A model generated the notes under the pieces. The model ran no database searches. It saw nothing but the letters and a program-made list of their open reading frames with translations, and had not been told where the DNA came from. Of a stretch of DNA of 64,000 nt, positions 1 to 64,000 are shown piece by piece; positions within the stretch are counted from its first letter, which is position 1; each line of letters begins with the position of its first letter. The position numbers and the translations under genes are program-made. Source of the DNA: Myxococcota bacterium (GTDB lineage Bacteria > Myxococcota_A > UBA796 > UBA2385). The stretch is taken from the NCBI GenBank assembly GCA_044344255.1, contig JBIJDH010000029.1, positions 13,414-77,413 of the forward strand, written 5' to 3'.

Positions 1-3000
1 ACGTTCTTACCGATGAAGGCGTCCTGGGCCTCGTCGGTCAGCAGGCGGATGCGGTTCTCGCCGGCGAGGATGCGCTGGAAGTTCTCGTCGTCGAAGACCC
101 GCTCGCCGCCGGGGAGCCCGACGCTGGCGCCCGTCGCGACGACCGAGATCGCCGGAGCCGGCGCCACGACGAGCGCGGGCGAAGCCGCCGGGGCCGCCAC
201 CCGCGCGGGCGCCGCCACCGACGCCGCGGTCACCGTCGCAGCAGCGGCCGCCGTCACCGTCGCTGCCGCCGTCACCGCGCTGGGCCGGGTCGCGGGCCGC
301 GCCGCCTCGGGGAGGGCCGCCACGAGCGCGGTGAGGAAGGACTGGAGGGCCGGCGCCACGGCCTGGCTCAGGGCCTGAGCGCCGGCGGGCTCGAGGCCAG
401 CGCGCACCGCGCCCTCGACGAAGGTCCGCAGCAGCTCGGCCGACACCGTGGGGAGCGCCACCGGGATCGGGGCCGGCAGAGCGGACGCTCGGGCGACGGG
501 GGGCGGCGCCGAGGCCGCCGACGGGAGGCTCGGTCGCGCCGGGCTCGGGCGCCCAGGGGTGCGCGCGACGCCGAGGCGGCGGGCCGCGTAGTTCGCGAGG
601 TCGCGGAGGGTGCGGTACTCGGCGAGGCGGAAGCCGGAGTCATGCTCGAGGCGGAAGTGGTCGCGCACCCGCGCGACGAGCTCGGCCTGCTTGACCGTGT
701 CGACGCCGAGATCGGCCTCCAGCTCATCGTCCTGCGAGAGCTCTTCGGCCTTGTAGCCGGTGAGCTGGGCGGCGATCTCCAAGATCTGCGCCACGACGTA
801 GTCGGTCGCCTCGGCGGGGGCCGGCTTCACGGGCTCGCTCGGGCCGGTCGAGGTCGCGCTCGGCAGAGAACCTCGCGCGGCCATGGCCTCGGTGGTCGCG
901 AGGCGGGGCGCCATCGGCCCGAAGATGTCGATCGGCGGCCGCGCCGCCTCGGCCCGAACGGGGAAGCCGAGGGTGAGCAGCGCGGCGAGCGTGTCATGGA
1001 TCGACTGTACACCGCCCCGCTTGGGGTGGTTCGTATAAATGGCGCGGTGCGGGCGGCGCTTCAGGATGCTGACGACGAAGCCGGTGAGCGCGCGCTTGGG
1101 ACCACACTCGACGAAGATGCTGGCCCCGTCGGCGTACATCCGCTCCACCTGGGCGATCCACTCCACCGGGGCAGCCACCTGCTGGGCGAGGATGTCGATG
1201 ATGGCAGTTCGGGCGCCCTCACCGGTCGGGTAGTAGCGGCTCGTCACGTTGGTGGTGAAGGGTCGCCGCGGCTCGTGGATGTCGAGGCGGTCGAGCACCT
1301 TGCGCAGCGGGCCCGAGGCCGGCGCCACGATGCGGGAGTGGAAGGCGTGGCTGACCGGCAGGGGGTAGACAGTGATGCCGCGGGAGCGGAAGGCCTCCAC
1401 CGCGGCCTCCACGGCCTCCGTCTCACCGGCGATGACCGTCTGCGATGGACAGTTCTTGTTGGCGGCGATGACGTAGCCAGGGATCTCGGCCAACACCTCC
1501 CGCACCGTCTCGACGCTGGTGGCGACGCCGGCCATCTGGCCCTTGTCGTCGATCTTCACCGCGGCCATCTCGCGGCCACGGGCGCTCACGGCGATCAGCG
1601 CGTCCTCGAAGGAGAGCACGCCCGCGGCGACCGCGGCGGCGTACTCGCCGAGCGAGTGACCGGCCACCATGTCGGGGGTCACCCCGAAGGCGGCGAGGAG
1701 GCGGAGGATGGCCACATCGACGGTGAGCGTGGCGGGCTGGGAGATCTCGGTGGCGCGGAGGCGCTCGAACTGATCGTCCTCGGACAGGGAGGGGTCGCGC
1801 CGGATGAAGGTGGTGAGCGGACGGCCGAGCTCGGGGAGCATCACGGCGTCGGCGATGTCGAAGGTCTCCTTTACGATCGGCCAGCGCGCCGCGAGGTCGA
1901 GGCCCATGTCGATGTACTGGCTGCCCTGGCCGGTGAACAGGAAGGCGAGCTTCTTGTTGACGGGCTCGTCTTCGATCGAGATGCCGCGGGAGCGCAGGAG
2001 GTCGAGGGACTGGCCTTTGCCGAGCACCTTGATCGCCCGATCGAGCTGCTCCTGCCGCTCCACCGGATCGGCGGCCGAGGCGGCGATGCGCACGGGGGCG
2101 CCGGGATCGAAGGGCCGCGCTGGATCGAGGCCGCGCTGGAGGGCGTGGAGCACCTCCTCCTGGCTCTCGCCCGACACCGCCCAGACCCCCTCGGGGACCG
2201 GCCAGCCGCGGGGGACGAGCACCTCGGGGGCCACGATCCGCTCCGAGAGCGCCTCCTCGACGAGCGGGGCCGCGGAGCCCGCCGCGCGGTGCTCCTCCAA
2301 GACGACGTGGAAGTTGGTGCCGCCGAAGCCAAAGGCGCTGACCCCGGCCCGGCGGAGCCCCCGGGAGGGCCAGGGCTCGGCCGCCGTCTGGACCTGGAGC
2401 GGGACGGCGGTGAAGGGCACCCCGGCGCGGGCCCGCCGGAAGTTCAAGGTCGGCGGCAGCACGCCATGAAAGACGGCCAGCGCCGTCTTGATGACGCTCG
2501 CCGCCCCCGCGGCGCTCTTCAGGTGGCCGATGTTCGACTTCACGCTGCCGATGCGGATGGGCCCGCGCGCGCCGCGGCGGCCGGCGCCGATGACCTCGGT
2601 GAGGGCCTCGACCTCGACCTTGTCACCGACCACCGTGCTCGTGCCGTGGCACTCCACGAGGTCGACCTCGACGGGGTCGAAGCCGGCCTCGGCGTAGGCC
2701 CGCCGCAGGGCGAGGTGCTGCCCAGCGGGGTTGGGGGCGGTGATGCCCTTGCCCTTGCCGTCCGAGCTGGCGCCGATGCCCTTGATGACGGCGTAGATGC
2801 GGTCGCCGTCGCGCACGGCGTCGCCCAGGCGCTTGAGGAGCAGCACGCCACAGCCCTCGCCCATCACGAAGCCGTCTGCGCTCTCGTCGAAGGGGGCCGA
2901 GTGGCTGCCGGAGAGGGCGCCGATCTTGCAGAACTTGACGTAGGTGGGCACCGCCATGCTGCGGTCGGCACCGCCGGTCAGCGCCATGTCGAAGTCACCG

Positions 3001-4505
3001 TCCTGGAGCCCCTTCACGGCGGTCTGAATGGCGGCGAGCGAGCTCGCGCAGGCGGCGTCGACGGTGAAGTTCGGACCGGTGAGGTCAAATGCGTTGGCCA
3101 CGCGCCCGGCGATGACGTTCGAGAGCTCGCCCGGCATGCTGTCTTCGTTGATGGTCGGCAGCTCGCGCTTGAAGGCCTCCTCAAAGGCGGAGAGGATGCC
3201 GGCGCGGGTGGGGTCCGGCAGCGCGGCGAAGCCGGGGATCTCGGCGAGGGCCTTGCGGATGGCGGGGTAGCGCACGCGCAGGGCGTAGTCGTCGGTGACC
3301 TCGCCGCCCATCGAATTACCGAGGATCACCGCCGTACGACCGCGATCGAAGTCCCGCCCCTCGCCCTTGGCCTCGAGCTTGTAGCCGGCGTCCTGCAGCG
3401 CGTCGGCCACGCTCTCGAGCGCCGTCTGCTGGACGGGGTCCACCTGCTTGGCCACCGATGGGGGGATGCGGAAGCGGCGGGGGTTGAAGGTGAAGCGGGT
3501 GAGGAAGCCGCCGATCTTGGCGTAGGTCTTGTCGGGTGAGCTGTGATCGGGGTCCCAGAAGAGGGCAGGGTCCCAGCGCTCGGTCGGCACCTCGACGATG
3601 CTGCTCACGCCCCCGAGGATGTTGCTCCAGAACTCCGCCACCGACTCCGCGCCGGGGAGCCGGCAGCCGAGGCCGATGATCGCCACGCCGTCCTGGCTGC
3701 GGGGGGCCACGGCGCGGAGGGAGCGCCGCACGCTGAGGCCCAGCAGCGCCGCGCTGTATGCGCCGACGAGGCCGGCGAGGCTGTCGAAGGTGGCGGCCAG
3801 CGCCGCCGCATCGGCGAGGGCGAGGCCGGCCGGCCAGGCCACCTCGGCCGGATCATCGGCGGAGAACCAGCCTTCGGACTGCTCGAAGAAGGGGGCCCCG
3901 CCGAGCAGCCGGCGCAGCACGGGGGCGAGGGGGCTCGACTGGAGCCGAAAGCCGTTGACCACGTGGCTGGAGGCGGCCTCGGCGGCCCGCAGCCGAGCGG
4001 CGAGGCGCGGCGGGAGCTCGAGCTCGGGCAGGCCGAGGAGGAGATCCGAGACGACCACACCCGCGGCCCCCGCCTCGATGGCCGCGCGGGCTTGCTCGGG
4101 CTGGAGGCCGGCGTCCAGCACCACGGCGACCCCCTCGGGCATCCGAGCGAGGAGCTCCCGGCCCGAGGCCCCGCCGCAGGGCCCGCCCACCTCGGCGCCG
4201 CGCAGCACGAGGCCGGCGATGCCGTCGGGGACAGGGCCGGGCTCGGTGACCTCGAGCCAGGTCTCACGGTTCTTGATCGGGAGCGGCTCCTCACCGGCGG
4301 CGAGGATCACGGGCCCATGCCCGGGCAGGCCCTTACGGCGCCGGGTGCGGATCCACGTGTCGCCCTGGACCCGGACCGCGGCGCGGCTGCTCACGAGATC
4401 GAGCACCGGCGTCCCGCCCGCCGCGCTGACCACCGACACGAGGCTGGCGCGCTCGGGGGGGAGGACGCAGAGCAGAAGCGGTGAATTGGTCGGCCGTGAC
4501 GGCAT
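1..4505 (-). CDS. Iterative type I polyketide/fatty acid synthase (PfaA-like): degenerate ER/NMO-like N-terminus, KS, AT, ACP, second KS-like domain; 3' end lies outside the window
   Basis: Manual minus-strand translation from ATG at 4505 (MPSRPTNSPLLL...). KS motifs VAIIGLGCRLPG, EDSMPGELSNVIAGRVAN, DAACASS, ECHGTST, KSNIGHLKSAAG, SAFGFGGTNFH. AT motifs FTGQGSQY, GHSLGEY, SHAFHS. ACP LEADLGVDTVKQAEL. Second KS-like start VVATGASVGLPGGERVFDD at about 90-150. The + strand ORFs 642-3539 and 3543-4484 are in-register antisense shadows. Confidence 0.93.
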   Translation of the reverse strand, partial: MPSRPTNSPLLLCVLPPERASLVSVVSAAGGTPVLDLVSSRAAVRVQGDTWIRTRRRKGLPGHGPVILAAGEEPLPIKNRETWLEVTEPGPVPDGIAGLVLRGAEVGGPCGGASGRELLARMPEGVAVVLDAGLQPEQARAAIEAGAAGVVVSDLLLGLPELELPPRLAARLRAAEAASSHVVNGFRLQSSPLAPVLRRLLGGAPFFEQSEGWFSADDPAEVAWPAGLALADAAALAATFDSLAGLVGAYSAALLGLSVRRSLRAVAPRSQDGVAIIGLGCRLPGAESVAEFWSNILGGVSSIVEVPTERWDPALFWDPDHSSPDKTYAKIGGFLTRFTFNPRRFRIPPSVAKQVDPVQQTALESVADALQDAGYKLEAKGEGRDFDRGRTAVILGNSMGGEVTDDYALRVRYPAIRKALAEIPGFAALPDPTRAGILSAFEEAFKRELPTINEDSMPGELSNVIAGRVANAFDLTGPNFTVDAACASSLAAIQTAVKGLQDGDFDMALTGGADRSMAVPTYVKFCKIGALSGSHSAPFDESADGFVMGEGCGVLLLKRLGDAVRDGDRIYAVIKGIGASSDGKGKGITAPNPAGQHLALRRAYAEAGFDPVEVDLVECHGTSTVVGDKVEVEALTEVIGAGRRGARGPIRIGSVKSNIGHLKSAAGAASVIKTALAVFHGVLPPTLNFRRARAGVPFTAVPLQVQTAAEPWPSRGLRRAGVSAFGFGGTNFHVVLEEHRAAGSAAPLVEEALSERIVAPEVLVPRGWPVPEGVWAVSGESQEEVLHALQRGLDPARPFDPGAPVRIAASAADPVERQEQLDRAIKVLGKGQSLDLLRSRGISIEDEPVNKKLAFLFTGQGSQYIDMGLDLAARWPIVKETFDIADAVMLPELGRPLTTFIRRDPSLSEDDQFERLRATEISQPATLTVDVAILRLLAAFGVTPDMVAGHSLGEYAAAVAAGVLSFEDALIAVSARGREMAAVKIDDKGQMAGVATSVETVREVLAEIPGYVIAANKNCPSQTVIAGETEAVEAAVEAFRSRGITVYPLPVSHAFHSRIVAPASGPLRKVLDRLDIHEPRRPFTTNVTSRYYPTGEGARTAIIDILAQQVAAPVEWIAQVERMYADGASIFVECGPKRALTGFVVSILKRRPHRAIYTNHPKRGGVQSIHDTLAALLTLGFPVRAEAARPPIDIFGPMAPRLATTEAMAARGSLPSATSTGPSEPVKPAPAEATDYVVAQILEIAAQLTGYKAEELSQDDELEADLGVDTVKQAELVARVRDHFRLEHDSGFRLAEYRTLRDLANYAARRLGVARTPGRPSPARPSLPSAASAPPPVARASALPAPIPVALPTVSAELLRTFVEGAVRAGLEPAGAQALSQAVAPALQSFLTALVAALPEAARPATRPSAVTAAATVTAAAAATVTAASVAAPARVAAPAASPALVVAPAPAISVVATGASVGLPGGERVFDDENFQRILAGENRIRLLTDEAQDAFIGKN

Positions 4506-4643
4506 GGGCAGAGCTCTCCGATCCCTCTGGGTAAACCACTTAGGGTGCCCTGGCCAGCCGGCCGCCGCGCGGACCGAGCCCCTTCCATCGGAGGGGGGCG
4601 GCGTATTAAGGTGGGGCCACAACCTGCGGCGCCGAGGCTGCCT

Positions 4644-5636
4644 TTGACGAACGAACCTGAATCTGGCGAAGTGGAATCCGGGGACTGGGAGTCTGCTGAC
4701 GACGACCTCGAGCCCTCCGGCGGCGGATCACGGCGCATCTCCCTCTCGATTCCGGCCGTCATCGCCGCCCTCGGCTTCGGCCTGCTCGGCGGTGTGGTGC
4801 TCGGCTACGCGGTCAAGGCCTTCACGACCGAGCCGGTGGTCGTCATTCCGCCCGCGCAGGTCATCAAGGAGGGGCTCTCCGCCGAGGACATGGCTCTCCT
4901 CTGTGTAGACCAGGTCGAGCCGGAGACCGAGAAGGCCCGTAAGGCCCAGCAGCGGGTGATGGACCTCGAGAAGGAGCTCACCGAGAAGGAGGCCGCCCTC
5001 GCCGCCGAGATGGCCCAAGACCAGAAAGACGAGGTCAAGCGGAAGGCCGCCGCCAAGAAGTGGAAGGCGATGGAGGCCGACATCGCCAACCTCCGCGTGC
5101 AGCTCGCCAGCGCCGAGCGGCAGCGCGACGAGATCAAGGTCAAGCTCGAGCGCACCGTGCGTGACCTTCGTGTTCAGATCAAGGAGACCAAGAAGTACCA
5201 GGAGGCGGCGAAGGAGTACAAAGGCGAGTCCGAAGAGAACCTCTGGGCGGCCTTCAACGCCAACGCCAAGGTCGAGATCTGTGACCGCGGCACCCGGAAG
5301 CGCCACGAAAAGTGCCACGAGGCGGTCGACACCGCCATCGCCGGCTACCACGGCCGCTTCAAGGAGTGTGTCGGCGACTTCCAGGCCGTGCCGGTCTTGA
5401 AGCAGCTCGCCAAGAAGGAGCCGCAGCCCGAATTCTCCGAGAAGCTGCCCGAGGACAACAAGTTCACCCGCAGCGACTGGGTGATCATCTTCTGCGATCC
5501 GAGCCTGCCGCAGTCCCCCGGCAACGCCCAGGATGACGTCGATCTCGACAAGGCCATCGTCGAGCCCGACTCCATCCGCGACGCCGAAGAGACCCTCAAC
5601 GCCACGCCCGAGCCCACCGGCGAAGAAGAGCCCTGA
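4644..5636 (+). CDS. Membrane-anchored coiled-coil hypothetical protein with Cys-containing C-terminal domain
   Basis: One TM segment (IPAVIAALGFGLLGGVVLGYAV), long K/E-rich heptad region, high GC3. TTG start at 4644 chosen after GAGG; the ORF track starts at 4545. Confidence 0.75.
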   Translation: MTNEPESGEVESGDWESADDDLEPSGGGSRRISLSIPAVIAALGFGLLGGVVLGYAVKAFTTEPVVVIPPAQVIKEGLSAEDMALLCVDQVEPETEKARKAQQRVMDLEKELTEKEAALAAEMAQDQKDEVKRKAAAKKWKAMEADIANLRVQLASAERQRDEIKVKLERTVRDLRVQIKETKKYQEAAKEYKGESEENLWAAFNANAKVEICDRGTRKRHEKCHEAVDTAIAGYHGRFKECVGDFQAVPVLKQLAKKEPQPEFSEKLPEDNKFTRSDWVIIFCDPSLPQSPGNAQDDVDLDKAIVEPDSIRDAEETLNATPEPTGEEEP

Positions 5637-5666
5637 GCCAGCCTCCTCCGCGGCGGCGCCCGGGGC

Positions 5667-6533
5667 TCAGCCCTTGACGCCGCCTGCGGTGAGGCCCTCG
5701 ACGAGGTGGCGCTGGAGCACGAAGAACAGCGCCATCACCGGGATGCTCACGATCACGGCTCCCGCCGCGAAGTGCCCCCACTCTGTCCCGTAATTGTTCA
5801 CGTAGCTGTTCAGCACGACAGGCAACGTGTACGCGCGGGCGTCCGAGAGGAAGGTGGCGGCGAGGATGAACTCGTTCCACGCCGTCATGAAGCTGAAGAG
5901 CGCCGTGACGGCGAGGGCCGGCCGGGCGAGCGGCAGCACGATGCGGGTGAAGGTGACCCAACGGCTGGCGCCGTCCATCAGGGCCGCCTCCTCGAGCTCC
6001 TTCGGCAGCGTGTCGAAGTAGCCCTTGAGGTTCCAGGTACAAAAGGGGATCGCGGTGGTCGAATAGACCAGCGACAGCCCCACGAGCGAGTTCAAGAGCC
6101 CGAGCTCGTCCATGAGGATGTAGAGCGGGATCGCCATCACCACGCCGGGGAACATCTGCGTGACCAGGAAGAGCTGCATGCCCCGCTCCCGCCCCGGGAA
6201 GCCGAAGCGGCTCATCGCATAGGCCGCCGTCGTAGAGAGCCCGATGCCGATCACGCTCGTGACGGCGGCCACCACGAGGGAGTTGAAGGTCTGCCGCAGG
6301 AAGAGCGAACAGTCGTCGTTCGGACAGATCACCTCGCGGAAGTTGTCGAGCGAGAGCTGGCTCGGCAACAGCGTGGGCTCCATCTGGAAGGCCTGCGAGG
6401 GCGTCAACGCCATCTGCACCACCCAGAGCACGGGGTAGAGCACCACGAGGCAGGTCAGGCCGAGCAGCGCGTGGGTGAGCGCCTGCTGGAGCAGGGAGAC
6501 ACGGGTGATGGAGTCGGGGCGGTCGGCGGTCAC
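5667..6533 (-). CDS. Carbohydrate ABC transporter permease (MalG-like)
   Basis: EAA motif LPKELEEAALMDGASR, AYAMSRFGFPGR, FMTAWNEFILA, C-terminal GLTAGGVKG. Confidence 0.92.
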   Translation of the reverse strand: MTADRPDSITRVSLLQQALTHALLGLTCLVVLYPVLWVVQMALTPSQAFQMEPTLLPSQLSLDNFREVICPNDDCSLFLRQTFNSLVVAAVTSVIGIGLSTTAAYAMSRFGFPGRERGMQLFLVTQMFPGVVMAIPLYILMDELGLLNSLVGLSLVYSTTAIPFCTWNLKGYFDTLPKELEEAALMDGASRWVTFTRIVLPLARPALAVTALFSFMTAWNEFILAATFLSDARAYTLPVVLNSYVNNYGTEWGHFAAGAVIVSIPVMALFFVLQRHLVEGLTAGGVKG

Positions 6534-6667
6534 GGCTGTCCTTTCGGCGGCCCCACTCTATCAGACACGCCGTGCCGGCCACATTCTATTCGAGCGGCGT
6601 CGAAGGACCTGGGCGGCTGCGGCGTCCTCGGGATAGCTCGCTGTCAGCGTTCCACGGAGACCCCGAC

Positions 6668-7333
6668 ATGACTCGCCTCCTCCACGCCCTTTTGCCCCTC
6701 CTCGTCCTCGGTGCCCTCGCGACCGCGCCCGGTGTGGCTCACGCCAAGAACGGCGACGTCAAGATGGTCGGCATCGACTCCGTTGACGACGTGCTGAAGC
6801 AGGTGAAGAAGCTCGACAACCTCGTCGATGACGCATCCAAGCAGCGCACCCTCGCCCGTGACGGCCTGAACACCGCGCTGGGCCTGAAGAAGGGCACCCC
6901 CTTGGACGACGCCCTCAACGACCTCCGCAAGAAGGCGGCCGGCAAGGTGAAGGTCGTCTCGCGCGGCGGGCAGCTCGCCCTCGAGCCCACCGACGCCGTC
7001 CCCGCCAACGTGAAACAGGGGATCGACGCCCTGAACAACGCCATTACTGGCTACACGGGCGCGATCATCTCGTTGAAAGACGTCCCCGGAGAGGCGGTCA
7101 AGCTCAAGGGCAAGTGCCAGAAGCTCCCGAAGAAGTTCAAGAAGGAGGTCCTCGGCGGGAACCCCCTCAAGATCATCAAGAGCATCAAGAAGGTGGGCGT
7201 GCTCAAGGATGACGTCAAGATCGCCTTGGAGCTCCCGAAGCGCACCGCCAAGGTCACCAAGGGCCTGAACAGCGACATGGGCATGATGGTCGGCACCTTC
7301 GGAGGGTCCTGGCCCCCGAAGGTCGGCAACTGA
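6668..7333 (+). CDS. Secreted Lys-rich hypothetical protein
   Basis: ATG 6668 after GGAG; signal peptide MTRLLHALLPLLVLGALATAPGVAHA; typical codon bias. Confidence 0.75.
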   Translation: MTRLLHALLPLLVLGALATAPGVAHAKNGDVKMVGIDSVDDVLKQVKKLDNLVDDASKQRTLARDGLNTALGLKKGTPLDDALNDLRKKAAGKVKVVSRGGQLALEPTDAVPANVKQGIDALNNAITGYTGAIISLKDVPGEAVKLKGKCQKLPKKFKKEVLGGNPLKIIKSIKKVGVLKDDVKIALELPKRTAKVTKGLNSDMGMMVGTFGGSWPPKVGN

Positions 7334-7357
7334 CGGGTCGGCAACGGAAGGGTCGGC
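7321..7357. repeat. Degenerate 15-bp tandem repeat (GGTCGGCAAC core) between convergent stop codons
   Basis: ggtcggcaactgacg / ggtcggcaacggaag / ggtcggc. Confidence 0.7.
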
Positions 7358-8590
7358 CTAGGCCCCTCCCCCCTGGAGGAGCCGGAAGGCGCCGCGGTTG
7401 AGGAGCGGCGGTAGGAGGGCGACCAGGGCGACGAGCCCGCTCAAGGCGAAGTGAGCGGGATAGCCCAGCGCGGCCGCGCTGAAGCCCGCCACCGCCCCCG
7501 CGATGCCCGTCGCGAAGACGACCACCGAGGCCTGGATGGTGTAGTCGGTGCCGGCGTGCTCGGCGCCGCAGGCGTCCATCATCCAGGTGAACAGCACCGC
7601 CGTGGCGAGGCCGCTCGTGAAGTGCTCGCCGACGCAGAGCAGGAGCGTGCCGGGCAGCGGCAGGGGGAGCGTGGCGAGCAGCGCGTAGCCGCCCACCATC
7701 AAGGCCTGCAGCGCCCCGAAGAGCAGCAGCGCCCGCCGACGCCCGAGCGGCTGCAGCGCCGCCCCGCCCACCAGCGCGCCGAGCAGGCCGGCCGAGAAGC
7801 CCGCGCCGCCGAGCACCCAGCCGATGTCGATCAGGCTGAGCCCGCGATCGACCAGCATCGGCCGCAGCATGCTCACCCCCATCGCCTCGCCGGCCTTGAA
7901 CAGCGCGAGGAAGCCGAGCCAGGGCAGGGCCCCCGGGCGGCGGAAGAAGCGGGCGAAGATCTCGAAGGCGCCAGACCGCCCTCCCGCGCCGACGGCCGCG
8001 CCCTCGACAGCGGCGGGGGGCGCCTCGGTGTGGAGGGCGGTCGGCAGCGTGCAGACCAGAGCCACCGCCGCCATGACGAAGAAGGCGGCGCGCCAGCCGA
8101 TCTCGCCCAACAACACGAGCAGGAGCCCGCCGCCGATGATCATGCCGAGCCGATAGCCGGCGACCTGGACCCCATTGCCGAGCCCGCGCTCTTCCCGGGC
8201 GAGGAGCTCGACGGCGAGGCCGTCGGTCGCGATGTCCTGGGTGGCGGCGAAGAGGTTGAGCAGGAAGAAGCCGCCGAGCACGAGGCCGAGCTGGACGTCG
8301 AGGTCGAGCAGGCCCACGGCGACCAGCGCCGCCACGATCAGCGCCTGGAGCGGCAGGATCCAGCTCCGCCGCCGCCCCCAGCGCGGTGACCAGTGGCGGT
8401 CCACCCAGGGGGCCCACAAGAACTTGAGCGACCAGGGCAAGGCGAGGGCGCCGAGCGAGCCGATGACGGGCAGCGAGGCGCCCTGGTCGCGGAGGATCGC
8501 CGGGAGGGCCTGGCTGTAGAAGCCGAAGGGGAGGCCCTGGGACAGATACAGCGCCAGCAGGAGACCGAGCCGACGCCAGGCGGAGGACAT
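7358..8590 (-). CDS. MFS transporter, AmpG/RhtX/FptX family
   Basis: YLSQGLPFG, LPWSLKFLWAPWVD, RRRSWILPLQ, ATQDIATDGLAV, AGTDYTIQAS motifs; GGAGG before ATG 8590. Confidence 0.9.
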   Translation of the reverse strand: MSSAWRRLGLLLALYLSQGLPFGFYSQALPAILRDQGASLPVIGSLGALALPWSLKFLWAPWVDRHWSPRWGRRRSWILPLQALIVAALVAVGLLDLDVQLGLVLGGFFLLNLFAATQDIATDGLAVELLAREERGLGNGVQVAGYRLGMIIGGGLLLVLLGEIGWRAAFFVMAAVALVCTLPTALHTEAPPAAVEGAAVGAGGRSGAFEIFARFFRRPGALPWLGFLALFKAGEAMGVSMLRPMLVDRGLSLIDIGWVLGGAGFSAGLLGALVGGAALQPLGRRRALLLFGALQALMVGGYALLATLPLPLPGTLLLCVGEHFTSGLATAVLFTWMMDACGAEHAGTDYTIQASVVVFATGIAGAVAGFSAAALGYPAHFALSGLVALVALLPPLLNRGAFRLLQGGGA

Positions 8591-8619
8591 GAACACCTCC
8601 GACGCCGGCTAACCCCGCC

Positions 8620-9174
8620 TCAGGGCTCGCCGACCGTCACCGTCACATCGTCGCGATACCGCCCCACCTGCATGGTGATGGTGACCTCTCCGGCGACGAG
8701 GAAGGTTGCGACGTACTCGTCGAAGGTGACGGTGTCGGCGGGATCGGAGCGGAAGGTGCTCGCCCCGGTGAGCAGCGCGTCGTCGCAGTACAGGAGCAGG
8801 TTCCAGTGGTCGCCCACCACCGGCGCGGGGGGCCCGTCGGGGCGGAGCTCCACCACCCCGCAGGTCTCGCCCGAGGACTCGGGCCGCTCGTCGCCAGTGT
8901 CGACGGCGGTGTCCGCCTCGCTGGACTTCTCGCCGCAGCCGGCCCCCACGACCATCAGCATCGACAAGAGGCCGTGCGCCAGGCGGCGGCGCAGCAGAGG
9001 CCGAGAGAGGGGGAGGGCGAGTGGCAAGGCGGCGCTCCAGCGGCGGGGTCCGCCATCTTCGGTCAAGGCGGCGGCTCCGTCAACGCGCCAGACCCGTCCC
9101 CGCGACCGACGGACCTCCTCCGGGCGCGCTCGGCGAGCCGCGCCCAGCTCTCCGGCGGGCTCGCTGGATGACAC
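8620..9174 (-). CDS. Hypothetical protein, probable lipoprotein (true start may be downstream)
   Basis: Hydrophobic stretch ending VVGAGC followed by an acidic beta-rich domain; 5' part is low-complexity and the start is uncertain. Confidence 0.55.
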   Translation of the reverse strand: MSSSEPAGELGAARRARPEEVRRSRGRVWRVDGAAALTEDGGPRRWSAALPLALPLSRPLLRRRLAHGLLSMLMVVGAGCGEKSSEADTAVDTGDERPESSGETCGVVELRPDGPPAPVVGDHWNLLLYCDDALLTGASTFRSDPADTVTFDEYVATFLVAGEVTITMQVGRYRDDVTVTVGEP

Positions 9175-9330
9175 TTGTCAGCGTTGAACGCCGCTGGACC
9201 ATGAGCCGTCAACGCACTAAGCCGCGAGACCCGCGCCCTCGCCCCGGCGGGCGACACGGCGTGTTCAGGCGCCCCCCGCTCGTCCGACGTCGCATGTCCC
9301 GCGGAAGGTCGCCCCCGCACCGGAGATCCA

Positions 9331-12213
9331 TTGTTCGAAGCCTTGGCACGCTTTGTCACCGATCGGCGCTCGGCTTGGCTCATCGTCTTCGGCACCTTGC
9401 TCGTCACCGTGCTCTCCGCGGTGTTGTCGCTGCGCCTCGAGAAGGAGGACGACGTCCTCGCCTTCCTCCCGGCGACCAACCCCGAGGTCAAGGCCTTCCA
9501 GGATATCAATCAGCGCTTCGGTGGCCTCGACGTGGCGCTGATCGGCGTCCAGAGCGCCGACGTCTTCGCCCCCGCCTTTCAGGAGGCCTTGAAGGCCACC
9601 ACCACCGAGCTCGACGACCTCCAGGGCGTCGACAACGTGCTCACGCTGGCCAACGTCCAGGACTTCCAGCCCGATCCCATGGGCGGCATCCGCTCCGCCA
9701 CCCTCATCGAGGCCGTGCCCACCGACGCCGCCGGCGTCGAGGCCTTGCGCGCCCGGGTGATGTCCCGCGAGCAGGTGGTGGGCAACCTCGTCGATCACGA
9801 CGGGAAGGCCGTCATGCTCTACGTCTTCAAGGCCTGGGGCACCGACACCCGCACCTTCGCCACCGCGGTTGAGGCGATCGTGAAGCGGGGCTTCCCGAAC
9901 GAGCAGCTCTACTGGGGCGGCGCCCCCTTCGTCTCCCGCTACATCTTCGACGCCACCGAGCGCGACCTCGCCCGCCTCACCCCCTGGGCGGTGGCCGCCA
10001 TCCTCGCCGTGATGCTGCTCGCCTTCCGCGACCTCGTCGGCACGCTGCTCGGCGTCATGACCACGGCGGTGGGCATCTTCGTGACCCAGGCGATGATGGT
10101 CGTCGCGGCCGAGCGCTTCAACATTGTGCTCGGCTCAATGCCGGTCATCCTCTTCGCGGTCGGAAGCGCCTACGGCATCCAGGTGCTGTCCCGCTACTAC
10201 CTCCACGCCCTCGAGGGCAGCCCGGCGGAGGCCGTCCGCCGAACCCTCGTCGACACCGGACCCGTCGTCGTCCTCGCCGGCCTCACCACCATCGCCGGCA
10301 TGGGGTCCTTCGTGATGATGGACATCCTGCCGCTGCGGGTGTTCGGCATCTACACGGCGCTCGGCGTCCTCATCACCATGATCGCGGCCCTCACCTTCAT
10401 CCCTGCGGTGTTGGTGCTCGTCGGGGTCAAGGGCCACCGGCCGGGCGGCGATCCGCTGCGCAGGGTCGTCATCGCCGTCGCCCGCTTCGCGGGTACGAAG
10501 CGCCTCGCCGTCGGCCTCAGCCTCGGCCTCGTCGCTCTCGTGGGGGTCGCGGGCACCACCCGCCTCGACACCCGGATGGACCAGGCCTCCTTCTACGACC
10601 CCGGCACGCCCCCCGACGAGGCCGACCGCTTCCTCCGCGAGCGCTTTGGCGGCTCGCTGTTTGTACAGATCTGGGTGAAGGGTGACACCGGTGACCCCGA
10701 GCTCTTGCGGGAGCTCAGCGCCCTCGGCGACCGCCTCTCTCTCTTACCCGGGGTCGCCCAGGTCCAGCACGTCGGTGACGTGCTGCTCACCATGAACGAG
10801 GCGATGGACGGCCAGAAGCGGCTGCCCGACTCGGCGCAGAAGGTGGGGCTGCTCCACGGCCTGCTCGCGGGGAACCCGGCCATCCGCCAGCTCCTGAGCG
10901 ACGACCGCCAAGAGGCGCTGATCCACATCCGCCTCCGCTCGAGCGAGCTCGACGCGGTCGCCGACACCCTCGTCGCCATCGAGGCGATGGTGAAGGACAC
11001 CGCCCCCACCCGCTTCACGATCCAGCCCCGGCCGGCCGACGGCGGTCGCATCATCGACCGCACCGTCTCCCACCTCCTCGCCCTCTGTCACAAGGAGGTG
11101 GCCGACTGTCCGGCCGCGGGCACCGAGGCCGCCCTCCGGCAGCTCGTCGTCGCGGCCGCCGCCATCGGCCCCGACGCGGCCGACCGTGGCGCGGTCGCTC
11201 GACGCCTCACCGACTTCCTGCAGTCCGGCGAGTCGAGCGTCCTCCTCGAGCCCGCCGCCGCCGAGGCCCTCGGCGCCGCGCTCGCCGCGCTCGGCGCCGC
11301 CCCCGAGGAGGCCGCCCTCCGCGCCGCCATCCAGGCCACCCTGCGCCCCGCGGCCGGCGACCCGCTCGAGGACGACCTCCTCCTCTCGCTCGACGCCCCC
11401 CTCCGCGAGTCCTGGTCGGCCGAGGTGGCCGTCGCGCGCGCCGCGCCGATGCTCGAGGGCGTCATCCCCCTGCCCGCCGGGGCCGAGCGACGGGCGCGCT
11501 TCGAGGCCTCGCTCCGCTCCGTCCTGCTCGACCTCGACAGCCCCACCGTCGCCGTGCCCGCCGAAGACGGCGACCACACGGCCGCCTGGGTGGTGAGCGG
11601 CCTGCCGATCATGCACCGCGGCCTCTCCGACAGCGTCACCGGCAACCAGCTCCGCAGCCTCGCCTTCTCCATCTTCTCCTGCGCGGCGCTGCTGGTGATG
11701 GCGATGCGCTCGCTGTCGGGCGGCCTCGTCGCCGCCGCCCCCACCGCGCTCACCATCCTCGTGCTCTACGGCGCCATGGGCTTCCTGGGCGTTCACCTCG
11801 ACATCGGCACCTCGATGCTGGCGAGCATCGTCATCGGCGCGGCCGTGGACTACGCGCTCCACCAGATGAGCGCCTGGTACGCCACGCCCGAGGAGCCCCT
11901 CGTGATGGGGGCCATTCGCTCCGCCGCCCGGGTGTCGACCGCCACCACCATCGGCGCCGTCGCGATGGCGGCCGGCTTCTTCGTGCTCACCCTCGGTGAG
12001 GCGCGCCCCCTGCGCAACGTGGGCGGCCTGACCTCGGCCGGGATGTTGCTGTCGGCGCTCTCGACCTTCCTGGTGCTCCCCGTGCTGGCCCGAAGGCGGA
12101 GCTACTTCCCGAACGCCGCTGAGCCCGATCCGGCCGACGAGGGGCTCCCCGACTACGGCGCGACCGCCTCGAAGCCCAAGCCCTCCTCGACCCCGATGAT
12201 GGAGACGACATGA
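9331..12213 (+). CDS. MMPL/RND-family lipid transporter
   Basis: Two TM clusters separated by periplasmic domains, GSAYGIQVLSRY and IGAAVDYALH motifs, LTTIAGMGSF; translationally coupled (ATGA) to the next gene. Confidence 0.9.
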   Translation: MFEALARFVTDRRSAWLIVFGTLLVTVLSAVLSLRLEKEDDVLAFLPATNPEVKAFQDINQRFGGLDVALIGVQSADVFAPAFQEALKATTTELDDLQGVDNVLTLANVQDFQPDPMGGIRSATLIEAVPTDAAGVEALRARVMSREQVVGNLVDHDGKAVMLYVFKAWGTDTRTFATAVEAIVKRGFPNEQLYWGGAPFVSRYIFDATERDLARLTPWAVAAILAVMLLAFRDLVGTLLGVMTTAVGIFVTQAMMVVAAERFNIVLGSMPVILFAVGSAYGIQVLSRYYLHALEGSPAEAVRRTLVDTGPVVVLAGLTTIAGMGSFVMMDILPLRVFGIYTALGVLITMIAALTFIPAVLVLVGVKGHRPGGDPLRRVVIAVARFAGTKRLAVGLSLGLVALVGVAGTTRLDTRMDQASFYDPGTPPDEADRFLRERFGGSLFVQIWVKGDTGDPELLRELSALGDRLSLLPGVAQVQHVGDVLLTMNEAMDGQKRLPDSAQKVGLLHGLLAGNPAIRQLLSDDRQEALIHIRLRSSELDAVADTLVAIEAMVKDTAPTRFTIQPRPADGGRIIDRTVSHLLALCHKEVADCPAAGTEAALRQLVVAAAAIGPDAADRGAVARRLTDFLQSGESSVLLEPAAAEALGAALAALGAAPEEAALRAAIQATLRPAAGDPLEDDLLLSLDAPLRESWSAEVAVARAAPMLEGVIPLPAGAERRARFEASLRSVLLDLDSPTVAVPAEDGDHTAAWVVSGLPIMHRGLSDSVTGNQLRSLAFSIFSCAALLVMAMRSLSGGLVAAAPTALTILVLYGAMGFLGVHLDIGTSMLASIVIGAAVDYALHQMSAWYATPEEPLVMGAIRSAARVSTATTIGAVAMAAGFFVLTLGEARPLRNVGGLTSAGMLLSALSTFLVLPVLARRRSYFPNAAEPDPADEGLPDYGATASKPKPSSTPMMETT

Positions 12214-13004
12214 ACACCCCTGCGACGTCACGCACGCTCCGCGCGAGGCTCCTGGGCCTCGGGCTCAGCCTCGCCCTCTCGGTCGGCCTCTCGGCGGGCC
12301 TCGGCTACAGCGCGCCCGCCTCGGCCGTCGACGCGAACGCCCTGCTCTCGAGCGTAGACACCGCCGCCACCCCCGCGGGCACCAAGTACCTCAAGTTCGA
12401 GGCCACCACGCAGGAGCCCGGTAAGCAGCCGAAGCAGGCCACCCTGGCCTTCAGCTCGCTCGGCCCCAAGCGCATCGTCGACTTCTTGGCCCCGGGCGAC
12501 GTCAAGGGCACGCGCGTGCTCGTCATCACCGCCGACCAGATGTACATCTACCTGCCGGCCTACAACAAGGTCCGCCGGGTAGCGAGCCACACGACCACGC
12601 AGGGGATGCTCGGGATGGTCTTCGGCGACGCCGAATTCTCGATCACCCGCTACTCCGACATGTACACGGCGGTCCTCGACTCCGAGACCGCCACCACCAC
12701 CGAGCTCAAGCTCACCGCCAAGCCCGGGGCGGCCACGGCCTACCCCACGCTCGGCCTCTCCGTGCGCAAAGACAACAGTCTCCCGGCGGAGATCCGGTAT
12801 TTCAACGCCAAGGGCGAGAAGCTCAAGACCGAGACCCGGCAGGACTACATCTGTGACGGCCCCATCTGCGCGCCCCAGCGGCTCCGCCTCACCGATCACA
12901 CCCGCGGCGACGCCTGGACAGAGCTCAAGCAGGTCGAGTGGAAGGTCAACACGGGCATGACCGAAGAGGACTTCAGCTTGAGGAGCCTCCAACGTGCTGG
13001 CTGA
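12210..13004 (+). CDS. Outer-membrane lipoprotein-sorting (LolA-like) periplasmic protein
   Basis: Signal peptide; FLAPGDVKGTRVL, MYIYLPAYNKVRRVAS, C-terminal FSLRSLQR typical of LolA-like proteins beside MMPL genes. Confidence 0.85.
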   Translation: MNTPATSRTLRARLLGLGLSLALSVGLSAGLGYSAPASAVDANALLSSVDTAATPAGTKYLKFEATTQEPGKQPKQATLAFSSLGPKRIVDFLAPGDVKGTRVLVITADQMYIYLPAYNKVRRVASHTTTQGMLGMVFGDAEFSITRYSDMYTAVLDSETATTTELKLTAKPGAATAYPTLGLSVRKDNSLPAEIRYFNAKGEKLKTETRQDYICDGPICAPQRLRLTDHTRGDAWTELKQVEWKVNTGMTEEDFSLRSLQRAG

Positions 13005-14706
13005 GCTGCTCCTCCTCTCGGCCGGGGCGGCCCTCGCCGACGAGCCCACCCTCGACTTCGGCGGCGCGGTGTCCACCGACATCCGCTACCGCCTCTCCCC
13101 CATCACCACCGGCCCCTGGTACCAGACCTTCGAGCTGCCGGAGGGCTTCGTCCGCTCCGAGAGCCGGGCCACCTTCAAGCTCAAGGCGCGCTCCGGCAAG
13201 GCCGGCCTCGTCACCGACTTCGACCTCATCTACGTCGGCCTCCCCCAGCCCGAGACGGTGGGCGACCTCGCCCTTCACGAGGAGCTCGACCCCTTCCGCA
13301 TCGACGCCCGCACGATGGCGCTGCAGGTCCGCGACCTCGGCCTCGCCGGCCTCGACCTCAAGCTCGGCCAGCAGCTCGTCCAGTGGGGCACGGGCGACCA
13401 GTTCAACCCCACCAACAACCTGAACGCCGACAACCTCGAAGACCCGCTGCGCTTCGGGGAGCAGCTCGGCAACATGATGGTGCGGCTCGACTACAACCCC
13501 CTCGGCTGGTTCACGCTGACCGGCGTGGTCGTGCCGGTCTTCAAGCCCGCCCTGCTGCCCGCGACCGGCGAGCTCTCTCTCGCCGCCATCGACCGCGTGC
13601 CGGTAGACGAGGATGAGCTCCGCTGGCGGCTCCTGAGCGAGCAGAACTTCGCCCGCGACTCCGGGGCGGTGCTCAACCCCACCATCGTGAGCGGCACCAC
13701 CGTCGACCTCCCCGACCTCACCCTCGGCGAGATGCAGGAGGCCGTCCAATTCGCCACCTCGGTGGGCGGCCAGGACGTCGCGCTCTCCTATTACCGCGGT
13801 CGCAGCGACTTCCCCGTCGCGGCGGCGAACCACACGGTCCAGGAGATCTACGCCGAGCCCCATTGCAACCCCGACGACAGCGAAGACTGTATCAACGGGA
13901 TGTTGCACACAAACGTGACGCTCGCTTACCCGAAGATGCAGGTGCTCGGCCTGAACGCGGCCGGCCAGCTCAACGCCTTCGGCTGGATCAACCCGAGGGT
14001 CAAGCCCCTCGGCTACCGCCTCGAATTCGCCTACATTCGGCCTGAAGAGACCACCATAAAGCTCACCAACGAGGCCATCGACTTCGGGCTCATCAAGACG
14101 GAGGCCGGCGAGTACGAATACGAGCTCGGCGAGGGCGAGCGGCCGGTGGTCTCGCCGGGCGACGACTTCATGAAGTGGGTGGTGGGCGTCGACTACACGA
14201 TCACCAAGTACTTCTACACGAACATCCAGTGGGTCCACGGCATGCCCGATGAGTTCGGCGCCGGCGACTGGATCACCGCCGGAGAGGTGGTGCGGGCCGC
14301 CAGCACCCCCGTCGAAGACCCCGCGCTCCTCGCCTGCGCCTTCGATCGCGACGGCTCGACCTGCGCCACCGAGACCCTCCGCCCCCGCATCGGCGACTAC
14401 CTCGTGGCCGGCTTCGACGTGAAGCTGGGCAGCACGCTGATGCGCGTCTTCGGCATCGTCGACCTCACCGGGGTGGCCGTGGAGTCTTACGACGCCGACA
14501 AGGGCGAGCGGGTGCGCAAGGAGTACGGCTGGACCACGCCGGAGGGGCGCTCCATCGTGCTCTATCCGGAGCTCAGCCACAACTTCTTGAACGGCTTCGA
14601 GCTCTCGGCGGGGGCGCTCTTCCTCGTGGGAGAGCCCTACACCAAGTTCGGTGACCCGGCCTCCGGTGGCAACCTCGCCTTCACACGCGCGAAATACAGC
14701 TTCTGA
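12994..14706 (+). CDS. Outer-membrane beta-barrel protein (DUF1302-like)
   Basis: Signal peptide, DLKLGQQLVQWGTGDQFNPTNNLN motif, C-terminal AKYSF barrel signature; overlaps the upstream stop. Confidence 0.8.
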   Translation: MLAELLLLSAGAALADEPTLDFGGAVSTDIRYRLSPITTGPWYQTFELPEGFVRSESRATFKLKARSGKAGLVTDFDLIYVGLPQPETVGDLALHEELDPFRIDARTMALQVRDLGLAGLDLKLGQQLVQWGTGDQFNPTNNLNADNLEDPLRFGEQLGNMMVRLDYNPLGWFTLTGVVVPVFKPALLPATGELSLAAIDRVPVDEDELRWRLLSEQNFARDSGAVLNPTIVSGTTVDLPDLTLGEMQEAVQFATSVGGQDVALSYYRGRSDFPVAAANHTVQEIYAEPHCNPDDSEDCINGMLHTNVTLAYPKMQVLGLNAAGQLNAFGWINPRVKPLGYRLEFAYIRPEETTIKLTNEAIDFGLIKTEAGEYEYELGEGERPVVSPGDDFMKWVVGVDYTITKYFYTNIQWVHGMPDEFGAGDWITAGEVVRAASTPVEDPALLACAFDRDGSTCATETLRPRIGDYLVAGFDVKLGSTLMRVFGIVDLTGVAVESYDADKGERVRKEYGWTTPEGRSIVLYPELSHNFLNGFELSAGALFLVGEPYTKFGDPASGGNLAFTRAKYSF

Positions 14707-14767
14707 GCGAAGCACGCAGCGAGCGGAGCCGCCGCGGGGAGCTCGGGACGATGGAGCGGGGTTCGGG

Positions 14768-15475
14768 ATGAAGATCGGCCTCCGCCGCCGCCTGCTCCGC
14801 CGCGGTCCCGCAAGGGACTGCGGGGGTCCCGCCCAGCCGCGATACCGCGACCGGAGCTTCCTCGGCGATGAGGTGAGCCCCGACCAGGCCTGCATCGAGG
14901 GGAAGCTCGACGGGCTCCTCGCAGGCGAGCGGGGAGCGGGTCGGCCGCGCTGGCTGCACGTGGGCATCGGCGGCTCCCGCATCGCGCGACGGTACGCCCC
15001 GGGGTTCGCCGACATCGACGGCGTCACGGTGCAGCAGGACGAGCTCGACCAGGCCCTCGCGCTGGCGCTCCCCGGCTACCGGCCGCGCCTCCTCGACAAG
15101 TACGGCCCCGCGCTCGCCCGGCTCGAAGGCCCCTATTCGCTCATCATCGACAACAACCCCTCGAGCTTCGCCTGCTGCCTCCGCCACTTTGACGAGCTGC
15201 TCCAGACGTACGCCGCGCGGCTCGCACCGGGGGGCCTGCTGCTCACCGCCTCCCGTGGCCTCGCCTTCTGTGAGCCCTACGCCTTCGGCCTCCGTCCCTG
15301 GGAGCTCGGGCTCCGCGGTCGCCGCCTCGGGCTCCGGCTGGTCTACCTCGGTGACACCGTGTGGGGGCTGCGGCGCCCGGTCGTGCCCGCCGCGGCGCCC
15401 GAGCCGGCTGGCCCCTCGAGGGCCTCCACCACGTCGAGCACGTCGCCCTCGTCGAAGAAGTCGACCAGCACCTGA
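14768..15475 (+). CDS. Hypothetical protein, SAM-dependent methyltransferase-like
   Basis: WLHVGIGGS (motif I-like), YSLIIDNN, LAPGGLLLT (motif-like); 3' end overlaps the convergent gene. Confidence 0.55.
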   Translation: MKIGLRRRLLRRGPARDCGGPAQPRYRDRSFLGDEVSPDQACIEGKLDGLLAGERGAGRPRWLHVGIGGSRIARRYAPGFADIDGVTVQQDELDQALALALPGYRPRLLDKYGPALARLEGPYSLIIDNNPSSFACCLRHFDELLQTYAARLAPGGLLLTASRGLAFCEPYAFGLRPWELGLRGRRLGLRLVYLGDTVWGLRRPVVPAAAPEPAGPSRASTTSSTSPSSKKSTST

Positions 15476-16269
15476 TTGGGCAGCCGACCGGTCTCGGCCT
15501 CGCAGCGGCGGATGTGCTCTTCCAGCGCCGACCGGGCGTTGGCGACGGCGGCCAGCTCGGCGTTCGCGATAGGATCAGTCACGAAGTGGTTCAAATTGTA
15601 CAGATCATTCGTGATCTCGCCCCGATCGGCCCCACAGGTGAAGGGGTCCCCCTCTTTGTAGCTGTACGGATTGTCCACCCAATAGGTCCACTGGTCGAGG
15701 TACCAGCCCTCCGCACCGCCCCCATCGCTGGTCCACACCGCGACCCGCTCTCCCCCCTCGATCATCTCCGCGAGCGTCGGCCAGGGCTCCCCCGCCTCAT
15801 GGTGGAGGACGAGGTCGAGCAGGCCGCTCTCGGCGAAGGCGGCCTCCGTGGTGGCCGCATCGACGTAAGCCTCGAAGGTGATGATCAACACCTCATCGGG
15901 GTTCTCATCGAGGAAGGCACGGATCTCTCCGAGGCCCTCTACCAACGGCTGGCTGCCGAGCGAACAATAGCCGTGGCAGAGCTGCGCGACGCCCGCCGCC
16001 TCTCCCTCGGTGCCGAGGTGGGTGTCGAGGTTGAGGCCGCGGACGCCGGCCTCGAGCTGCGCGGGCACCGCGACGTGCTGGTTTGGCCCGAGCCAGCCGC
16101 GCTCCTCGGAGGACATGGCGTTGTGGGTGGCGGCGAAGGTCACCTGATCGAGGCGCCGATCGCAGCGCGCCTCGTCTCCGTTACAGCGGAGCGCGCCGCC
16201 CTTCGCGCCCGGCCCGGCGCAGGCCAAGAGGGCGGCCGAGGCGAGCAGGAGCGGGGAATACGGGGACAT
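15343..16269 (-). CDS. PI-PLC-like phosphodiesterase, lipoprotein
   Basis: Lipobox LLAC; LDQVTFAATHNAMS, NQ...QLEAGVRGLNLDTH, LCHG, ENPDEVLIITFE, PNQVLVDFF; GGAGG before ATG 16269. Confidence 0.85.
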   Translation of the reverse strand: MSPYSPLLLASAALLACAGPGAKGGALRCNGDEARCDRRLDQVTFAATHNAMSSEERGWLGPNQHVAVPAQLEAGVRGLNLDTHLGTEGEAAGVAQLCHGYCSLGSQPLVEGLGEIRAFLDENPDEVLIITFEAYVDAATTEAAFAESGLLDLVLHHEAGEPWPTLAEMIEGGERVAVWTSDGGGAEGWYLDQWTYWVDNPYSYKEGDPFTCGADRGEITNDLYNLNHFVTDPIANAELAAVANARSALEEHIRRCEAETGRLPNQVLVDFFDEGDVLDVVEALEGPAGSGAAAGTTGRRSPHTVSPR

Positions 16270-16471
16270 CGGGGCCTCCATCATGCCAAGCGCCCTCATC
16301 CTGTCACAGTCTCGTCATGACACAGCCCCGTCCGACCACCGCCGGGCGCCGCAGTGACGGGTCCGGTCAGGCGCCTGACAGATCTCGGCAGGTCGCGGCG
16401 GGTCGTTCCACGAGGCTCCCGAGAAAGGGCGTTTCCGCCAACGTGGAACTTCGATCTCGGCAGGGGTGTCG

Positions 16472-17800
16472 ATGGCATACTTGTTGCAACATTTTACGAA
16501 TCGTGACCCTTCCCGACCTACACCGCATGCGCCCCCCCCCTGTCCCACCGCACCGTGGTTCGGCGGCTCCCAGGAGGAGCCCCTCGCCCCTGCGCGTGGG
16601 GTGCGCGGGATGATCTTCGGTCAGCGCGTCCTCATCGTCTTTGAGGCCGAGGGCCCCCGCGCCGAGCGGGCCCTCGAACAGCTGGCTCGGAACATCGACG
16701 GCTACGGGCACCTGCGAAAGAACACAGTCGACCTCCTGCTCCGCGGCTCCCCCCTGGTGCCTCCCCTGGGGCTCCCCTTTCGGGCCGTCCGTGAGCTCGG
16801 CCCCCTCGAGCCCGAGCTCTTCCCCGGCTTGGGCGCCGAGCAGCTCCGCCACCTCGAGGGGGCCGGCGCGCCGCTGCTACCGCTGCTCTTCGCCGCCCGC
16901 GAGGCGTACGACCACGTCCTGCTCTGGGACGGCGCCGAGCACCCGGTCGCCGCGGTCGGGCCCCGCGAGCGGCCCCAGCTCGCCGCGACCGACGTCCTCG
17001 GCGCGCACCTCAGCCCGGACGCCGATCTCACGCTCGGCTTCGTCACCGGCTACACCTCACCGCTCCCCGGCTTCGACGCCGCCGGGCTCAGCCCCTCCGC
17101 CGTGGAGGCCTTCTCGGCTGCGCTGCAGCTCATCGCCCCCCACATCGACCCCGAGCCCCTGCTCGGCCCCCGCCGGCCGCTGCGCGCCCTCGCATCCCTG
17201 CCTGCGAATCGGCGAATCACCGACGCCGACGAGATGCCGACCTACCAGGGCAACCTCTGCATCCGCGTGGCCGCCATCCGAGAGGGCCGCCTCCCCGCCT
17301 TCCACGCTTCGCCCGGCGGAGCCGTCGAGACCCTGGGCGACTTCTCCCACGCCCGGGTGATGGGGGTGCCTGCCGGGAGCTTCCGGGACACCATCGGGGA
17401 GCAGCCCGCGCTCGACCGCCCCGAGCTGCCCACCCGCTTTGAGGCCCCGGAGCGGGACGCCGAGGCCGCGTTGCGCCGCTTCGGCGTCGCGCTCCGCTCC
17501 GCGATCGCGCAGGCGCCGCTGCGGGTGCACCTGCAAGACGGCGCCCTCGCCTGGGTCCGCCTCGCCGAGCTGAGCATCCGCCTCCGCCCCCTCGACGCCC
17601 GGCTCCACGCCGAGTGGCCGGCCCTGGCCGCCCTGCTGCCGGGGGGCCTCTCCGGCGGACTCGACGCCGCCATCCGGCGCCTCCCGCGGGATGTCGCCGC
17701 GCTGGAGGACACCCGCCGCCTCTGGGGAGGCCTCTGGGGCCCGAGGGGGCAGCCCCGCCGCGGCGCCGTCGGCCTGCCCACCCTCGCCCTCCCAGGCTAA
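16472..17800 (+). CDS. Hypothetical protein
   Basis: Long ORF with GC3 bias filling the gap before the CLC gene; no recognisable motif. Confidence 0.6.
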   Translation: MAYLLQHFTNRDPSRPTPHAPPPCPTAPWFGGSQEEPLAPARGVRGMIFGQRVLIVFEAEGPRAERALEQLARNIDGYGHLRKNTVDLLLRGSPLVPPLGLPFRAVRELGPLEPELFPGLGAEQLRHLEGAGAPLLPLLFAAREAYDHVLLWDGAEHPVAAVGPRERPQLAATDVLGAHLSPDADLTLGFVTGYTSPLPGFDAAGLSPSAVEAFSAALQLIAPHIDPEPLLGPRRPLRALASLPANRRITDADEMPTYQGNLCIRVAAIREGRLPAFHASPGGAVETLGDFSHARVMGVPAGSFRDTIGEQPALDRPELPTRFEAPERDAEAALRRFGVALRSAIAQAPLRVHLQDGALAWVRLAELSIRLRPLDARLHAEWPALAALLPGGLSGGLDAAIRRLPRDVAALEDTRRLWGGLWGPRGQPRRGAVGLPTLALPG

Positions 17801-17842
17801 TCCTCCACGGGCGGCCCCTCCCTGCGCGCCCCGGGAGCGGGA

Positions 17843-19054
17843 GTGACGAGACCGCGGCGCCTCCGTGCACTTGGACAGTGGCTCATCCTGGGATCGACCG
17901 TCGGGGTGGTGTCGGGGAGCGCCTCCGCCCTCTTCCTCACCCTGCTCGACCTCGCCACCGAGACCCGCGAGGCGCACGAGGGCCTCGTCTTTGCCCTGCC
18001 CGCGGCGGGCCTGTTCATCGGCTGGTTCTATGAGCGCTACGGGGCCCCCATCCGGGGTGGCAACAACCTCGTCATCGACACCCTCCACACCTCCCTTCGC
18101 CAGGACGGCCCCGCCCTCCCCCTCCGTATGGCGCCGATGGTGCTCTTCGGCACCGTGCTCACCCACCTCTTCGGCGGCAGCGCCGGGCGCGAGGGCACCG
18201 CCGTGCAGATGGGGGCGAGCCTCGCCGACGCCCTGGCCCACCGCCTCGGGCTCCCGCGCGAGCTCCGTCGACAGCTGCTCATCGCCGGGGTGGCAGGCGG
18301 CTTCGGCTCGGTCTTCGGCACCCCCGTCGCCGGGGCCCTGTTCGGCCTCGAGCTCCCGACGCTCGGTCGGATCGACTCCCGCGCCGCGGCCCCCGCCTTG
18401 GTGGCCGCGCTCGTCGGCGACATGACCACTCGCGCCTGGGGCGTCACCCACAGCGCCTACCCCCTCGCCCCCACGGTCGCGCTCGGGCCGGGCCTCGCCC
18501 TGCGCTGGCTGCTCTTCGCCGGCGCGGTCGCCCTCGTCTCCGCCGTCTTCATCGAGCTCACCCACCACATCAAGGGGCTCGGTGAGCGGCTCATCCCCCG
18601 GCTGCCGCTGCGCCTCTTCGTCGGCGGCGCGGCCCTCGTCGGCCTCTGGCAGCTCGCGGGCACGAGCGACTACCTCGGCCTCGGGGTCCCGACGATCCTC
18701 CGCGCCTTCTCCGATCCCGCGCTGCCGGCCCACACCTTCGCCCTCAAGCTCCTCTTCACGTCGCTCACGCTCGGCGTGGGCTTCCTCGGCGGAGAGGTGA
18801 CGCCGCTCTTCTTCATCGGCGCCGCCCTCGGGAGCGCGCTCTCACCCTGGATCGGGGTCCCCACGGCGCTCGGCGCGGGTGTGGGCCTCGCCGCGGTCTT
18901 CGGCGCCGCGTCGAACACGCCGATCGCGCTCTCGATCATGGCGGTGGAGCTGCTCGGCGCCGGCGCCCTCCCCCACGTCGCCCTCGTCTCGGTCGCCGCC
19001 TGCTTCTTCAAGGGGAAACGGAGCATCTACCCCGCGCAACGGGCCGAAGGATGA
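17843..19054 (+). CDS. eriC: CLC-F type fluoride/proton antiporter
   Basis: All three CLC-F clade signatures are present: GNNLV, GREGT, GEVTP. Confidence 0.9.
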   Translation: MTRPRRLRALGQWLILGSTVGVVSGSASALFLTLLDLATETREAHEGLVFALPAAGLFIGWFYERYGAPIRGGNNLVIDTLHTSLRQDGPALPLRMAPMVLFGTVLTHLFGGSAGREGTAVQMGASLADALAHRLGLPRELRRQLLIAGVAGGFGSVFGTPVAGALFGLELPTLGRIDSRAAAPALVAALVGDMTTRAWGVTHSAYPLAPTVALGPGLALRWLLFAGAVALVSAVFIELTHHIKGLGERLIPRLPLRLFVGGAALVGLWQLAGTSDYLGLGVPTILRAFSDPALPAHTFALKLLFTSLTLGVGFLGGEVTPLFFIGAALGSALSPWIGVPTALGAGVGLAAVFGAASNTPIALSIMAVELLGAGALPHVALVSVAACFFKGKRSIYPAQRAEG

Positions 19055-19350
19055 CAGCCGAAGCTTGACAATTGCACAGGCCATCGTGAATGCGTCGAGG
19101 TGCGCGAAGCGAAGCCCTCCGTCCAGCGACTTCCAATTCGGAATCTTCGGCGGATTGATCCCAATTCGGCCCCCTCGCAAGTCCTCCCCTGAAAACCTTA
19201 TCAATTGCACATACGCGGGCGGGCCGGTGGCCGAGCGCGCCCCGCGGATGGTCGTGGAGCGCAAGCCACTCTGACCGGAGGCCCCGTGGAGGGGCGGGCC
19301 CCCGTGGCCGGGCCCCCTCGCGAGAGGTAGAGCAGGCGCCGAGGGCGAAC

Positions 19351-20181
19351 ATGGGCACGAACACCATCACCCCGGGGACGCTGGCCTGGACTGTGCTCCA
19401 GCGCCTCGTGGAAGACCCGGGCGCCCTGACCGGGGCAGACCTCGCCCTCGATCTCGCCGCCGAGCTCGGAGAGGCGCCGCCCCCCTTGCCGCCGCTCCGC
19501 TGCGCCGCCGGCGCGCCGCCGACACGGTGGGCCCGCTACGGGCTGCGGCCGGTCTTCTCCACCTTCGCAGACCTCACCCGTCGCCGCGAGCAGCGAGCCG
19601 CGCACGCGGAGCTCGTCACCCTCCACCGCCGGCGGGCCCGGGCGGCGATGGCCCGCCTCGTCGACGCCCTCGAGGCCGAGGGCCTCGTCGAGCCGCGCCG
19701 CGCCGAGATCTCGCTCTCCCCCTCCTTCGCCGCCCAGGTCGAAGCCCGCGGGCTCCTCCACGCCATCGCCTTCTCTCGGATGAGCGCGCCGCTCTTCGTC
19801 GACCGCCCCGCCGCGGCCAGCGGCTGGGAGGGCGGCCAGGTCTCTCCGGAGGGCGAGGTCACCCTCTCCGATGAGGCCGACGAGGTCGCGATCGACGAGG
19901 AGGCGCCCCCCGAAGACGCGGCGCTCACGCAGGGCGAGGCCGCGCCAGCGCCCGCCGGGCCCGCCGCCGCGCCGGTCCGCCGTCAGACCGCAGACACGCT
20001 CCGCCGCGCCCTCCTCGAGGCCCTCCAGCGGGGCCCCTGCTCCCGCGAGGCGTTGCTCGGTCCGTCGCCCACCCGCGCCGGCCTGCGCGCGCTCGCCGAC
20101 CTCGCTGAACAGGGCATGATCAGCCTGCCCGCCTGTCGTTGGCCCTCCGAGGCGGGCCGCCAGCTCATCCTCGTCGGCTGA
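19351..20181 (+). CDS. Hypothetical protein, possible winged-helix-like segments
   Basis: ATG after GAGGG; segments VLQRLVEDPGALTGADLALDL and LLEALQRGPCSREALL...LADLAEQGMI resemble wHTH elements. Confidence 0.6.
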   Translation: MGTNTITPGTLAWTVLQRLVEDPGALTGADLALDLAAELGEAPPPLPPLRCAAGAPPTRWARYGLRPVFSTFADLTRRREQRAAHAELVTLHRRRARAAMARLVDALEAEGLVEPRRAEISLSPSFAAQVEARGLLHAIAFSRMSAPLFVDRPAAASGWEGGQVSPEGEVTLSDEADEVAIDEEAPPEDAALTQGEAAPAPAGPAAAPVRRQTADTLRRALLEALQRGPCSREALLGPSPTRAGLRALADLAEQGMISLPACRWPSEAGRQLILVG

Positions 20182-20454
20182 GGCCGCGCCCCCGCAGGCG
20201 CGCGCGGCGCCGAGGGCGGTAAACGCGAACGGCGAACGCCTACGACCCGTGCACCGCTCGCCGAACGAGCGCGCACCGGACCCGGATGAGCGCGCATCGC
20301 CGCCGCCGCCCGGGGGACGGCGACCACGTGGACCGATCGGTGGCAGACAGAATCGAAATTACCTTTGTACAACGACAACCTTCCCCCATCGGCGGGCACA
20401 CCCGCCCTCCCTCGCTCGGCCGACCCCGCTCGCCCGCCGGGGGCTCCGCCGGGC

Positions 20455-20470
20455 TGGCACGGGGCTTGCT
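20455..20470 (+). promoter_or_regulatory. Sigma-54 (-24/-12) promoter
   Basis: TGGCACGGGGCTTGCT matches TGGCACG-N4-TTGCW exactly; intergenic, 83 nt upstream of the small ORF; AT-rich tract at 20346-20380 upstream. Confidence 0.85.
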
Positions 20471-20553
20471 TTGGTCTGTGTCACATCGGCGCCGCGACGC
20501 AAGAAGCGACGGAGGCCGATGGACAGACCGCCCGACCCCGAACGGAGCTCACC

Positions 20554-20619
20554 ATGAAGACGCGCACCAACTTGAAGTCCGGTTTCAACCCCCAGCCCGA
20601 CCCCCCAGGTCGCCACTGA
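20554..20619 (+). CDS. 21-aa peptide MKTRTNLKSGFNPQPDPPGRH (candidate precursor/secreted microprotein)
   Basis: GGAG RBS 6 nt before ATG 20554, TGA at 20617-20619, sigma-54 promoter upstream, stem-loop downstream. Confidence 0.7.
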   Translation: MKTRTNLKSGFNPQPDPPGRH

Positions 20620-20652
20620 GCCTTTGAACTCAGCCGATTGACTTGTGACACC

Positions 20653-20698
20653 GAGCAGCCCCCGACACACCGCGATCCGGCGTGTCGGGGGCGCGCTC
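20653..20698 (+). terminator. GC-rich stem-loop after the microprotein gene (terminator or mRNA-stabilising element)
   Basis: GCCCCCGACAC...GTGTCGGGGGC 11-bp perfect inverted repeat with flanking GAGC/GCTC; only a weak U tract follows. Confidence 0.55.
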
Positions 20699-20762
20699 AT
20701 TTGGGGCCGTTTGGGGCGCGCACCCGGCCGGACGCCGCGGTGAGGCCGCGCTACGAAGAGGG

Positions 20763-21566
20763 ATGTCCACCGCGACCGATCGGCCCCAGCCTCCTCCCGC
20801 CGCGGATGGCCCAGAACCCGGCGCCCCCGCCCTCGAGCTCCTCCACCTTACGAAGCGCTTCGGCGAGAAGGTGGCGGTGGACAACCTCAACCTCACCGTC
20901 CCCCAGGGCGCCTTCCTCGGGCTCCTCGGCCGCAACGGCGCGGGCAAGTCCACGACCCTCAAGATGGCGACCGGGCTCATCGACCCCACCGCGGGCTCCG
21001 TGCGGGTGCTGGGCCACGATCTGCGGGGGGCGCCGATCGCCGCGCGCCGCCTCATGGGCGTCGTCCCCGAAGACATGGCCCTGCTCGAGCTGCTCACCGG
21101 CCGGCAGTACCTCCGCTTCGTCGGTCGGATGTATGGCCTCGACGACGGGACGGCTGACCGTCGGGGCGCTGAGCTCTGCGAGACCCTCGACCTCCGGCCC
21201 GGCCCTCGCACCCTGGTGGCCGACTACAGCTTCGGGATGAAGAAGAAGCTCGCCTTCTCCGCCGCGCTCCTCCACGGGCCCCGCATCCTCTTCCTCGACG
21301 AGCCCTTCGAGGGCATCGACGCCGTCACGAACCGCACGATCAAGGACATCCTGCTCGCCCTGCGGGACCGCGGCGTGACGCTCATCCTCACCAGCCACAT
21401 CCTCGAGGTGGTCGAGCGGCTCTGCCCCGACATCGCCATCATCGACGAAGGCCGGCTCCTCGGGCACGGCCCGCTGGGGGCGCTCCTCGACGGCGGGGGC
21501 TCGCTCGAGCGCCGCTTCCTCGAGCTCGTCGGCGGCGCCCCCCGGAGCGCCCCCGCGTGGCTCTGA
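20763..21566 (+). CDS. ABC exporter ATP-binding subunit
   Basis: Walker A GRNGAGKST, signature YSFGMKKKL, Walker B LFLDEPFEGID, H-loop TSH. Confidence 0.95.
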   Translation: MSTATDRPQPPPAADGPEPGAPALELLHLTKRFGEKVAVDNLNLTVPQGAFLGLLGRNGAGKSTTLKMATGLIDPTAGSVRVLGHDLRGAPIAARRLMGVVPEDMALLELLTGRQYLRFVGRMYGLDDGTADRRGAELCETLDLRPGPRTLVADYSFGMKKKLAFSAALLHGPRILFLDEPFEGIDAVTNRTIKDILLALRDRGVTLILTSHILEVVERLCPDIAIIDEGRLLGHGPLGALLDGGGSLERRFLELVGGAPRSAPAWL

Positions 21567-23170
21567 ACGACCCGCCGCCGAGCGCCCTGCGCGCGGTCTG
21601 GCTCACCTTTCGGGCCCTCGCTGCTGCCCACCTCCTCGGGAGCTGGAACCGCCTCGGTCGACAGGCCGGGGTCGAGGGTCGGGCGGCGGTGGTCGCCCTC
21701 TACCTGCTCCTCGTGCTCTCCCTCGTCCTGCCCCTCCTCGCAGGCTTCGGCGCCCTCGGCTACCTGCTCGGTGAGACCCTCTCCGACGGGGGGCCGGGGC
21801 TCCCGCTTGGGGGTGCCCTGCTGACCCTCTTCCCCGTCGTGGCCGGCGGCTTCGGCGGCCTGTCGAGCGGCTCACGCCAGCTCCCCTGGGAGACGCTGCG
21901 GGGCTTCCCCGTCCGCCCGACCGTGCTCTTCGGCGCCGAGCTCTTCGCCGGGGGCGCGGAGGCCGTCACCCTGATCGAGCTCGCCGCCCAGGCCTCCCTG
22001 CTCCTCGGCGTGGCGGTCGCGGTCCCCCGCGCGGCCCCGCTGCTCCTCGTGCTCCTCACTTCGCACACCCTCTTGCTGCTCGCCTTTCAGCAGCTCATCG
22101 GCAGCCTCGCCGAGCGGATGGCCCGGCGTGTCCGCCTGCTGCTGCTCCTGCTCCCGCTCACCGCCGTCTCGATGCCGTGGTTGATCGAGCAGCTCCGCGC
22201 CGCCTGGGGTGACCGCGGGCCCGGCCCGGCCTGGTCGGCCCTCCAGCAGGCATCGAGCCTGCTGCCCGCCTCGCGGCTCCTCGCCGCCGCCGCTGACACC
22301 CTCCAGGGGCGGGCCGATCCGACCGACCTCCTGCTCGCGGCGCTCGCCGTGGCCGGCTCGGCGCTGGGTGCCGTGGCGTTGGCCTACTCCTTCGTCTCTC
22401 GAGAGCGGGCCCTCGACCTCGACCTCGGCGGTGGCCACGAGCGCCTCTGGACCTTCCGAAGCCCGGCCCTCGGGATCGCCCGGCTCCAGTGGCGGGCCCT
22501 CGCGAGCAGCCTCCCCGGCCGCTTCGGCCTGATGGTGCCGCTCTTCACGGTGGTCCTCGTGCGCGGGCCGCTGGCCACCTTCCTGCCGAGCTCCGGCTGG
22601 GCGGTGCCCCTCGCCTTCGCCTACGCGGCGATGGCCGGCGCCAACCTGCTCTTCAACCAGTTCGGACTCGACCGTCATGGCGTGAAGGTGCTGCTGCTCC
22701 TGCCCATCGAGCCCGAGGCCCTCCTCCGCGGCAAGCTGCTCGGCTTCGCCGCCTGGCAGGCCCTCCAGGCGCTGCTCCTCGTCCTGCTGCTCTCCCTCGG
22801 GGGGCGAGGAACGCCGACCTCCCTGCTCACCGGCGTCCTCCTCTACGCCTGCATCTTCCTCGTGCTCGCCCTGGTGGGCCAGCGGGTGAGCCTGTGGCTG
22901 CCCCGCCCGCTGAAGAAGAACGGCCTCCGGGCTGGCCAGCCGCCCTTCCTCCTCATGCTGCTCATCACGCTCTCCACCCTCGGCACGACCGGCGGCCTCT
23001 TCGGCCTCCTCCTCCTCCTCCGCCACTTCGTCGCCGGCTGGGCGCCGCTCGGGCTCGTCGTCGTGACGGGCGCCCTCACGCTCTGCCTCGGGCCCGCCCT
23101 CCGGTGGAACGCCCGGTACCTCGTCGAGAGCCGGGAGCGGCTGGTCGAGACCCTCGGCGCCTCGGGCTGA
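21557..23170 (+). CDS. ABC exporter permease (large, multi-TM)
   Basis: More than 10 hydrophobic segments; FNQFGLDRHGVKVLLLLPI motif; overlaps the ATPase stop. Confidence 0.82.
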   Translation: MALNDPPPSALRAVWLTFRALAAAHLLGSWNRLGRQAGVEGRAAVVALYLLLVLSLVLPLLAGFGALGYLLGETLSDGGPGLPLGGALLTLFPVVAGGFGGLSSGSRQLPWETLRGFPVRPTVLFGAELFAGGAEAVTLIELAAQASLLLGVAVAVPRAAPLLLVLLTSHTLLLLAFQQLIGSLAERMARRVRLLLLLLPLTAVSMPWLIEQLRAAWGDRGPGPAWSALQQASSLLPASRLLAAAADTLQGRADPTDLLLAALAVAGSALGAVALAYSFVSRERALDLDLGGGHERLWTFRSPALGIARLQWRALASSLPGRFGLMVPLFTVVLVRGPLATFLPSSGWAVPLAFAYAAMAGANLLFNQFGLDRHGVKVLLLLPIEPEALLRGKLLGFAAWQALQALLLVLLLSLGGRGTPTSLLTGVLLYACIFLVLALVGQRVSLWLPRPLKKNGLRAGQPPFLLMLLITLSTLGTTGGLFGLLLLLRHFVAGWAPLGLVVVTGALTLCLGPALRWNARYLVESRERLVETLGASG

Positions 23171-23416
23171 GCGCGGGCCCCCGCCTCTCGCCTCCCGGGG
23201 CCCCACCCGGCCAGGCGTGGACCGCCCGCTGCTGTTCTTGACTTGCGTACACTCTCACAACAAACACCTGACACTCTGCATGACAACTGCAAACCATAGC
23301 GTTTTAACTGCATTATTTAAACAACAACAAGAATAAAGGTTGGCATCCTGAGGCCGCTTGACGTCCCTTGACACAGCTTTGCTTTCGGTCCTGACGGCTG
23401 CGTGCATGTTGTCAGC

Positions 23417-24856
23417 ATGCGAACCAAGACCCCCGCCTTCCTCACGCTCTCCCTCTCGCTGTGTGCCAGCGCCCTCGTCGTCGGCTGCGCGTCGAAGCCG
23501 GCGCCGGCCTTCTCGGAGGGCGACGTCGACACCGCGCAGCTCGGAACGTGTCAGGCGGATCCCGATAACTCCACCCGCGCGACCTGCACGGTCAACGTGA
23601 CCTCACCCACCCGGATCGAGGTGGAGATGGACCTCGGGATGGAGCTCGTCACCGAGGCTCGGCAGGTCGAGACTGGACAGACCAGCTTTACGGTGAACGG
23701 ACTGATCGCAGACACTGTTGTTCAGTGGTCCCTGGCCTCGGAAGACAACGAGCAGAGCGGAGAGCTACACACCGCGAAGCAGGGCGACGCTCACCGGGTC
23801 CCGCTCAAGATCACCGACAGCGGGCGGTCCACCGTGAAGCAGGTGCTCCTGCCCGGCATGTGCGGGGAGTCGAGCGAGCTTTACGTGGTGGACGCCAAGG
23901 GCCATGTGCGCTGGTACGGAGACCTTGACCCGGAGGGGCGCGCCTCCCCGAGCTGGGTCACAGCCCTGTCCGTCTCGGACGAGGGCACCTTCGTCGGCAT
24001 GGTGGGCGACTCCCGCATCGCTGAGGTCACCCTCGACGGGGAGCTCGGCCTCGAGCTGGAGCGCGGCCGCGACTTCGACCTCCCGGTCCACCACGACCTG
24101 TCGCTCCAGGGCGGTCGACTCCGCGCGCTGATGGCCGACGAGATCACAGCGCCGGACGGCATCCGCCAGGTGGTGGACGGCGTCTACACCTTCGACGCCG
24201 AGGGCGCGCTCGAGGACGAGTGGCTGATCTCCGACCACCTCACCCTGCCGCTCGAGCTCCCGCCCGACGCCACAGACAACGGCGTCTGGAAGGAGGAGTG
24301 GCCGGGGGCCTATGACGTCACCCACGCCAACTCGCTGGCCGTCGACGCGCAGGGCGACCTGCTCATCTCGGCGCGCCACCTCGACGCCGTGATCCACGTC
24401 AAGGGGCTCGACGACGCGGAGCCCGGCCGGATCGACTGGACGCTCGCCGCCTCGGGCATCATCCCCTCCACCTTCCGGGTGGACAGCGCGGTGCAGGGCA
24501 CCTCGACCTTCGCCTCCCAGCACCACGCGACCTGGATCGACGGCACCCACCTCCGCCTCTTCAACAACGGCGGCCCCTTCGAGACCCCGAGCTCCGTCCC
24601 CTCGACCGCGCTCAGCCTCTCGCTCGATCCTGTCACCGGCGTGGCCACCATTGAGGAGAGCGTGAGCTACAGCAGCTTCTGTGACTTTGGAGGCTCCGCC
24701 TATCCCCTGCCCTCGGGCAACCTCCTGCTCTCCTGCTCGGAGGGCGCCTCGGCGATCGAGGTCGAGCCGAGCGGGGAGGTGGTGTGGCGGATGGTCGCCG
24801 ACTGCGGGGGCTCTCCCGCGGTGCTCGTTCGCGCGATCCCGGTCGACCTGTTCTGA
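23417..24856 (+). CDS. Aryl-sulfate sulfotransferase (ASST) family lipoprotein
   Basis: Lipobox LVVGC; VRWY, VHHD, THANSL, ISARHLD, SQHHA, FNNG motifs. Confidence 0.82.
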   Translation: MRTKTPAFLTLSLSLCASALVVGCASKPAPAFSEGDVDTAQLGTCQADPDNSTRATCTVNVTSPTRIEVEMDLGMELVTEARQVETGQTSFTVNGLIADTVVQWSLASEDNEQSGELHTAKQGDAHRVPLKITDSGRSTVKQVLLPGMCGESSELYVVDAKGHVRWYGDLDPEGRASPSWVTALSVSDEGTFVGMVGDSRIAEVTLDGELGLELERGRDFDLPVHHDLSLQGGRLRALMADEITAPDGIRQVVDGVYTFDAEGALEDEWLISDHLTLPLELPPDATDNGVWKEEWPGAYDVTHANSLAVDAQGDLLISARHLDAVIHVKGLDDAEPGRIDWTLAASGIIPSTFRVDSAVQGTSTFASQHHATWIDGTHLRLFNNGGPFETPSSVPSTALSLSLDPVTGVATIEESVSYSSFCDFGGSAYPLPSGNLLLSCSEGASAIEVEPSGEVVWRMVADCGGSPAVLVRAIPVDLF

Positions 24857-24887
24857 GCCGCCCCGCTCGCTGCGCTAAGCTCTGGCG

Positions 24888-26303
24888 GTGACCCAGCCCC
24901 ACCGCCCGACCGCCCCGCCGCCGACCGCCCTCATCCCGAGCGCCGCGATCGTGCTGCCGGAGCGGGCCGCCGCGCTCACCCGCCGCGCCCTCGACTTCGA
25001 CGACAACACCGCCCCCTGGCAAGAGGGCGCCCCCGAGGTCGAGCCCGGCCCGCCCCTCACCCGAGACATCGACGCCGACGTCGTGATCATCGGCGGCGGC
25101 TTCACGGGCATGAGCGCCGCCTGGCACCTCTCCCAGCGTCACCCCACGCTGCGGATCGTGCTGCTCGAGGCCCGTCGGGTGGCCAACGGGGCGAGCGGCC
25201 GTAACGGCGGGCAGATGCTCAACTGGGTCAACGGGGTCGACACCGCCGACGAGGCCCTCACCCAGCGGGTCTTCGCGCTCACGCGCGGTGGGATCGACGA
25301 CATCGTCAACCTCATCCGCGACCAGGGCCTCCGCGTCCGCCACGCCCGCGACGGCGCCCTCGAGGTGCAGCGCAGCGCCGAGGGGGCCGAGCACGCCCAC
25401 GAGAAGGCCGAGCGCCTCGCCCGCTGGGGCATCCCGCTGCGCTTCATCCAGGGGGCCGAGCTCAGCGCCACCCTCTCCATGACCGGCGCCCGCGGCGCGC
25501 TGCTCGACCCCACCGCCGGGCAGCTCAACGGGGTGGACTACCTCCGCGAGCTCCAACGCCTGCTCGTGGCCCGCGGGGTGCAGATCTGCGAAGACAGCCC
25601 CGTGCTCACGATCGAGGAGGGGGCGACCCACCGGGTGGTCACCGCGGCCGGCGCGGTCCGGGCGCCCACCCTCGTGCTCGGCACCGGGGGTTACACCCAC
25701 CGACTGGGCTATTTTCGAATGGGGGTCTTCCCCCTCCACTCCCACGCCCTGGCTACCGCCCCGCTCACCGCCGCCGAGCGAGAGGAGCTCGGCTGGCGGG
25801 CCACCAGCGCCTTCTGCGACGACCTCGACCGCATCTCCTACGGCTGCCTGACCGTCGATGGTCGCGTCGTCTTCGGGGGCGGCAGCAATGCCGCCTATGA
25901 CTACGGCTACGGCGGCCCCACGGCCTGGCGACACGACCGGACGGCTGCCTTCCAGGCCATTCAAGACCGCCTGTTCCACTACTTTCCGCGCCTCCGCACG
26001 GTCGGCGTCACCCACCGCTGGACGGGCACCCTCTCGATCACGCTCAGCCGGATGTGCAGCATCGGCGTGCGCGGCGCCCACCAGAACGTCTACTTCGGCC
26101 TCGGCTTCAGCGGCCACGGAGTGACGCTCGGAAACCTCGCCGGCCGCATCATCGCCGACCTCTACGATGGCGAGGGCGAGCGGTACGCCGGCCTCCCCTT
26201 CGTCAACAAGGCCCTCGGCGGCATCCCCCCCGACCCCTTCCGCTGGGTGGGCTACCACGCCTACACACGGCTCACCGGCCGCTCGCCGCGCCGCTCGACC
26301 TGA
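24888..26303 (+). CDS. FAD-dependent oxidoreductase (DAO/PuuB-like)
   Basis: DVVIIGGGFTGMSAA, GASGRNGG, GFSGHGV motifs. Confidence 0.9.
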   Translation: MTQPHRPTAPPPTALIPSAAIVLPERAAALTRRALDFDDNTAPWQEGAPEVEPGPPLTRDIDADVVIIGGGFTGMSAAWHLSQRHPTLRIVLLEARRVANGASGRNGGQMLNWVNGVDTADEALTQRVFALTRGGIDDIVNLIRDQGLRVRHARDGALEVQRSAEGAEHAHEKAERLARWGIPLRFIQGAELSATLSMTGARGALLDPTAGQLNGVDYLRELQRLLVARGVQICEDSPVLTIEEGATHRVVTAAGAVRAPTLVLGTGGYTHRLGYFRMGVFPLHSHALATAPLTAAEREELGWRATSAFCDDLDRISYGCLTVDGRVVFGGGSNAAYDYGYGGPTAWRHDRTAAFQAIQDRLFHYFPRLRTVGVTHRWTGTLSITLSRMCSIGVRGAHQNVYFGLGFSGHGVTLGNLAGRIIADLYDGEGERYAGLPFVNKALGGIPPDPFRWVGYHAYTRLTGRSPRRST

Positions 26304-26308
26304 GCCCC

Positions 26309-26623
26309 TCAGCGACGGGCGTCGGTGGGCGGCGGCAGCGCGGCGCTGGCGCGGAGGTAGGCGTCGATGCGCGCCGTGTCTTCGGGGCCGAGGCGCGCCT
26401 TTCGGCCCATCTGCTCGAGCAGCTCCGGCCAGTCTTCGTCGGCGGTCATGGCCGGCTCGGGAGGGCGGTGGCAGCCGGCGCAGCGCTTGAGCACCAGCGC
26501 GCGCCCGGCCGCGAGGGAGTCGAGCGAGGCGTCGGGCCGCTCCCGTTGTGCCAGCGCGACCATGTCGGCGTTCGGCTCGGGGAGGTGGACCGAGAGGCAG
26601 GCGGTGAGGAGCAGCGACAACAT
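26309..26623 (-). CDS. Small monoheme c-type cytochrome lipoprotein
   Basis: Lipobox LLTAC; CAGCH heme motif; WPELLEQM putative axial Met. Confidence 0.8.
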   Translation of the reverse strand: MLSLLLTACLSVHLPEPNADMVALAQRERPDASLDSLAAGRALVLKRCAGCHRPPEPAMTADEDWPELLEQMGRKARLGPEDTARIDAYLRASAALPPPTDARR

Positions 26624-26636
26624 GGTCGGACCCCTA

Positions 26637-27359
26637 TCAGAGATCGATCCCGAAGAGCGAGCGGGCCTGGACCTCCGCGTCGTCTCGCGAGGGGCCGGAG
26701 AGCGCGAAGAGGGTGGAGACGGTCCAGCTCAAGCGCCCGCCCCCGCCGGCGAGGTGCACCGTGGGCCCCGCCCAGAAGAAGGGCCCCTCGAGCGGATCGA
26801 CAAAGACCACCTCGGCCTTGGCCTCGCCGCCGAAGGCGAAGGACGGGGTCGCCCGCCAGACCGCGCCGGCGGTCGGCTCGAGCACGGGCTCCGTGCCGTC
26901 GGGGGAGAGCTCGAGCTCGCCGGTGACGTTGAGGGCCGCGCGGACGGACTTTCCTTCGTGGGCGACGATCAGCTTCGCCTCGACGCCGTGCTCCTCGAAG
27001 GTCGGGCTGCCGATGTACTCGAGGTAGCCGGCCATGTCGACGCCCTTGGTGCCGAGCGGCCAGAAGCGGTAGCGGGCGCGCGCCTTGTAGCCCGAGTAGC
27101 TGAGCGGCCCGTCGTTGACCTGGGTGGTGACGAAGTAGACGCCGCCCTCGAGGGCGTTGGTGATGCCGAACTCGAGCTCGGCCTCGTGCTTCCACTCCGC
27201 GACCAGGGCGTCGCCCTCGTGGTGCGTCTTCAAGGTGCTGATGGGCTCGAGCTCCATCTCGCCCTGGGGGACGGTGTCCGCCCCGTAGGACCAGGCGAGG
27301 AAGCGCTCTCCGGCGGAGGCCGTGGGGAGCACGAGGGCGAGCAGCGGGAGGATCGACAT
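26637..27359 (-). CDS. Outer-membrane beta-barrel protein (DUF6662-like), probably iron-regulated
   Basis: ATG 27359 after GGAG; signal MSILPLLALVLPTASA; FLAWSYGADTVPQGEMELE, ELEFGIT; alternating beta strands; ends FGIDL. Confidence 0.78.
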   Translation of the reverse strand: MSILPLLALVLPTASAGERFLAWSYGADTVPQGEMELEPISTLKTHHEGDALVAEWKHEAELEFGITNALEGGVYFVTTQVNDGPLSYSGYKARARYRFWPLGTKGVDMAGYLEYIGSPTFEEHGVEAKLIVAHEGKSVRAALNVTGELELSPDGTEPVLEPTAGAVWRATPSFAFGGEAKAEVVFVDPLEGPFFWAGPTVHLAGGGGRLSWTVSTLFALSGPSRDDAEVQARSLFGIDL

Positions 27360-27393
27360 GGGGGCTCCGGGGGCGAGGGCCAAGCACCCAATC

Positions 27394-27410
27394 TTGATAA
27401 TGATTTTCAA
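27394..27410. promoter_or_regulatory. Fur box
   Basis: TTGATAATGATTTTCAA is a near-perfect palindrome with one mismatch to the 7-1-7 TGATAAT-N-ATTATCA consensus; about 35 nt upstream of the OMP start. Confidence 0.85.
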
Positions 27411-27451
27411 GTTCAACGTCAAGCGAGACCGACGCCCCAGCCCTCCGGGAG

Positions 27452-27487
27452 GCCCGGTAAGGACCGGTAAGGGCCGGTAAGGGGCCG
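27452..27487. repeat. 10-bp tandem repeat (CCGGTAAGG core) x3
   Basis: cccggtaagg accggtaagg gccggtaagg. Confidence 0.8.
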
Positions 27488-27553
27488 AACGCGCGGCCCC
27501 CGATATGCCCTCTTCGCCTCCCGTTGGGGGCCTCTGGACCACAGGACACCACC

Positions 27554-27946
27554 ATGATCACGCCTTCCCGCTCTCCCGCTCTCCACTCCCCGTCCCGCTC
27601 CCGCCGCCTCATCGCAGGCGCCATGTTTTCCCTCGTCGCGATGGCCAGCGGCTGCGCCAAGGAGGCCGAGGAGTGCCTGGGCGCTGAGGCCGACGGTGGT
27701 GAAGGCGGGTACGAGTCCGTCGGGGTCGACGAGGCCGACGTCGAGGCCGCCGCGGAGTTCGCCGTCGAGGAGATCACCGGGACACCGGGGTCCGAATACG
27801 AGGTGCTCTGTGCGCAGGAGCAGGTCGTCTCAGGCACCAACTACCGCCTCGGCCTCGACATCGACGGCGCGAGCTGGCTCGTCGTGGTCTACGAGGACGG
27901 CGAGACGGGCACCTACGAGCTCACGTCGTCCGAAGAGGTCGAGTAG
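27554..27946 (+). CDS. Cystatin-like protease inhibitor lipoprotein
   Basis: Lipobox-like MASGC; N-terminal GGY; helix VEAAAEFAVEEI; QVVSGTNY (QxVxG); VVVYE strand. Confidence 0.78.
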   Translation: MITPSRSPALHSPSRSRRLIAGAMFSLVAMASGCAKEAEECLGAEADGGEGGYESVGVDEADVEAAAEFAVEEITGTPGSEYEVLCAQEQVVSGTNYRLGLDIDGASWLVVVYEDGETGTYELTSSEEVE

Positions 27947-28035
27947 CCCGGCCGCCTCCGCCAGCGCACCGAGAGGATGCCCACCCTCGGCGGAGGCAGC
28001 AGAGTTAGGCTCGGGAGACGCGGCGAGGCCTCCCC

Positions 28036-31000
28036 ATGCACATCATCCCCGGCGACCCCTCCACCCGCGCCCCCCTCCGGGCCCTCGGGCCACCTGCCCT
28101 CCGCGCCGGGGTGGCCCTGCTCGCCCTCCTCACGGCCTGCTCGGACGACCCCGCAGGTAAGGGCGGGGGCGCGCCGCCCGCGGAGGGCGAGGGGGAGCCC
28201 GAGGATGACACCGCCCCCGACGGGGGAGACACCGGCGACACCATCGACGAGCTGCCCGCTCCCGGGGAGCCCTGGCTCCGCGACGAGCGGGCGGCGCCAG
28301 GCTCGATCACCTGGAGCGAGCTCCTCTACAACCAGCCGGGTGACGGAGATCTCGAGTGGTTCGAGCTCCACAACCCGATGGCCATGGACGTCGACCTCTC
28401 GGGCTGGTCGGTCTCGGGCGGGGTGAGCTACGCCTTTGAGGAGGGGGTCACCCTCCCCGCCGGCGGCTACCTCGTGGTGACGGCCGATCCCGCGCACCTC
28501 AGCGCCGAGACGGGCTACTCGAGCGCGCTCGGGCCCTACAGCGGCCGCCTCTCCAATGACGGGGAGCGGCTCGAGCTCTGGAACAACAGCGGGCGCCTCA
28601 TCGACACGGTCGCCTACGGCGAGGATGACCCCTGGCCCGTCGCCCCCGACGGCTCCGGCCTCTCCCTGGCCAAGGCCGACCCCGACGCCGCGAGCGACCA
28701 CGCCGAGAACTGGACCGCGAGCGCCGAGCTCGGCGGGACGCCCGGCCAGGCGAACGGCCTCGACCCCCACGCCGCTCCCACCACGCTGTCCCTCATTGAC
28801 CTCGAGGCCGAGTGGGCCTATGACCTCTCGGGCGCCTATCCCTCCCCCGACTGGGCCCAGGCTGACTACGACGACAGCGCCTGGGATCGCGCCCCCGCCG
28901 TCTTCTTCGCGGGCGCCTCCGATGAGGCCCTCCTCGGGACCCTCGCGGCGACGGCCGACAATTATTTCGCGGTCTATCTCGGCGCCGCCGACGGGACAGA
29001 CCTGCGGCTCGTCGGTGAAGACCAGGACGGAGACTGGACCACCGTGGAGCGCTTCGACGTCGAGGTCGGCCCCGAAGACCACCTCTTCCTCGCCGCCTGG
29101 GAGGCCTCCTGGGACTACGGCGGCCCGCAGATGACCCTCGCCGAGGTGACGCTGCCCGACGACGTGATCGGCACCGACCAGGCCGGCTTCGAGTGGATCC
29201 TCGGGCCCACCGGCGGAGCCCCTGGCATCCCCCCGGCTGACCCGCCGCCGACCGAGGCCGAGCTCGCCCTCCTCATCGCCGACGCCGACGCCGCCGGCGA
29301 CTGGGCCGCCCCCGCCGTTGAGGCGGACCGCGCCTCCTCCCCCTGGGGCTGGGCCGTCAGCCGTTGGTTCACCGACGCCACGAAGTACGTCTGGCCCGAC
29401 ACCTTCTCCGACACCTCGATCACCAACACGCGCGACACCTACGCCCTCTTCCGCTCGGTCGAGCCCCTTCAGGGCGCGCGCGGCAGCACGGAGCTCAGCG
29501 CCGTCCCCACCACGGCCACCTTCCGCACCGCCTTCACCCTCGACGCCGACCCCGCCGCCACCACCCTCTCCCTCTCCTGCCTGCTCGACGACGGCGCTAT
29601 CGTCTATCTCAACGGGGTGGAGGTCCACCGGGAGAACCTGCCCGCGGGCCCCCTCACCGCCACCACCCTGGCCGGCACCCCCATCGAGGTGGTCTCCACC
29701 GTCGCGGCGGAGCTCTCGACCGCGTCGCTCCTCCGCGGCGCCAACGTGCTCGCCGTCGAGCTGCACCAGGCCGAGCCCGCCGACCTTGACCTGACCTTCG
29801 GCTGCGCCTTGAGCGCCCGCGTCACCGCGGAGACCCCGCTGCCGCCGGTCCTGTTCAACGAGGTGTCGCCCGCCGCCGCTTCACCGACCGCCGAGGCGCC
29901 CGCCTGGGTCGAGCTCATCGGCCGCAGCGAGACGCCGGTCGCGCTGGGCGGCCTGATCCTCACCGCCTCGACCGGGGCGGAGCGGGTCCTCTCCGACGGC
30001 GAGCTCGCTTTGGGGGAGCTCCACACAGAGGGTGACCTCGGCTTCCCGGTCGAGGCGGGCGACGTGCTCTTCCTCTACTCGGCCGACCGCAGCGCCCTCC
30101 TCGACGCCGTGCGGGTGGGGGCGAGCCTCCGCGGCCGCGAGCCGGAGGGCGGGCCCTGGCGCTTCCCCGTGGCCGCCACCCCGGGGGCCGACAATGAGCT
30201 CGAGCGCTTCGATGACATCGTGATCAACGAGCTCCAGTACCACGCGGCCCCGGTCTCCCGAGAGGGTGAGCCGGTCACCGCGCGGCCCGAGGAGTGGATC
30301 GAGCTCACGAACCGCGGCGCCGCCGAGGTCGATCTCAGCGGCTGGCAGCTCGTCGACGCCGTCGCGTACACCTTTCCGGACGGCACGACCCTGTCCCCCG
30401 GCGAGCTGCTCGTCATCGCGAAGGACGCCGCGGCCCTGCGCTCGGCGCACCCCGACATCACCGTGCTCGGCGACTTCAAAGGCCAGCTCAACAACAGCGG
30501 TGACCGCGTGCTCCTCCTCGACGCCCGCGGCAACCCTGCCGACACGGTGCGGTATTACGATGGCGGGCGCTGGCCCGACGCGGCGGACGGCGGCGGCTCC
30601 ACCCTCGAGCTCAAAGACCCCCGCGCCGACAACGCCGCGCCCGAGGCCTGGGCGGCGAGCGCGGAGGGCGGCCGCGCCGAGTGGGTCACCGTCTCCTATC
30701 GCGGAGAGGCCACGCCGAGCGTGGTCGGGCCGGACGGGGTCTGGCAGGAGCTCGTCCTCGGCCTGCTCGACCAGGGTGAGGTGCTGATCGACGATCTCCG
30801 CGTCATCCAAGACCCCGACACCGCCCCGGTCGACCTCATCCAGAACGGCGGCTTCGACGACGGCTCCGACGGCGGAGCGGCCCACTGGCGCCTGCTCGGG
30901 AACCACCGCCACAGCGAGGTCATCGCCGACCCCGACGACGCCTCGAACGCCGTGCTGCGGCTCCGCGCCTCGGGCCCCACCGGCCACATGCACAACCACG

Positions 31001-32910
31001 CCGAGACCACGCTGCTCCGGCCGATCACCACCACCGAGTACGAGATCTCCTATCGGGCCCGCTGGGTGTCGGGCTCGAACCAGGTCCACAGCCGCCTCTA
31101 TTTCAATCGCCTCCCCCACACCGCCCTCGTGGAGCAGCCAGAGGCCTCGGGCTCCCCCGGGGCCGCCAATTCCACGCGAATCGACAACCTCGGCCCCACC
31201 TTCTCGGGCGCCGGCCAAGACATCGCCGTCCCCGCCGCCTTCGAGCCGGTGCGGATCACCGCCACCGCCGCCGATCCCGACGGCGTCACCGGCCTCACCC
31301 TCTGGAGCGCGGTCGATGGCGCCGCCTTCGAGCCGACCGACATGGTCGAGTCCGCGCCCGGGGAGTGGGTCGCCGCGCTCGACGGACAGGCCGCCGGGGC
31401 GATCACCCAGTTCTACATCGAGGCCGAGGACAGCCTCGGCGCCCTCTCCACCTTCCCGGCGGCCGGCCCCGACTCCCGGGCCCTGCTCCAGGCCGACGAC
31501 GGGCTGGCCGAGTCGAACGGCCTCCACAATTTCCGCATCCTGATGACCGAGGCCGACTCCGACTGGCTGCTCGACGACGTCAACCTCATGAGCGACGACC
31601 TCATCGGCGCCACGATCGTCTACGACGAAGCCGAGGTCTTCTATGACGTGGGCGTCCGCGCCAAGGGCAGCGAGCGCGGCCGGCCCGAGGTGCCGCGGCT
31701 CGGCTACGGCGTCTCCTTCCACAAAGAGCAGCCCTTCCGCGGCAGCCACACGAGCGTGCTCGTCGATCGGTCCGAGGGGGTGGGCTTCGGCCAGCGCGAG
31801 GTGCTGATGAACCTCGTGATGACCCACGCGGGCTCGGTCTCCGGCGAGTACAACGACCTCATCCACGCGCTGACGCCGCGCGCCGAGCACACCGGCCCGG
31901 CCGAGCTCCAGCTCGACCGATTCAGCGACCTCGTGCTCGACGCCCAGTTCGAGGCCGGCTCGAGCGGCACCCTCTTCGAGTACGAGCTCATCTACTACCC
32001 CTACACCACCGACGACGGCAGCGCCGAGGGCCTGAAGCTGCCCCAGCCCGACGCCGTGGTCGGCACCGCCATCACCGACCTCGGCGACGACAAGGAAGAC
32101 TGGCGCTGGAATTTCCTCATCCAGAACAACGAGCGAGAGGACGACTACGCCCGCTTCATCGACCTCGGACAGACCTTCGCCCTCTCCGACGCCGACCTCC
32201 TGGCCGAGGTCGAGGCGGTGATCGACGTCGACCAGTGGCTGCGCGCCTACGCCTTCGCCACGCTCTCCGGCGCCGTCGACAACTACGGCGGCGACGGCAG
32301 CCAGCACAACGCGCGCTTCTATGTCCGCCCCGAAGACCAGCGCCTGCTCTACTTCCCTCACGACCTCGACTTCTATGGCGGCTACACGATGCCCGTGGTG
32401 GGCAACGGAGACCTCCGCCGCCTCCTCGAGGCGCCGGTCTATCGCCGGGCCTATTACGGTCACCTCAACGACATCATCGGCCGGGCTTACAACCGCGAGT
32501 ACCTGGCCCCCTGGTGTGAGCAGCTCGGCGCCCTGCTGCCGAGCCAGGACGTCTCCGGGAATTGCGACTTCATCGCCAACCGCGCCGACTGGATCCTCTA
32601 TGGCGCGACCGACTCGGTGAGCGCGGTCTATCCGGCGGTCTCCTTCGCCATCACCACCGCCGGCGGCGCCGACCACTCGGTCGCGTCCACCGAGGTCGTG
32701 CTCGAGGGGCAGGGCTGGATCGACGTGCGATCGATCGCCCTCGACAGCGACGGCCTGCCGCTCGAGCTCACCTGGGCTGACGGCACCCACTGGGCCATGA
32801 CCGTGCCGCTCGAACCCGGGGCGAACGCGCTCACGCTGGTGGCGACGGACCACCAGGGCGCGATCGTCGGCACCGACACCATCGTCGTGACCTCCACCGC
32901 GGGTGAGTGA
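28036..32910 (+). CDS. cotH: Lamin-tail-domain / CotH kinase family lipoprotein
   Basis: Lipobox LTAC; repeated LTDs (SELLYN..EWFELHN, INELQYH..EWIELTN, DLSGW); CotH motifs GVRAKGS, IDVDQWLR, DNY, HNARFY, PHDLD; C-terminal Ig-like LEPGANALTLVATD. Confidence 0.88.
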   Translation: MHIIPGDPSTRAPLRALGPPALRAGVALLALLTACSDDPAGKGGGAPPAEGEGEPEDDTAPDGGDTGDTIDELPAPGEPWLRDERAAPGSITWSELLYNQPGDGDLEWFELHNPMAMDVDLSGWSVSGGVSYAFEEGVTLPAGGYLVVTADPAHLSAETGYSSALGPYSGRLSNDGERLELWNNSGRLIDTVAYGEDDPWPVAPDGSGLSLAKADPDAASDHAENWTASAELGGTPGQANGLDPHAAPTTLSLIDLEAEWAYDLSGAYPSPDWAQADYDDSAWDRAPAVFFAGASDEALLGTLAATADNYFAVYLGAADGTDLRLVGEDQDGDWTTVERFDVEVGPEDHLFLAAWEASWDYGGPQMTLAEVTLPDDVIGTDQAGFEWILGPTGGAPGIPPADPPPTEAELALLIADADAAGDWAAPAVEADRASSPWGWAVSRWFTDATKYVWPDTFSDTSITNTRDTYALFRSVEPLQGARGSTELSAVPTTATFRTAFTLDADPAATTLSLSCLLDDGAIVYLNGVEVHRENLPAGPLTATTLAGTPIEVVSTVAAELSTASLLRGANVLAVELHQAEPADLDLTFGCALSARVTAETPLPPVLFNEVSPAAASPTAEAPAWVELIGRSETPVALGGLILTASTGAERVLSDGELALGELHTEGDLGFPVEAGDVLFLYSADRSALLDAVRVGASLRGREPEGGPWRFPVAATPGADNELERFDDIVINELQYHAAPVSREGEPVTARPEEWIELTNRGAAEVDLSGWQLVDAVAYTFPDGTTLSPGELLVIAKDAAALRSAHPDITVLGDFKGQLNNSGDRVLLLDARGNPADTVRYYDGGRWPDAADGGGSTLELKDPRADNAAPEAWAASAEGGRAEWVTVSYRGEATPSVVGPDGVWQELVLGLLDQGEVLIDDLRVIQDPDTAPVDLIQNGGFDDGSDGGAAHWRLLGNHRHSEVIADPDDASNAVLRLRASGPTGHMHNHAETTLLRPITTTEYEISYRARWVSGSNQVHSRLYFNRLPHTALVEQPEASGSPGAANSTRIDNLGPTFSGAGQDIAVPAAFEPVRITATAADPDGVTGLTLWSAVDGAAFEPTDMVESAPGEWVAALDGQAAGAITQFYIEAEDSLGALSTFPAAGPDSRALLQADDGLAESNGLHNFRILMTEADSDWLLDDVNLMSDDLIGATIVYDEAEVFYDVGVRAKGSERGRPEVPRLGYGVSFHKEQPFRGSHTSVLVDRSEGVGFGQREVLMNLVMTHAGSVSGEYNDLIHALTPRAEHTGPAELQLDRFSDLVLDAQFEAGSSGTLFEYELIYYPYTTDDGSAEGLKLPQPDAVVGTAITDLGDDKEDWRWNFLIQNNEREDDYARFIDLGQTFALSDADLLAEVEAVIDVDQWLRAYAFATLSGAVDNYGGDGSQHNARFYVRPEDQRLLYFPHDLDFYGGYTMPVVGNGDLRRLLEAPVYRRAYYGHLNDIIGRAYNREYLAPWCEQLGALLPSQDVSGNCDFIANRADWILYGATDSVSAVYPAVSFAITTAGGADHSVASTEVVLEGQGWIDVRSIALDSDGLPLELTWADGTHWAMTVPLEPGANALTLVATDHQGAIVGTDTIVVTSTAGE

Positions 32911-34153
32911 GCGCCCCTGTCACCACCTCCATCGTCTACGACGCGCCGCTGAGCTGGCGGCGCCGAGAGGCCACCTCCTGATGTCCGCATCCGCTGCGCC
33001 CGCCGCCACCCTCCTCCGCTCCGCCCGCCTCGCCCCGCTCCTCCGGGCCCGCCCGAGCCTCGCCGCCCGCCTCGAAGGCTCCGACGAGGAGGCCGAGGCC
33101 GCCCTGCTCGACGCCGCCGCGGCCGGCGACTGCGCCCTGCTGCCGCTCGTGACCTGGCTCCAGGTCCGCCGCGCTTGGGCCGCGCCGCCGCCCGCCGCGC
33201 CGGAGGCCGCGAGGTCGCAGGAGGCCCCGACCCCGCCCGAGGGCCAAGACCCCTACCGCGCCGGGATCCGCGCCGCGCACGCGCAGATCGTCACATCCGT
33301 GCAGGAGACCTGCCCCGAGGTGGGAGCGGGCTTCGCCGCCTGGACGACGAGCCTCACCCGCGGCGCGCCGCCCGAGGACTACTTCACCCACCCCGACGCC
33401 TTCCCAACCCTCTGGCTGCCCTATGTGCTCGAGCGGGCCCTCGACGGAGAGAAGCTGGCCGCCGGCCTCTTACGCTCCTCGGTGGCCGGCTACTACGCGA
33501 TCCGCATCATGGACAACCTGATGGACGGCGACGCCACGGTCGAGGCGGCCCTCCTCGCCGCGCTCGCCCCCCTCTCCGCCCTGTTTGTCCAACCGCTCCG
33601 AGAGCAGCTCGGCGATGACCTCGAGTTCCAGGCCCTCTTCGACGAGATCTGGACCCGAAGCGCCGAGGCCACCATCCTCGACGGCGAGCTCGACGACGTA
33701 GACGAGGCCACCTTCGTGGGTGTCTCGGCGCGGAAGGTCGAGGCCGCACTCATCCCGGTGGTCGCCGTCTGTCGCGCCTATGGGCAGCCCCAGCGGGTCC
33801 CGCGCTGGTCCCAATTCCTCGCCCGTTACGGCGCCTGGCACCAGCTCGCCAACGACACACGCGATTGGCAGCGGGACCACCAGAAGGGCCGCCTGACCTG
33901 GCTCCTCGCCGAGGGCCGCCGCCGCCGCGCCGCCGGAGAGGGGGTGGAGCTGTGGATCGTCCGCGAGGGGCACGACTGGGCGACGGCGCAGCTCGATCGC
34001 ATCATGGCGGAGTGTCGGAGCCTCGCCGCTGACCTCGACTGTCCCCCTGTGATCGACTTCCTCGACGCCCGCTCCGCCACGGAGCAGGAGCGCCGCGACC
34101 AGGCCGAGCCGGGCCTCGCGCTGGCGCGGAGCCTGCTCCGCCTGATCCGTTGA
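32903..34153 (+). CDS. Class I isoprenoid-synthase-fold protein
   Basis: Asp-rich motifs IRIMDNLMDGD and HQLANDTRDWQRD in an all-helical context; start may be ATG 32981. Confidence 0.65.
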   Translation: MSERPCHHLHRLRRAAELAAPRGHLLMSASAAPAATLLRSARLAPLLRARPSLAARLEGSDEEAEAALLDAAAAGDCALLPLVTWLQVRRAWAAPPPAAPEAARSQEAPTPPEGQDPYRAGIRAAHAQIVTSVQETCPEVGAGFAAWTTSLTRGAPPEDYFTHPDAFPTLWLPYVLERALDGEKLAAGLLRSSVAGYYAIRIMDNLMDGDATVEAALLAALAPLSALFVQPLREQLGDDLEFQALFDEIWTRSAEATILDGELDDVDEATFVGVSARKVEAALIPVVAVCRAYGQPQRVPRWSQFLARYGAWHQLANDTRDWQRDHQKGRLTWLLAEGRRRRAAGEGVELWIVREGHDWATAQLDRIMAECRSLAADLDCPPVIDFLDARSATEQERRDQAEPGLALARSLLRLIR

Positions 34154-34249
34154 GGGAGATCCGCGCCCTGGTCGGACAGGCCCCGTGATAGGGTTCCCTC
34201 TCAAGGAGGCCCTCACCTGCGCCCGATCTCGCCCGCGCCGTCCACGCTC

Positions 34250-34669
34250 GTGCTCCTGCTGCTCGCGGCCTGCTCGGCTGCTGGCACCGGAGATCCGCGG
34301 GCGGCCGGCGAGGATGGCCCGGGCGGCTCGGAGGAGACGGGAGGGCCCGACGAGACCGGCGGGTCCCACGAGACCGGCACCCCGACCGACCCCTTCTGTG
34401 ACGGTCAGCCCCAGGTCACCTGGGCCAACTTCGGCCACGGCTTCCTCCTCGGCGCCTGCCAGGGCTGTCACGCGGCCTCCGCCCCCGATCGCCACGACGC
34501 GCCCGAGAGCGTCACCTTCGACACCGTAGACGAGGCCTGGGCCTGGGACGCGCGGATCCTCTCGCGCTCCACCGGGGAGGCGCCCACCATGCCGCCGCTC
34601 GGCGGGGTCTCCGACGACGACCGGCTCCTCCTCGAGATCTGGCTGCGCTGCGCGACCCCCGGCACCTGA
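34250..34669 (+). CDS. Monoheme c-type cytochrome lipoprotein
   Basis: Lipobox LLAAC; VTWANFG..FL..ACQGCH; MPP axial Met. Confidence 0.82.
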   Translation: MLLLLAACSAAGTGDPRAAGEDGPGGSEETGGPDETGGSHETGTPTDPFCDGQPQVTWANFGHGFLLGACQGCHAASAPDRHDAPESVTFDTVDEAWAWDARILSRSTGEAPTMPPLGGVSDDDRLLLEIWLRCATPGT

Positions 34670-34703
34670 GCCCTGCGCCCGCCGCGCCTCGCTGGTCCAG
34701 GCT

Positions 34704-35792
34704 GTGGTACCCTCCCTCCAACCGGAGCGTCCTGTGCACCACCGCCGACTCCCCCGCACCCTCTGGGCGCTCCTGCCGTGCGCCCTCCTGGCTTGCACCT
34801 CCGAGAATCAGGTGGTCGGGTCCGCGCCGACGGGCGCCACCCCCGGGGCCGACCCGGGCGACGGGGCGGACGGAGGCGCCGACGAAGGCGACACAGCCCG
34901 ACCCGACGGCGACGACACGGGGGACGCGCTCCCCACCGAGTATGTGATCGAGGACGACGAGCCTCCCCCCCTGCTCAGCCTGCCCGAGGTCGAGCAGTCG
35001 CTCGTCGAGGTGGTGGCCGCCTTTCGCAACTGGCGCCCCTTCCTCGTCTACGAGGCCCACGCCGCCATGCTCGCCGACGGCGACGGCGCCTGCCCCATCC
35101 CCTATGACTATTATTTCCCCACCTATGGGTACTACTACTACTATGGGAGCTGCGTCGCCGGGTCCGGGCTGACCTACGACGGCTACATCTACGGCATCAC
35201 CTACGGGACGGAGCTCGACACCGCCTCCTACGTCTATGACCACTACGCCTGGTGGTACGGCGAAGGGGCGGCTCGCCTCTCCGACGATCAGCGCTTCGAC
35301 ATGTCCGGGTATTTCTATACCTACAACTATCGGTACCTCGACACCGAGGTCTCCACGGTCTATCTGAGCTTCACGGGAGAGGCCCTGTGGACTGGCGAGA
35401 CCTACGGGGACACCTGGCTCGGTGAGGCCCGCAGCCTGAGCCTCACGGTCTCGGGCAACGGCGCCCCCGGCCAGGGGGCGGCGATCTCGCTCGAGGGCGG
35501 CATGAGCGGGCTGTCCACCACCCACACCGACACCGTGCGCTTCGAGGAGGTCTACATGGCCACCGAGGCCTGGGGCTCGGACTGTCCGATCGAGCCCTCC
35601 GGCATCGTCTCTGTGCGAGACGCCGCGGGCGAGTGGTACTCGGTCACCTTTGACGGCCCCGCCCACGCGGGCGCCGAGTCTTTCCCGCCGAAGTGCGACG
35701 GCTGCGGCGAGGTGTGGTACCGCGGCGCCTCCCTCGGAGCGGTCTGTCCCGACCTCGGCGCCTTGACGAGCTGGGAGCGGAACCCATGGTGA
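34704..35792 (+). CDS. Tyr-rich lipoprotein of a DUF1501-associated cluster
   Basis: Lipobox LLAC; YDYYFPTYGYYYYYG; CPIEPSG and CDGCG motifs. Confidence 0.75.
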   Translation: MVPSLQPERPVHHRRLPRTLWALLPCALLACTSENQVVGSAPTGATPGADPGDGADGGADEGDTARPDGDDTGDALPTEYVIEDDEPPPLLSLPEVEQSLVEVVAAFRNWRPFLVYEAHAAMLADGDGACPIPYDYYFPTYGYYYYYGSCVAGSGLTYDGYIYGITYGTELDTASYVYDHYAWWYGEGAARLSDDQRFDMSGYFYTYNYRYLDTEVSTVYLSFTGEALWTGETYGDTWLGEARSLSLTVSGNGAPGQGAAISLEGGMSGLSTTHTDTVRFEEVYMATEAWGSDCPIEPSGIVSVRDAAGEWYSVTFDGPAHAGAESFPPKCDGCGEVWYRGASLGAVCPDLGALTSWERNPW

Positions 35793-35799
35793 GGTCGTC

Positions 35800-37464
35800 A
35801 TGGTGATCTGGCTGGCGCTGGCTTGCGCCGACTCTACTCCCCCGGCGACGGTCCTCGTGGATCCCGCGCTCCAGGCCGAGCCTGAGGCCGGCGGCGACTC
35901 AGCGGCCCCGCTCAGCCCCGAGGTCGGCGGCCCGCCCGCCCGGCCCGTCGAGGCCCTCAGCCGAGCCAGCCTCGACCTGCGCGGGGTGCGCCCGAGCTTC
36001 GAGGAGCTCGCCCTGGTGGAGGCCGATCCCGCGGCCTTCGACGCCCTCGCGGAAGGTTTCCTCCACGACCCCCGCTTCGGCGGACGGGTGAGAGAGATGT
36101 GGGGTGACCTCTACCTCACCCATGTGGACTATTACTACGTCACCGCCTCCGAGTACGGCATCGACGACAGCGTCGGCTTCATCCGCGCGGTGGGTGACGA
36201 GCCGCTGCGCATCCTGTCCACCATCGCCGAGGAGGACCTGCCCTACACGGAGCTCGTCCAGTCCGACTGGACGATGATGAACGAGCTCAACGGGCGCGCC
36301 TTCTTCACGGACTACCCGGCCGACACGACGGGCTGGCAGCGCGTCCACTACACCGACGGCCGCCCCGCCGCCGGCATCCTGTCCACCAACGGCATGTGGT
36401 GGCGATACACCAGCACCGACTCCAACGCCAACCGCGGTCGGGCGAACGCCGTCAGCCGGATGCTCGTCTGCAGCGACTACCTCTCCCGGCCGATTGAGTT
36501 CGATCGTAACGTCAACCTCCTCGACTCCGAGGCGCTGGACGACGCGCTGCAGAACAACCCGGGCTGCGTGAGCTGCCACGCCACGCTTGACCCCATCGCG
36601 AGCTACTTCTACGGCTTCTACCACTATATCTACACATCCAAAGATGAGCTCACCGGCTATCACCCCGAGCGGGAGGGGATGTGGGCCGAGGCCACCGGGG
36701 TGGCCCCCGGATGGATGGGGGAGGCCGGATACAACCTCTCCGACCTCGGCGACCAGATCGCGGCCGACCCTCGCTACCCCGAGTGTCTCGTCCGGCAGGT
36801 CAACGAGCGGCTGCTCGGTCGGGAGCAGGGGCTGAGCGACTTTGATCGCCTGAGCGCCCATCGGGAGGCCTTCCTCCGAGAGGGGCTCACAATTCGCTCG
36901 GTCTTTCGGGCCGTGCTCGCCGAGCCCGAGTACCGCGACGGCGCCCGGGCCGACGGCGGCCTCGCGCGGCGCATGATGAGCCCCGACCAGGTGGCGAGCG
37001 TGCTCGAAGACCTCACCACCTTCCGCTTCACCGCGGGTGGCTACGACATCCTGCAGAGCGACACCTACGGCGTGCGCACCCTCGCAGGGGGTGTGGACGG
37101 GGTCTATGCCACTCGCCCCGCCACCGAGCCCAACGCCACCATGCTGCTCGTGCACGAGCGGGTCGCTCAGGCCGCCGCCGACCACATCGTCCGGCGGGAC
37201 GCCGCGGCCCCGGCCGAGGAGGACCACCTCTTCCGGCGGATCGACTTCACCGAGACGCCGGACCGTGGCGGGGAGGCGATGGTGCTCCAGCTCCAAGACC
37301 TCCACCTCCGCCTCTTCGGTCGCCACGTCGCCGCGGACGGGCCGGAGGTCGAGGCCAACCTCGGCCTGTGGACGGAGCTCTACGCCCTCAGCGGGAGCGT
37401 CACCGGCGCCTGGACCGGCCTCCTCTCCGTCCTCCTCCGCGACCCCGACCTCCTGATCTATTGA
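35800..37464 (+). CDS. DUF1549/DUF1585/DUF1588-like c-type cytochrome lipoprotein
   Basis: RASLDLRGVRPS, AGILST, NANRGRAN, CVSCHATLDPIAS, C-terminal LLRDPDLLIY. Confidence 0.8.
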   Translation: MVIWLALACADSTPPATVLVDPALQAEPEAGGDSAAPLSPEVGGPPARPVEALSRASLDLRGVRPSFEELALVEADPAAFDALAEGFLHDPRFGGRVREMWGDLYLTHVDYYYVTASEYGIDDSVGFIRAVGDEPLRILSTIAEEDLPYTELVQSDWTMMNELNGRAFFTDYPADTTGWQRVHYTDGRPAAGILSTNGMWWRYTSTDSNANRGRANAVSRMLVCSDYLSRPIEFDRNVNLLDSEALDDALQNNPGCVSCHATLDPIASYFYGFYHYIYTSKDELTGYHPEREGMWAEATGVAPGWMGEAGYNLSDLGDQIAADPRYPECLVRQVNERLLGREQGLSDFDRLSAHREAFLREGLTIRSVFRAVLAEPEYRDGARADGGLARRMMSPDQVASVLEDLTTFRFTAGGYDILQSDTYGVRTLAGGVDGVYATRPATEPNATMLLVHERVAQAAADHIVRRDAAAPAEEDHLFRRIDFTETPDRGGEAMVLQLQDLHLRLFGRHVAADGPEVEANLGLWTELYALSGSVTGAWTGLLSVLLRDPDLLIY

Positions 37465-37505
37465 TTGGGTCTATTGATCCCCCGGTATCCGGAGCGCCGC
37501 TGGCC

Positions 37506-38813
37506 ATGATGAAGACCAACCGCATCTACCTGTCCCGTCGTGGGCTCCTTCGCGCGGGCGGGCAGTCGCTCGGGGTGGGCCTCGGGGCGATGGGCCTCGG
37601 CGCGCTGGGCCTCGGCGCGAGGCCGGCGATGGCCGCCTCCGTGTCTGGCTCCGACCTCAAGTTCCTCTTCGTGGTCTGTTACGGCGGCTGGGACCCCACC
37701 CGTGTCTTCGCGAGTGAGCTCGACAACCCCTTCGTAGACCTCGAGGGAGACGCCGGCCTGGGCACGAGCGGAGACCTGCGCTGGATCGAGCATGACAGCC
37801 GCCCTGCGGTGACCGAATACATGTCACTCCAGGCCGCCCGCACGCTCTTCTTCAACGGCGTGCTGGTCCAGTCGATCGCGCACGAGAACTGCCTCCGCAT
37901 CCAGCTCACCGGCTCCACCGCACAAGACCGCAGCGACTGGGGGGCCATCCTCGCCGGCGAGCGGGCAGAGGCCTTCGCGTTGCCGCAGGTGGTGGTCGGC
38001 GGGCCCTCCTTCCCGGGCGACTTCGGCGCCTTCGTCACCCGCACCGGCACTGGGGGCCAGCTCACGAGCCTCCTGTCCGGAGACATCGCGGCGACGAGCG
38101 ACACTCCGGTCTCCGCCGTGGACGGGACGGCGGAGGCGATCATGGACCGCTACCTCCGGTCCCGCTCCGCCGCGCGGCTATCCGGCGCCGCCGCGGGCGA
38201 AGACGCGCTGCTGATGGACGCCTTCGACCGCGCCCTCGAGCGCGAGCAGCTGCTCAAGAGCCTGCGCCACGACGTCCCCTGGAGCGCCGCCACCACCTTC
38301 GCCGGACAGGCCCGACTGGCGATCGAGCTCATGTCGCTGGGCCTGTCGCGGGTGTCTACCCTGTCCTACTCGCTGTACGGCTGGGACACCCACACGATGA
38401 ACGACACCTACCAAGCCTTGAACTTCCAAGGCCTGTTCACCGAGCTCAACACCATCCACGACCGCCTCGCTCGCACCCCCGGGACGACCGCGGCCACCCT
38501 GGCCGACGAGACCGTGGTCGTCGTGATGTCGGAGATGGGCCGCACGCCCCAGCTCAACGGGAATGACGGGAAGGACCACTGGCCCTACACCGCCACGATG
38601 GTCACCGGCCCGAACATCCGCGGCGGGCGGGTGATCGGCGGCTACGACAGCGCCTACTACGGGCGCACCATCGACCCCGCCACCGGCGACGTCACCGATG
38701 ACGCCACCAACCTCTCGAGCGACGTCGTGGGAGCCACCCTGCTCGCCCTCGGCGGGGTCGATCCGAGCGGCTACACTACCGGGGTCGAGCCCGTGCTCGG
38801 CGCCCTCGCCTGA
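37506..38813 (+). CDS. DUF1501 family Tat-exported protein
   Basis: SRRGLL Tat motif; GGWDP, WDTH, SEMGRTP, GKDHW, GGRVIG. Confidence 0.88.
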   Translation: MMKTNRIYLSRRGLLRAGGQSLGVGLGAMGLGALGLGARPAMAASVSGSDLKFLFVVCYGGWDPTRVFASELDNPFVDLEGDAGLGTSGDLRWIEHDSRPAVTEYMSLQAARTLFFNGVLVQSIAHENCLRIQLTGSTAQDRSDWGAILAGERAEAFALPQVVVGGPSFPGDFGAFVTRTGTGGQLTSLLSGDIAATSDTPVSAVDGTAEAIMDRYLRSRSAARLSGAAAGEDALLMDAFDRALEREQLLKSLRHDVPWSAATTFAGQARLAIELMSLGLSRVSTLSYSLYGWDTHTMNDTYQALNFQGLFTELNTIHDRLARTPGTTAATLADETVVVVMSEMGRTPQLNGNDGKDHWPYTATMVTGPNIRGGRVIGGYDSAYYGRTIDPATGDVTDDATNLSSDVVGATLLALGGVDPSGYTTGVEPVLGALA

Positions 38814-41388
38814 GGAGCAGGGCCAAGAGCGCCATCGACAGGCCGCCCCGCGCCGGGCTCGTCGAGCAGCCTCCCTTGCTCCCCTCCGCCCCGCCCTCCG
38901 CCGCCGGCTCCTCCGCGCCGACTGGCGCGCCGCTGTCCTCATCCTCCACCGGCTCGGCGCTGTCGGCCTCCCCGCAGTCCAGGGCGCGGCTGGCGTCGAG
39001 GTCATCGCAGTCCTCTCCGCCGTACTCCGCGGCGTCCACCCCGTCCCCGTCCTGATCATAGTCGGAGCCCTGGCAGTCGCTGTCCGCGCCGTCATACCAG
39101 ACCTCGGGCGCGCCGGGATAGACCGCGGCGTCTCCCTCATCACAGTCCAACCAGGCGAGGACCCCGTCACCGTCGGCGTCGTCGGTCCAAGTGTTCGGGC
39201 CACCCATGAGACCGATGTCGCTGCGACTGCCGTCGGGATCGACGAGGCTCGGGTCTCCGGCGTCCCGGAGGGGGCTCTCGGGCGACAGGGTGAAGGTGTC
39301 GTCGAGCGAGTTCCCGTCACCGTCATACCGAGCGAAGAGCGGGTCACCCTCCACCTTGTCGGTGTAGAGCGCCGCGGTGAGGGCCCCGCCGAGCTCCGCC
39401 GGGCTGTTCTCGTGGGTCGCGACCCAGGCGGCTTCGCTCCCCTCGGCGTCGTCCCCGACCACGGCGGCGCTGCCCCCGCTGTTGTAGGCCACCACCGAGT
39501 TGATCAGCGTGAAGGGGGCCTGCCAGGCATAGAGGGCGCTCCCCTCCACGCTCGCTCGATTGCCGATGAGGGCGGCGTTCCGAAGGGTCAGCGCGCCCCC
39601 CTCCAACAGGCAGAGCCCGGCGCCGGTGGTGGAGTCATTCTGCTGGGAGAGGATGTTCTCCGCCTGCCCCTCCAGGACACCTCGGAGATAGAGCCCCCCG
39701 CCATAGGGCGCGGTGTTCCCCCGGACCCGCAGGCGGGTGAGCGCGACCGAGCTGGCTTCGCGCAGGTGCAGCCCGCCCCCGCCCATCGCCGCCTCGTTCT
39801 CGTCGAGGTCCACGTCCACCAGCTCCAACAGGCCGAGCTCCGTCCCGGAGAAGCCCCCCCCGGCGTCTCCCGTCTGGTTGTTGGACAGGTTCGCCTCCCG
39901 GAGTGAAAAATCGCCGCCACGAACGGCGACGCCGCCGCCCCCGTAGAGGGAGGAGACATTGCCGGTCACGACGAGGTCGCGGAAGGCGGTGTTGGAGGCC
40001 TCGATGAGCAGGCCGCCACCGCCCTGGGCGGCGGCGTTTCCATCCAGGGTGAGCGTGGAGCCGCTCACCATCGTGTTGCCGAGGAGGTAGGCCGCACCAC
40101 CGCCGCCGTTGACGGCCTCGTTCTCCGTCCAGGTCTCATTCGAGAGCACAGCCAGCACGCCCACGTACGCCAGATAGAGGGCGCCGCCGCTGTAATAGGC
40201 GCGGTTCTCGGCGTACACGTTGTCCGACAGGGTGAGCGACGACATGTAGCCGATGGACAGCGCTCCCCCCGAGCCGTAGGTGGCCAGGTTCTCCTCGAAG
40301 GTGCTCCCGCGGATGACCCAACTGTCTCCGGAGTACGCATACGCGACCCCCCCGTTGTACAGGGCGGTGTTGGTCAGGAACAGGCTGTCCTCCACGCTGA
40401 GGCTGCTGACCGTCGACCCGTAGAGGACGCCGCCATAGATGGCGTAGTTCGACGTGAACTCGACCTCGTCCAGCGAAAGATCGATGTAGGAGAAGGCGCC
40501 CAGCGCCCCACCCCCATAGGCCTGATTGGACGAGAAGTCCGATCCGGAGATGACCCCGCTGCTGTAGTTATAGAACATGATCGCGCCGCCATAGCCGGCG
40601 TCGGCGGCGTTCCCGCTGAGCGAGGAGGCGCGCAAGATGAGCTCGGATGCGTAGCCCATGAAGAAGGCGCCGCCGTAGCCCCCCGTCGAGGTGTTGCCCT
40701 CCACCGTGAGCCCCTCGGCGGTCACGAGGGAGGCGCTGTCGAACCAGGCCGCGCCGCCGTGGTTGGAGGCTGTGTTGCCGACCAGCTCGGAATTCCAGAG
40801 CTCGACCACCGTGCCCGCCGTGTAGATCGAGCCCCCGTAGGTGCTGCTGCCGAGGCTGAAGCGGCTGTCCTCGATGAAGAGGCTGCCCCCGTTGCTGTAG
40901 ATGTGGGCTCCGTAGAGCGCCGCGCCGCCGGTGAAGGTGGAGCCGGTGATGAGCAGAGAGACCCCTCCGGTCGCGGCGATGGCCCCTCCCACGAGGGCGC
41001 TGTTTCCGAGGTCATCGAAGAGGCAGTCGACGAGCTCGAGGTCGGTGTTGGTCGCGAAGACACCCCGGTAGCCCGCGTTTCGGACCGTGAAGCCCTCGAG
41101 CCGCACCGTGCCGGCGCCCGTGTTCGACGACTTGAAGGCCCAGGTGCCCGCGCCCGCCGGATCGAGCTCCGTCACCGCGGCCCCGTCAACGGCGAGGATC
41201 GAGAGCGCCTTACCCTCGAGGGTCAAGGACTCCGCCCACGTCCCGGCGCCCACCTCCAGGGTGTCGCCGTCGCTCGCCGCCGCGACGGCCGCCGTCAGGG
41301 TGGCGAAGTCGCCGCTGCCGTCCTTGCGGACGGTCCAGATGCCAGCGGCGGCGTCAGAGAGGAGGGACAGCAGCAGGAGGGGCGACAT
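38776..41388 (-). CDS. Parallel beta-helix (Pmp-like GGA repeat) surface protein with putative metal-binding (MopE-like) motifs and MYXO-CTERM-like tail
   Basis: DGSGDFATL start; many N.A..GGA(I/L) repeats; DPDGSRSDIG; DCDEGDAAVYPGAPEVWYDGADSDC; tail KGGCSTS...LLALLLRRGRR. Confidence 0.85.
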   Translation of the reverse strand: MSPLLLLSLLSDAAAGIWTVRKDGSGDFATLTAAVAAASDGDTLEVGAGTWAESLTLEGKALSILAVDGAAVTELDPAGAGTWAFKSSNTGAGTVRLEGFTVRNAGYRGVFATNTDLELVDCLFDDLGNSALVGGAIAATGGVSLLITGSTFTGGAALYGAHIYSNGGSLFIEDSRFSLGSSTYGGSIYTAGTVVELWNSELVGNTASNHGGAAWFDSASLVTAEGLTVEGNTSTGGYGGAFFMGYASELILRASSLSGNAADAGYGGAIMFYNYSSGVISGSDFSSNQAYGGGALGAFSYIDLSLDEVEFTSNYAIYGGVLYGSTVSSLSVEDSLFLTNTALYNGGVAYAYSGDSWVIRGSTFEENLATYGSGGALSIGYMSSLTLSDNVYAENRAYYSGGALYLAYVGVLAVLSNETWTENEAVNGGGGAAYLLGNTMVSGSTLTLDGNAAAQGGGGLLIEASNTAFRDLVVTGNVSSLYGGGGVAVRGGDFSLREANLSNNQTGDAGGGFSGTELGLLELVDVDLDENEAAMGGGGLHLREASSVALTRLRVRGNTAPYGGGLYLRGVLEGQAENILSQQNDSTTGAGLCLLEGGALTLRNAALIGNRASVEGSALYAWQAPFTLINSVVAYNSGGSAAVVGDDAEGSEAAWVATHENSPAELGGALTAALYTDKVEGDPLFARYDGDGNSLDDTFTLSPESPLRDAGDPSLVDPDGSRSDIGLMGGPNTWTDDADGDGVLAWLDCDEGDAAVYPGAPEVWYDGADSDCQGSDYDQDGDGVDAAEYGGEDCDDLDASRALDCGEADSAEPVEDEDSGAPVGAEEPAAEGGAEGSKGGCSTSPARGGLSMALLALLLRRGRRARARPR

Positions 41389-41413
41389 CGAGGCTCCGCG
41401 GGGCAGCAGAGTA

Positions 41414-41694
41414 TCACCGTGGCGAACCCACGGACCCCTCCACCGCCGCCTCTACCGCCGCCTCCACCGCCGTCCAGAAGTGGTCCGTCCCGAGGCCAGG
41501 AACCGATAGAACGAATCGACAGCGGGGAGCTGCCCCTCGACGCGCCGCTGAGAGAGCTCCACCCGGTGGGAGCCGACGACGCGACAGACCGAGGAGAGGA
41601 CCGCGTCGCGCCCGCGCGTGAGCGAGCCCGCGAAGACGAAGTCGTAGGCTCGCTCGTCGTCGCGATAAAGGTTCTCCAATTCTCCAATCACCAC
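41414..41694 (-). pseudogene. Possible frameshifted gene remnant
   Basis: Lower-GC stretch reading VIGELENLYRDDERAYDFVF...DSFYRFL. A one-base shift continues it as GTDHFWTAVEAAVEAAVEG. Flanked by 12-bp tandem repeats. Confidence 0.3.
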
Positions 41695-41724
41695 GGTCCG
41701 TCTTCGCCAGGGCTGCCCGGCAAT

Positions 41725-41772
41725 GAACCCGGAGATGAACCCGGAGAAGAACCCGGAGAAGAACCCGGAGAA
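41725..41772. repeat. 12-bp tandem repeat GAACCCGGAGAA x4
   Basis: gaacccggagat gaacccggagaa gaacccggagaa gaacccggagaa. Confidence 0.9.
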
Positions 41773-41812
41773 GAAGGCGGGCCGATCGACTTCGCCCGAG
41801 GTGTCGCCCGAG

Positions 41813-44398
41813 TCAGAGCTCGAAGCAGTAGATGCCCGAGGACTGGCTGCAGAAGAGCCAGCCCACGTTCGTCCAGCCCGAGCCGGTCTCGTAGCTCCGC
41901 CCGGTCGTCGCGTAGAAGTGGTTCCCGTAGCAGACACCACAGCCGTTCGTCCAATTGGTGCAGAGCCCGTTGGTCGAGCTGCTGGTGCCGCGGGTGCCGT
42001 TCGTGTCCGTGCCGGTCTTCACCCACTTCGACTGGGTGGCGCCGTTCTCGTCCAGGTTGATGGCGTGGCTGATGCTACCGTCGGTGAGGTCGGCGCGCGA
42101 GGTGGCGATGACCGTGCCGTCGAGGAGCACGAAGGGGCCGAGGCCGACGCGGTCGATGGCGTTGGTGCCCGTGTCGGACATATAGGCCACCCACGCCCCG
42201 CCGAGGCCGGCGGTGTCGGCGGCGTCCTGACAGATCAGATCGGCGCCCGTGAGGCCGCTCGTGTCGCCGGAGAAGTCGCTCGCGGTGACGAAGACGCGGT
42301 CCACGCCGTCGTCGATCGTGACGCTGACGCTCGCCGGGGCGCCGTCGTCGGCGCCGTCATTCGGCGTGACCGTGCAGGTCCAGAGCTCCCGCGCCGCGGT
42401 GTCGGCGCCCGTCGCCTCGTCGTCGGGCCAGGTGACCGTGCTCGGCCCGACGTCGCCGCTGCGGGGATAGGCCGCGCCGTCCGCCGTCCAGCCCATCCGA
42501 TAGGAGACCGTGTCACCGTCCGCGTCACTGGAGGGGCTCGTGACCGAGCAGAGCACGTCCTCCCCCTCGTCAGGGTCGGGCGGGGTGAGCGCCACCGCGG
42601 GGGCGGTGGGCGGGCTGTTCTGGATGGTGAGGGAGGCGCTCCGCTGCGTGGCTCCGACCCCGTGGGCGTCGCGCGGGGTGACGTCGAGCGCGACCACATC
42701 CCCCTTCTGGGAGTAGGAGGCCCCGAGGCTCGTGCCGGTCACGCCCACCGAGATGCCGTTCACCAGCCAGTCGTACGACAGGCTGATGGCGTCGCCCTCG
42801 GGGTCGGTGGCGGTGACGGAGGCGACGAGGGTGTCGGTGGTCACCGGCGCCGAGGGGCTCAGCGAGATCGCGACGATCGAGGGCGGCGAATTGGAGATGG
42901 TGAGGCTGGCAGACAGCGGAGCGCCCGCGTCGGTGCCGTCAAAGGGGGTGGCGGTGCAGGTCACCGTGTCGCCGGTCTGGAAGGCCCCAGCGAGCGTGTC
43001 GCCCACGCCAGCCGCGGTCGAGCCCACCGTCCAGGCGTAGGTGCTCAGATCGGCGTCGCCATCCGCGTCCGCAAAGCCGCTGAGCGTGCAGCGCAGCGTG
43101 TCCGCGGCGGTGGCGGGGTCGGGCGTGATGGCCAAGGCCGCGGCGCTGGGGGCGGTGTTGCCGACCAACACCTCGGCGACGCCGGCGGCCCCTGGCCCCA
43201 CACCGTCGTTGGCCCGCACCGAGACCTGCCAGCGCTCCCCCCGCGCGGTGGCGGTGGCGGGGAGCACCCCGGTGTCGCTGGCCAGGCTGAGGGTGCCGTC
43301 GACGAGCCACTCGATGGTGTAAGCGAGGGTCTCTCCTTCGGGGTCAGTCGAAACGACGTCGAGGTTGAGGGTGAGGTCATCGCCGGTGCGCGGGCTGGCG
43401 GGGCTGATCGACACGATCGGCGCGTCCGGCGCACCGTTCACCTGGAGGGCGACGGAGTCCGTACAGACCGCGCCGCGGCTGTCGGTGACCGTGAAGGCGA
43501 GCAGGTGGTCTCCACGAGAGAGCGCGGGCGCGACCACCACGCTCCGCCCCCCGCTGTCGAGGCTGGCGGCGTCGATCACCCCGTCGAGGCTGCTCTCCCA
43601 GGTGCCCACCAGCGTCCCCGCGCTGTCCTCCCCGTCGGCCCCCTCGCCGATCAGCTCCACCGCGGCGCCCTCGCGCAAGACTGCTCCGTCGGAGGGCGCA
43701 AGGACGCCGCAGGTGGGCGCCTCATTGGGCTCCACCACGGTGATGAGCACGCTCGCGGTGTCGGTGGCGCCGGCGGAGTCGGTCACGACCACCTGCAGCG
43801 CCTGGGCCCCGAGGGGCAGGCTCACGTAGGCCTCGGCGAGGCCGTCGCTGTCCAGGGTCGACTCCACGGACAGCGCCCCGTCGAGCGTGGAGCTCCAGGC
43901 GAGGGAGAGCTCTTCGGGGGAGTCCTCCTCATCGGAGATGCGGGCCAGCAAGCGCACCGGCGCGTCGCTCGGCCACTCCGAGCCCTCCGTGGGGCCCTCG
44001 ATGGTGACGGAGGGCGGGGCGTTGGGGTCGATTGAGAGGATGCGGGAGGTCTGCCCGACCGCCCCGTCCGGGTCGCGCACCTCGAGCTCGATCTGGAACT
44101 CGGTGCGCGGCACGAGGATCGAGCACTCGGTCCCTCCAGCGGTGTCCGGCGTGCCCACGCAGGCCGGCTCGTCATCGACGAACCAGCGGGCCTCCAGATC
44201 GAGGGGCGCGTCATCGGGATCAGAGGCGCTCCCGCGCAGCACGACCGCCATCCCCTCCGGCACGGCCTCGTGCTCGGCGGGGGAGGTGATCTCGGCCTTC
44301 GGCCCAGCGTTGTGCTTGGTGAGCCCGCCGTCGCTGCAGGCGACTGCGACGCTCAACACCGCGCTGGGAAGGAGGCGCGACGGCCGCGCGGCCACCAC
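41813..44398 (-). CDS. Lipoprotein with multiple Ig-like domains and C-terminal DUF1554/endostatin-like domain
   Basis: Lipobox VAVAC; repeated N.(A/P)P...I.P and D.DGD motifs; RVFVTASDFSG..SGLTGADLICQDAA..AGLGG.W.A; ends IYCFEL. Confidence 0.82.
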   Translation of the reverse strand: MVAARPSRLLPSAVLSVAVACSDGGLTKHNAGPKAEITSPAEHEAVPEGMAVVLRGSASDPDDAPLDLEARWFVDDEPACVGTPDTAGGTECSILVPRTEFQIELEVRDPDGAVGQTSRILSIDPNAPPSVTIEGPTEGSEWPSDAPVRLLARISDEEDSPEELSLAWSSTLDGALSVESTLDSDGLAEAYVSLPLGAQALQVVVTDSAGATDTASVLITVVEPNEAPTCGVLAPSDGAVLREGAAVELIGEGADGEDSAGTLVGTWESSLDGVIDAASLDSGGRSVVVAPALSRGDHLLAFTVTDSRGAVCTDSVALQVNGAPDAPIVSISPASPRTGDDLTLNLDVVSTDPEGETLAYTIEWLVDGTLSLASDTGVLPATATARGERWQVSVRANDGVGPGAAGVAEVLVGNTAPSAAALAITPDPATAADTLRCTLSGFADADGDADLSTYAWTVGSTAAGVGDTLAGAFQTGDTVTCTATPFDGTDAGAPLSASLTISNSPPSIVAISLSPSAPVTTDTLVASVTATDPEGDAISLSYDWLVNGISVGVTGTSLGASYSQKGDVVALDVTPRDAHGVGATQRSASLTIQNSPPTAPAVALTPPDPDEGEDVLCSVTSPSSDADGDTVSYRMGWTADGAAYPRSGDVGPSTVTWPDDEATGADTAARELWTCTVTPNDGADDGAPASVSVTIDDGVDRVFVTASDFSGDTSGLTGADLICQDAADTAGLGGAWVAYMSDTGTNAIDRVGLGPFVLLDGTVIATSRADLTDGSISHAINLDENGATQSKWVKTGTDTNGTRGTSSSTNGLCTNWTNGCGVCYGNHFYATTGRSYETGSGWTNVGWLFCSQSSGIYCFEL

Positions 44399-46321
44399 TC
44401 AGATGCACCAAGCCAGCGAGAAGCTGCCGCCGCCCGAGGCCGACTTGATGAAGACCCGGTAGGTGGCGCTCGAGCCCGCGTAGCTGACCGACTCGGTGGA
44501 GGTCGAGGTGGTGCCCGAGGCGACGTCCACCCAGCTGCGGCCCGACTTCTTCTGCAGGTAGATGTCGAAGTCGGCGGAGCTCGGCCCGGCGAGGCTGAGC
44601 GTCTGGGTCACCGCGCCGACCGACTTGCCGGAGCTCGAGGGGGCGTAGGCGGTCTTGCCGGTGCGCGAGAGCGAGCCCGTGTAGGTCGTGGTGGTGCAGG
44701 TGGTCGACCCGCCGCCGCCGTAGGCCGAGCCCACGCCCACCGCGGCCCAGGCGTTCGTGACCGCCTGCACCTCGGCGCTGGTGGCCCCGTAGGTCGCGGT
44801 GGCCGCGTTGATCATCGCGGTGCGCGCGCCCGAGAAGTTGGTGCTCGACGTCATGTAGTTGGCGAGGGCGTTGTACCAGATGGCCGCCGCCTTGTCGGCG
44901 CCGATGCCCGTGACCGCCACCGTGCTCTTGCCGCGGGGGTGGGTGCCACCCTTCGCCATCAGGTAGAAGGCGAGGTTGGGGACGCCCGAGCCGTAGTGGA
45001 CGTCGACCGAGCCGATGCTCGAGCTGTAGTAGTCCTTGCTGTACCCATCGGCGGCGGGGTCCGCCATGTAGCGGAGGGCGTCCCCGGAGGTCGCCGGGGT
45101 CCAGGTGGTCTCGCCGACCAGCCAGGTGTTGCTGCTCTCGCCCGACACCGAGCGCTCGACCATCGCGCCGAAGACGTCGGAGATGGACTCGTTCAGGTGC
45201 CCGGGCTCGCCCGAGTAGGTGAGGTTGGCCTCGTACTGCGTGACGCCGTGGGTCATCTCGTGGCCGGCGATGTCGAGGGTGGTGAGCGAGCCGGAGTTGA
45301 CCCCGTCGCCGTCCCCGTAGGTCATCCCGGTGCCGTCCCAGAAGGCGTTCACATAGTTGGTCGAGTAGCTCGTGTAGGAGGACATGAAGGCGACCCCGTG
45401 AGAGGTCACGCCTGCCGGGCCACCCGCGCCGTCGATGCCGTTCCGGCCGTAAGCGGCGAGGTAGAAGTCGTAGGTGGCGGTGGCGGCGTAGTGCGCCTCG
45501 TAGGCGTTCTTGTAGGTGGCCGACGTCGCGGGGAAGGTCGAGCTCGTGCTGCTCACGTAGTAGAGGCTGGTCGTGGTGTTGTTGTAGCTGTAGGTCGCGA
45601 CCTTGCGGGTCGTGTCCTCGGTGTACCAGCTCGTCCCGTCGCTGTAGCAGCCGGTGGTCGGCGTCCCGTAGAAGTTGGTCGTGCCGGTGCAGGAGTCGGT
45701 CTGGAGGTTCTCGTAGCTCCAGACGAGCTCGCCCGTGTGGGCGTCGATGAAGCCGACCGGCATGGTGGGATCGTGGATGCCATCGATGCTGCGGAGCTGC
45801 ACACGCCAGACGAGGTGGTCTTCACCCTCGTGGCGGAGCACCCAGAGGTCGGTCTCGGGGTCGTCGGTCAGCACGTCCCAGCCGCCGAGGAGGTCACCCA
45901 CGGCGAGGTCTGCGGCCTCGTCGAGGTCGAGCTCGGGGACGCTGTCGACGCGGATCCCCGCCACGAGGTCATCGGTGACGGCGAAGGTGGAGCCGTCGTC
46001 GCGCAGGTGGACGATCGCCTCGCCGCCCCACACCGGCACGCCCTCGTGGAGCTGGCGGGCGCGGGCGTGCGCGATGCCCTCGTCGTCGGCGCGGAGGCGG
46101 GTGAAGCGGAGCTCGGTGACCCCCTTCAGGCTGGCGGCGCCGTCGGCGGCGAAGAGCACGTCGGTGGCGACGTCCTCGATGAGGGAGAGCTCGGCGTCGG
46201 TGCCGGCGGAGAAGCCTGGCGAGAACTGGGGATCGGAGGCCTCCGGGGTCTCGACCGCGCAAGCGGCGAGCAGGAGGAGAAGGGCGGAGGGGAGGGCGGC
46301 GGTCATCCGAAGACCAGGCAT
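44399..46321 (-). CDS. M4 (thermolysin-like) metalloprotease with FTP/PepSY propeptide and PPC domain
   Basis: NAFWDG, HEMTH zinc motif, GHLNESISD, DVHYGSGVPN, ADFDIYLQ (PPC); lipobox LLAAC; start uncertain (46336/46321/46306). Confidence 0.93.
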   Translation of the reverse strand: MPGLRMTAALPSALLLLLAACAVETPEASDPQFSPGFSAGTDAELSLIEDVATDVLFAADGAASLKGVTELRFTRLRADDEGIAHARARQLHEGVPVWGGEAIVHLRDDGSTFAVTDDLVAGIRVDSVPELDLDEAADLAVGDLLGGWDVLTDDPETDLWVLRHEGEDHLVWRVQLRSIDGIHDPTMPVGFIDAHTGELVWSYENLQTDSCTGTTNFYGTPTTGCYSDGTSWYTEDTTRKVATYSYNNTTTSLYYVSSTSSTFPATSATYKNAYEAHYAATATYDFYLAAYGRNGIDGAGGPAGVTSHGVAFMSSYTSYSTNYVNAFWDGTGMTYGDGDGVNSGSLTTLDIAGHEMTHGVTQYEANLTYSGEPGHLNESISDVFGAMVERSVSGESSNTWLVGETTWTPATSGDALRYMADPAADGYSKDYYSSSIGSVDVHYGSGVPNLAFYLMAKGGTHPRGKSTVAVTGIGADKAAAIWYNALANYMTSSTNFSGARTAMINAATATYGATSAEVQAVTNAWAAVGVGSAYGGGGSTTCTTTTYTGSLSRTGKTAYAPSSSGKSVGAVTQTLSLAGPSSADFDIYLQKKSGRSWVDVASGTTSTSTESVSYAGSSATYRVFIKSASGGGSFSLAWCI

Positions 46322-46559
46322 CAGCGATCTCCTCAAGAGGGGGCAGGCGAAGTCACATGTATGTCACCCACTTTGGGCCGGCGGTCCAGCCCTTGTCAGA
46401 ACCCGTACAGGTCCACGCCAGATCGACCTCAACCCACCCGGCTCCGCGATCGTGCTCCACGGGGTCGCAGGCGCCCGAGGCCGGGGCCGACGCCGCAGGC
46501 TACGGGCCCGAGGGAGCTCCCTCCGCAGCGCCCGACACCTCCTCTCCCCGGGGCCAGCC

Positions 46560-47813
46560 TTGCTCCCTCGCTTCTTGCTCCGCCAGCTCAGCTACGATCT
46601 GGACACGAACCTGCTGTTCCGTCCCGCGATCCTGCTGGTCGCGCTGCTCCTCGCCGGCGTGCTGCTGCCCTCGGCGGAGCTCGCGCTCAGCGCCCGGCTC
46701 CCCGGCGTCGCCCTCCTCTCGGACCTCCTCGCTCCCAACGCCGCGACCTCCCAGCTCGTGCTCGCGACCGTGGCCGGCGCGATGATGTCGGTGGTCTCGG
46801 TGGTCTACTCGATCCTGCTCGTGGCGCTGTCCCTCGCCTCGATGCAGTTCTCCACACGGATCCTCGCCGGCTTCATGCGCGACCCGCTCAGCCGGAGCGT
46901 GCTCGGGCTCTTCGTGGGCACCTTCGCCTACTGCCTCGCCCTCCTCACCCGCATCCACGACGGTCCGGGCGGCGTCCCCGGCCTCTCGGTGGCCGGGGCG
47001 ATGCTGCTGGCCTTCACCGCGCTCGGCGCCCTGGTGCTGTTCATCCACCACATCGTCCGCTCGATCCAGGCCAACGTGCTGATCGACCGCATCGCGCGGG
47101 AGACGGAGGTGGTGCTCGACGCGGTCTTTCCCCCGAGCGCCGCCCTCGCGCCGGCCTTCACCGAGGCCCCCCTGCCCGTCACCGTGCGCTCTGGGCGGAG
47201 CGGCTACGTCCAGCTCGTCGACAGTGAGGGCCTGCTCCGGGCGGCGCCAGGCGCCAACCTACAACTACTTAGAGGAAACGGTGCCTTCGTCGCGGAGGGG
47301 GTCGCGCTGCTGCGCGCCGATCGACCGGTAGACGCGGCGCGCCTGCTCGCCTGCATCGACATCGGTCCCGAGCGGACGATGCAGGACGACGCCGAATTCG
47401 GCCTCCGACAGATCGTCGACATCGCGCTCAAGGCCCTCTCCCCCGCGGTCAACGACCCCTCCACCGCCGCCACCTGCGTCGATCACCTCGGCCGCCTGCT
47501 CATCCGCGTGGCCGGCCGCCCGATGGGAGCGCAGGTGTGCCAGGGCGGCGGCGGGGCCTTGCTCATCCCTTGCCCGCGCTTCGAGGACCTCCTGGACCTC
47601 TCGGTCGAGCAGATCCGCCAGTACGGCAAGGGCGACATGGCGACCGCCCTCCGCTTGATGCGGGTCCTCGGTGAGCTCTGGCACACCGTGCCGGAGGGCG
47701 ACCGGCGGGATCGCATCCGCATGCACGCCGAGCGGGTGCGGGAGGCCGCCCAGGCCAATTTTTGCGCGGGCGACAACGTCGAGCTCGATCGGCGCTTCGC
47801 CGCGCTCTGCTGA
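46560..47813 (+). CDS. DUF2254 family membrane protein
   Basis: LSLASMQFSTRIL, LGLFVGTFAYCL, FIHHI, ERTMQDD.EFGLRQIVDIALKALSPAVNDPSTA; TTG start inferred. Confidence 0.88.
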   Translation: MLPRFLLRQLSYDLDTNLLFRPAILLVALLLAGVLLPSAELALSARLPGVALLSDLLAPNAATSQLVLATVAGAMMSVVSVVYSILLVALSLASMQFSTRILAGFMRDPLSRSVLGLFVGTFAYCLALLTRIHDGPGGVPGLSVAGAMLLAFTALGALVLFIHHIVRSIQANVLIDRIARETEVVLDAVFPPSAALAPAFTEAPLPVTVRSGRSGYVQLVDSEGLLRAAPGANLQLLRGNGAFVAEGVALLRADRPVDAARLLACIDIGPERTMQDDAEFGLRQIVDIALKALSPAVNDPSTAATCVDHLGRLLIRVAGRPMGAQVCQGGGGALLIPCPRFEDLLDLSVEQIRQYGKGDMATALRLMRVLGELWHTVPEGDRRDRIRMHAERVREAAQANFCAGDNVELDRRFAALC

Positions 47814-47861
47814 GCGAAGACTCTGCTGAGGGACGAGTCTGCTGAGGGACGAGTCTGCTGA
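47806..47861. repeat. 16-bp tandem repeat TCTGCTGAGGGACGAG, about 3.5 copies, starting at the DUF2254 stop
   Basis: Units begin at 47806, 47822, 47838 and 47854. Confidence 0.85.
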
Positions 47862-47980
47862 CCGGCGGTACCGAGACGCACGTCATCTTAGACTCTGCTT
47901 AACTCGTTATCGAAGGTGTCCCGCGGCACTACAGGACGCGCGGGGCGGAGGATAGAGAGTGAACCCCGCTCGAGGTAGAC

Positions 47981-49042
47981 ATGACCGCCGCGCTGATCCT
48001 CCTGTCCCTCTTCGCCTGCTCTGACCCTCCGGCCCCACCGCCGCCGCCCGCCGCGCCCCCCAAGCCCGCGGTGGTCACCGTCGATCCCGGGCTGCTCAAG
48101 GCCTTCGGCAGCCCCACGAGCCCGATGCTGGCCGCGGGCGCCGCCGCGCCCACCGGGGCCCAGGTCGACCTCGGGCGCATCCTCTACTACGAGAAGCGCC
48201 TCTCCAAGAACCACGACGTCTCCTGCAACACCTGCCACCTGCTCGACAAGTACGGCGTCGACGGCACCCCCACCAGCACCGGTCACAAGGCGCAGAAGGG
48301 CGGCCGCAACGCGCCCACCGTGTACAATGCGGCCGGCCACATCGCGCAGTTCTGGGACGGTCGCGCCGCCGACGTCGAGGCGCAGGCCAAGGGCCCCGTC
48401 CTCAACCCCATCGAGATGGCGATGGCCGACGAGAAGTCCGTGGTGGCCGTGCTCGAGACCATCCCCGAGTACACGCCCCTCTTCCAGGCCGCCTTCCCCG
48501 GCGAGGAGAAGCCGGTCACCTACGACAACATGGCCAAGGCCATCGGCGCCTTCGAGCGCGGCCTCGTCACCCCCAGCCCCTTTGACCGCCTGCTCGCCGG
48601 CGATCAGACCGCCCTCACCGACGCCCAGAAGGCGGGCCTCACCACCTTCGTGCAGTCGGGCTGCACCACCTGCCACACCGGCCCCTTGCTCGGCGGCGGC
48701 ATGTACCAGAAGCTCGGCCTCGTCACGCCCTGGCCGAACCCGAGCGACGCCGGGCGCTTCGACGTGACCAAGAACGAGGCCGACAAGCAGCTCTTCAAGG
48801 TGCCGAGCCTGCGAAACATCGAGGAGACGGGGCCCTACTTCCACGACGGCTCGGTGGCCACCCTCGACGAGGCCATCCGGCTGATGGGCCACCACCAGCT
48901 CGGCCGCGAGCTCAGCCCGGAGCAGGTGGGGAGCATCCAGACCTTCCTCGGCAGCCTCACCGGCGAGCTGCCCACGGCCTACATCGCCGAGCCGCCCGCC
49001 CTCGCCTCGGGCCCGAAGACCCCGAAGCCCGACCCGAGCTGA
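47981..49042 (+). CDS. Diheme cytochrome c peroxidase (CcpA/MauG family) lipoprotein
   Basis: CNTCH and [41 protein letters not shown]. Confidence 0.94.
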
Positions 49043-49171
49043 GCTGAGCTGGGCCTTCGCGGTCGGCCCCACGGAGGCCGCCGCCTGTGGCAGGATGTCG
49101 CCCCCCGCGGGCGGACCGTCGCCGCGCCCACCGGCGCGGCGGCCGCCCGTCCGCCCCCTCGAGGAGCCCCC

Positions 49172-49558
49172 TTGCCCGACATCCAGAGCCTCCAGGAAGC
49201 GCTCCTCGCACAGAAAGCCAAGATCGAAGCCGAGGGGCCGATCGAGGTCCGCACCGACCAGGACGAGCACGACAAGGTGCGCCTCGACGAAGACGCCGCC
49301 CCCCTCCATGAGATGGGGCAGGCCATCGCCTCGGCCCGAAACAAGGAGCGCGCCCAGCGCCTCGTCCAGATCGAGATCGCCCTGCGCCGAATCAGCGAAG
49401 ATCCCGACGGCTTCGGCATCTGCGAGGTCTGCAAGGAGGAGATCCCCGACAAACGCCTGCTCCTCATGCCCTGGACGCGCCGCTGCGTGGCCTGCCAGTC
49501 GCGCAAGGAGATCAAGGGGCCGGTCGTCCGCCGGAAGGTGACCGACTACAAGGACTGA
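49172..49558 (+). CDS. TraR/DksA C4-type zinc finger protein
   Basis: ALRRI..DPDGFGICEVC.EEIP.KRL..MPWTRRCVAC; GAGGAG before TTG. Confidence 0.88.
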   Translation: MPDIQSLQEALLAQKAKIEAEGPIEVRTDQDEHDKVRLDEDAAPLHEMGQAIASARNKERAQRLVQIEIALRRISEDPDGFGICEVCKEEIPDKRLLLMPWTRRCVACQSRKEIKGPVVRRKVTDYKD

Positions 49559-49602
49559 GCCTGTAAAGACTGAGCCTGTAGAGACCGAGCCTGTAAAGAC
49601 TG
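49553..49602. repeat. 15-bp tandem repeat GACTGAGCCTGTAAA, about 3 copies, starting at the DksA-family stop
   Basis: gactgagcctgtaaa gactgagcctgtaga gaccgagcctgtaaa gactg. Confidence 0.85.
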
Positions 49603-49617
49603 TGCACTGGAGGCCCC

Positions 49618-50412
49618 ATGTCCGTCGCCCGGTTGACCCGCCGACCCGCCCTCCGCCGGGGCCCCGTCGGGGCCGTGGCGCTCCTCCTCGCCCTCGCCTG
49701 CGGCGGGGCTGACCCCACCCCCTCGGCGCCGCCCGCCCCACCCGCGGCGCCGCCCGCTCCCCCGCCGTCGGCCCCATCCGCCCCGTCGGCGCCCCCGGTC
49801 GCCGACCCCGAGGCGCCCGGCGAGTGGAAGGCCGAGTCCACCGCCGAGGGTGACCTCAACGGCGACGGCGCCCCCGACTCCGCCCGCGTGCTGTCCCGCG
49901 AGGTCGACGGGGCCCTCGAGGCGAAGCTCGCCGTCTCGCTCTCGACCGCGGGCGGGCCGCCCACCCTGGTCGAGGCCCCGAAGGCCGTCTGTGTGCAGTG
50001 TGGCGGCGTGAAGGGGGCGCCCGTGCCCTTCGAGGTGGAGATCGACGCCGCGCGGGGGGTCCTCTCCCTGTCGTATTTCGGCGGCTCCCGAGAGGTCCGC
50101 GGGCAGACCACCAAGTGGCGCCACCAGGGCGGTGAGCTCACGCTCATCGGCGTGACCGAGGCGGTCACCGACACCTTCCCCGAGGGGGTGGGCGCCATCG
50201 CCTCGGTCGAGTGGGACGTGAACCTCTCCACCCGCCAGATGACCGAGACCGTCGACCGCGTGAGCGGCCCGGCGGCGAAGCCCGACGAGATGCCGCCCAC
50301 CACCGCCACCGTGACCACGTGCGCGGTGCCGCCGAGGCCGCCGGTGACGCTCACCGGCTTTCGCCAAGAGGCCTGGGAGACCCCCCGCTGCACCGCGACG
50401 ATGGTGGAGTGA
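49618..50412 (+). CDS. Hypothetical lipoprotein (Pro-rich linker, GDLNGDG motif, CxxC)
   Basis: Lipobox LALAC; GDLNGDGAPD; CVQCGG; stop overlaps the next ATG. Confidence 0.75.
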   Translation: MSVARLTRRPALRRGPVGAVALLLALACGGADPTPSAPPAPPAAPPAPPPSAPSAPSAPPVADPEAPGEWKAESTAEGDLNGDGAPDSARVLSREVDGALEAKLAVSLSTAGGPPTLVEAPKAVCVQCGGVKGAPVPFEVEIDAARGVLSLSYFGGSREVRGQTTKWRHQGGELTLIGVTEAVTDTFPEGVGAIASVEWDVNLSTRQMTETVDRVSGPAAKPDEMPPTTATVTTCAVPPRPPVTLTGFRQEAWETPRCTATMVE

Positions 50413-51632
50413 TGGCGGCCCTCCCCGCGCGCGCGGACCGCCCCGAGATCGACGTCTCGGCCCTCTTTGAGTGGCTCATCGACGGCGCGCCGGGGGCGGT
50501 CGGGCCGGTGGCGGTCGTGGCCCACATGGGGCCGGCGATGGTCGCGCGCGGCGTCCCGATCAGCCGAATGGCCGCCTTCGTGCGCACCCTCCACCCGAGC
50601 ATCATGGGGCGCAGCTTCGTCTGGCGCGCCGACCGCGCCGAGGTGGAGGTGCGCGAGGCGCCCTACTCGGTGCTCGTCAGCCCCACCTTCGCGGTGAGCG
50701 CGGCGGGGCGCGTCTTCTCGACCGGCCAGCCCCTGCGGCGCCGCATCGCCCTGGCCGAGGAGGCCGACTCTGTCGAGCTCGTCAAGCTGCGCGACGAGGG
50801 GATGACCGACTACCTCGGGCTGCCGCTGCGCTTCCTCGACGGGCAGGTGCACGCGGTCACCTTCTGCACCGACCACCCAGACGGCTTCTCCGACGACCAC
50901 GTCCGCGCGCTCACGCAGCTCTCCCGCCCGCTGGCCCGCGTCGCCGAGATCCTGGCGCTCCGCCGCACCGCCACCAACTTGCTCAACGCCTACGTGGGCC
51001 GCGACGCCGGAGAGCGCATCCTCCAGGGCAAGGTGCAGCGCGGCGACACCGAGATCGTGCGCTGCGTGATCTGGTTCTCCGACCTCCGGGGCTTCACCAC
51101 CCTTTCGCAGGCCAGCCCCGCCGAGGACATCATCCTCGTGCTCAATCGGATCTTCGACTGTCAGGTCCCGATGATCGAGCAGCAGGGCGGACAGGTCTTG
51201 AAGTTCATGGGGGACGGGCTGCTCGCAATCTTCCCGATCCCCAGCCCCGAGTCCGTGGACTCTGTCGCCCCCGCCGCCCTCGCCGCCGCCCTCGCCGCCC
51301 ACGGGGCCCTCGAGCGCCTCAATGAGGAGCGGCACGCGGTGGGGGAGAGCCCCCTCGACTTTGGCGTGTCGCTGCACATCGGCGACGTCGCCTACGGCAA
51401 CATCGGCGGGGAGGGTCGCCTCGACTTCACCTGCATCGGCGCGGCGGTCAACCTCGCCTCCCGCATCGAGGGCCTCACCGGGAAGCTCGGCCACCGGCTG
51501 CTCCTGAGCGAGGCCTTCGCGGCGGTGCCGGGGGTGGAGTCTGTCGAGGTCGGGCGGTTCCCGCTGAAAGGGGTGGAGGGGGAGGTCACCGTCTATGCGC
51601 CCGCGCCCGGCCCCCGCACAGTCCTGAGCTGA
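50412..51632 (+). CDS. Class III adenylate cyclase with N-terminal GAF-like region
   Basis: FSDLRGFT, KFMGDGLLAIF, LHIGDVAYGNIG, DFTCIGAAVNLASRIE. Lys/Asp specificity residues point to ATP. Confidence 0.9.
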   Translation: MAALPARADRPEIDVSALFEWLIDGAPGAVGPVAVVAHMGPAMVARGVPISRMAAFVRTLHPSIMGRSFVWRADRAEVEVREAPYSVLVSPTFAVSAAGRVFSTGQPLRRRIALAEEADSVELVKLRDEGMTDYLGLPLRFLDGQVHAVTFCTDHPDGFSDDHVRALTQLSRPLARVAEILALRRTATNLLNAYVGRDAGERILQGKVQRGDTEIVRCVIWFSDLRGFTTLSQASPAEDIILVLNRIFDCQVPMIEQQGGQVLKFMGDGLLAIFPIPSPESVDSVAPAALAAALAAHGALERLNEERHAVGESPLDFGVSLHIGDVAYGNIGGEGRLDFTCIGAAVNLASRIEGLTGKLGHRLLLSEAFAAVPGVESVEVGRFPLKGVEGEVTVYAPAPGPRTVLS

Positions 51633-51637
51633 GCGCC

Positions 51638-53818
51638 TCAGATCCGCAGGCCGGCGGTGAGGCCGGGCCAGATCGGGAGCGTGTAGTCGCCCATCTCCAG
51701 CGACTGGATGCGGAACAGGGTGGGGTACTCCCCCGCTCGCCCGCCCTCGCCCTGCACCCCCTCGCCGGGGATGAAGGACGCCGACAGGGTGGGGCCGACG
51801 AAGATCGCGAGGTTGGGCTTGATCTCGTACCCCGCCACCACCCGGAGCCGGGTCGAGAAGGGGGCGCTTTCCCAGTCCACGTCCTCCCCGTCGTTCGGGA
51901 AGACGAAGGCGCTCATCGCGGCGAGGTCGGTGTCGACGAAGAAGCGGTCTCCCGCGTGCCACCCCATCCCGAGCGTGCTCGTCAGGCGGCTGCGGTCACC
52001 CGGCAGCCAGCCCACCCCGAGCACGTTGTAGAGGTGCTTTCCGCCGAGGACGCCGCCGATGTTGACCGGCTCGTCGGCCGCGTAGACCTCGAGGTGGTGG
52101 TACCCGTCGCCGATGATCGAGATGAGGCCGACCGGCTCGCCGTCCATCTCCTTGGCGACGTTGATGAGGCCCACCTGGGTGCCGTCCACCCGCTTGCCCA
52201 CGTTGACGAGGCCGAGCTGCAGCCCCTTGGCCTGCTCCGCGACGTTGACGAGGGAGACCTGGGCGCCCTCGAGCTCCTTCGTCATGCTCAACCCCGAGCC
52301 CACCTGCGCGCCGTGCACGCTCGGCGCCGCGTTGACCCCCACCGCGAGCTGGAGCCCGCTCACCTCCGCGCCGGCCACCGAGGCGCCGACGCTCACCTGG
52401 GCCCCGTGGACCGCGCCCTTGGCCACCGAGGCGCCCACCGCCACCTGCGCTCCGTTCACGCCGGCCCCGCTCACCACCACGCCCTGGGCGAATTGGAGCC
52501 CCCGGCTGACCGAGCCCGCCGAGTTGAAGGCGACGCCCACCTGCGCCCCGCGCATGTCGTCCCGCACGAGGTTGCCGACGAGCGCCGCCTGCACGCCCTC
52601 GAGGGCCGCGGCGCTGTTGAGGCCGAGGGAGAGGGCCACGTGCTGCTTCGTCGGCCGGTCGCCGGGCGGCCAGGCGAGCTCCGGCACGATGCCCATCGAG
52701 AAGGGCACGTCCACATAGGCTTCGCCGCCCCGAACGGTGGTCTTCTCGGCGCTCACCGCGTGCATCGAGATCGCGTTGAAGTTGACCGACTGACCCTCGA
52801 CGAGCGTGAAGGTGCCCTCTCGTCGGGTCCGGTCGGGGGCCTCGATCAGCAGCGTGTAGGTGCCGGCCCCGAGGCCAAGCGAGACGGGCCGCCCCGCCGG
52901 CTTGTACAGCTCGGCCACGACCTTGCCCTTGTCATCGCTCACAAACAGCCGGCCCTCGATGCCCTCGTCCACCATCAGGATGGCCGAGGAGGCGCTGAGC
53001 TCGGTCATCACGAGGTCGCCGGTGCCCGCCATGCGGATGTCGAAGGCCGGGTGCTGGGCCCCGGCGCGGGTGATCTTCGTGCGTGACAGGGTCTCGTCAT
53101 AAGCAAACTGATAGGCCTCGTTCAGGGTCACTCGCCCGTCGCTCGAGGTGTCGGCCGCCCCGCGCAGCCCGCTCACCAGGAAGTGGGTGAAGAAGCTCCC
53201 GTTCAAGCGGTCCGACTCCTGGGCCGCCTCATCGGGGGCCGAGGAGGTGAGGTAGGCCGAGCCGGTGACATCGACGGACTCGTCGGCGAGGAAGGCCGGG
53301 CGCGCCGTGCCCCCCTTCGTGCGGGTGATCGAGCCCGAGGAGCAGGAGTCGAGGATGACGACGCGCACATCGGCCGGCACCGCGCTGATCTGCGTGCGCA
53401 GGGCCCCGTACTCGTAACGGTTGCCGCCGAGGAGGAGGCCCTGCTCGTCGCTGTGGCCCGAATAATAGACGAGGAGCTCGGTGCGTTGGCCCTGGGCCTG
53501 GGCGGCGCCCACGCGGCGGGAGAGGTCAGCCAAGGCGCGCTCGAGGTCGGCCCGCTTGGGCTCGAGGAGCAGCACCTCGTCGGACTTCCGCACCCCGCCG
53601 TACTCGGAGAGGACCCGCGCCACCTGACCCGCGTCCTCGTCGGCCCAGCGGAGGGTGGGGCGGTCCGCCCCGCCGAAATTGGCGCCGGCGACGAGGGCGA
53701 AGCGCCGCGTCTCCGCCGCCTCGGCGACAGACGGGAGAGAGAGGGACAGGAAGAGGGGGACGGACAGGGCGAGCGACCGGATAAGGGAGGCCGGAGAGGA
53801 GCCGGGAGAGGAGATCAT
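51638..53818 (-). CDS. Secreted caspase-like (C14) peptidase with LA_2272-type G.Q.G..N repeats and barrel-like C-terminus
   Basis: ATG 53818 overlaps the upstream stop; signal peptide; RRFALVAGAN, YYSGHS (His), ILDSCSSG (Cys), GSFFTHFLVSGLRGAAD, QHP; GLQLGLVN repeats; ends TAGLRI. Confidence 0.88.
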   Translation of the reverse strand: MISSPGSSPASLIRSLALSVPLFLSLSLPSVAEAAETRRFALVAGANFGGADRPTLRWADEDAGQVARVLSEYGGVRKSDEVLLLEPKRADLERALADLSRRVGAAQAQGQRTELLVYYSGHSDEQGLLLGGNRYEYGALRTQISAVPADVRVVILDSCSSGSITRTKGGTARPAFLADESVDVTGSAYLTSSAPDEAAQESDRLNGSFFTHFLVSGLRGAADTSSDGRVTLNEAYQFAYDETLSRTKITRAGAQHPAFDIRMAGTGDLVMTELSASSAILMVDEGIEGRLFVSDDKGKVVAELYKPAGRPVSLGLGAGTYTLLIEAPDRTRREGTFTLVEGQSVNFNAISMHAVSAEKTTVRGGEAYVDVPFSMGIVPELAWPPGDRPTKQHVALSLGLNSAAALEGVQAALVGNLVRDDMRGAQVGVAFNSAGSVSRGLQFAQGVVVSGAGVNGAQVAVGASVAKGAVHGAQVSVGASVAGAEVSGLQLAVGVNAAPSVHGAQVGSGLSMTKELEGAQVSLVNVAEQAKGLQLGLVNVGKRVDGTQVGLINVAKEMDGEPVGLISIIGDGYHHLEVYAADEPVNIGGVLGGKHLYNVLGVGWLPGDRSRLTSTLGMGWHAGDRFFVDTDLAAMSAFVFPNDGEDVDWESAPFSTRLRVVAGYEIKPNLAIFVGPTLSASFIPGEGVQGEGGRAGEYPTLFRIQSLEMGDYTLPIWPGLTAGLRI

Positions 53819-54651
53819 GGGCTCACCTTGCGCAGCAGGAAGGAGGAGGACTGGGTCGCGCCGGCCTGGAGCCCGGCGGGCAACAGGAGCGGGGCGCTGG
53901 AGGCGTCGGGGCGGGCGGCGAGGGCCGCGGCGGCGGCGAGCACCGGCTCGACCTCGAAGGGCCGATCCGCGGAGATGAAGAAGAAGCGCTCGAAGGCCGG
54001 GGCGTCGTCGAGCTCGAAGGCGGTGGGCAGCGCGTGGAGCCCCGCGTCGAGGGGGGCGGCGGCGCGGCCCCCGACCGGCAGGTGGCGCGTGAGCCCGCCG
54101 CGGCCGTCGATCGACAGGATGAGGCCGTAGCTGCCCTGCTCCGCGCGGGTCGAGAGCTGGATCATGTCGCCGGGGCGGGCGGTGGCGCCCTCGGGGAGGC
54201 TCTCGACCCCCGCGCGGCTGCGGCGGTGCACCTCGAGGCCCGCCTCGAGGCCCTTCACGCCGATGCCCTCCTCCCCCGCGAGGGTCGGCGGGGCCACCTC
54301 CGCCGTCGGGCCGGGGGACCGCAAGACGAGCAGCGCGCCGAGCGAGGCGGCGAGGGCCGGGACGAGCAGCCAGCCGCGGCCGAGGCTCGACCGGGCGGCC
54401 GGGGCCGGCAGCGCGGCCCGCAGCGCCGGCACCACGGTGAAGGGGGGGCGCTCGAGGAGGAAGCGGGCGTCGGCGGCGCGGAGGGCGGCGAGTCGCTCGG
54501 CGCCGCCCGCCTCTTCGAGGAGTCGACGGCCCACCTCGGCGAGGCGCTCGGCCGGCAGCTCCCCCAGCGCGTACCGCTCGAGCAGCCACTGGGGCACACG
54601 ATCGGCCGCCCGGGCGGGCCCCGTCGGGGCTTTCTTGGGATCCTGGCTCAT
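53815..54651 (-). CDS. ActD-like anti-sigma protein (TM segment + DUF4384-like domain)
   Basis: VPQWLLERYALGELP N-terminus, one TM segment, GVKG, ARPGDMIQL, SIDGRG, FELDDAPAFERFF. Confidence 0.8.
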   Translation of the reverse strand: MSQDPKKAPTGPARAADRVPQWLLERYALGELPAERLAEVGRRLLEEAGGAERLAALRAADARFLLERPPFTVVPALRAALPAPAARSSLGRGWLLVPALAASLGALLVLRSPGPTAEVAPPTLAGEEGIGVKGLEAGLEVHRRSRAGVESLPEGATARPGDMIQLSTRAEQGSYGLILSIDGRGGLTRHLPVGGRAAAPLDAGLHALPTAFELDDAPAFERFFFISADRPFEVEPVLAAAAALAARPDASSAPLLLPAGLQAGATQSSSFLLRKVSP

Positions 54652-55139
54652 CGGGCCTCCAAGGCGGGCTCGAGCTCATGGAGGTGCGCCCGGAGGGTGC
54701 GGAGGCGCTTGCGCACCCCCGAGACCGACAGGCCCACCTCGGCGGCCACCTCCTCGAGGGTCATCCCGTCGAGGAGGTGCAGCGTGGCGATGGTGCGGGT
54801 GGAGGGCGGCTCGCGGTCGAAGAGGCGGTCGAGCAGCCGGGCGGCGGGCAGGCGACCGTCCACCTCCGGCGCGGCGGCGATGCGCAGCAAGAGCTCATCA
54901 TCGCGGTCCTCCGGGTGCCGCTTCAAGGTGCGCAAGCGGTTCAGACAGACGTTTGTGGCCACCTGGTGCAGCAGGGCTGAGGGTGTTTCAATCACGAGGA
55001 CCTCCTTTCGGCGGAGGAGCTGGACGAAGACCTCTTGCATCGCGTCCTGGGCGAGCTGATCGTCGCGCAGCAGCCAACGGCAGCGACGCCAGACCATGGG
55101 CCCGTATCGGCGATAGAGATGATCGATGTCGAGGCTCAA
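54648..55139 (-). CDS. ECF RNA polymerase sigma factor
   Basis: LYRRYGPMVWRRC, AQDAMQEVF, ATNVCLNRLR, DGMTLEEVAAEVGLSVSGVRKRL; TTG start at 55139 inferred (ORF track starts at 55226). Confidence 0.9.
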   Translation of the reverse strand: MSLDIDHLYRRYGPMVWRRCRWLLRDDQLAQDAMQEVFVQLLRRKEVLVIETPSALLHQVATNVCLNRLRTLKRHPEDRDDELLLRIAAAPEVDGRLPAARLLDRLFDREPPSTRTIATLHLLDGMTLEEVAAEVGLSVSGVRKRLRTLRAHLHELEPALEAR

Positions 55140-55288
55140 GCCGGTCTCGCACTCCCTGTGTCCTCGGACACCAGCGGGCGGCCGATCTGTCACCCGGCCC
55201 AGCGGCCCCGATGAAGTTTGTCGCATAAGGCGATGGGTAGGCCCCCGCTCCGAGGGCCCCGCCGGCCCGCCCCACCGAGGAGGCCCCG

Positions 55289-57151
55289 ATCCCGCCGGCC
55301 CTCCTCACCCTCGCGCACACCTGGCTCGACCAGCTCCGGGCCGAGGGGCCGGCGCGCCTCCTCGTCGGGGTCCTGGTCGGCGGCGGCCTCGGCTGGCTGG
55401 CTCACCGCCACCCCGCCGCCCTGCGCGGGCGGGCCCCCTGGGCGCTGCTGCTCGGCCTCGCGCTGGTCGTCGGGCTGGGCCTCGCCGCGCGCCACCCCTC
55501 GGTGGTCGACGACGCCTTCATCGCCCTCCGCTACGCGCGGCGGCTGCTCGACGGGCAAGGCCTCACCTTCAACGACGGCGAGCGGGTCGAGGGCTACACC
55601 GACACCCTCTGGGTGCTGCTCACCGCCGCCCTCTCCGGCCTCACGGGCATCGAGCTCCCCCTCGCGGCCCTCGCCCTCAACCTCGTCGCCTTCATCGGCA
55701 ACCTCGTCGTCGCGGCGCAGCTCTCGCGGCGCCTGCAAGGGGAGGCCGGCCCGCGGCCGCCCGTCGCCGCGCTGCTGCTCGCCACCCACCTCCCCTTCCT
55801 CTCCCACGCCACCACCGGCCTCGAGACGGGGCTCACGGCGCTGTTCATCCAGCTCGGCGCCCTCGCGCTCTTGCGCGAGCCGCGGCCCGGCGACGACGGG
55901 GCCGGCCTGGCGCTGCAGGCCTCCGGCTGGTGGATCGCCGCCGCCCTCACCCGCCCCGACGCGGCGCTCTTCTGGTTCGCGGGGGCCCTCGCGCTCGTGC
56001 GCGGCCGGCGGCAGGCGCTCGGCTACCTCTTGCCGGGCCTCGGCTATGGGCTCGTGCTGCTCGCCAAGCTCGCTTACTACGGCGACATCGTCCCCAACAC
56101 GGCCTACGCCAAGTCGGCCAACCTCGCTTACTTCTCCCAAGGCTTCGTCTACCTCGGAGAGTTCTGGCTGGGCTCCCAGGGCTGGCTGCTCCTCCTGCTG
56201 GGCCTCGCCTGGCTCCGGGCCCCCGAGGCGTCTCCGGGCGCCCGCCGGCTCCGGCTCTTCTGTCTGCTCGTGGTGCCAGCGCAGCTCTTCTACGTCACTC
56301 GCCTCGGCGGTGACTTCATGGCCGGTCGTTTCTTCATCGTCCTGGTGCCGCTCCTGCTGGTCTCCGCCGAGCGGCTCCTCTGGACTCAGGCGCGGCCGGG
56401 TCGGCGGGCCCTGATCGGAGGCCTGCTCGCCGCCACAGCCCTCAGCGGCCCGCTCATCCCCGATGGGAAGGTGCAGGGCTGGATCGCCAACGAGACCACG
56501 ATCTATCCCCTGACCGCGCTCTCCCCCGTGACGATCGACCACAGCTATTTTCGAATGAGCCAGTTCTTGCGGGAGACGCTCACCGACCGCGGCATCCGGC
56601 CCACCCTCGCGACCGGGACGATTGGGATGCTCGGCTACTACTCGGGGCTGCCCCTCATCGACCTCCACGGGCTGACGGACCGTCACATCGCCCGCCTCCC
56701 GCTCCAGGCCCGCGGCCACCCCGGGCACGAGAAGTGGCCGAACTACGGCTACCTCCGCGAGCGGCGGGTGAACCTCGTCCAGTCGGGCCGGATCTGCGAC
56801 ACCGGCAAATTCAAGGCCCTCGTCACCATCCGCCCCGACACAGACTTTGACCGGCCCTGGTGTATCTTCGTCTACGATAGCGCCCTGATGGACACCATCG
56901 CCGCGCGGGCGCCCGAGTGGCGCTTCATCCGCTTCCCCGAGTGGCTCGACGTCTATCTGCGCGGGCTCGACCAGAAGGACCCCGCAGAGGTCGCGGCCGA
57001 CCTCCAGTGGTTCCGCTGGTACTACTTTGACCACAACGATGACGCCGAGCGGGTCCGCGTCCTCGAGCGCTGGCTGGCCCTGCACCCGCCGCCCCCCTCC
57101 CGGGAGCCGGCGCCGTCGGATAGCCCGCCCCATGCCTCGCCCCACCTCTGA
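55289..57151 (+). CDS. GT-C superfamily glycosyltransferase (AftB-like membrane protein)
   Basis: [71 protein letters not shown]. The reading frame is open from ATC 55289; first canonical start is GTG 55502. Confidence 0.85.
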
Positions 57152-58487
57152 CCTCCCCGAGCTCCGCGGCCTCCCCCTCCTCGGCTGCTCCATCCAGTTC
57201 GCCAGAGACCCGCTGGGCTTCGTGACGCGGAGCCTCACCGCGGGCGACCTCGTCCGGGTGCGGATCGGCCCCGGCACGATGTGCTTCGTGCACCACCCCG
57301 AGCAGATCGAGCAGGTGCTGGTCGGCCTGAAAGACCAGACCCGCAAGGACCGGGTGACCCGCCGGCTCTCGCTCATCCTCGGCAACGGGCTGCTGACGAG
57401 CGAGGGGGCCGAGTGGCTGCGCCACCGCCGCATCGCCGCGCCGAGCTTCCAGCCGAAGCAGATCGGCGGCTACGCCGACACGATGGTCGCCTCCACCGCG
57501 CGCTTCCTGTCCTCCCTCCCCGCCGAGGGGGAGCGCGACCTGCGGCCCGACATGATGCGCCTCACCCTCGACATCGTCGTGCGCACCCTCTTCGATCCCT
57601 CGATGCACGGGCGCGTGGACTCCGTGCAAGAGCTGATCGACGTGCTCATCGAGTCGGCGACCAACGAGGCCCAGGGCATCGACTCCCTCCTCCCGATCTG
57701 GGTGCCCACCCCGAGCCGCGCCCGCATCCAGCGCACCCGCAAGTCGATCGACGAGATGTTCTACGCCGTCATCCGCGCCCGCCGCGCCGCGACCGAACAG
57801 GGGGATGACCTCCTCTCCCGCCTGCTCGCCGCCCGCGACGAAGACGGGCAAGGGTTCAGCGACGAGCAGCTCCGCGACGAGCTCGTCACCATCTTCATCG
57901 CCGGGCACGAGACCACCGCCATCGTGCTCACCTTCGCCCTCTACCTCCTCGCCGCCCACCCGGCCGAGCAGGGGGCGCTCTACGAGGAGGTCCAGGGCGC
58001 CCTCGGCGACCGCCCCGCCACCGGCGCCGACATCGCCCGCCTCCCGCGCACGGCCGCGGTGGTCAACGAGGTGATGCGCCTCTATCCCCCCGCCTGGATC
58101 ATCGGCCGGGAGGCCCTCTCCGACGTCGAGGTAGGCGGCTACACCATCCCCGCCGGCCACGAGCTCACCCTGCTGCAGTGGGTGGTGCACCGCGACCCCC
58201 GCTGGTGGCGCGAGCCCGCGGCCTTTCGGCCCGACCGCTGGCAGAACGGGGAGACCGACGGCAACCCCCGCTTCGCCTACTTCCCCTTCGGCGGCGGCCC
58301 CCGCGTCTGCGTGGGCAACCACTTCGCCAAGATGGAGGCGGTGCTCGCCCTGGCCACCCTGGTGCAGGGCCTCGAGGTCTCCCTCCGCCCCGGCTTCCAG
58401 CCGACGCTCGTGCCGAGCATCACGCTGCGCCCGAAAGAGATGCCCCTCCGCTTCCGGCGCCGGGCGGGGGGCGGCGCGCAGGGCTGA
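57132..58487 (+). CDS. Cytochrome P450
   Basis: [17 protein letters not shown] (I helix), EVMRLYPP (ExxR), [16 protein letters not shown] heme motif. Confidence 0.96.
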
Positions 58488-58545
58488 CCTCCGCCGCTCC
58501 CGCTTCGGCGGCACCGGGCTCACGCTCACCCAGGCCGGGGCGGTG
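58486..58545 (+). pseudogene. Internally deleted duplicate of the 5' end of the downstream MFS gene
   Basis: 58486-58512 matches 58855-58881 at 26/27 positions; 58516-58545 is identical to 58981-59010 (30/30). Confidence 0.8.
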
Positions 58546-58565
58546 TTTGCGGTCGAGCGGTGGTC

Positions 58566-58794
58566 GGGGCCATCGCATCGGCCCTTCGGGGCCATCGCAT
58601 CGCCCTTCGGGGCCATCGCATCGCCCTTCGGGGCCATCGCATCGCCCTTCGGGGCCATCGCATCGCCCTTCGGGGCCATCGCACTGCCCTTCGGGGCCAT
58701 CGCACTGCCCTTCGGGGCCATCGCACTGCCCTTCGGGGCCATCGCACCGCCCTTCGGGGCCATCGCACTGCCCTTCGGGGCCATCGCATCGCCC
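58566..58794. repeat. 21-bp tandem array GGGGCCATCGCA(TC/CT/CC)GCCCTTC, about 11 copies
   Basis: Head-to-tail units with no spacers; each junction forms GCCC-TTCG-GGGC. Confidence 0.95.
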
Positions 58795-58842
58795 GAGACC
58801 CCTTCGGGCTCACCCGCGCGCGCTCCGGGATAGCCGGGCCCC

Positions 58843-60114
58843 ATGCGCGCCGCCGACCTCCTCCGCTCCCGCTTCGGCGGCCTCGGGGCTCCCTTCTGGG
58901 CGCTGCAGGGGGGGCTATTCCTCAACCGGGCCGGCGCCTTCGTCCAGCCGCTGCTCATGTGGTGGCTGACCGGCCGCCACGGGCTCACGCTCACCCAGGC
59001 CGGGGCGGTGGTCTCGGTCTATGGGCTGGGGTCGGCCATCGGCACCACCGCCGGCGGGGTGGTGGCGGACCGCTTCGGCCGTAAGAAGGCCCTGCTGCTC
59101 TCGGCCCTCGGGGCGGCGGTGGCCCTGCTCGGCCTCGCCCAGACCACCACCGTGGCCGCCGTGGTGGTGGGGGCCTTCTGCCTCGCGGTCTTCTACGATC
59201 TGCACCGGCCCGCCGTCCACGCCATGGTGGCCGACCTCGTGCCCGCCGCGGACCGCCTGCGCGCTTATGCCCTCACCTACGTCACGGTGAACCTCGGCTT
59301 CGCGGTGGCCCCCGCCCTCGCCGGCTGGATCTCGGGCAAGAGCGACGTGGCCATCTTCTACGCGGCCGCCCTGGTGCAGGTCGGCTGGGCCGTCTTCGTG
59401 CGCGTCCGCCTGCCCGAGACGCGCCCGGCCCCCGTCGCCGGCGCCCCACCCTCGGGCGGCCTGCGGGCGGTGCTGCGGGACCGCGTCTTCATCGCCTGGC
59501 TGGCCGCGCTCTGGCTGGCCACCCTGCTCCCCCACCAGGCCTTCGTCGCCCTCGCCGGCTGGATGAAGCAGGAGGGGCACGCTGCCTCCACCTACGGCGC
59601 CGTGCTCGGCCTCAACGGGCTGCTCATCGTGCTCGTGCAGCCCTGGGTCGCGCCCCTGATCGGCCGGCGCGACCCCGTCCGCGTCCAGTGCCTCGCCTTC
59701 CTCCTCCAAGGGGTCGGCTTCGCGATGCACGGCCTCGGCCTGGGCGTGCCGGGCCACGTCGCCGCGGTGGTGGTCTGGACGGCGGGGGAGATCGTGGCCG
59801 CGCCCGTCACCTCGGCGGTCGTGGCCCGCCTCGCGCCGGTCGACCTGCGCGCTCGCTACCAGGGCATGACCGGCACCGCCTTCGCGCTCGCCGGGATGGT
59901 GGGCCCGCTGATGGGCGCGGCGGCGCTCGACTACTGGGGCGGCCTCATCTGGGCGGCCTGCCTCCTGATGGGCCTCCTCGCCGCCGCCGTGATGATGGCC
60001 GTCGGCCCGCACCTCCGGCGCCGCCTCGACGAGCCGTCGCACCCTCGCCCCGAACCGCACACCCCCGGAGAGCCTCCCGATGCGACATCCAGCCCCGAGC
60101 CCTCGCCTGCTTAG
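58843..60114 (+). CDS. MFS transporter (MdtH/YitG-like)
   Basis: FLNRAGAFVQP, motif A GGVVADRFGRKK, HRPAVHAMVADLVP, NLGFAV, APVDLRARYQG. Confidence 0.9.
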   Translation: MRAADLLRSRFGGLGAPFWALQGGLFLNRAGAFVQPLLMWWLTGRHGLTLTQAGAVVSVYGLGSAIGTTAGGVVADRFGRKKALLLSALGAAVALLGLAQTTTVAAVVVGAFCLAVFYDLHRPAVHAMVADLVPAADRLRAYALTYVTVNLGFAVAPALAGWISGKSDVAIFYAAALVQVGWAVFVRVRLPETRPAPVAGAPPSGGLRAVLRDRVFIAWLAALWLATLLPHQAFVALAGWMKQEGHAASTYGAVLGLNGLLIVLVQPWVAPLIGRRDPVRVQCLAFLLQGVGFAMHGLGLGVPGHVAAVVVWTAGEIVAAPVTSAVVARLAPVDLRARYQGMTGTAFALAGMVGPLMGAAALDYWGGLIWAACLLMGLLAAAVMMAVGPHLRRRLDEPSHPRPEPHTPGEPPDATSSPEPSPA

Positions 60115-61135
60115 CCTCCTGCTCCTCCTCGCCTGCTCGCCGGGGAAGGAGGACGCAGGCGTAGACGGCACAGACGGCACAGACGGCACAGACGGCACAG
60201 ACGGCGCAGACGGCACAGACGGCACAGACGGCGCAGACGGCACAGACGGCACAGACGGCACAGACGGGGGTGTCGATCCCTACGACTTCGCCTTCGTGAG
60301 CGCCGACGGCCAGAGCGCCGAGGGCACCACCCTGTCGCTCTATCGGGTGAGCCCCACGCTCGAGGCCCTGACCGACACCATCACGCCCCTGGTCACCGTG
60401 CCCGGGGTCGGCGACACCTGGCCCGTGGTGGTCGAACCCCCCGTCACCGAGGAGGCGCCTTACGCGGCCGGGATGCAGGTGGCCGTCTACGTGGCTGCCC
60501 TCTCCGATGACCGGAGCCTGCTCATCGGCATGTCCTCCACCCTCGCCTTCTACATCGCCGGCGAGCCTCCCGCCGAGTTCGCCGCCATCGGCTTCGTCGA
60601 GGGTTGGAACGCGGTCTACCGCGTGGGGGAGGCCGCCCCGGAGGTCACCTCCCTCTCGGCGATGCCGATGTCGCGGAACCTCGTGCTCACCGACGAGCTC
60701 ACGATCGGCGGGAGCTGGACGGCCCCGCCCGCCAGCGATGACCTGCTCTGCGCCGTCTCCGACCTCGACGAAGACACACTCGTCGCCGAGGGGCCGGCGG
60801 CCGATCCCTGGTCCCTCACGGTCGTGGGCGAGCCGCCCGAGGCCTGCCTCATCGACCTTGGCGGCCTCCGCGTTTGCCTGGCCGACGTGCGGGCCGCCGC
60901 CGACCTCGACGGCAGCGGCGACTGCACCGTGGGCGACGAGGCCTACGGCGTGGCGCACACCGAGGAGGGCGTGGAGGTGGCCCTCGTGTACGCGGCCGAG
61001 CCCGACGACCTCGACGCCGCCTACACCCTCACCTGTCAGCTCGGCGCGCGGGTGGGCTGGGTGGTGAGCCCGAACACCGACGCCGGGGTGGACGCCCTCG
61101 ACGAGGCCGAGGCCAACCGCCTCGTGCTGCCCTGA
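60080..61135 (+). CDS. Acidic lipoprotein with (DGT/DGA)n linker
   Basis: Lipobox LLLAC; 12 x DG(T/A/G) encoded by a 9-bp repeat; DLDGSGD motif. Confidence 0.78.
   Translation: MRHPAPSPRLLSLLLLLACSPGKEDAGVDGTDGTDGTDGTDGADGTDGTDGADGTDGTDGTDGGVDPYDFAFVSADGQSAEGTTLSLYRVSPTLEALTDTITPLVTVPGVGDTWPVVVEPPVTEEAPYAAGMQVAVYVAALSDDRSLLIGMSSTLAFYIAGEPPAEFAAIGFVEGWNAVYRVGEAAPEVTSLSAMPMSRNLVLTDELTIGGSWTAPPASDDLLCAVSDLDEDTLVAEGPAADPWSLTVVGEPPEACLIDLGGLRVCLADVRAAADLDGSGDCTVGDEAYGVAHTEEGVEVALVYAAEPDDLDAAYTLTCQLGARVGWVVSPNTDAGVDALDEAEANRLVLP
60164..60271 (+). repeat. Coding 9-bp tandem repeat GACGGCACA, about 12 copies
   Basis: Direct reading of the sequence. Confidence 0.92.
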
Positions 61136-61192
61136 GCCGCGGCCTCGATAGACCGCGAGGCGGTCCACGCCGCTCCCACCCGGGCTCGCCGC

Positions 61193-61879
61193 TCAGGGGT
61201 TGAGCACCCGCACGAAGTAGCCCGGCGGCGCGACCGGCACGTCCCCCGACGTCGACGAGAACGTATCGGCGGCCGCCTGCAGCGACGCGGTCGGGCCGCT
61301 CTGGACGAACACCCAACAGGTGTTCTCCGTCGCACGACAGGCCGCGTCCAGCTCCTCCAGCTTCACCCACTGTTCCCGAAACGCGAGCCCCTGCCCCATC
61401 AGGCTCACCACGAAGCCCACGACCGCGTCGTGCCGCTCCCCGAGCGCGCCCGACAGCGCCGCGAGGTTGGCGGGCGCGCCGAGCCAGGCCGACCGCACCC
61501 CCTCGTCCCCCGCGGTGAGGTCGGCGAAGTTCATCCCCACGTCCACGACGTCCAGGCCGTGATCCACCACCGCGTCGGCCACCCGCTCCCCGGTGCTCGC
61601 GGCGTCGGCGCCCTCCTCGCCCGCCGCCACGAGCCGCGCCGCGTCCCCGGCGGCGTCTGCGGCGTGGGCGCCCGCGGCGGCCTCTCCCGCCGCCCGCCCC
61701 GCCGTCACGACGCCCGCGCCCACCTCCGCGCCCACCTCCGCGCCCTTGCTCGCCAGGCGAGCCACGTCGTCGACCAGCGACACCTCGTGGCTGCACACCC
61801 GCACGACCGCGAGCGCGGCGACGCCCAGCCCTCCGAGGATCCCAGCGACAGGCGCCTTTCCGTCCGTCTCTCCGCTCAT
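61193..61879 (-). CDS. Hypothetical Ala/Gly-rich protein
   Basis: ORF with N-terminal hydrophobic segment and GC3 bias. Confidence 0.6.
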   Translation of the reverse strand: MSGETDGKAPVAGILGGLGVAALAVVRVCSHEVSLVDDVARLASKGAEVGAEVGAGVVTAGRAAGEAAAGAHAADAAGDAARLVAAGEEGADAASTGERVADAVVDHGLDVVDVGMNFADLTAGDEGVRSAWLGAPANLAALSGALGERHDAVVGFVVSLMGQGLAFREQWVKLEELDAACRATENTCWVFVQSGPTASLQAAADTFSSTSGDVPVAPPGYFVRVLNP

Positions 61880-61966
61880 GGGGCCACGGTATCACGGCGC
61901 CCCGGTGACGTTGAACGCCCGGTGCGGTCTACCACCGCGGACCAGGGACCTCCGACGACCGGGCGA

Positions 61967-62476
61967 TCACAGCCGGGAGTAGCGCATCTCCCAGGAGAGA
62001 TCGGCGTTCAGGCGGTCAGAGTGAATTGTCTTGCGGACCCGGAGATGCCCCTCGGCGGTGGCCTCGTAGACGACGTGCTGCACCCCGGCCTCGCCGTCGA
62101 AGTCAAAGGTGACCCGACCGCCCTCCTGCCCGGCGCGGAGGCGGTAGGCCCGCCCGTCGGCGGCGACCCCGGCCTTGGGGGGCTGGTCAAAGGCCGCGGT
62201 GACCTCGCCGATGCCGTCGCAGGCGACGGTGAAGGCCGAGGGCGCGAGGGTGGTGCGGTAGCCGTCGCAGACGGTCGCGGCCTGCACGAGGAGCGGGCGG
62301 GCGACCCCGCGGATGAGCAGGTTGAAGGGGCCAAGCAGCGTGTCGATGGCCGCGTCCCGGCGAGCCTCGACCGCGGCGCGAGGCTCGGCGAGGCGCCAAT
62401 GACCGGTGAGCGCCGGGAGGAGGGCGGGGGCCGCAGGGGCCGCCTGGACGACCGGCAGGAGGAGGAGGTGCAGCAT
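61967..62476 (-). CDS. Secreted hypothetical protein
   Basis: ATG 62476, signal-like MLHLLLLPVVQAA; the ORF-track extension to 63097 overlaps the next gene. Confidence 0.68.
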   Translation of the reverse strand: MLHLLLLPVVQAAPAAPALLPALTGHWRLAEPRAAVEARRDAAIDTLLGPFNLLIRGVARPLLVQAATVCDGYRTTLAPSAFTVACDGIGEVTAAFDQPPKAGVAADGRAYRLRAGQEGGRVTFDFDGEAGVQHVVYEATAEGHLRVRKTIHSDRLNADLSWEMRYSRL

Positions 62477-62510
62477 CGGCCTCGGATATCCCGCTGGCCC
62501 CCGGGCGGGC

Positions 62511-63623
62511 CTAAGGCACATCCCCCCGCGTGTAGGTCGCGCCGGTGAGCACCCGCGTCTCCAGGGCGGCGAGCGTACAGTCGGTCGTGGACAGGACCGC
62601 GCCCACCCCGTCCTCGGTCCCGAGGCCCTCGACGCGCAGGCCGCAGGCGCCGCCGATCTCCTCCGGCAGGAGGACCGCGAAGTGCCGGCCGAAGTGGTGG
62701 TGCTCCGGCGCGTAGATGAGCGACCAGTAGCTCTCTTGTGTCCAGGCGGTGCCGTCGAGCTCGCCCGAGGCCCGAATGAAGGCCGAGGGCTCGGTGCCGG
62801 CGTCGGAGGTGCCGATCTGCAGCTCGAGGTGGAGGGTGCCGCCGCCGAAGGTGATGTCGTGCGTGTCGGTGCGCCAGTGGGTTGAATAACAGGTGTCAAA
62901 GAGACGGCTGTCCGCGCTCCACTCCCCGTCGAGGTTCGGGTTGAGCACGCCCTGAAAGCCCTGCTCGTCGGTGGCCGACCGGCCATCGCCGTCGAGCAGC
63001 AGCGGATCATAGGCCCCGCCGGCCCCGGTGAGCGACACGGCCTGCCCCATCGACCAGTCCCCCTCGATGCCAGACATCGGCTCCAGCCACTGGACATAGA
63101 GGTAGTCTGTGCTCCCGTAGGTGCTCACGTTCGCGGTGGCCGGGCCGCTGCTGTCGGTGCTGATCCCCCGCCCGTCGGCGAACTCGACGCAGCTCGGCAG
63201 GCCGATGGTGTAGTCGCCCGTTACGGTGGGCAGTGGATACTCCCCCTCGATCACCCGCCACATCGCCTTCATGGCGAGGTTCTCCTCCAGGCTCCGCGAC
63301 TCGCTCGGCACCACGCAGTACACCGCGTCGCCCCCGGCTTGGAGCTGGCCCGTCCACGAGGGGTCCCCCACCGCGGTCGAGGCCTCCGGGCACCAGAACC
63401 AGGGGTCCGGCGGCTCGATGTCGGTGTCGGCGTCGGCGTCGGCGTCCGTATCAGCGTCCGTGTCGGCGTCCGCGTCCGCGTCTGTGTCTGCGTCACTGTC
63501 GGTGTCAGTGTCGGTGTCGGTATCGGTGTCGGCGTCGGCCTCGTCGGCGCCAGCGCCGCCCTTCCCGTCACAGGCCGCGAGGGCGAGGAGCAGCACGAGG
63601 GAGAGGCGGCAGAGGCTACACAT
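62511..63623 (-). CDS. Lipoprotein with (DT/DA)n linker
   Basis: GGAG RBS, lipobox LAAC, DADTDTDT repeats, YAPEHHHFGRHF motif. Confidence 0.8.
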   Translation of the reverse strand: MCSLCRLSLVLLLALAACDGKGGAGADEADADTDTDTDTDTDSDADTDADADADTDADTDADADADTDIEPPDPWFWCPEASTAVGDPSWTGQLQAGGDAVYCVVPSESRSLEENLAMKAMWRVIEGEYPLPTVTGDYTIGLPSCVEFADGRGISTDSSGPATANVSTYGSTDYLYVQWLEPMSGIEGDWSMGQAVSLTGAGGAYDPLLLDGDGRSATDEQGFQGVLNPNLDGEWSADSRLFDTCYSTHWRTDTHDITFGGGTLHLELQIGTSDAGTEPSAFIRASGELDGTAWTQESYWSLIYAPEHHHFGRHFAVLLPEEIGGACGLRVEGLGTEDGVGAVLSTTDCTLAALETRVLTGATYTRGDVP

Positions 63624-63681
63624 GGTCGGCTCACTCCAGACGGGGGACGCACCAGTGTAGCCGGGGGACCCTGCCGTCGGA

Positions 63682-63719
63682 GGGTGCCTTCAGCGGGGTC
63701 GGGTGCCTTCAGCGGGGTA
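63682..63719. repeat. 19-bp direct repeat GGGTGCCTTCAGCGGGGT x2 in a divergent intergenic region
   Basis: gggtgccttcagcggggtc gggtgccttcagcggggta. Confidence 0.8.
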
Positions 63720-63728
63720 GACTGGGCC

Positions 63729-64000
63729 GTGCTCCGCCCCCTGCCCCTCCCCGCGCTCTTGCTGGCTTGTTCGAACGCCTATGCGCCGCTCGTGGGGCTC
63801 GGCCAGCCCACGCCCTTCGGCGAGCCGGCGGAGGGGGAGGCCGAGGAGGCCCCGGCGGTCGAGCTCCCGGCGGTGCGGCTCAACGAGCTCCAGCCCGCCA
63901 ATGACTCCACCTACATGACCGAGGACGGCGGCTTCCCCGACTGGGTGGAGCTCTACAACGCCGCCGCGGTCGCCGTGCCCCGCGCCGCCCTCAGCCTCGA
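63729..64000 (+). CDS. Lamin-tail-domain lipoprotein (5' partial, runs off the window)
   Basis: Manual translation: MLRPLPLPALLLACSN...VRLNELQPANDSTYMTEDGGFPDWVELYN; absent from the ORF track. Confidence 0.8.
   Translation, partial: MLRPLPLPALLLACSNAYAPLVGLGQPTPFGEPAEGEAEEAPAVELPAVRLNELQPANDSTYMTEDGGFPDWVELYNAAAVAVPRAALSL

Follow-up and report, generated by a model that had tools for sequence, protein, structure and literature searches.

A conserved 21-codon peptide gene behind a predicted sigma-54 promoter in a Myxococcota bacterium, most likely served by a remote C39-peptidase exporter

Precursors of the NHLP/Nif11 (N11P) type use the TIGR03794-TIGR03796-TIGR03797 export triad (PMC2887384), and double-glycine substrates are paired with PCATs, as in ComC/ComA, CtA/PCAT1 and LahA/LahT (PMC10885120, PMC6959990). 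The canonical PCAT leader ends in GG, GA or GS, and LahT150 was unable to cut leaders without hydrophobic residues at -4, -7 and -12, though further PCAT domains may extend the set of tools (PMC10885120). In PCAT1, Ile59 contacts Leu(-7)/(-12) of the leader (PMC6959990). For the myxobacterial microviridins, the leader-cleaving enzyme is stated to be unknown (PMC8939145).

The peptide gene analysed here lies in a 64,000-nt stretch of a Myxococcota genome (the window). An earlier reading of the bare DNA letters (the sequence-only reading) had proposed a promoter box, a ribosome-binding site, an ORF, a hairpin and an ABC pair, each of which we located where it had been placed (Table 1). That reading saw neither a modifying enzyme nor a C39 peptidase next to the gene, and our domain scan of the neighbourhood agrees. 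The pattern of the promoter box matches nowhere else in the window (100 shuffles gave an expectation of 0.00), and the 8.18-Mb genome contains 42 exact boxes. NPQP-x-PP, sought in six frames of the genome, occurs in this ORF only, and the unmodified core has a computed monoisotopic mass of 1260.60 Da. The hairpin region folds with z = -2.78 and was not called in a terminator scan; the hairpin may form the 3′ end of a short transcript or stabilise it. Contigs from two further lake or freshwater runs (X14 and X16) span the peptide-ATPase junction, and because they bridge it the arrangement cannot be put down to misassembly. In the X16 strain the 5′ UTR differs and the ORF and box are without listed differences, numbers too few for meaning. 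The 21-codon gene is real, but of a kind that gene callers would skip.

Table 1. Features of the peptide locus and the adjacent ABC genes (window positions)
Feature	Position	Strand	Remark
Candidate activator (bEBP) site, half-site and near-palindrome	20267-20298	.	repeated motif at genome promoters
AT-rich tract	20346-20385	.	between candidate activator site and promoter
Sigma-54 (-24/-12) promoter box TGGCAC-N5-TTGCT	20455-20470	+	consensus match; activity predicted
GGAG ribosome-binding site	20544-20547	+	6 nt 5′ of ATG
21-codon ORF	20554-20619	+	translation MKTRTNLKSGFNPQPDPPGRH, then stop
Basic leader MKTRTNLKSG, 10 residues, KTxxK[AS]G family	20554-20583	+	predicted cut after Gly10
Core FNPQPDPPGRH and stop codon	20584-20619	+	conserved in homologues
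GC-rich hairpin 3′ of stop	20653-20699	+	-37.5 kcal/mol; without U-tail
ABC-2-type ATPase	20763-21566	+	PF00005; DrrA-like below cut-off
ABC permease, 537 aa	21557-23170	+	no Pfam or NCBIfam match

The ORF is a genuine member of a widely conserved peptide gene family. A metagenome scan anchored on the core, with the upstream leader residues outside the query, found the leader together with an NPQPxPP core at 70 of 107 loci, which yield 47 distinct stand-alone peptides. Across these 47 the core is kept as [FLI]NPQP[DLE]PP with synonymous codon spread, a stop codon follows shortly 3′ of it, and Met stands at -10 in 42; an RBS-like word precedes 65 of 73 homologous stand-alone ORFs. Homologues come from records titled Myxococcales (three in tandem), Deltaproteobacteria and Acidobacteriia. 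A pattern scan of GTDB gave at least three clear homologue loci among the matches listed, most of which were chance, and undercounts the range. Among 22 genomes scanned for the leader pattern at family level only this genome was positive, and an NPQP match in a genome of the same family (G126) was discarded as a chance frame. Viral contigs gave 0 matches to the leader-end and core pattern. Pfam, NCBIfam, PHROG and PDB returned no match for the window peptide, and Pfam and NCBIfam none for five scanned paralogues. We found no description of leader or core in the literature, where most subscription papers were beyond reach and the precursor tables of PMC8939145, PMC13097080 and PMC7268733 may list such leaders unnamed.

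The KTxxK[AS]G leader recurs in this genome on about 12 scattered small ORFs with unrelated cores, and a count of leader-bearing short ORFs gave 16 in the genome against 1 in the reversed genome. At -2/-1 the window peptide has Ser-Gly and the homologues Ala-Gly (43/47) or Ser-Gly (4/47), the positions being fixed by the pattern. Position -4 has a hydrophobic residue, Leu in the window peptide; at -7 that peptide has Arg and its homologues Lys or Arg, and the 10-residue leader is too short for any -12 position. The residue following the motif takes 20 types over the 150 best profile matches, a variability that would suit the border between leader and core. Proteins without the leader were also found to contain [AG]G-[LFI]NPQP, so the conserved unit may extend across the proposed cut. 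The leader is most likely a genome-wide export address for about 12 precursors.

Predicted control by sigma-54 extends beyond this gene. A sigma-54 box within 200 nt accompanies 7 of the 16 leader-bearing short ORFs (0/1 in the reversed-genome control), and a sigma-54-like box lies upstream of 24/70 homologues, compared with 142/2840 random windows. The candidate activator element comprises a half-site (20267-20277) and a 14-bp near-palindrome (20285-20298), the latter 157 nt upstream of the box. Three copies of the exact 14-mer pattern exist in the genome: here, at a paralogue promoter (C83) and before a PKS gene (C15). Half-site clusters number 15 genome-wide; five lie no more than 300 nt from a sigma-54 box (background 298/20000), and four of these five head leader-peptide genes, a test that is partly circular because the motif was derived from the same promoters. 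On sequence, then, the promoter has both the -24/-12 consensus and an upstream activator site, the latter with the same circularity. The AT-rich tract has a GC content of 42.5%, compared with 71% for the genome, and 40-nt windows at or below 40% GC make up 156 of 204,385; the tract is a possible DNA-bending site, and no IHF consensus was found in it within 2 mismatches. Three points of the sequence-only reading are supported: a conserved, sigma-54-headed precursor, its split of leader from core between KSG and F, and its placing of the processing elsewhere in the genome.

As a candidate for such processing the genome encodes, in single copy on contig C54, a cassette of HlyD, a C39-peptidase ABC and a second, peptidase-less ABC. 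No precursor lies beside this copy, which is 44-50% identical. Cassette genes were found near 8 of the 27 peptide loci of at least 3 kb (4 of 39 DNA-similarity groups) and were absent near the other 19. All three other peptide-bearing genomes carry the cassette, on other contigs, versus 20/401 in a phylum sample. The leader pattern occurs in 8 of these 401 genomes, five of them cassette-positive; with this genome excluded the figures are 4/7 versus 15/393 (Fisher p = 1e-4, kin not being independent). We read the three cassette-less genomes with the leader pattern as chance, because a backwards control gave 5 matches and an RBS was present in 0/3. Of the 19 cassette loci, 7 have a precursor with the leader inside the stretch examined, and none was detected in 9 of the 20 cassette-positive genomes. 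A loose leader pattern was uninformative, matching 55/55 genomes; a strict one matched 5/15 cassette-positive genomes versus 7/40 hand-picked large cassette-negative ones, and after the ORFs had been read, true small precursors remained in 3/15 versus 0/40 (1/40 ambiguous). The C39 fold and catalytic residues are invariant in 26 sequences, with Gln, Cys, His and Asp intact in the C54 copy, so that the genome holds a C39-ABC with intact catalytic residues that is linked to the leader. Glu occupies the position aligned with PCAT1 Ile59 in 25 of the 26, and this alignment suggests that Lys(-7)/Glu stands where known PCATs have their Leu(-7)/Ile59 contact. No outer-membrane partner of the exporter was identified. 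Most likely, the leader sends the peptide out via this remote cassette and not via the neighbouring ABC pair.

The arrangement resembles the NHLP/N11P systems in its three-gene exporter (HlyD-like, ABC with and ABC without C39 peptidase), in precursor paralogues distant from the export genes, in one leader serving several modification classes and in conservation that stops at the cut site. The leader, however, has 10 basic residues and ends in AG or SG, whereas NHLP/N11P leaders have about 70-83 residues and an acidic pre-GG motif; no NHase- or Nif11-like long leader is present here, and no NCBIfam model covers the precursor. With 179 and 98 bits, the C54 ABCs fall far short of the TIGR03796 and TIGR03797 cut-offs of 853 and 709, and TIGR03794 was not among the HlyD matches at E 1e-8. 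With the double-glycine PCATs the system shares the C39 fold, intact catalysis, a hydrophobic -4 and Gly at -1, and the window peptide would be like the ComC pheromone in being a short unmodified cargo. In contrast to PCATs, the leader ends in Ser-Gly or Ala-Gly instead of GG/GA/GS, -7 is Lys or Arg and -12 is missing where PCAT leaders have a Leu(-7)/Leu(-12) knot, two different ABC subunits replace the homodimer, the host is Gram-negative and the predicted control is of the sigma-54 type. The microviridin and myxomiditide graspetides (PMC8939145, PMC12848669) are a third related kind. Two cassette-side precursors found here are microviridins above the NF033738 cut-off that carry a KTxVKAG-type junction between PFF leader and core, and one microviridin locus forms an operon precursor-ATP-grasp-HlyD-C39ABC-ABC. 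Several paralogues here start with a PVFA/PFFAR-like stretch, and one adjoins an MvdD-type ligase. The window peptide itself has no PFFARFL leader, TxKxPSD/TxKYPSD core or nearby ATP-grasp, and shares only the export tag.

Our preferred reading, with a probability of about 0.7, is that the precursor is cleaved after Ser-Gly and FNPQPDPPGRH exported in trans by the C54 cassette, probably as a signal. The sigma-54 promoter, probably activated by an enhancer-binding protein at the near-palindrome, would give a short monocistronic transcript that ends at the hairpin and encodes the 21-residue precursor. The cassette would bind the leader, cut and export, as co-location and co-occurrence suggest, and recognition would probably rest on the pairing of Lys(-7) with Glu, in the role of Leu(-7)-Ile in known PCATs. 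The released Pro-rich peptide would most likely be an extracellular signal, which a membrane Ser/Thr kinase would sense and pass on to either an ECF sigma or a sigma-54 activator of the FHA type; this step is the weakest, and we place it slightly short of even odds. Neighbours at the 27 longer peptide loci include a Ser/Thr kinase in 8, a sigma-54 activator in 7 and an ECF gene in 3 (counts with no base rate), and the flanks of the window gene have no kinase, FHA sigma-54 activator or ECF gene.

The same cassette might instead export a modified RiPP, an inhibitor or weapon and not a signal, whose Pro/Asn/Asp-rich core is hydroxylated or cross-linked by a JmjC, 2OG-Fe oxygenase or Cys-rich protein encoded elsewhere. 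Some paralogous precursors adjoin genes for JmjC, for a 2OG-Fe oxygenase with an MvdD-type ATP-grasp, or for LanB (others stand alone), one peptide locus reads JmjC-peptide-TPR-HlyD-C39ABC in a row, and a Cys-rich protein adjoins both the LNPQPLPP genes of a single three-locus group and, in this genome, the LanB paralogue. Candidate enzymes are thus offered by paralogues and a minority of homologues, but JmjC occurs in only 1 of the 27 longer loci, no enzyme family is common to most peptide loci and none is adjacent in the window, which leaves this reading rather unlikely.

Doubtful, too, and a shade more so, is the idea that the peptides behind the tag form a secreted library in which each member mimics a short motif, be it a tail-tube/Hcp segment or [FL]NPQP[DEL]PP. 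A single dedicated exporter would release them to serve as alarm signals, as decoys or to poison assembly, and TPR-bearing Ser/Thr kinases that drive the sigma-54 regulon would read them. Some sibling cores appear by sequence to resemble contractile-tube segments, and the window core does not. What the sibling cores would copy are signature stretches of tail-tube proteins from phages or contractile-injection systems, the likeness to Hcp being weaker; Pfam and PHROG scans did not pick up the tube or Hcp likeness, and PDB gave no match for the L336 core and unrelated matches only for the C51 paralogue. For the window core, we rejected an Hcp-like assignment (427 of 1000 shuffles equally good) and a gp19-type tube-like one (123 of 1000). 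In related bacteria [FL]NPQP[DEL]PP is displayed at mature lipoprotein N-termini and in secreted proteins. The sigma-54 regulon here seems to include a PKS and a halogenase-like gene.

It is improbable that the 21-mer stays uncut and functions at full length, either inside the cell or aggregated, with K-x-K-T-x-V-K-A-G as a beta-strand assembly unit and NPQP as a surface ligand. An Atlas model of a multi-repeat homologue is an ordered repeat fold (query TM 0.70 to a viral protein, mean pLDDT 0.67), and NPQP occurs in many uncut contexts. Against this stand the variability directly after the motif, the position of the motif at the leader-core junction of microviridin precursors and its travelling with an intact peptidase.

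The sequence-only reading had tied the peptide to the downstream ABC pair, as one unit in which the pair exports or protects and the hairpin sets the transcript ratio. Both lie on the same strand with 143 nt between the stop and the ATPase start, the hairpin is without U-tail, no sigma-70-type site lies between peptide and ATPase, and the adjacency recurs in the two further runs. The permease, however, was present in 0/70 peptide loci and 0/3 other peptide-bearing genomes. At all four orthologous pairs, different genes precede the ATPase (judged for three of them from the nearest 700 nt or so), the very outcome that the sequence-only reading had named as refuting it; the four genomes, one of them 88% complete, also lack both the peptide and the C39 exporter. 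ATPase orthologues are 65-75% identical and lack the peptide gene; the permease's Atlas neighbours are of the ABC_tran_2/12TM_1 type in a minority of members. The ATPase and permease are therefore probably neighbours outside the peptide system, lineage-specific and possibly receiving read-through, and a single unit is very improbable. With that link unsupported, the hairpin need not set a peptide:transporter ratio; hairpins trail the paralogous peptide genes irrespective of the gene downstream (no control set). Of the earlier interpretation, the conserved precursor stands and the functional tie to the ABC pair is unsupported. A non-coding RNA as the product of the sigma-54 promoter, or an ORF that arose by chance, is highly implausible: the transcript would be short and structured, but Rfam gave nothing credible (one match, E 0.99), and protein-level conservation, synonymous codon spread in the 47 peptides, RBS placement and the reversed-genome control (1 ORF versus 16) argue against either.

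These results point to a hidden class of 15-25-codon genes, missed by annotation, in Gram-negative bacteria of soil and freshwater, and to a putative tag for export and cleavage, minimal at 10 residues, with a new candidate specificity rule of Lys-7 against Glu. For the myxobacterial microviridins, the tag also suggests where the leader may be cut and by which peptidase. A library of motif mimics, if true, would be a bacterial analogue of pattern-mimicking peptide signals, and the cores, if they are indeed signals or tube mimics, would represent a way of communicating by peptides that is little known in these phyla.

Every sequence feature on which the sequence-only reading had built its proposal, a sigma-54-driven peptide gene coupled to an adjacent ABC exporter, is present in the window (see the table). 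The sigma-54 box (20455-20470), from which the gene would be transcribed, is the sole one in the window (0.00 expected); the hairpin 3′ of the peptide ORF (-37.5 kcal/mol) has no U-tail. Contigs from two further runs span the junction between the peptide and ATPase genes. The source genome, G000 (8.18 Mb, 71% GC; the window lies on its contig C5), is present in metagenomes from lakes and fresh water (20 rows from 17 studies; four rows are possibly the source itself). A 12-codon ORF upstream (20519-20557), whose stop overlaps the peptide ATG, is probably incidental, because its own GGAGG lies just 3 nt from its start. A 276-aa ORF further upstream (19351-20181) gave only weak HTH-type matches (MarR_2, E 0.01) and showed no association with the peptide across homologous loci.

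The 21-codon ORF is a real gene. A GTDB scan listed at least 120 matches, mostly due to chance; among those listed were near-identical small ORFs in three records, a Myxococcales-titled one with three tandem copies and a Deltaproteobacteria and an Acidobacteriia one with one each. Metagenomes scanned with [KR][AS]G-x-NPQP-x-PP as the anchor contributed 107 loci, of which 70 also carried an upstream K-T-x-[VIL], residues outside the search pattern, and 37 (longer proteins, other frames or variants) were dropped. Pooled with the window itself and the three loci from GTDB, the 70 yielded 73 stand-alone ORFs encoding 47 distinct peptides. Positions in the pattern and filter are conserved by construction; the selection did not act on the start, RBS, early stop or promoter. 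Met stands at -10 in 42 of the 47 peptides, an RBS precedes 65 of the 73 ORFs, and codon variation is synonymous. Of the 70 homologues, 24 have a sigma-54-like box upstream (14 at exactly 43 nt) versus 142 of 2,840 random windows. The leader and core also occur as a single unit within multi-leader precursors. A profile from 20 precursors matched 434 cluster representatives (E ≤ 0.001); among the best 150, 19 contain NPQP and 128 an NHN-type repeat. The ESM Atlas groups multi-leader NHN-repeat precursors (L207:2261-2704 and similar) into large unnamed clusters from Acidobacteriota and models them with an ordered repeat fold.

In G000 the leader recurs as a tag across the genome: KTxxK[AS]G is common to about 11 further short ORFs with unrelated cores. 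Filtering for RBS, ATG and motif left 16 ORFs (about five chance-like), seven with a sigma-54 box, and in the reversed genome one ORF, without the box. Neighbours of the paralogous precursors include JmjC/cupin genes (two loci), a 2OG-Fe oxygenase with an MvdD-type ATP-grasp, and LanB; others adjoin a sigma-54 activator or nothing relevant. At the LanB locus (L006:2497-7462; G000:C77, around 189107) a Cys-free tagged precursor has a full-length LanB gene on one side and an unassigned Cys-rich 450-aa protein on the other, with no cyclase among the scanned neighbours. Homologues of the 450-aa protein, possibly a new maturase, flank tagged peptides at L188/L236/L253 and L305. Half-sites of a near-palindrome upstream of the peptide promoter form 15 clusters in G000, five of them near a sigma-54 box; of these five, four stand before genes for leader peptides and the other before a halogenase-like gene (labelled from sequence). 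A further copy precedes a PKS gene; together with the halogenase-like gene this hints at a secondary-metabolism regulon. Since the motif was derived from the same promoters, the result offers a lead towards one shared activator and does not amount to a test.

The neighbouring ABC pair, proposed at first as the peptide's exporter, is probably not its partner. Among 153 other genomes of the order, one has a permease orthologue; in the phylum sample the figure is 4 of 400. All four orthologous pairs have other genes upstream, and neither the peptide nor the C39 cassette described below was found in their genomes. None of the 70 peptide loci, many of them short and 27 at least 3 kb long, contains the permease, nor does any of the three other peptide-bearing genomes. 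The pair may possibly receive read-through from the sigma-54 promoter.

The expectation that processing would be encoded elsewhere is supported, the probable partner being a remote three-gene exporter. Clustering the neighbour genes of peptide homologues brought up a cassette of HlyD and two ABC proteins, the first with a C39 peptidase, near 8 of the 27 longer peptide loci (4 of 39 sequence groups). G000 carries one orthologous copy on contig C54, with no precursor alongside and no C39 match in the second ABC. All three other peptide-bearing genomes also carry it, on contigs other than the peptide's (E 1e-63 to 1e-77); its base rate in the phylum sample is 20 of 401. The strict leader pattern occurs in 8 of 401 genomes, five of them cassette-positive; with G000 left out, the cassette is present in 4 of 7 genomes with the pattern versus 15 of 393 (p = 1e-4, relatives not being independent). 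The three pattern genomes without it look like the five control matches. Tagged precursors lie in 7 of 19 cassette neighbourhoods; two of them are microviridin precursors, in which the tag separates leader from core. Overall, 11 of the 20 cassette genomes yielded a precursor and nine did not. We put at roughly 0.7 the probability that the product of the peptide gene is an in-trans PCAT substrate. In the microviridin clusters L338:13352-14620 and L342:7319-17369, the tagged precursors beside the C39 cassette suggest the identity of their leader peptidase.

The C39 domain folds like PCAT1, LahT and ComA, and Gln10, Cys16, His96 and Asp112 are invariant across 26 peptidase sequences. In PCAT1, according to the accessible text of PMC6959990, leader Leu(-7) and Leu(-12) are held by Ala55 and Ile59. 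Ile59 aligns by profile with Glu in 25 of the 26, with further acidic residues around it, and leader position -7 is Lys or Arg. The pocket may thus be charge-swapped, a basic -7 facing Glu in place of Ile59; cutting after Gly10 would release an 11-mer of 1260.60 Da.

Judged by the accessible text of PMC2887384 and PMC10885120, this proposed way of working is like that of the NHLP/N11P system and of double-glycine pheromones. Unlike in both, the defining leader features are absent and model cut-offs are not reached, so we do not count peptide or exporter as a member of either. The leader is not described in the passages covered from PMC8939145, PMC12848669, PMC13097080 and PMC7268733, and our literature search found no published description of leader or core.

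Some sibling cores appear, by sequence, to copy tube proteins. The L336 core matches a gp19-type tube N-terminus (score 80; 0 of 1,000 shuffles as good), its top match among 42,101 G000 ORFs being a gp19 gene; two further cores reach z 10.4 and 7.2 (622 tests). The third of three mini-genes at L305/L303 has Hcp1 PA0085 as its sole PDB match (E 0.63). The three cores presumably resemble successive Hcp pieces, only the third with a tool match; no Hcp gene was found in their genome, G340. A G000 paralogue on C51 is weakly Hcp-like (4 of 1,000 shuffles; selected post hoc). Hcp was not found in G000, whose gp19-type pairs are probably contractile injection loci. HMM libraries did not confirm the tube or Hcp likeness of the sibling cores, and the window core resembles neither Hcp nor gp19-type tubes.

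Features of the peptide locus and related loci
Feature	Location	Remark
GGAG RBS	6 nt 5′ of ATG at 20554	
Peptide ORF	20554-20619	MKTRTNLKSGFNPQPDPPGRH
ABC-2-type ATPase, then permease	downstream of hairpin	permease of 537 residues
Near-palindrome, 14 bp	20285-20298	3 occurrences in G000
Candidate activator element copies	G000:C15:140326-140400, C48:104277-104377	before PKS gene and halogenase-like gene
Orthologous cassette	G000:C54:9613-15581	one copy; 44-50% identical
L336 tagged precursor	L336:6591-6749 (G327:C20)	divergent from exporter
Tagged mini-genes	L305:1278-1620, L303:1369-1563 (G340:C162)	three, consecutive
gp19-type tube gene pairs	G000:C52:243556-246450, C83:39133-41742	two
Small-lipoprotein tandem arrays	L030-L042	NPQP[EL]PP, then Gly/Ser/Asp/Ala-rich tails; common in family f14

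Flanks of the 27 longer peptide loci hold Ser/Thr kinases (8), FHA-type sigma-54 activators (7) and TIGR02999 ECF sigmas (3), and one kinase, with a periplasmic-binding domain, faces the peptide gene; these neighbours, counted without a base-rate control, suggest that the core is an extracellular signal. The core motif recurs elsewhere in the phylum sample: two residues past the lipobox Cys of low-complexity lipoproteins arranged in tandem (16 of 29 genomes of family f14), two of which, when tested, matched no Pfam or NCBIfam family, and directly after the predicted signal peptide of one secreted protein. From these lipoproteins and the secreted protein, NPQP looks like a recognition motif shown outside the cell.
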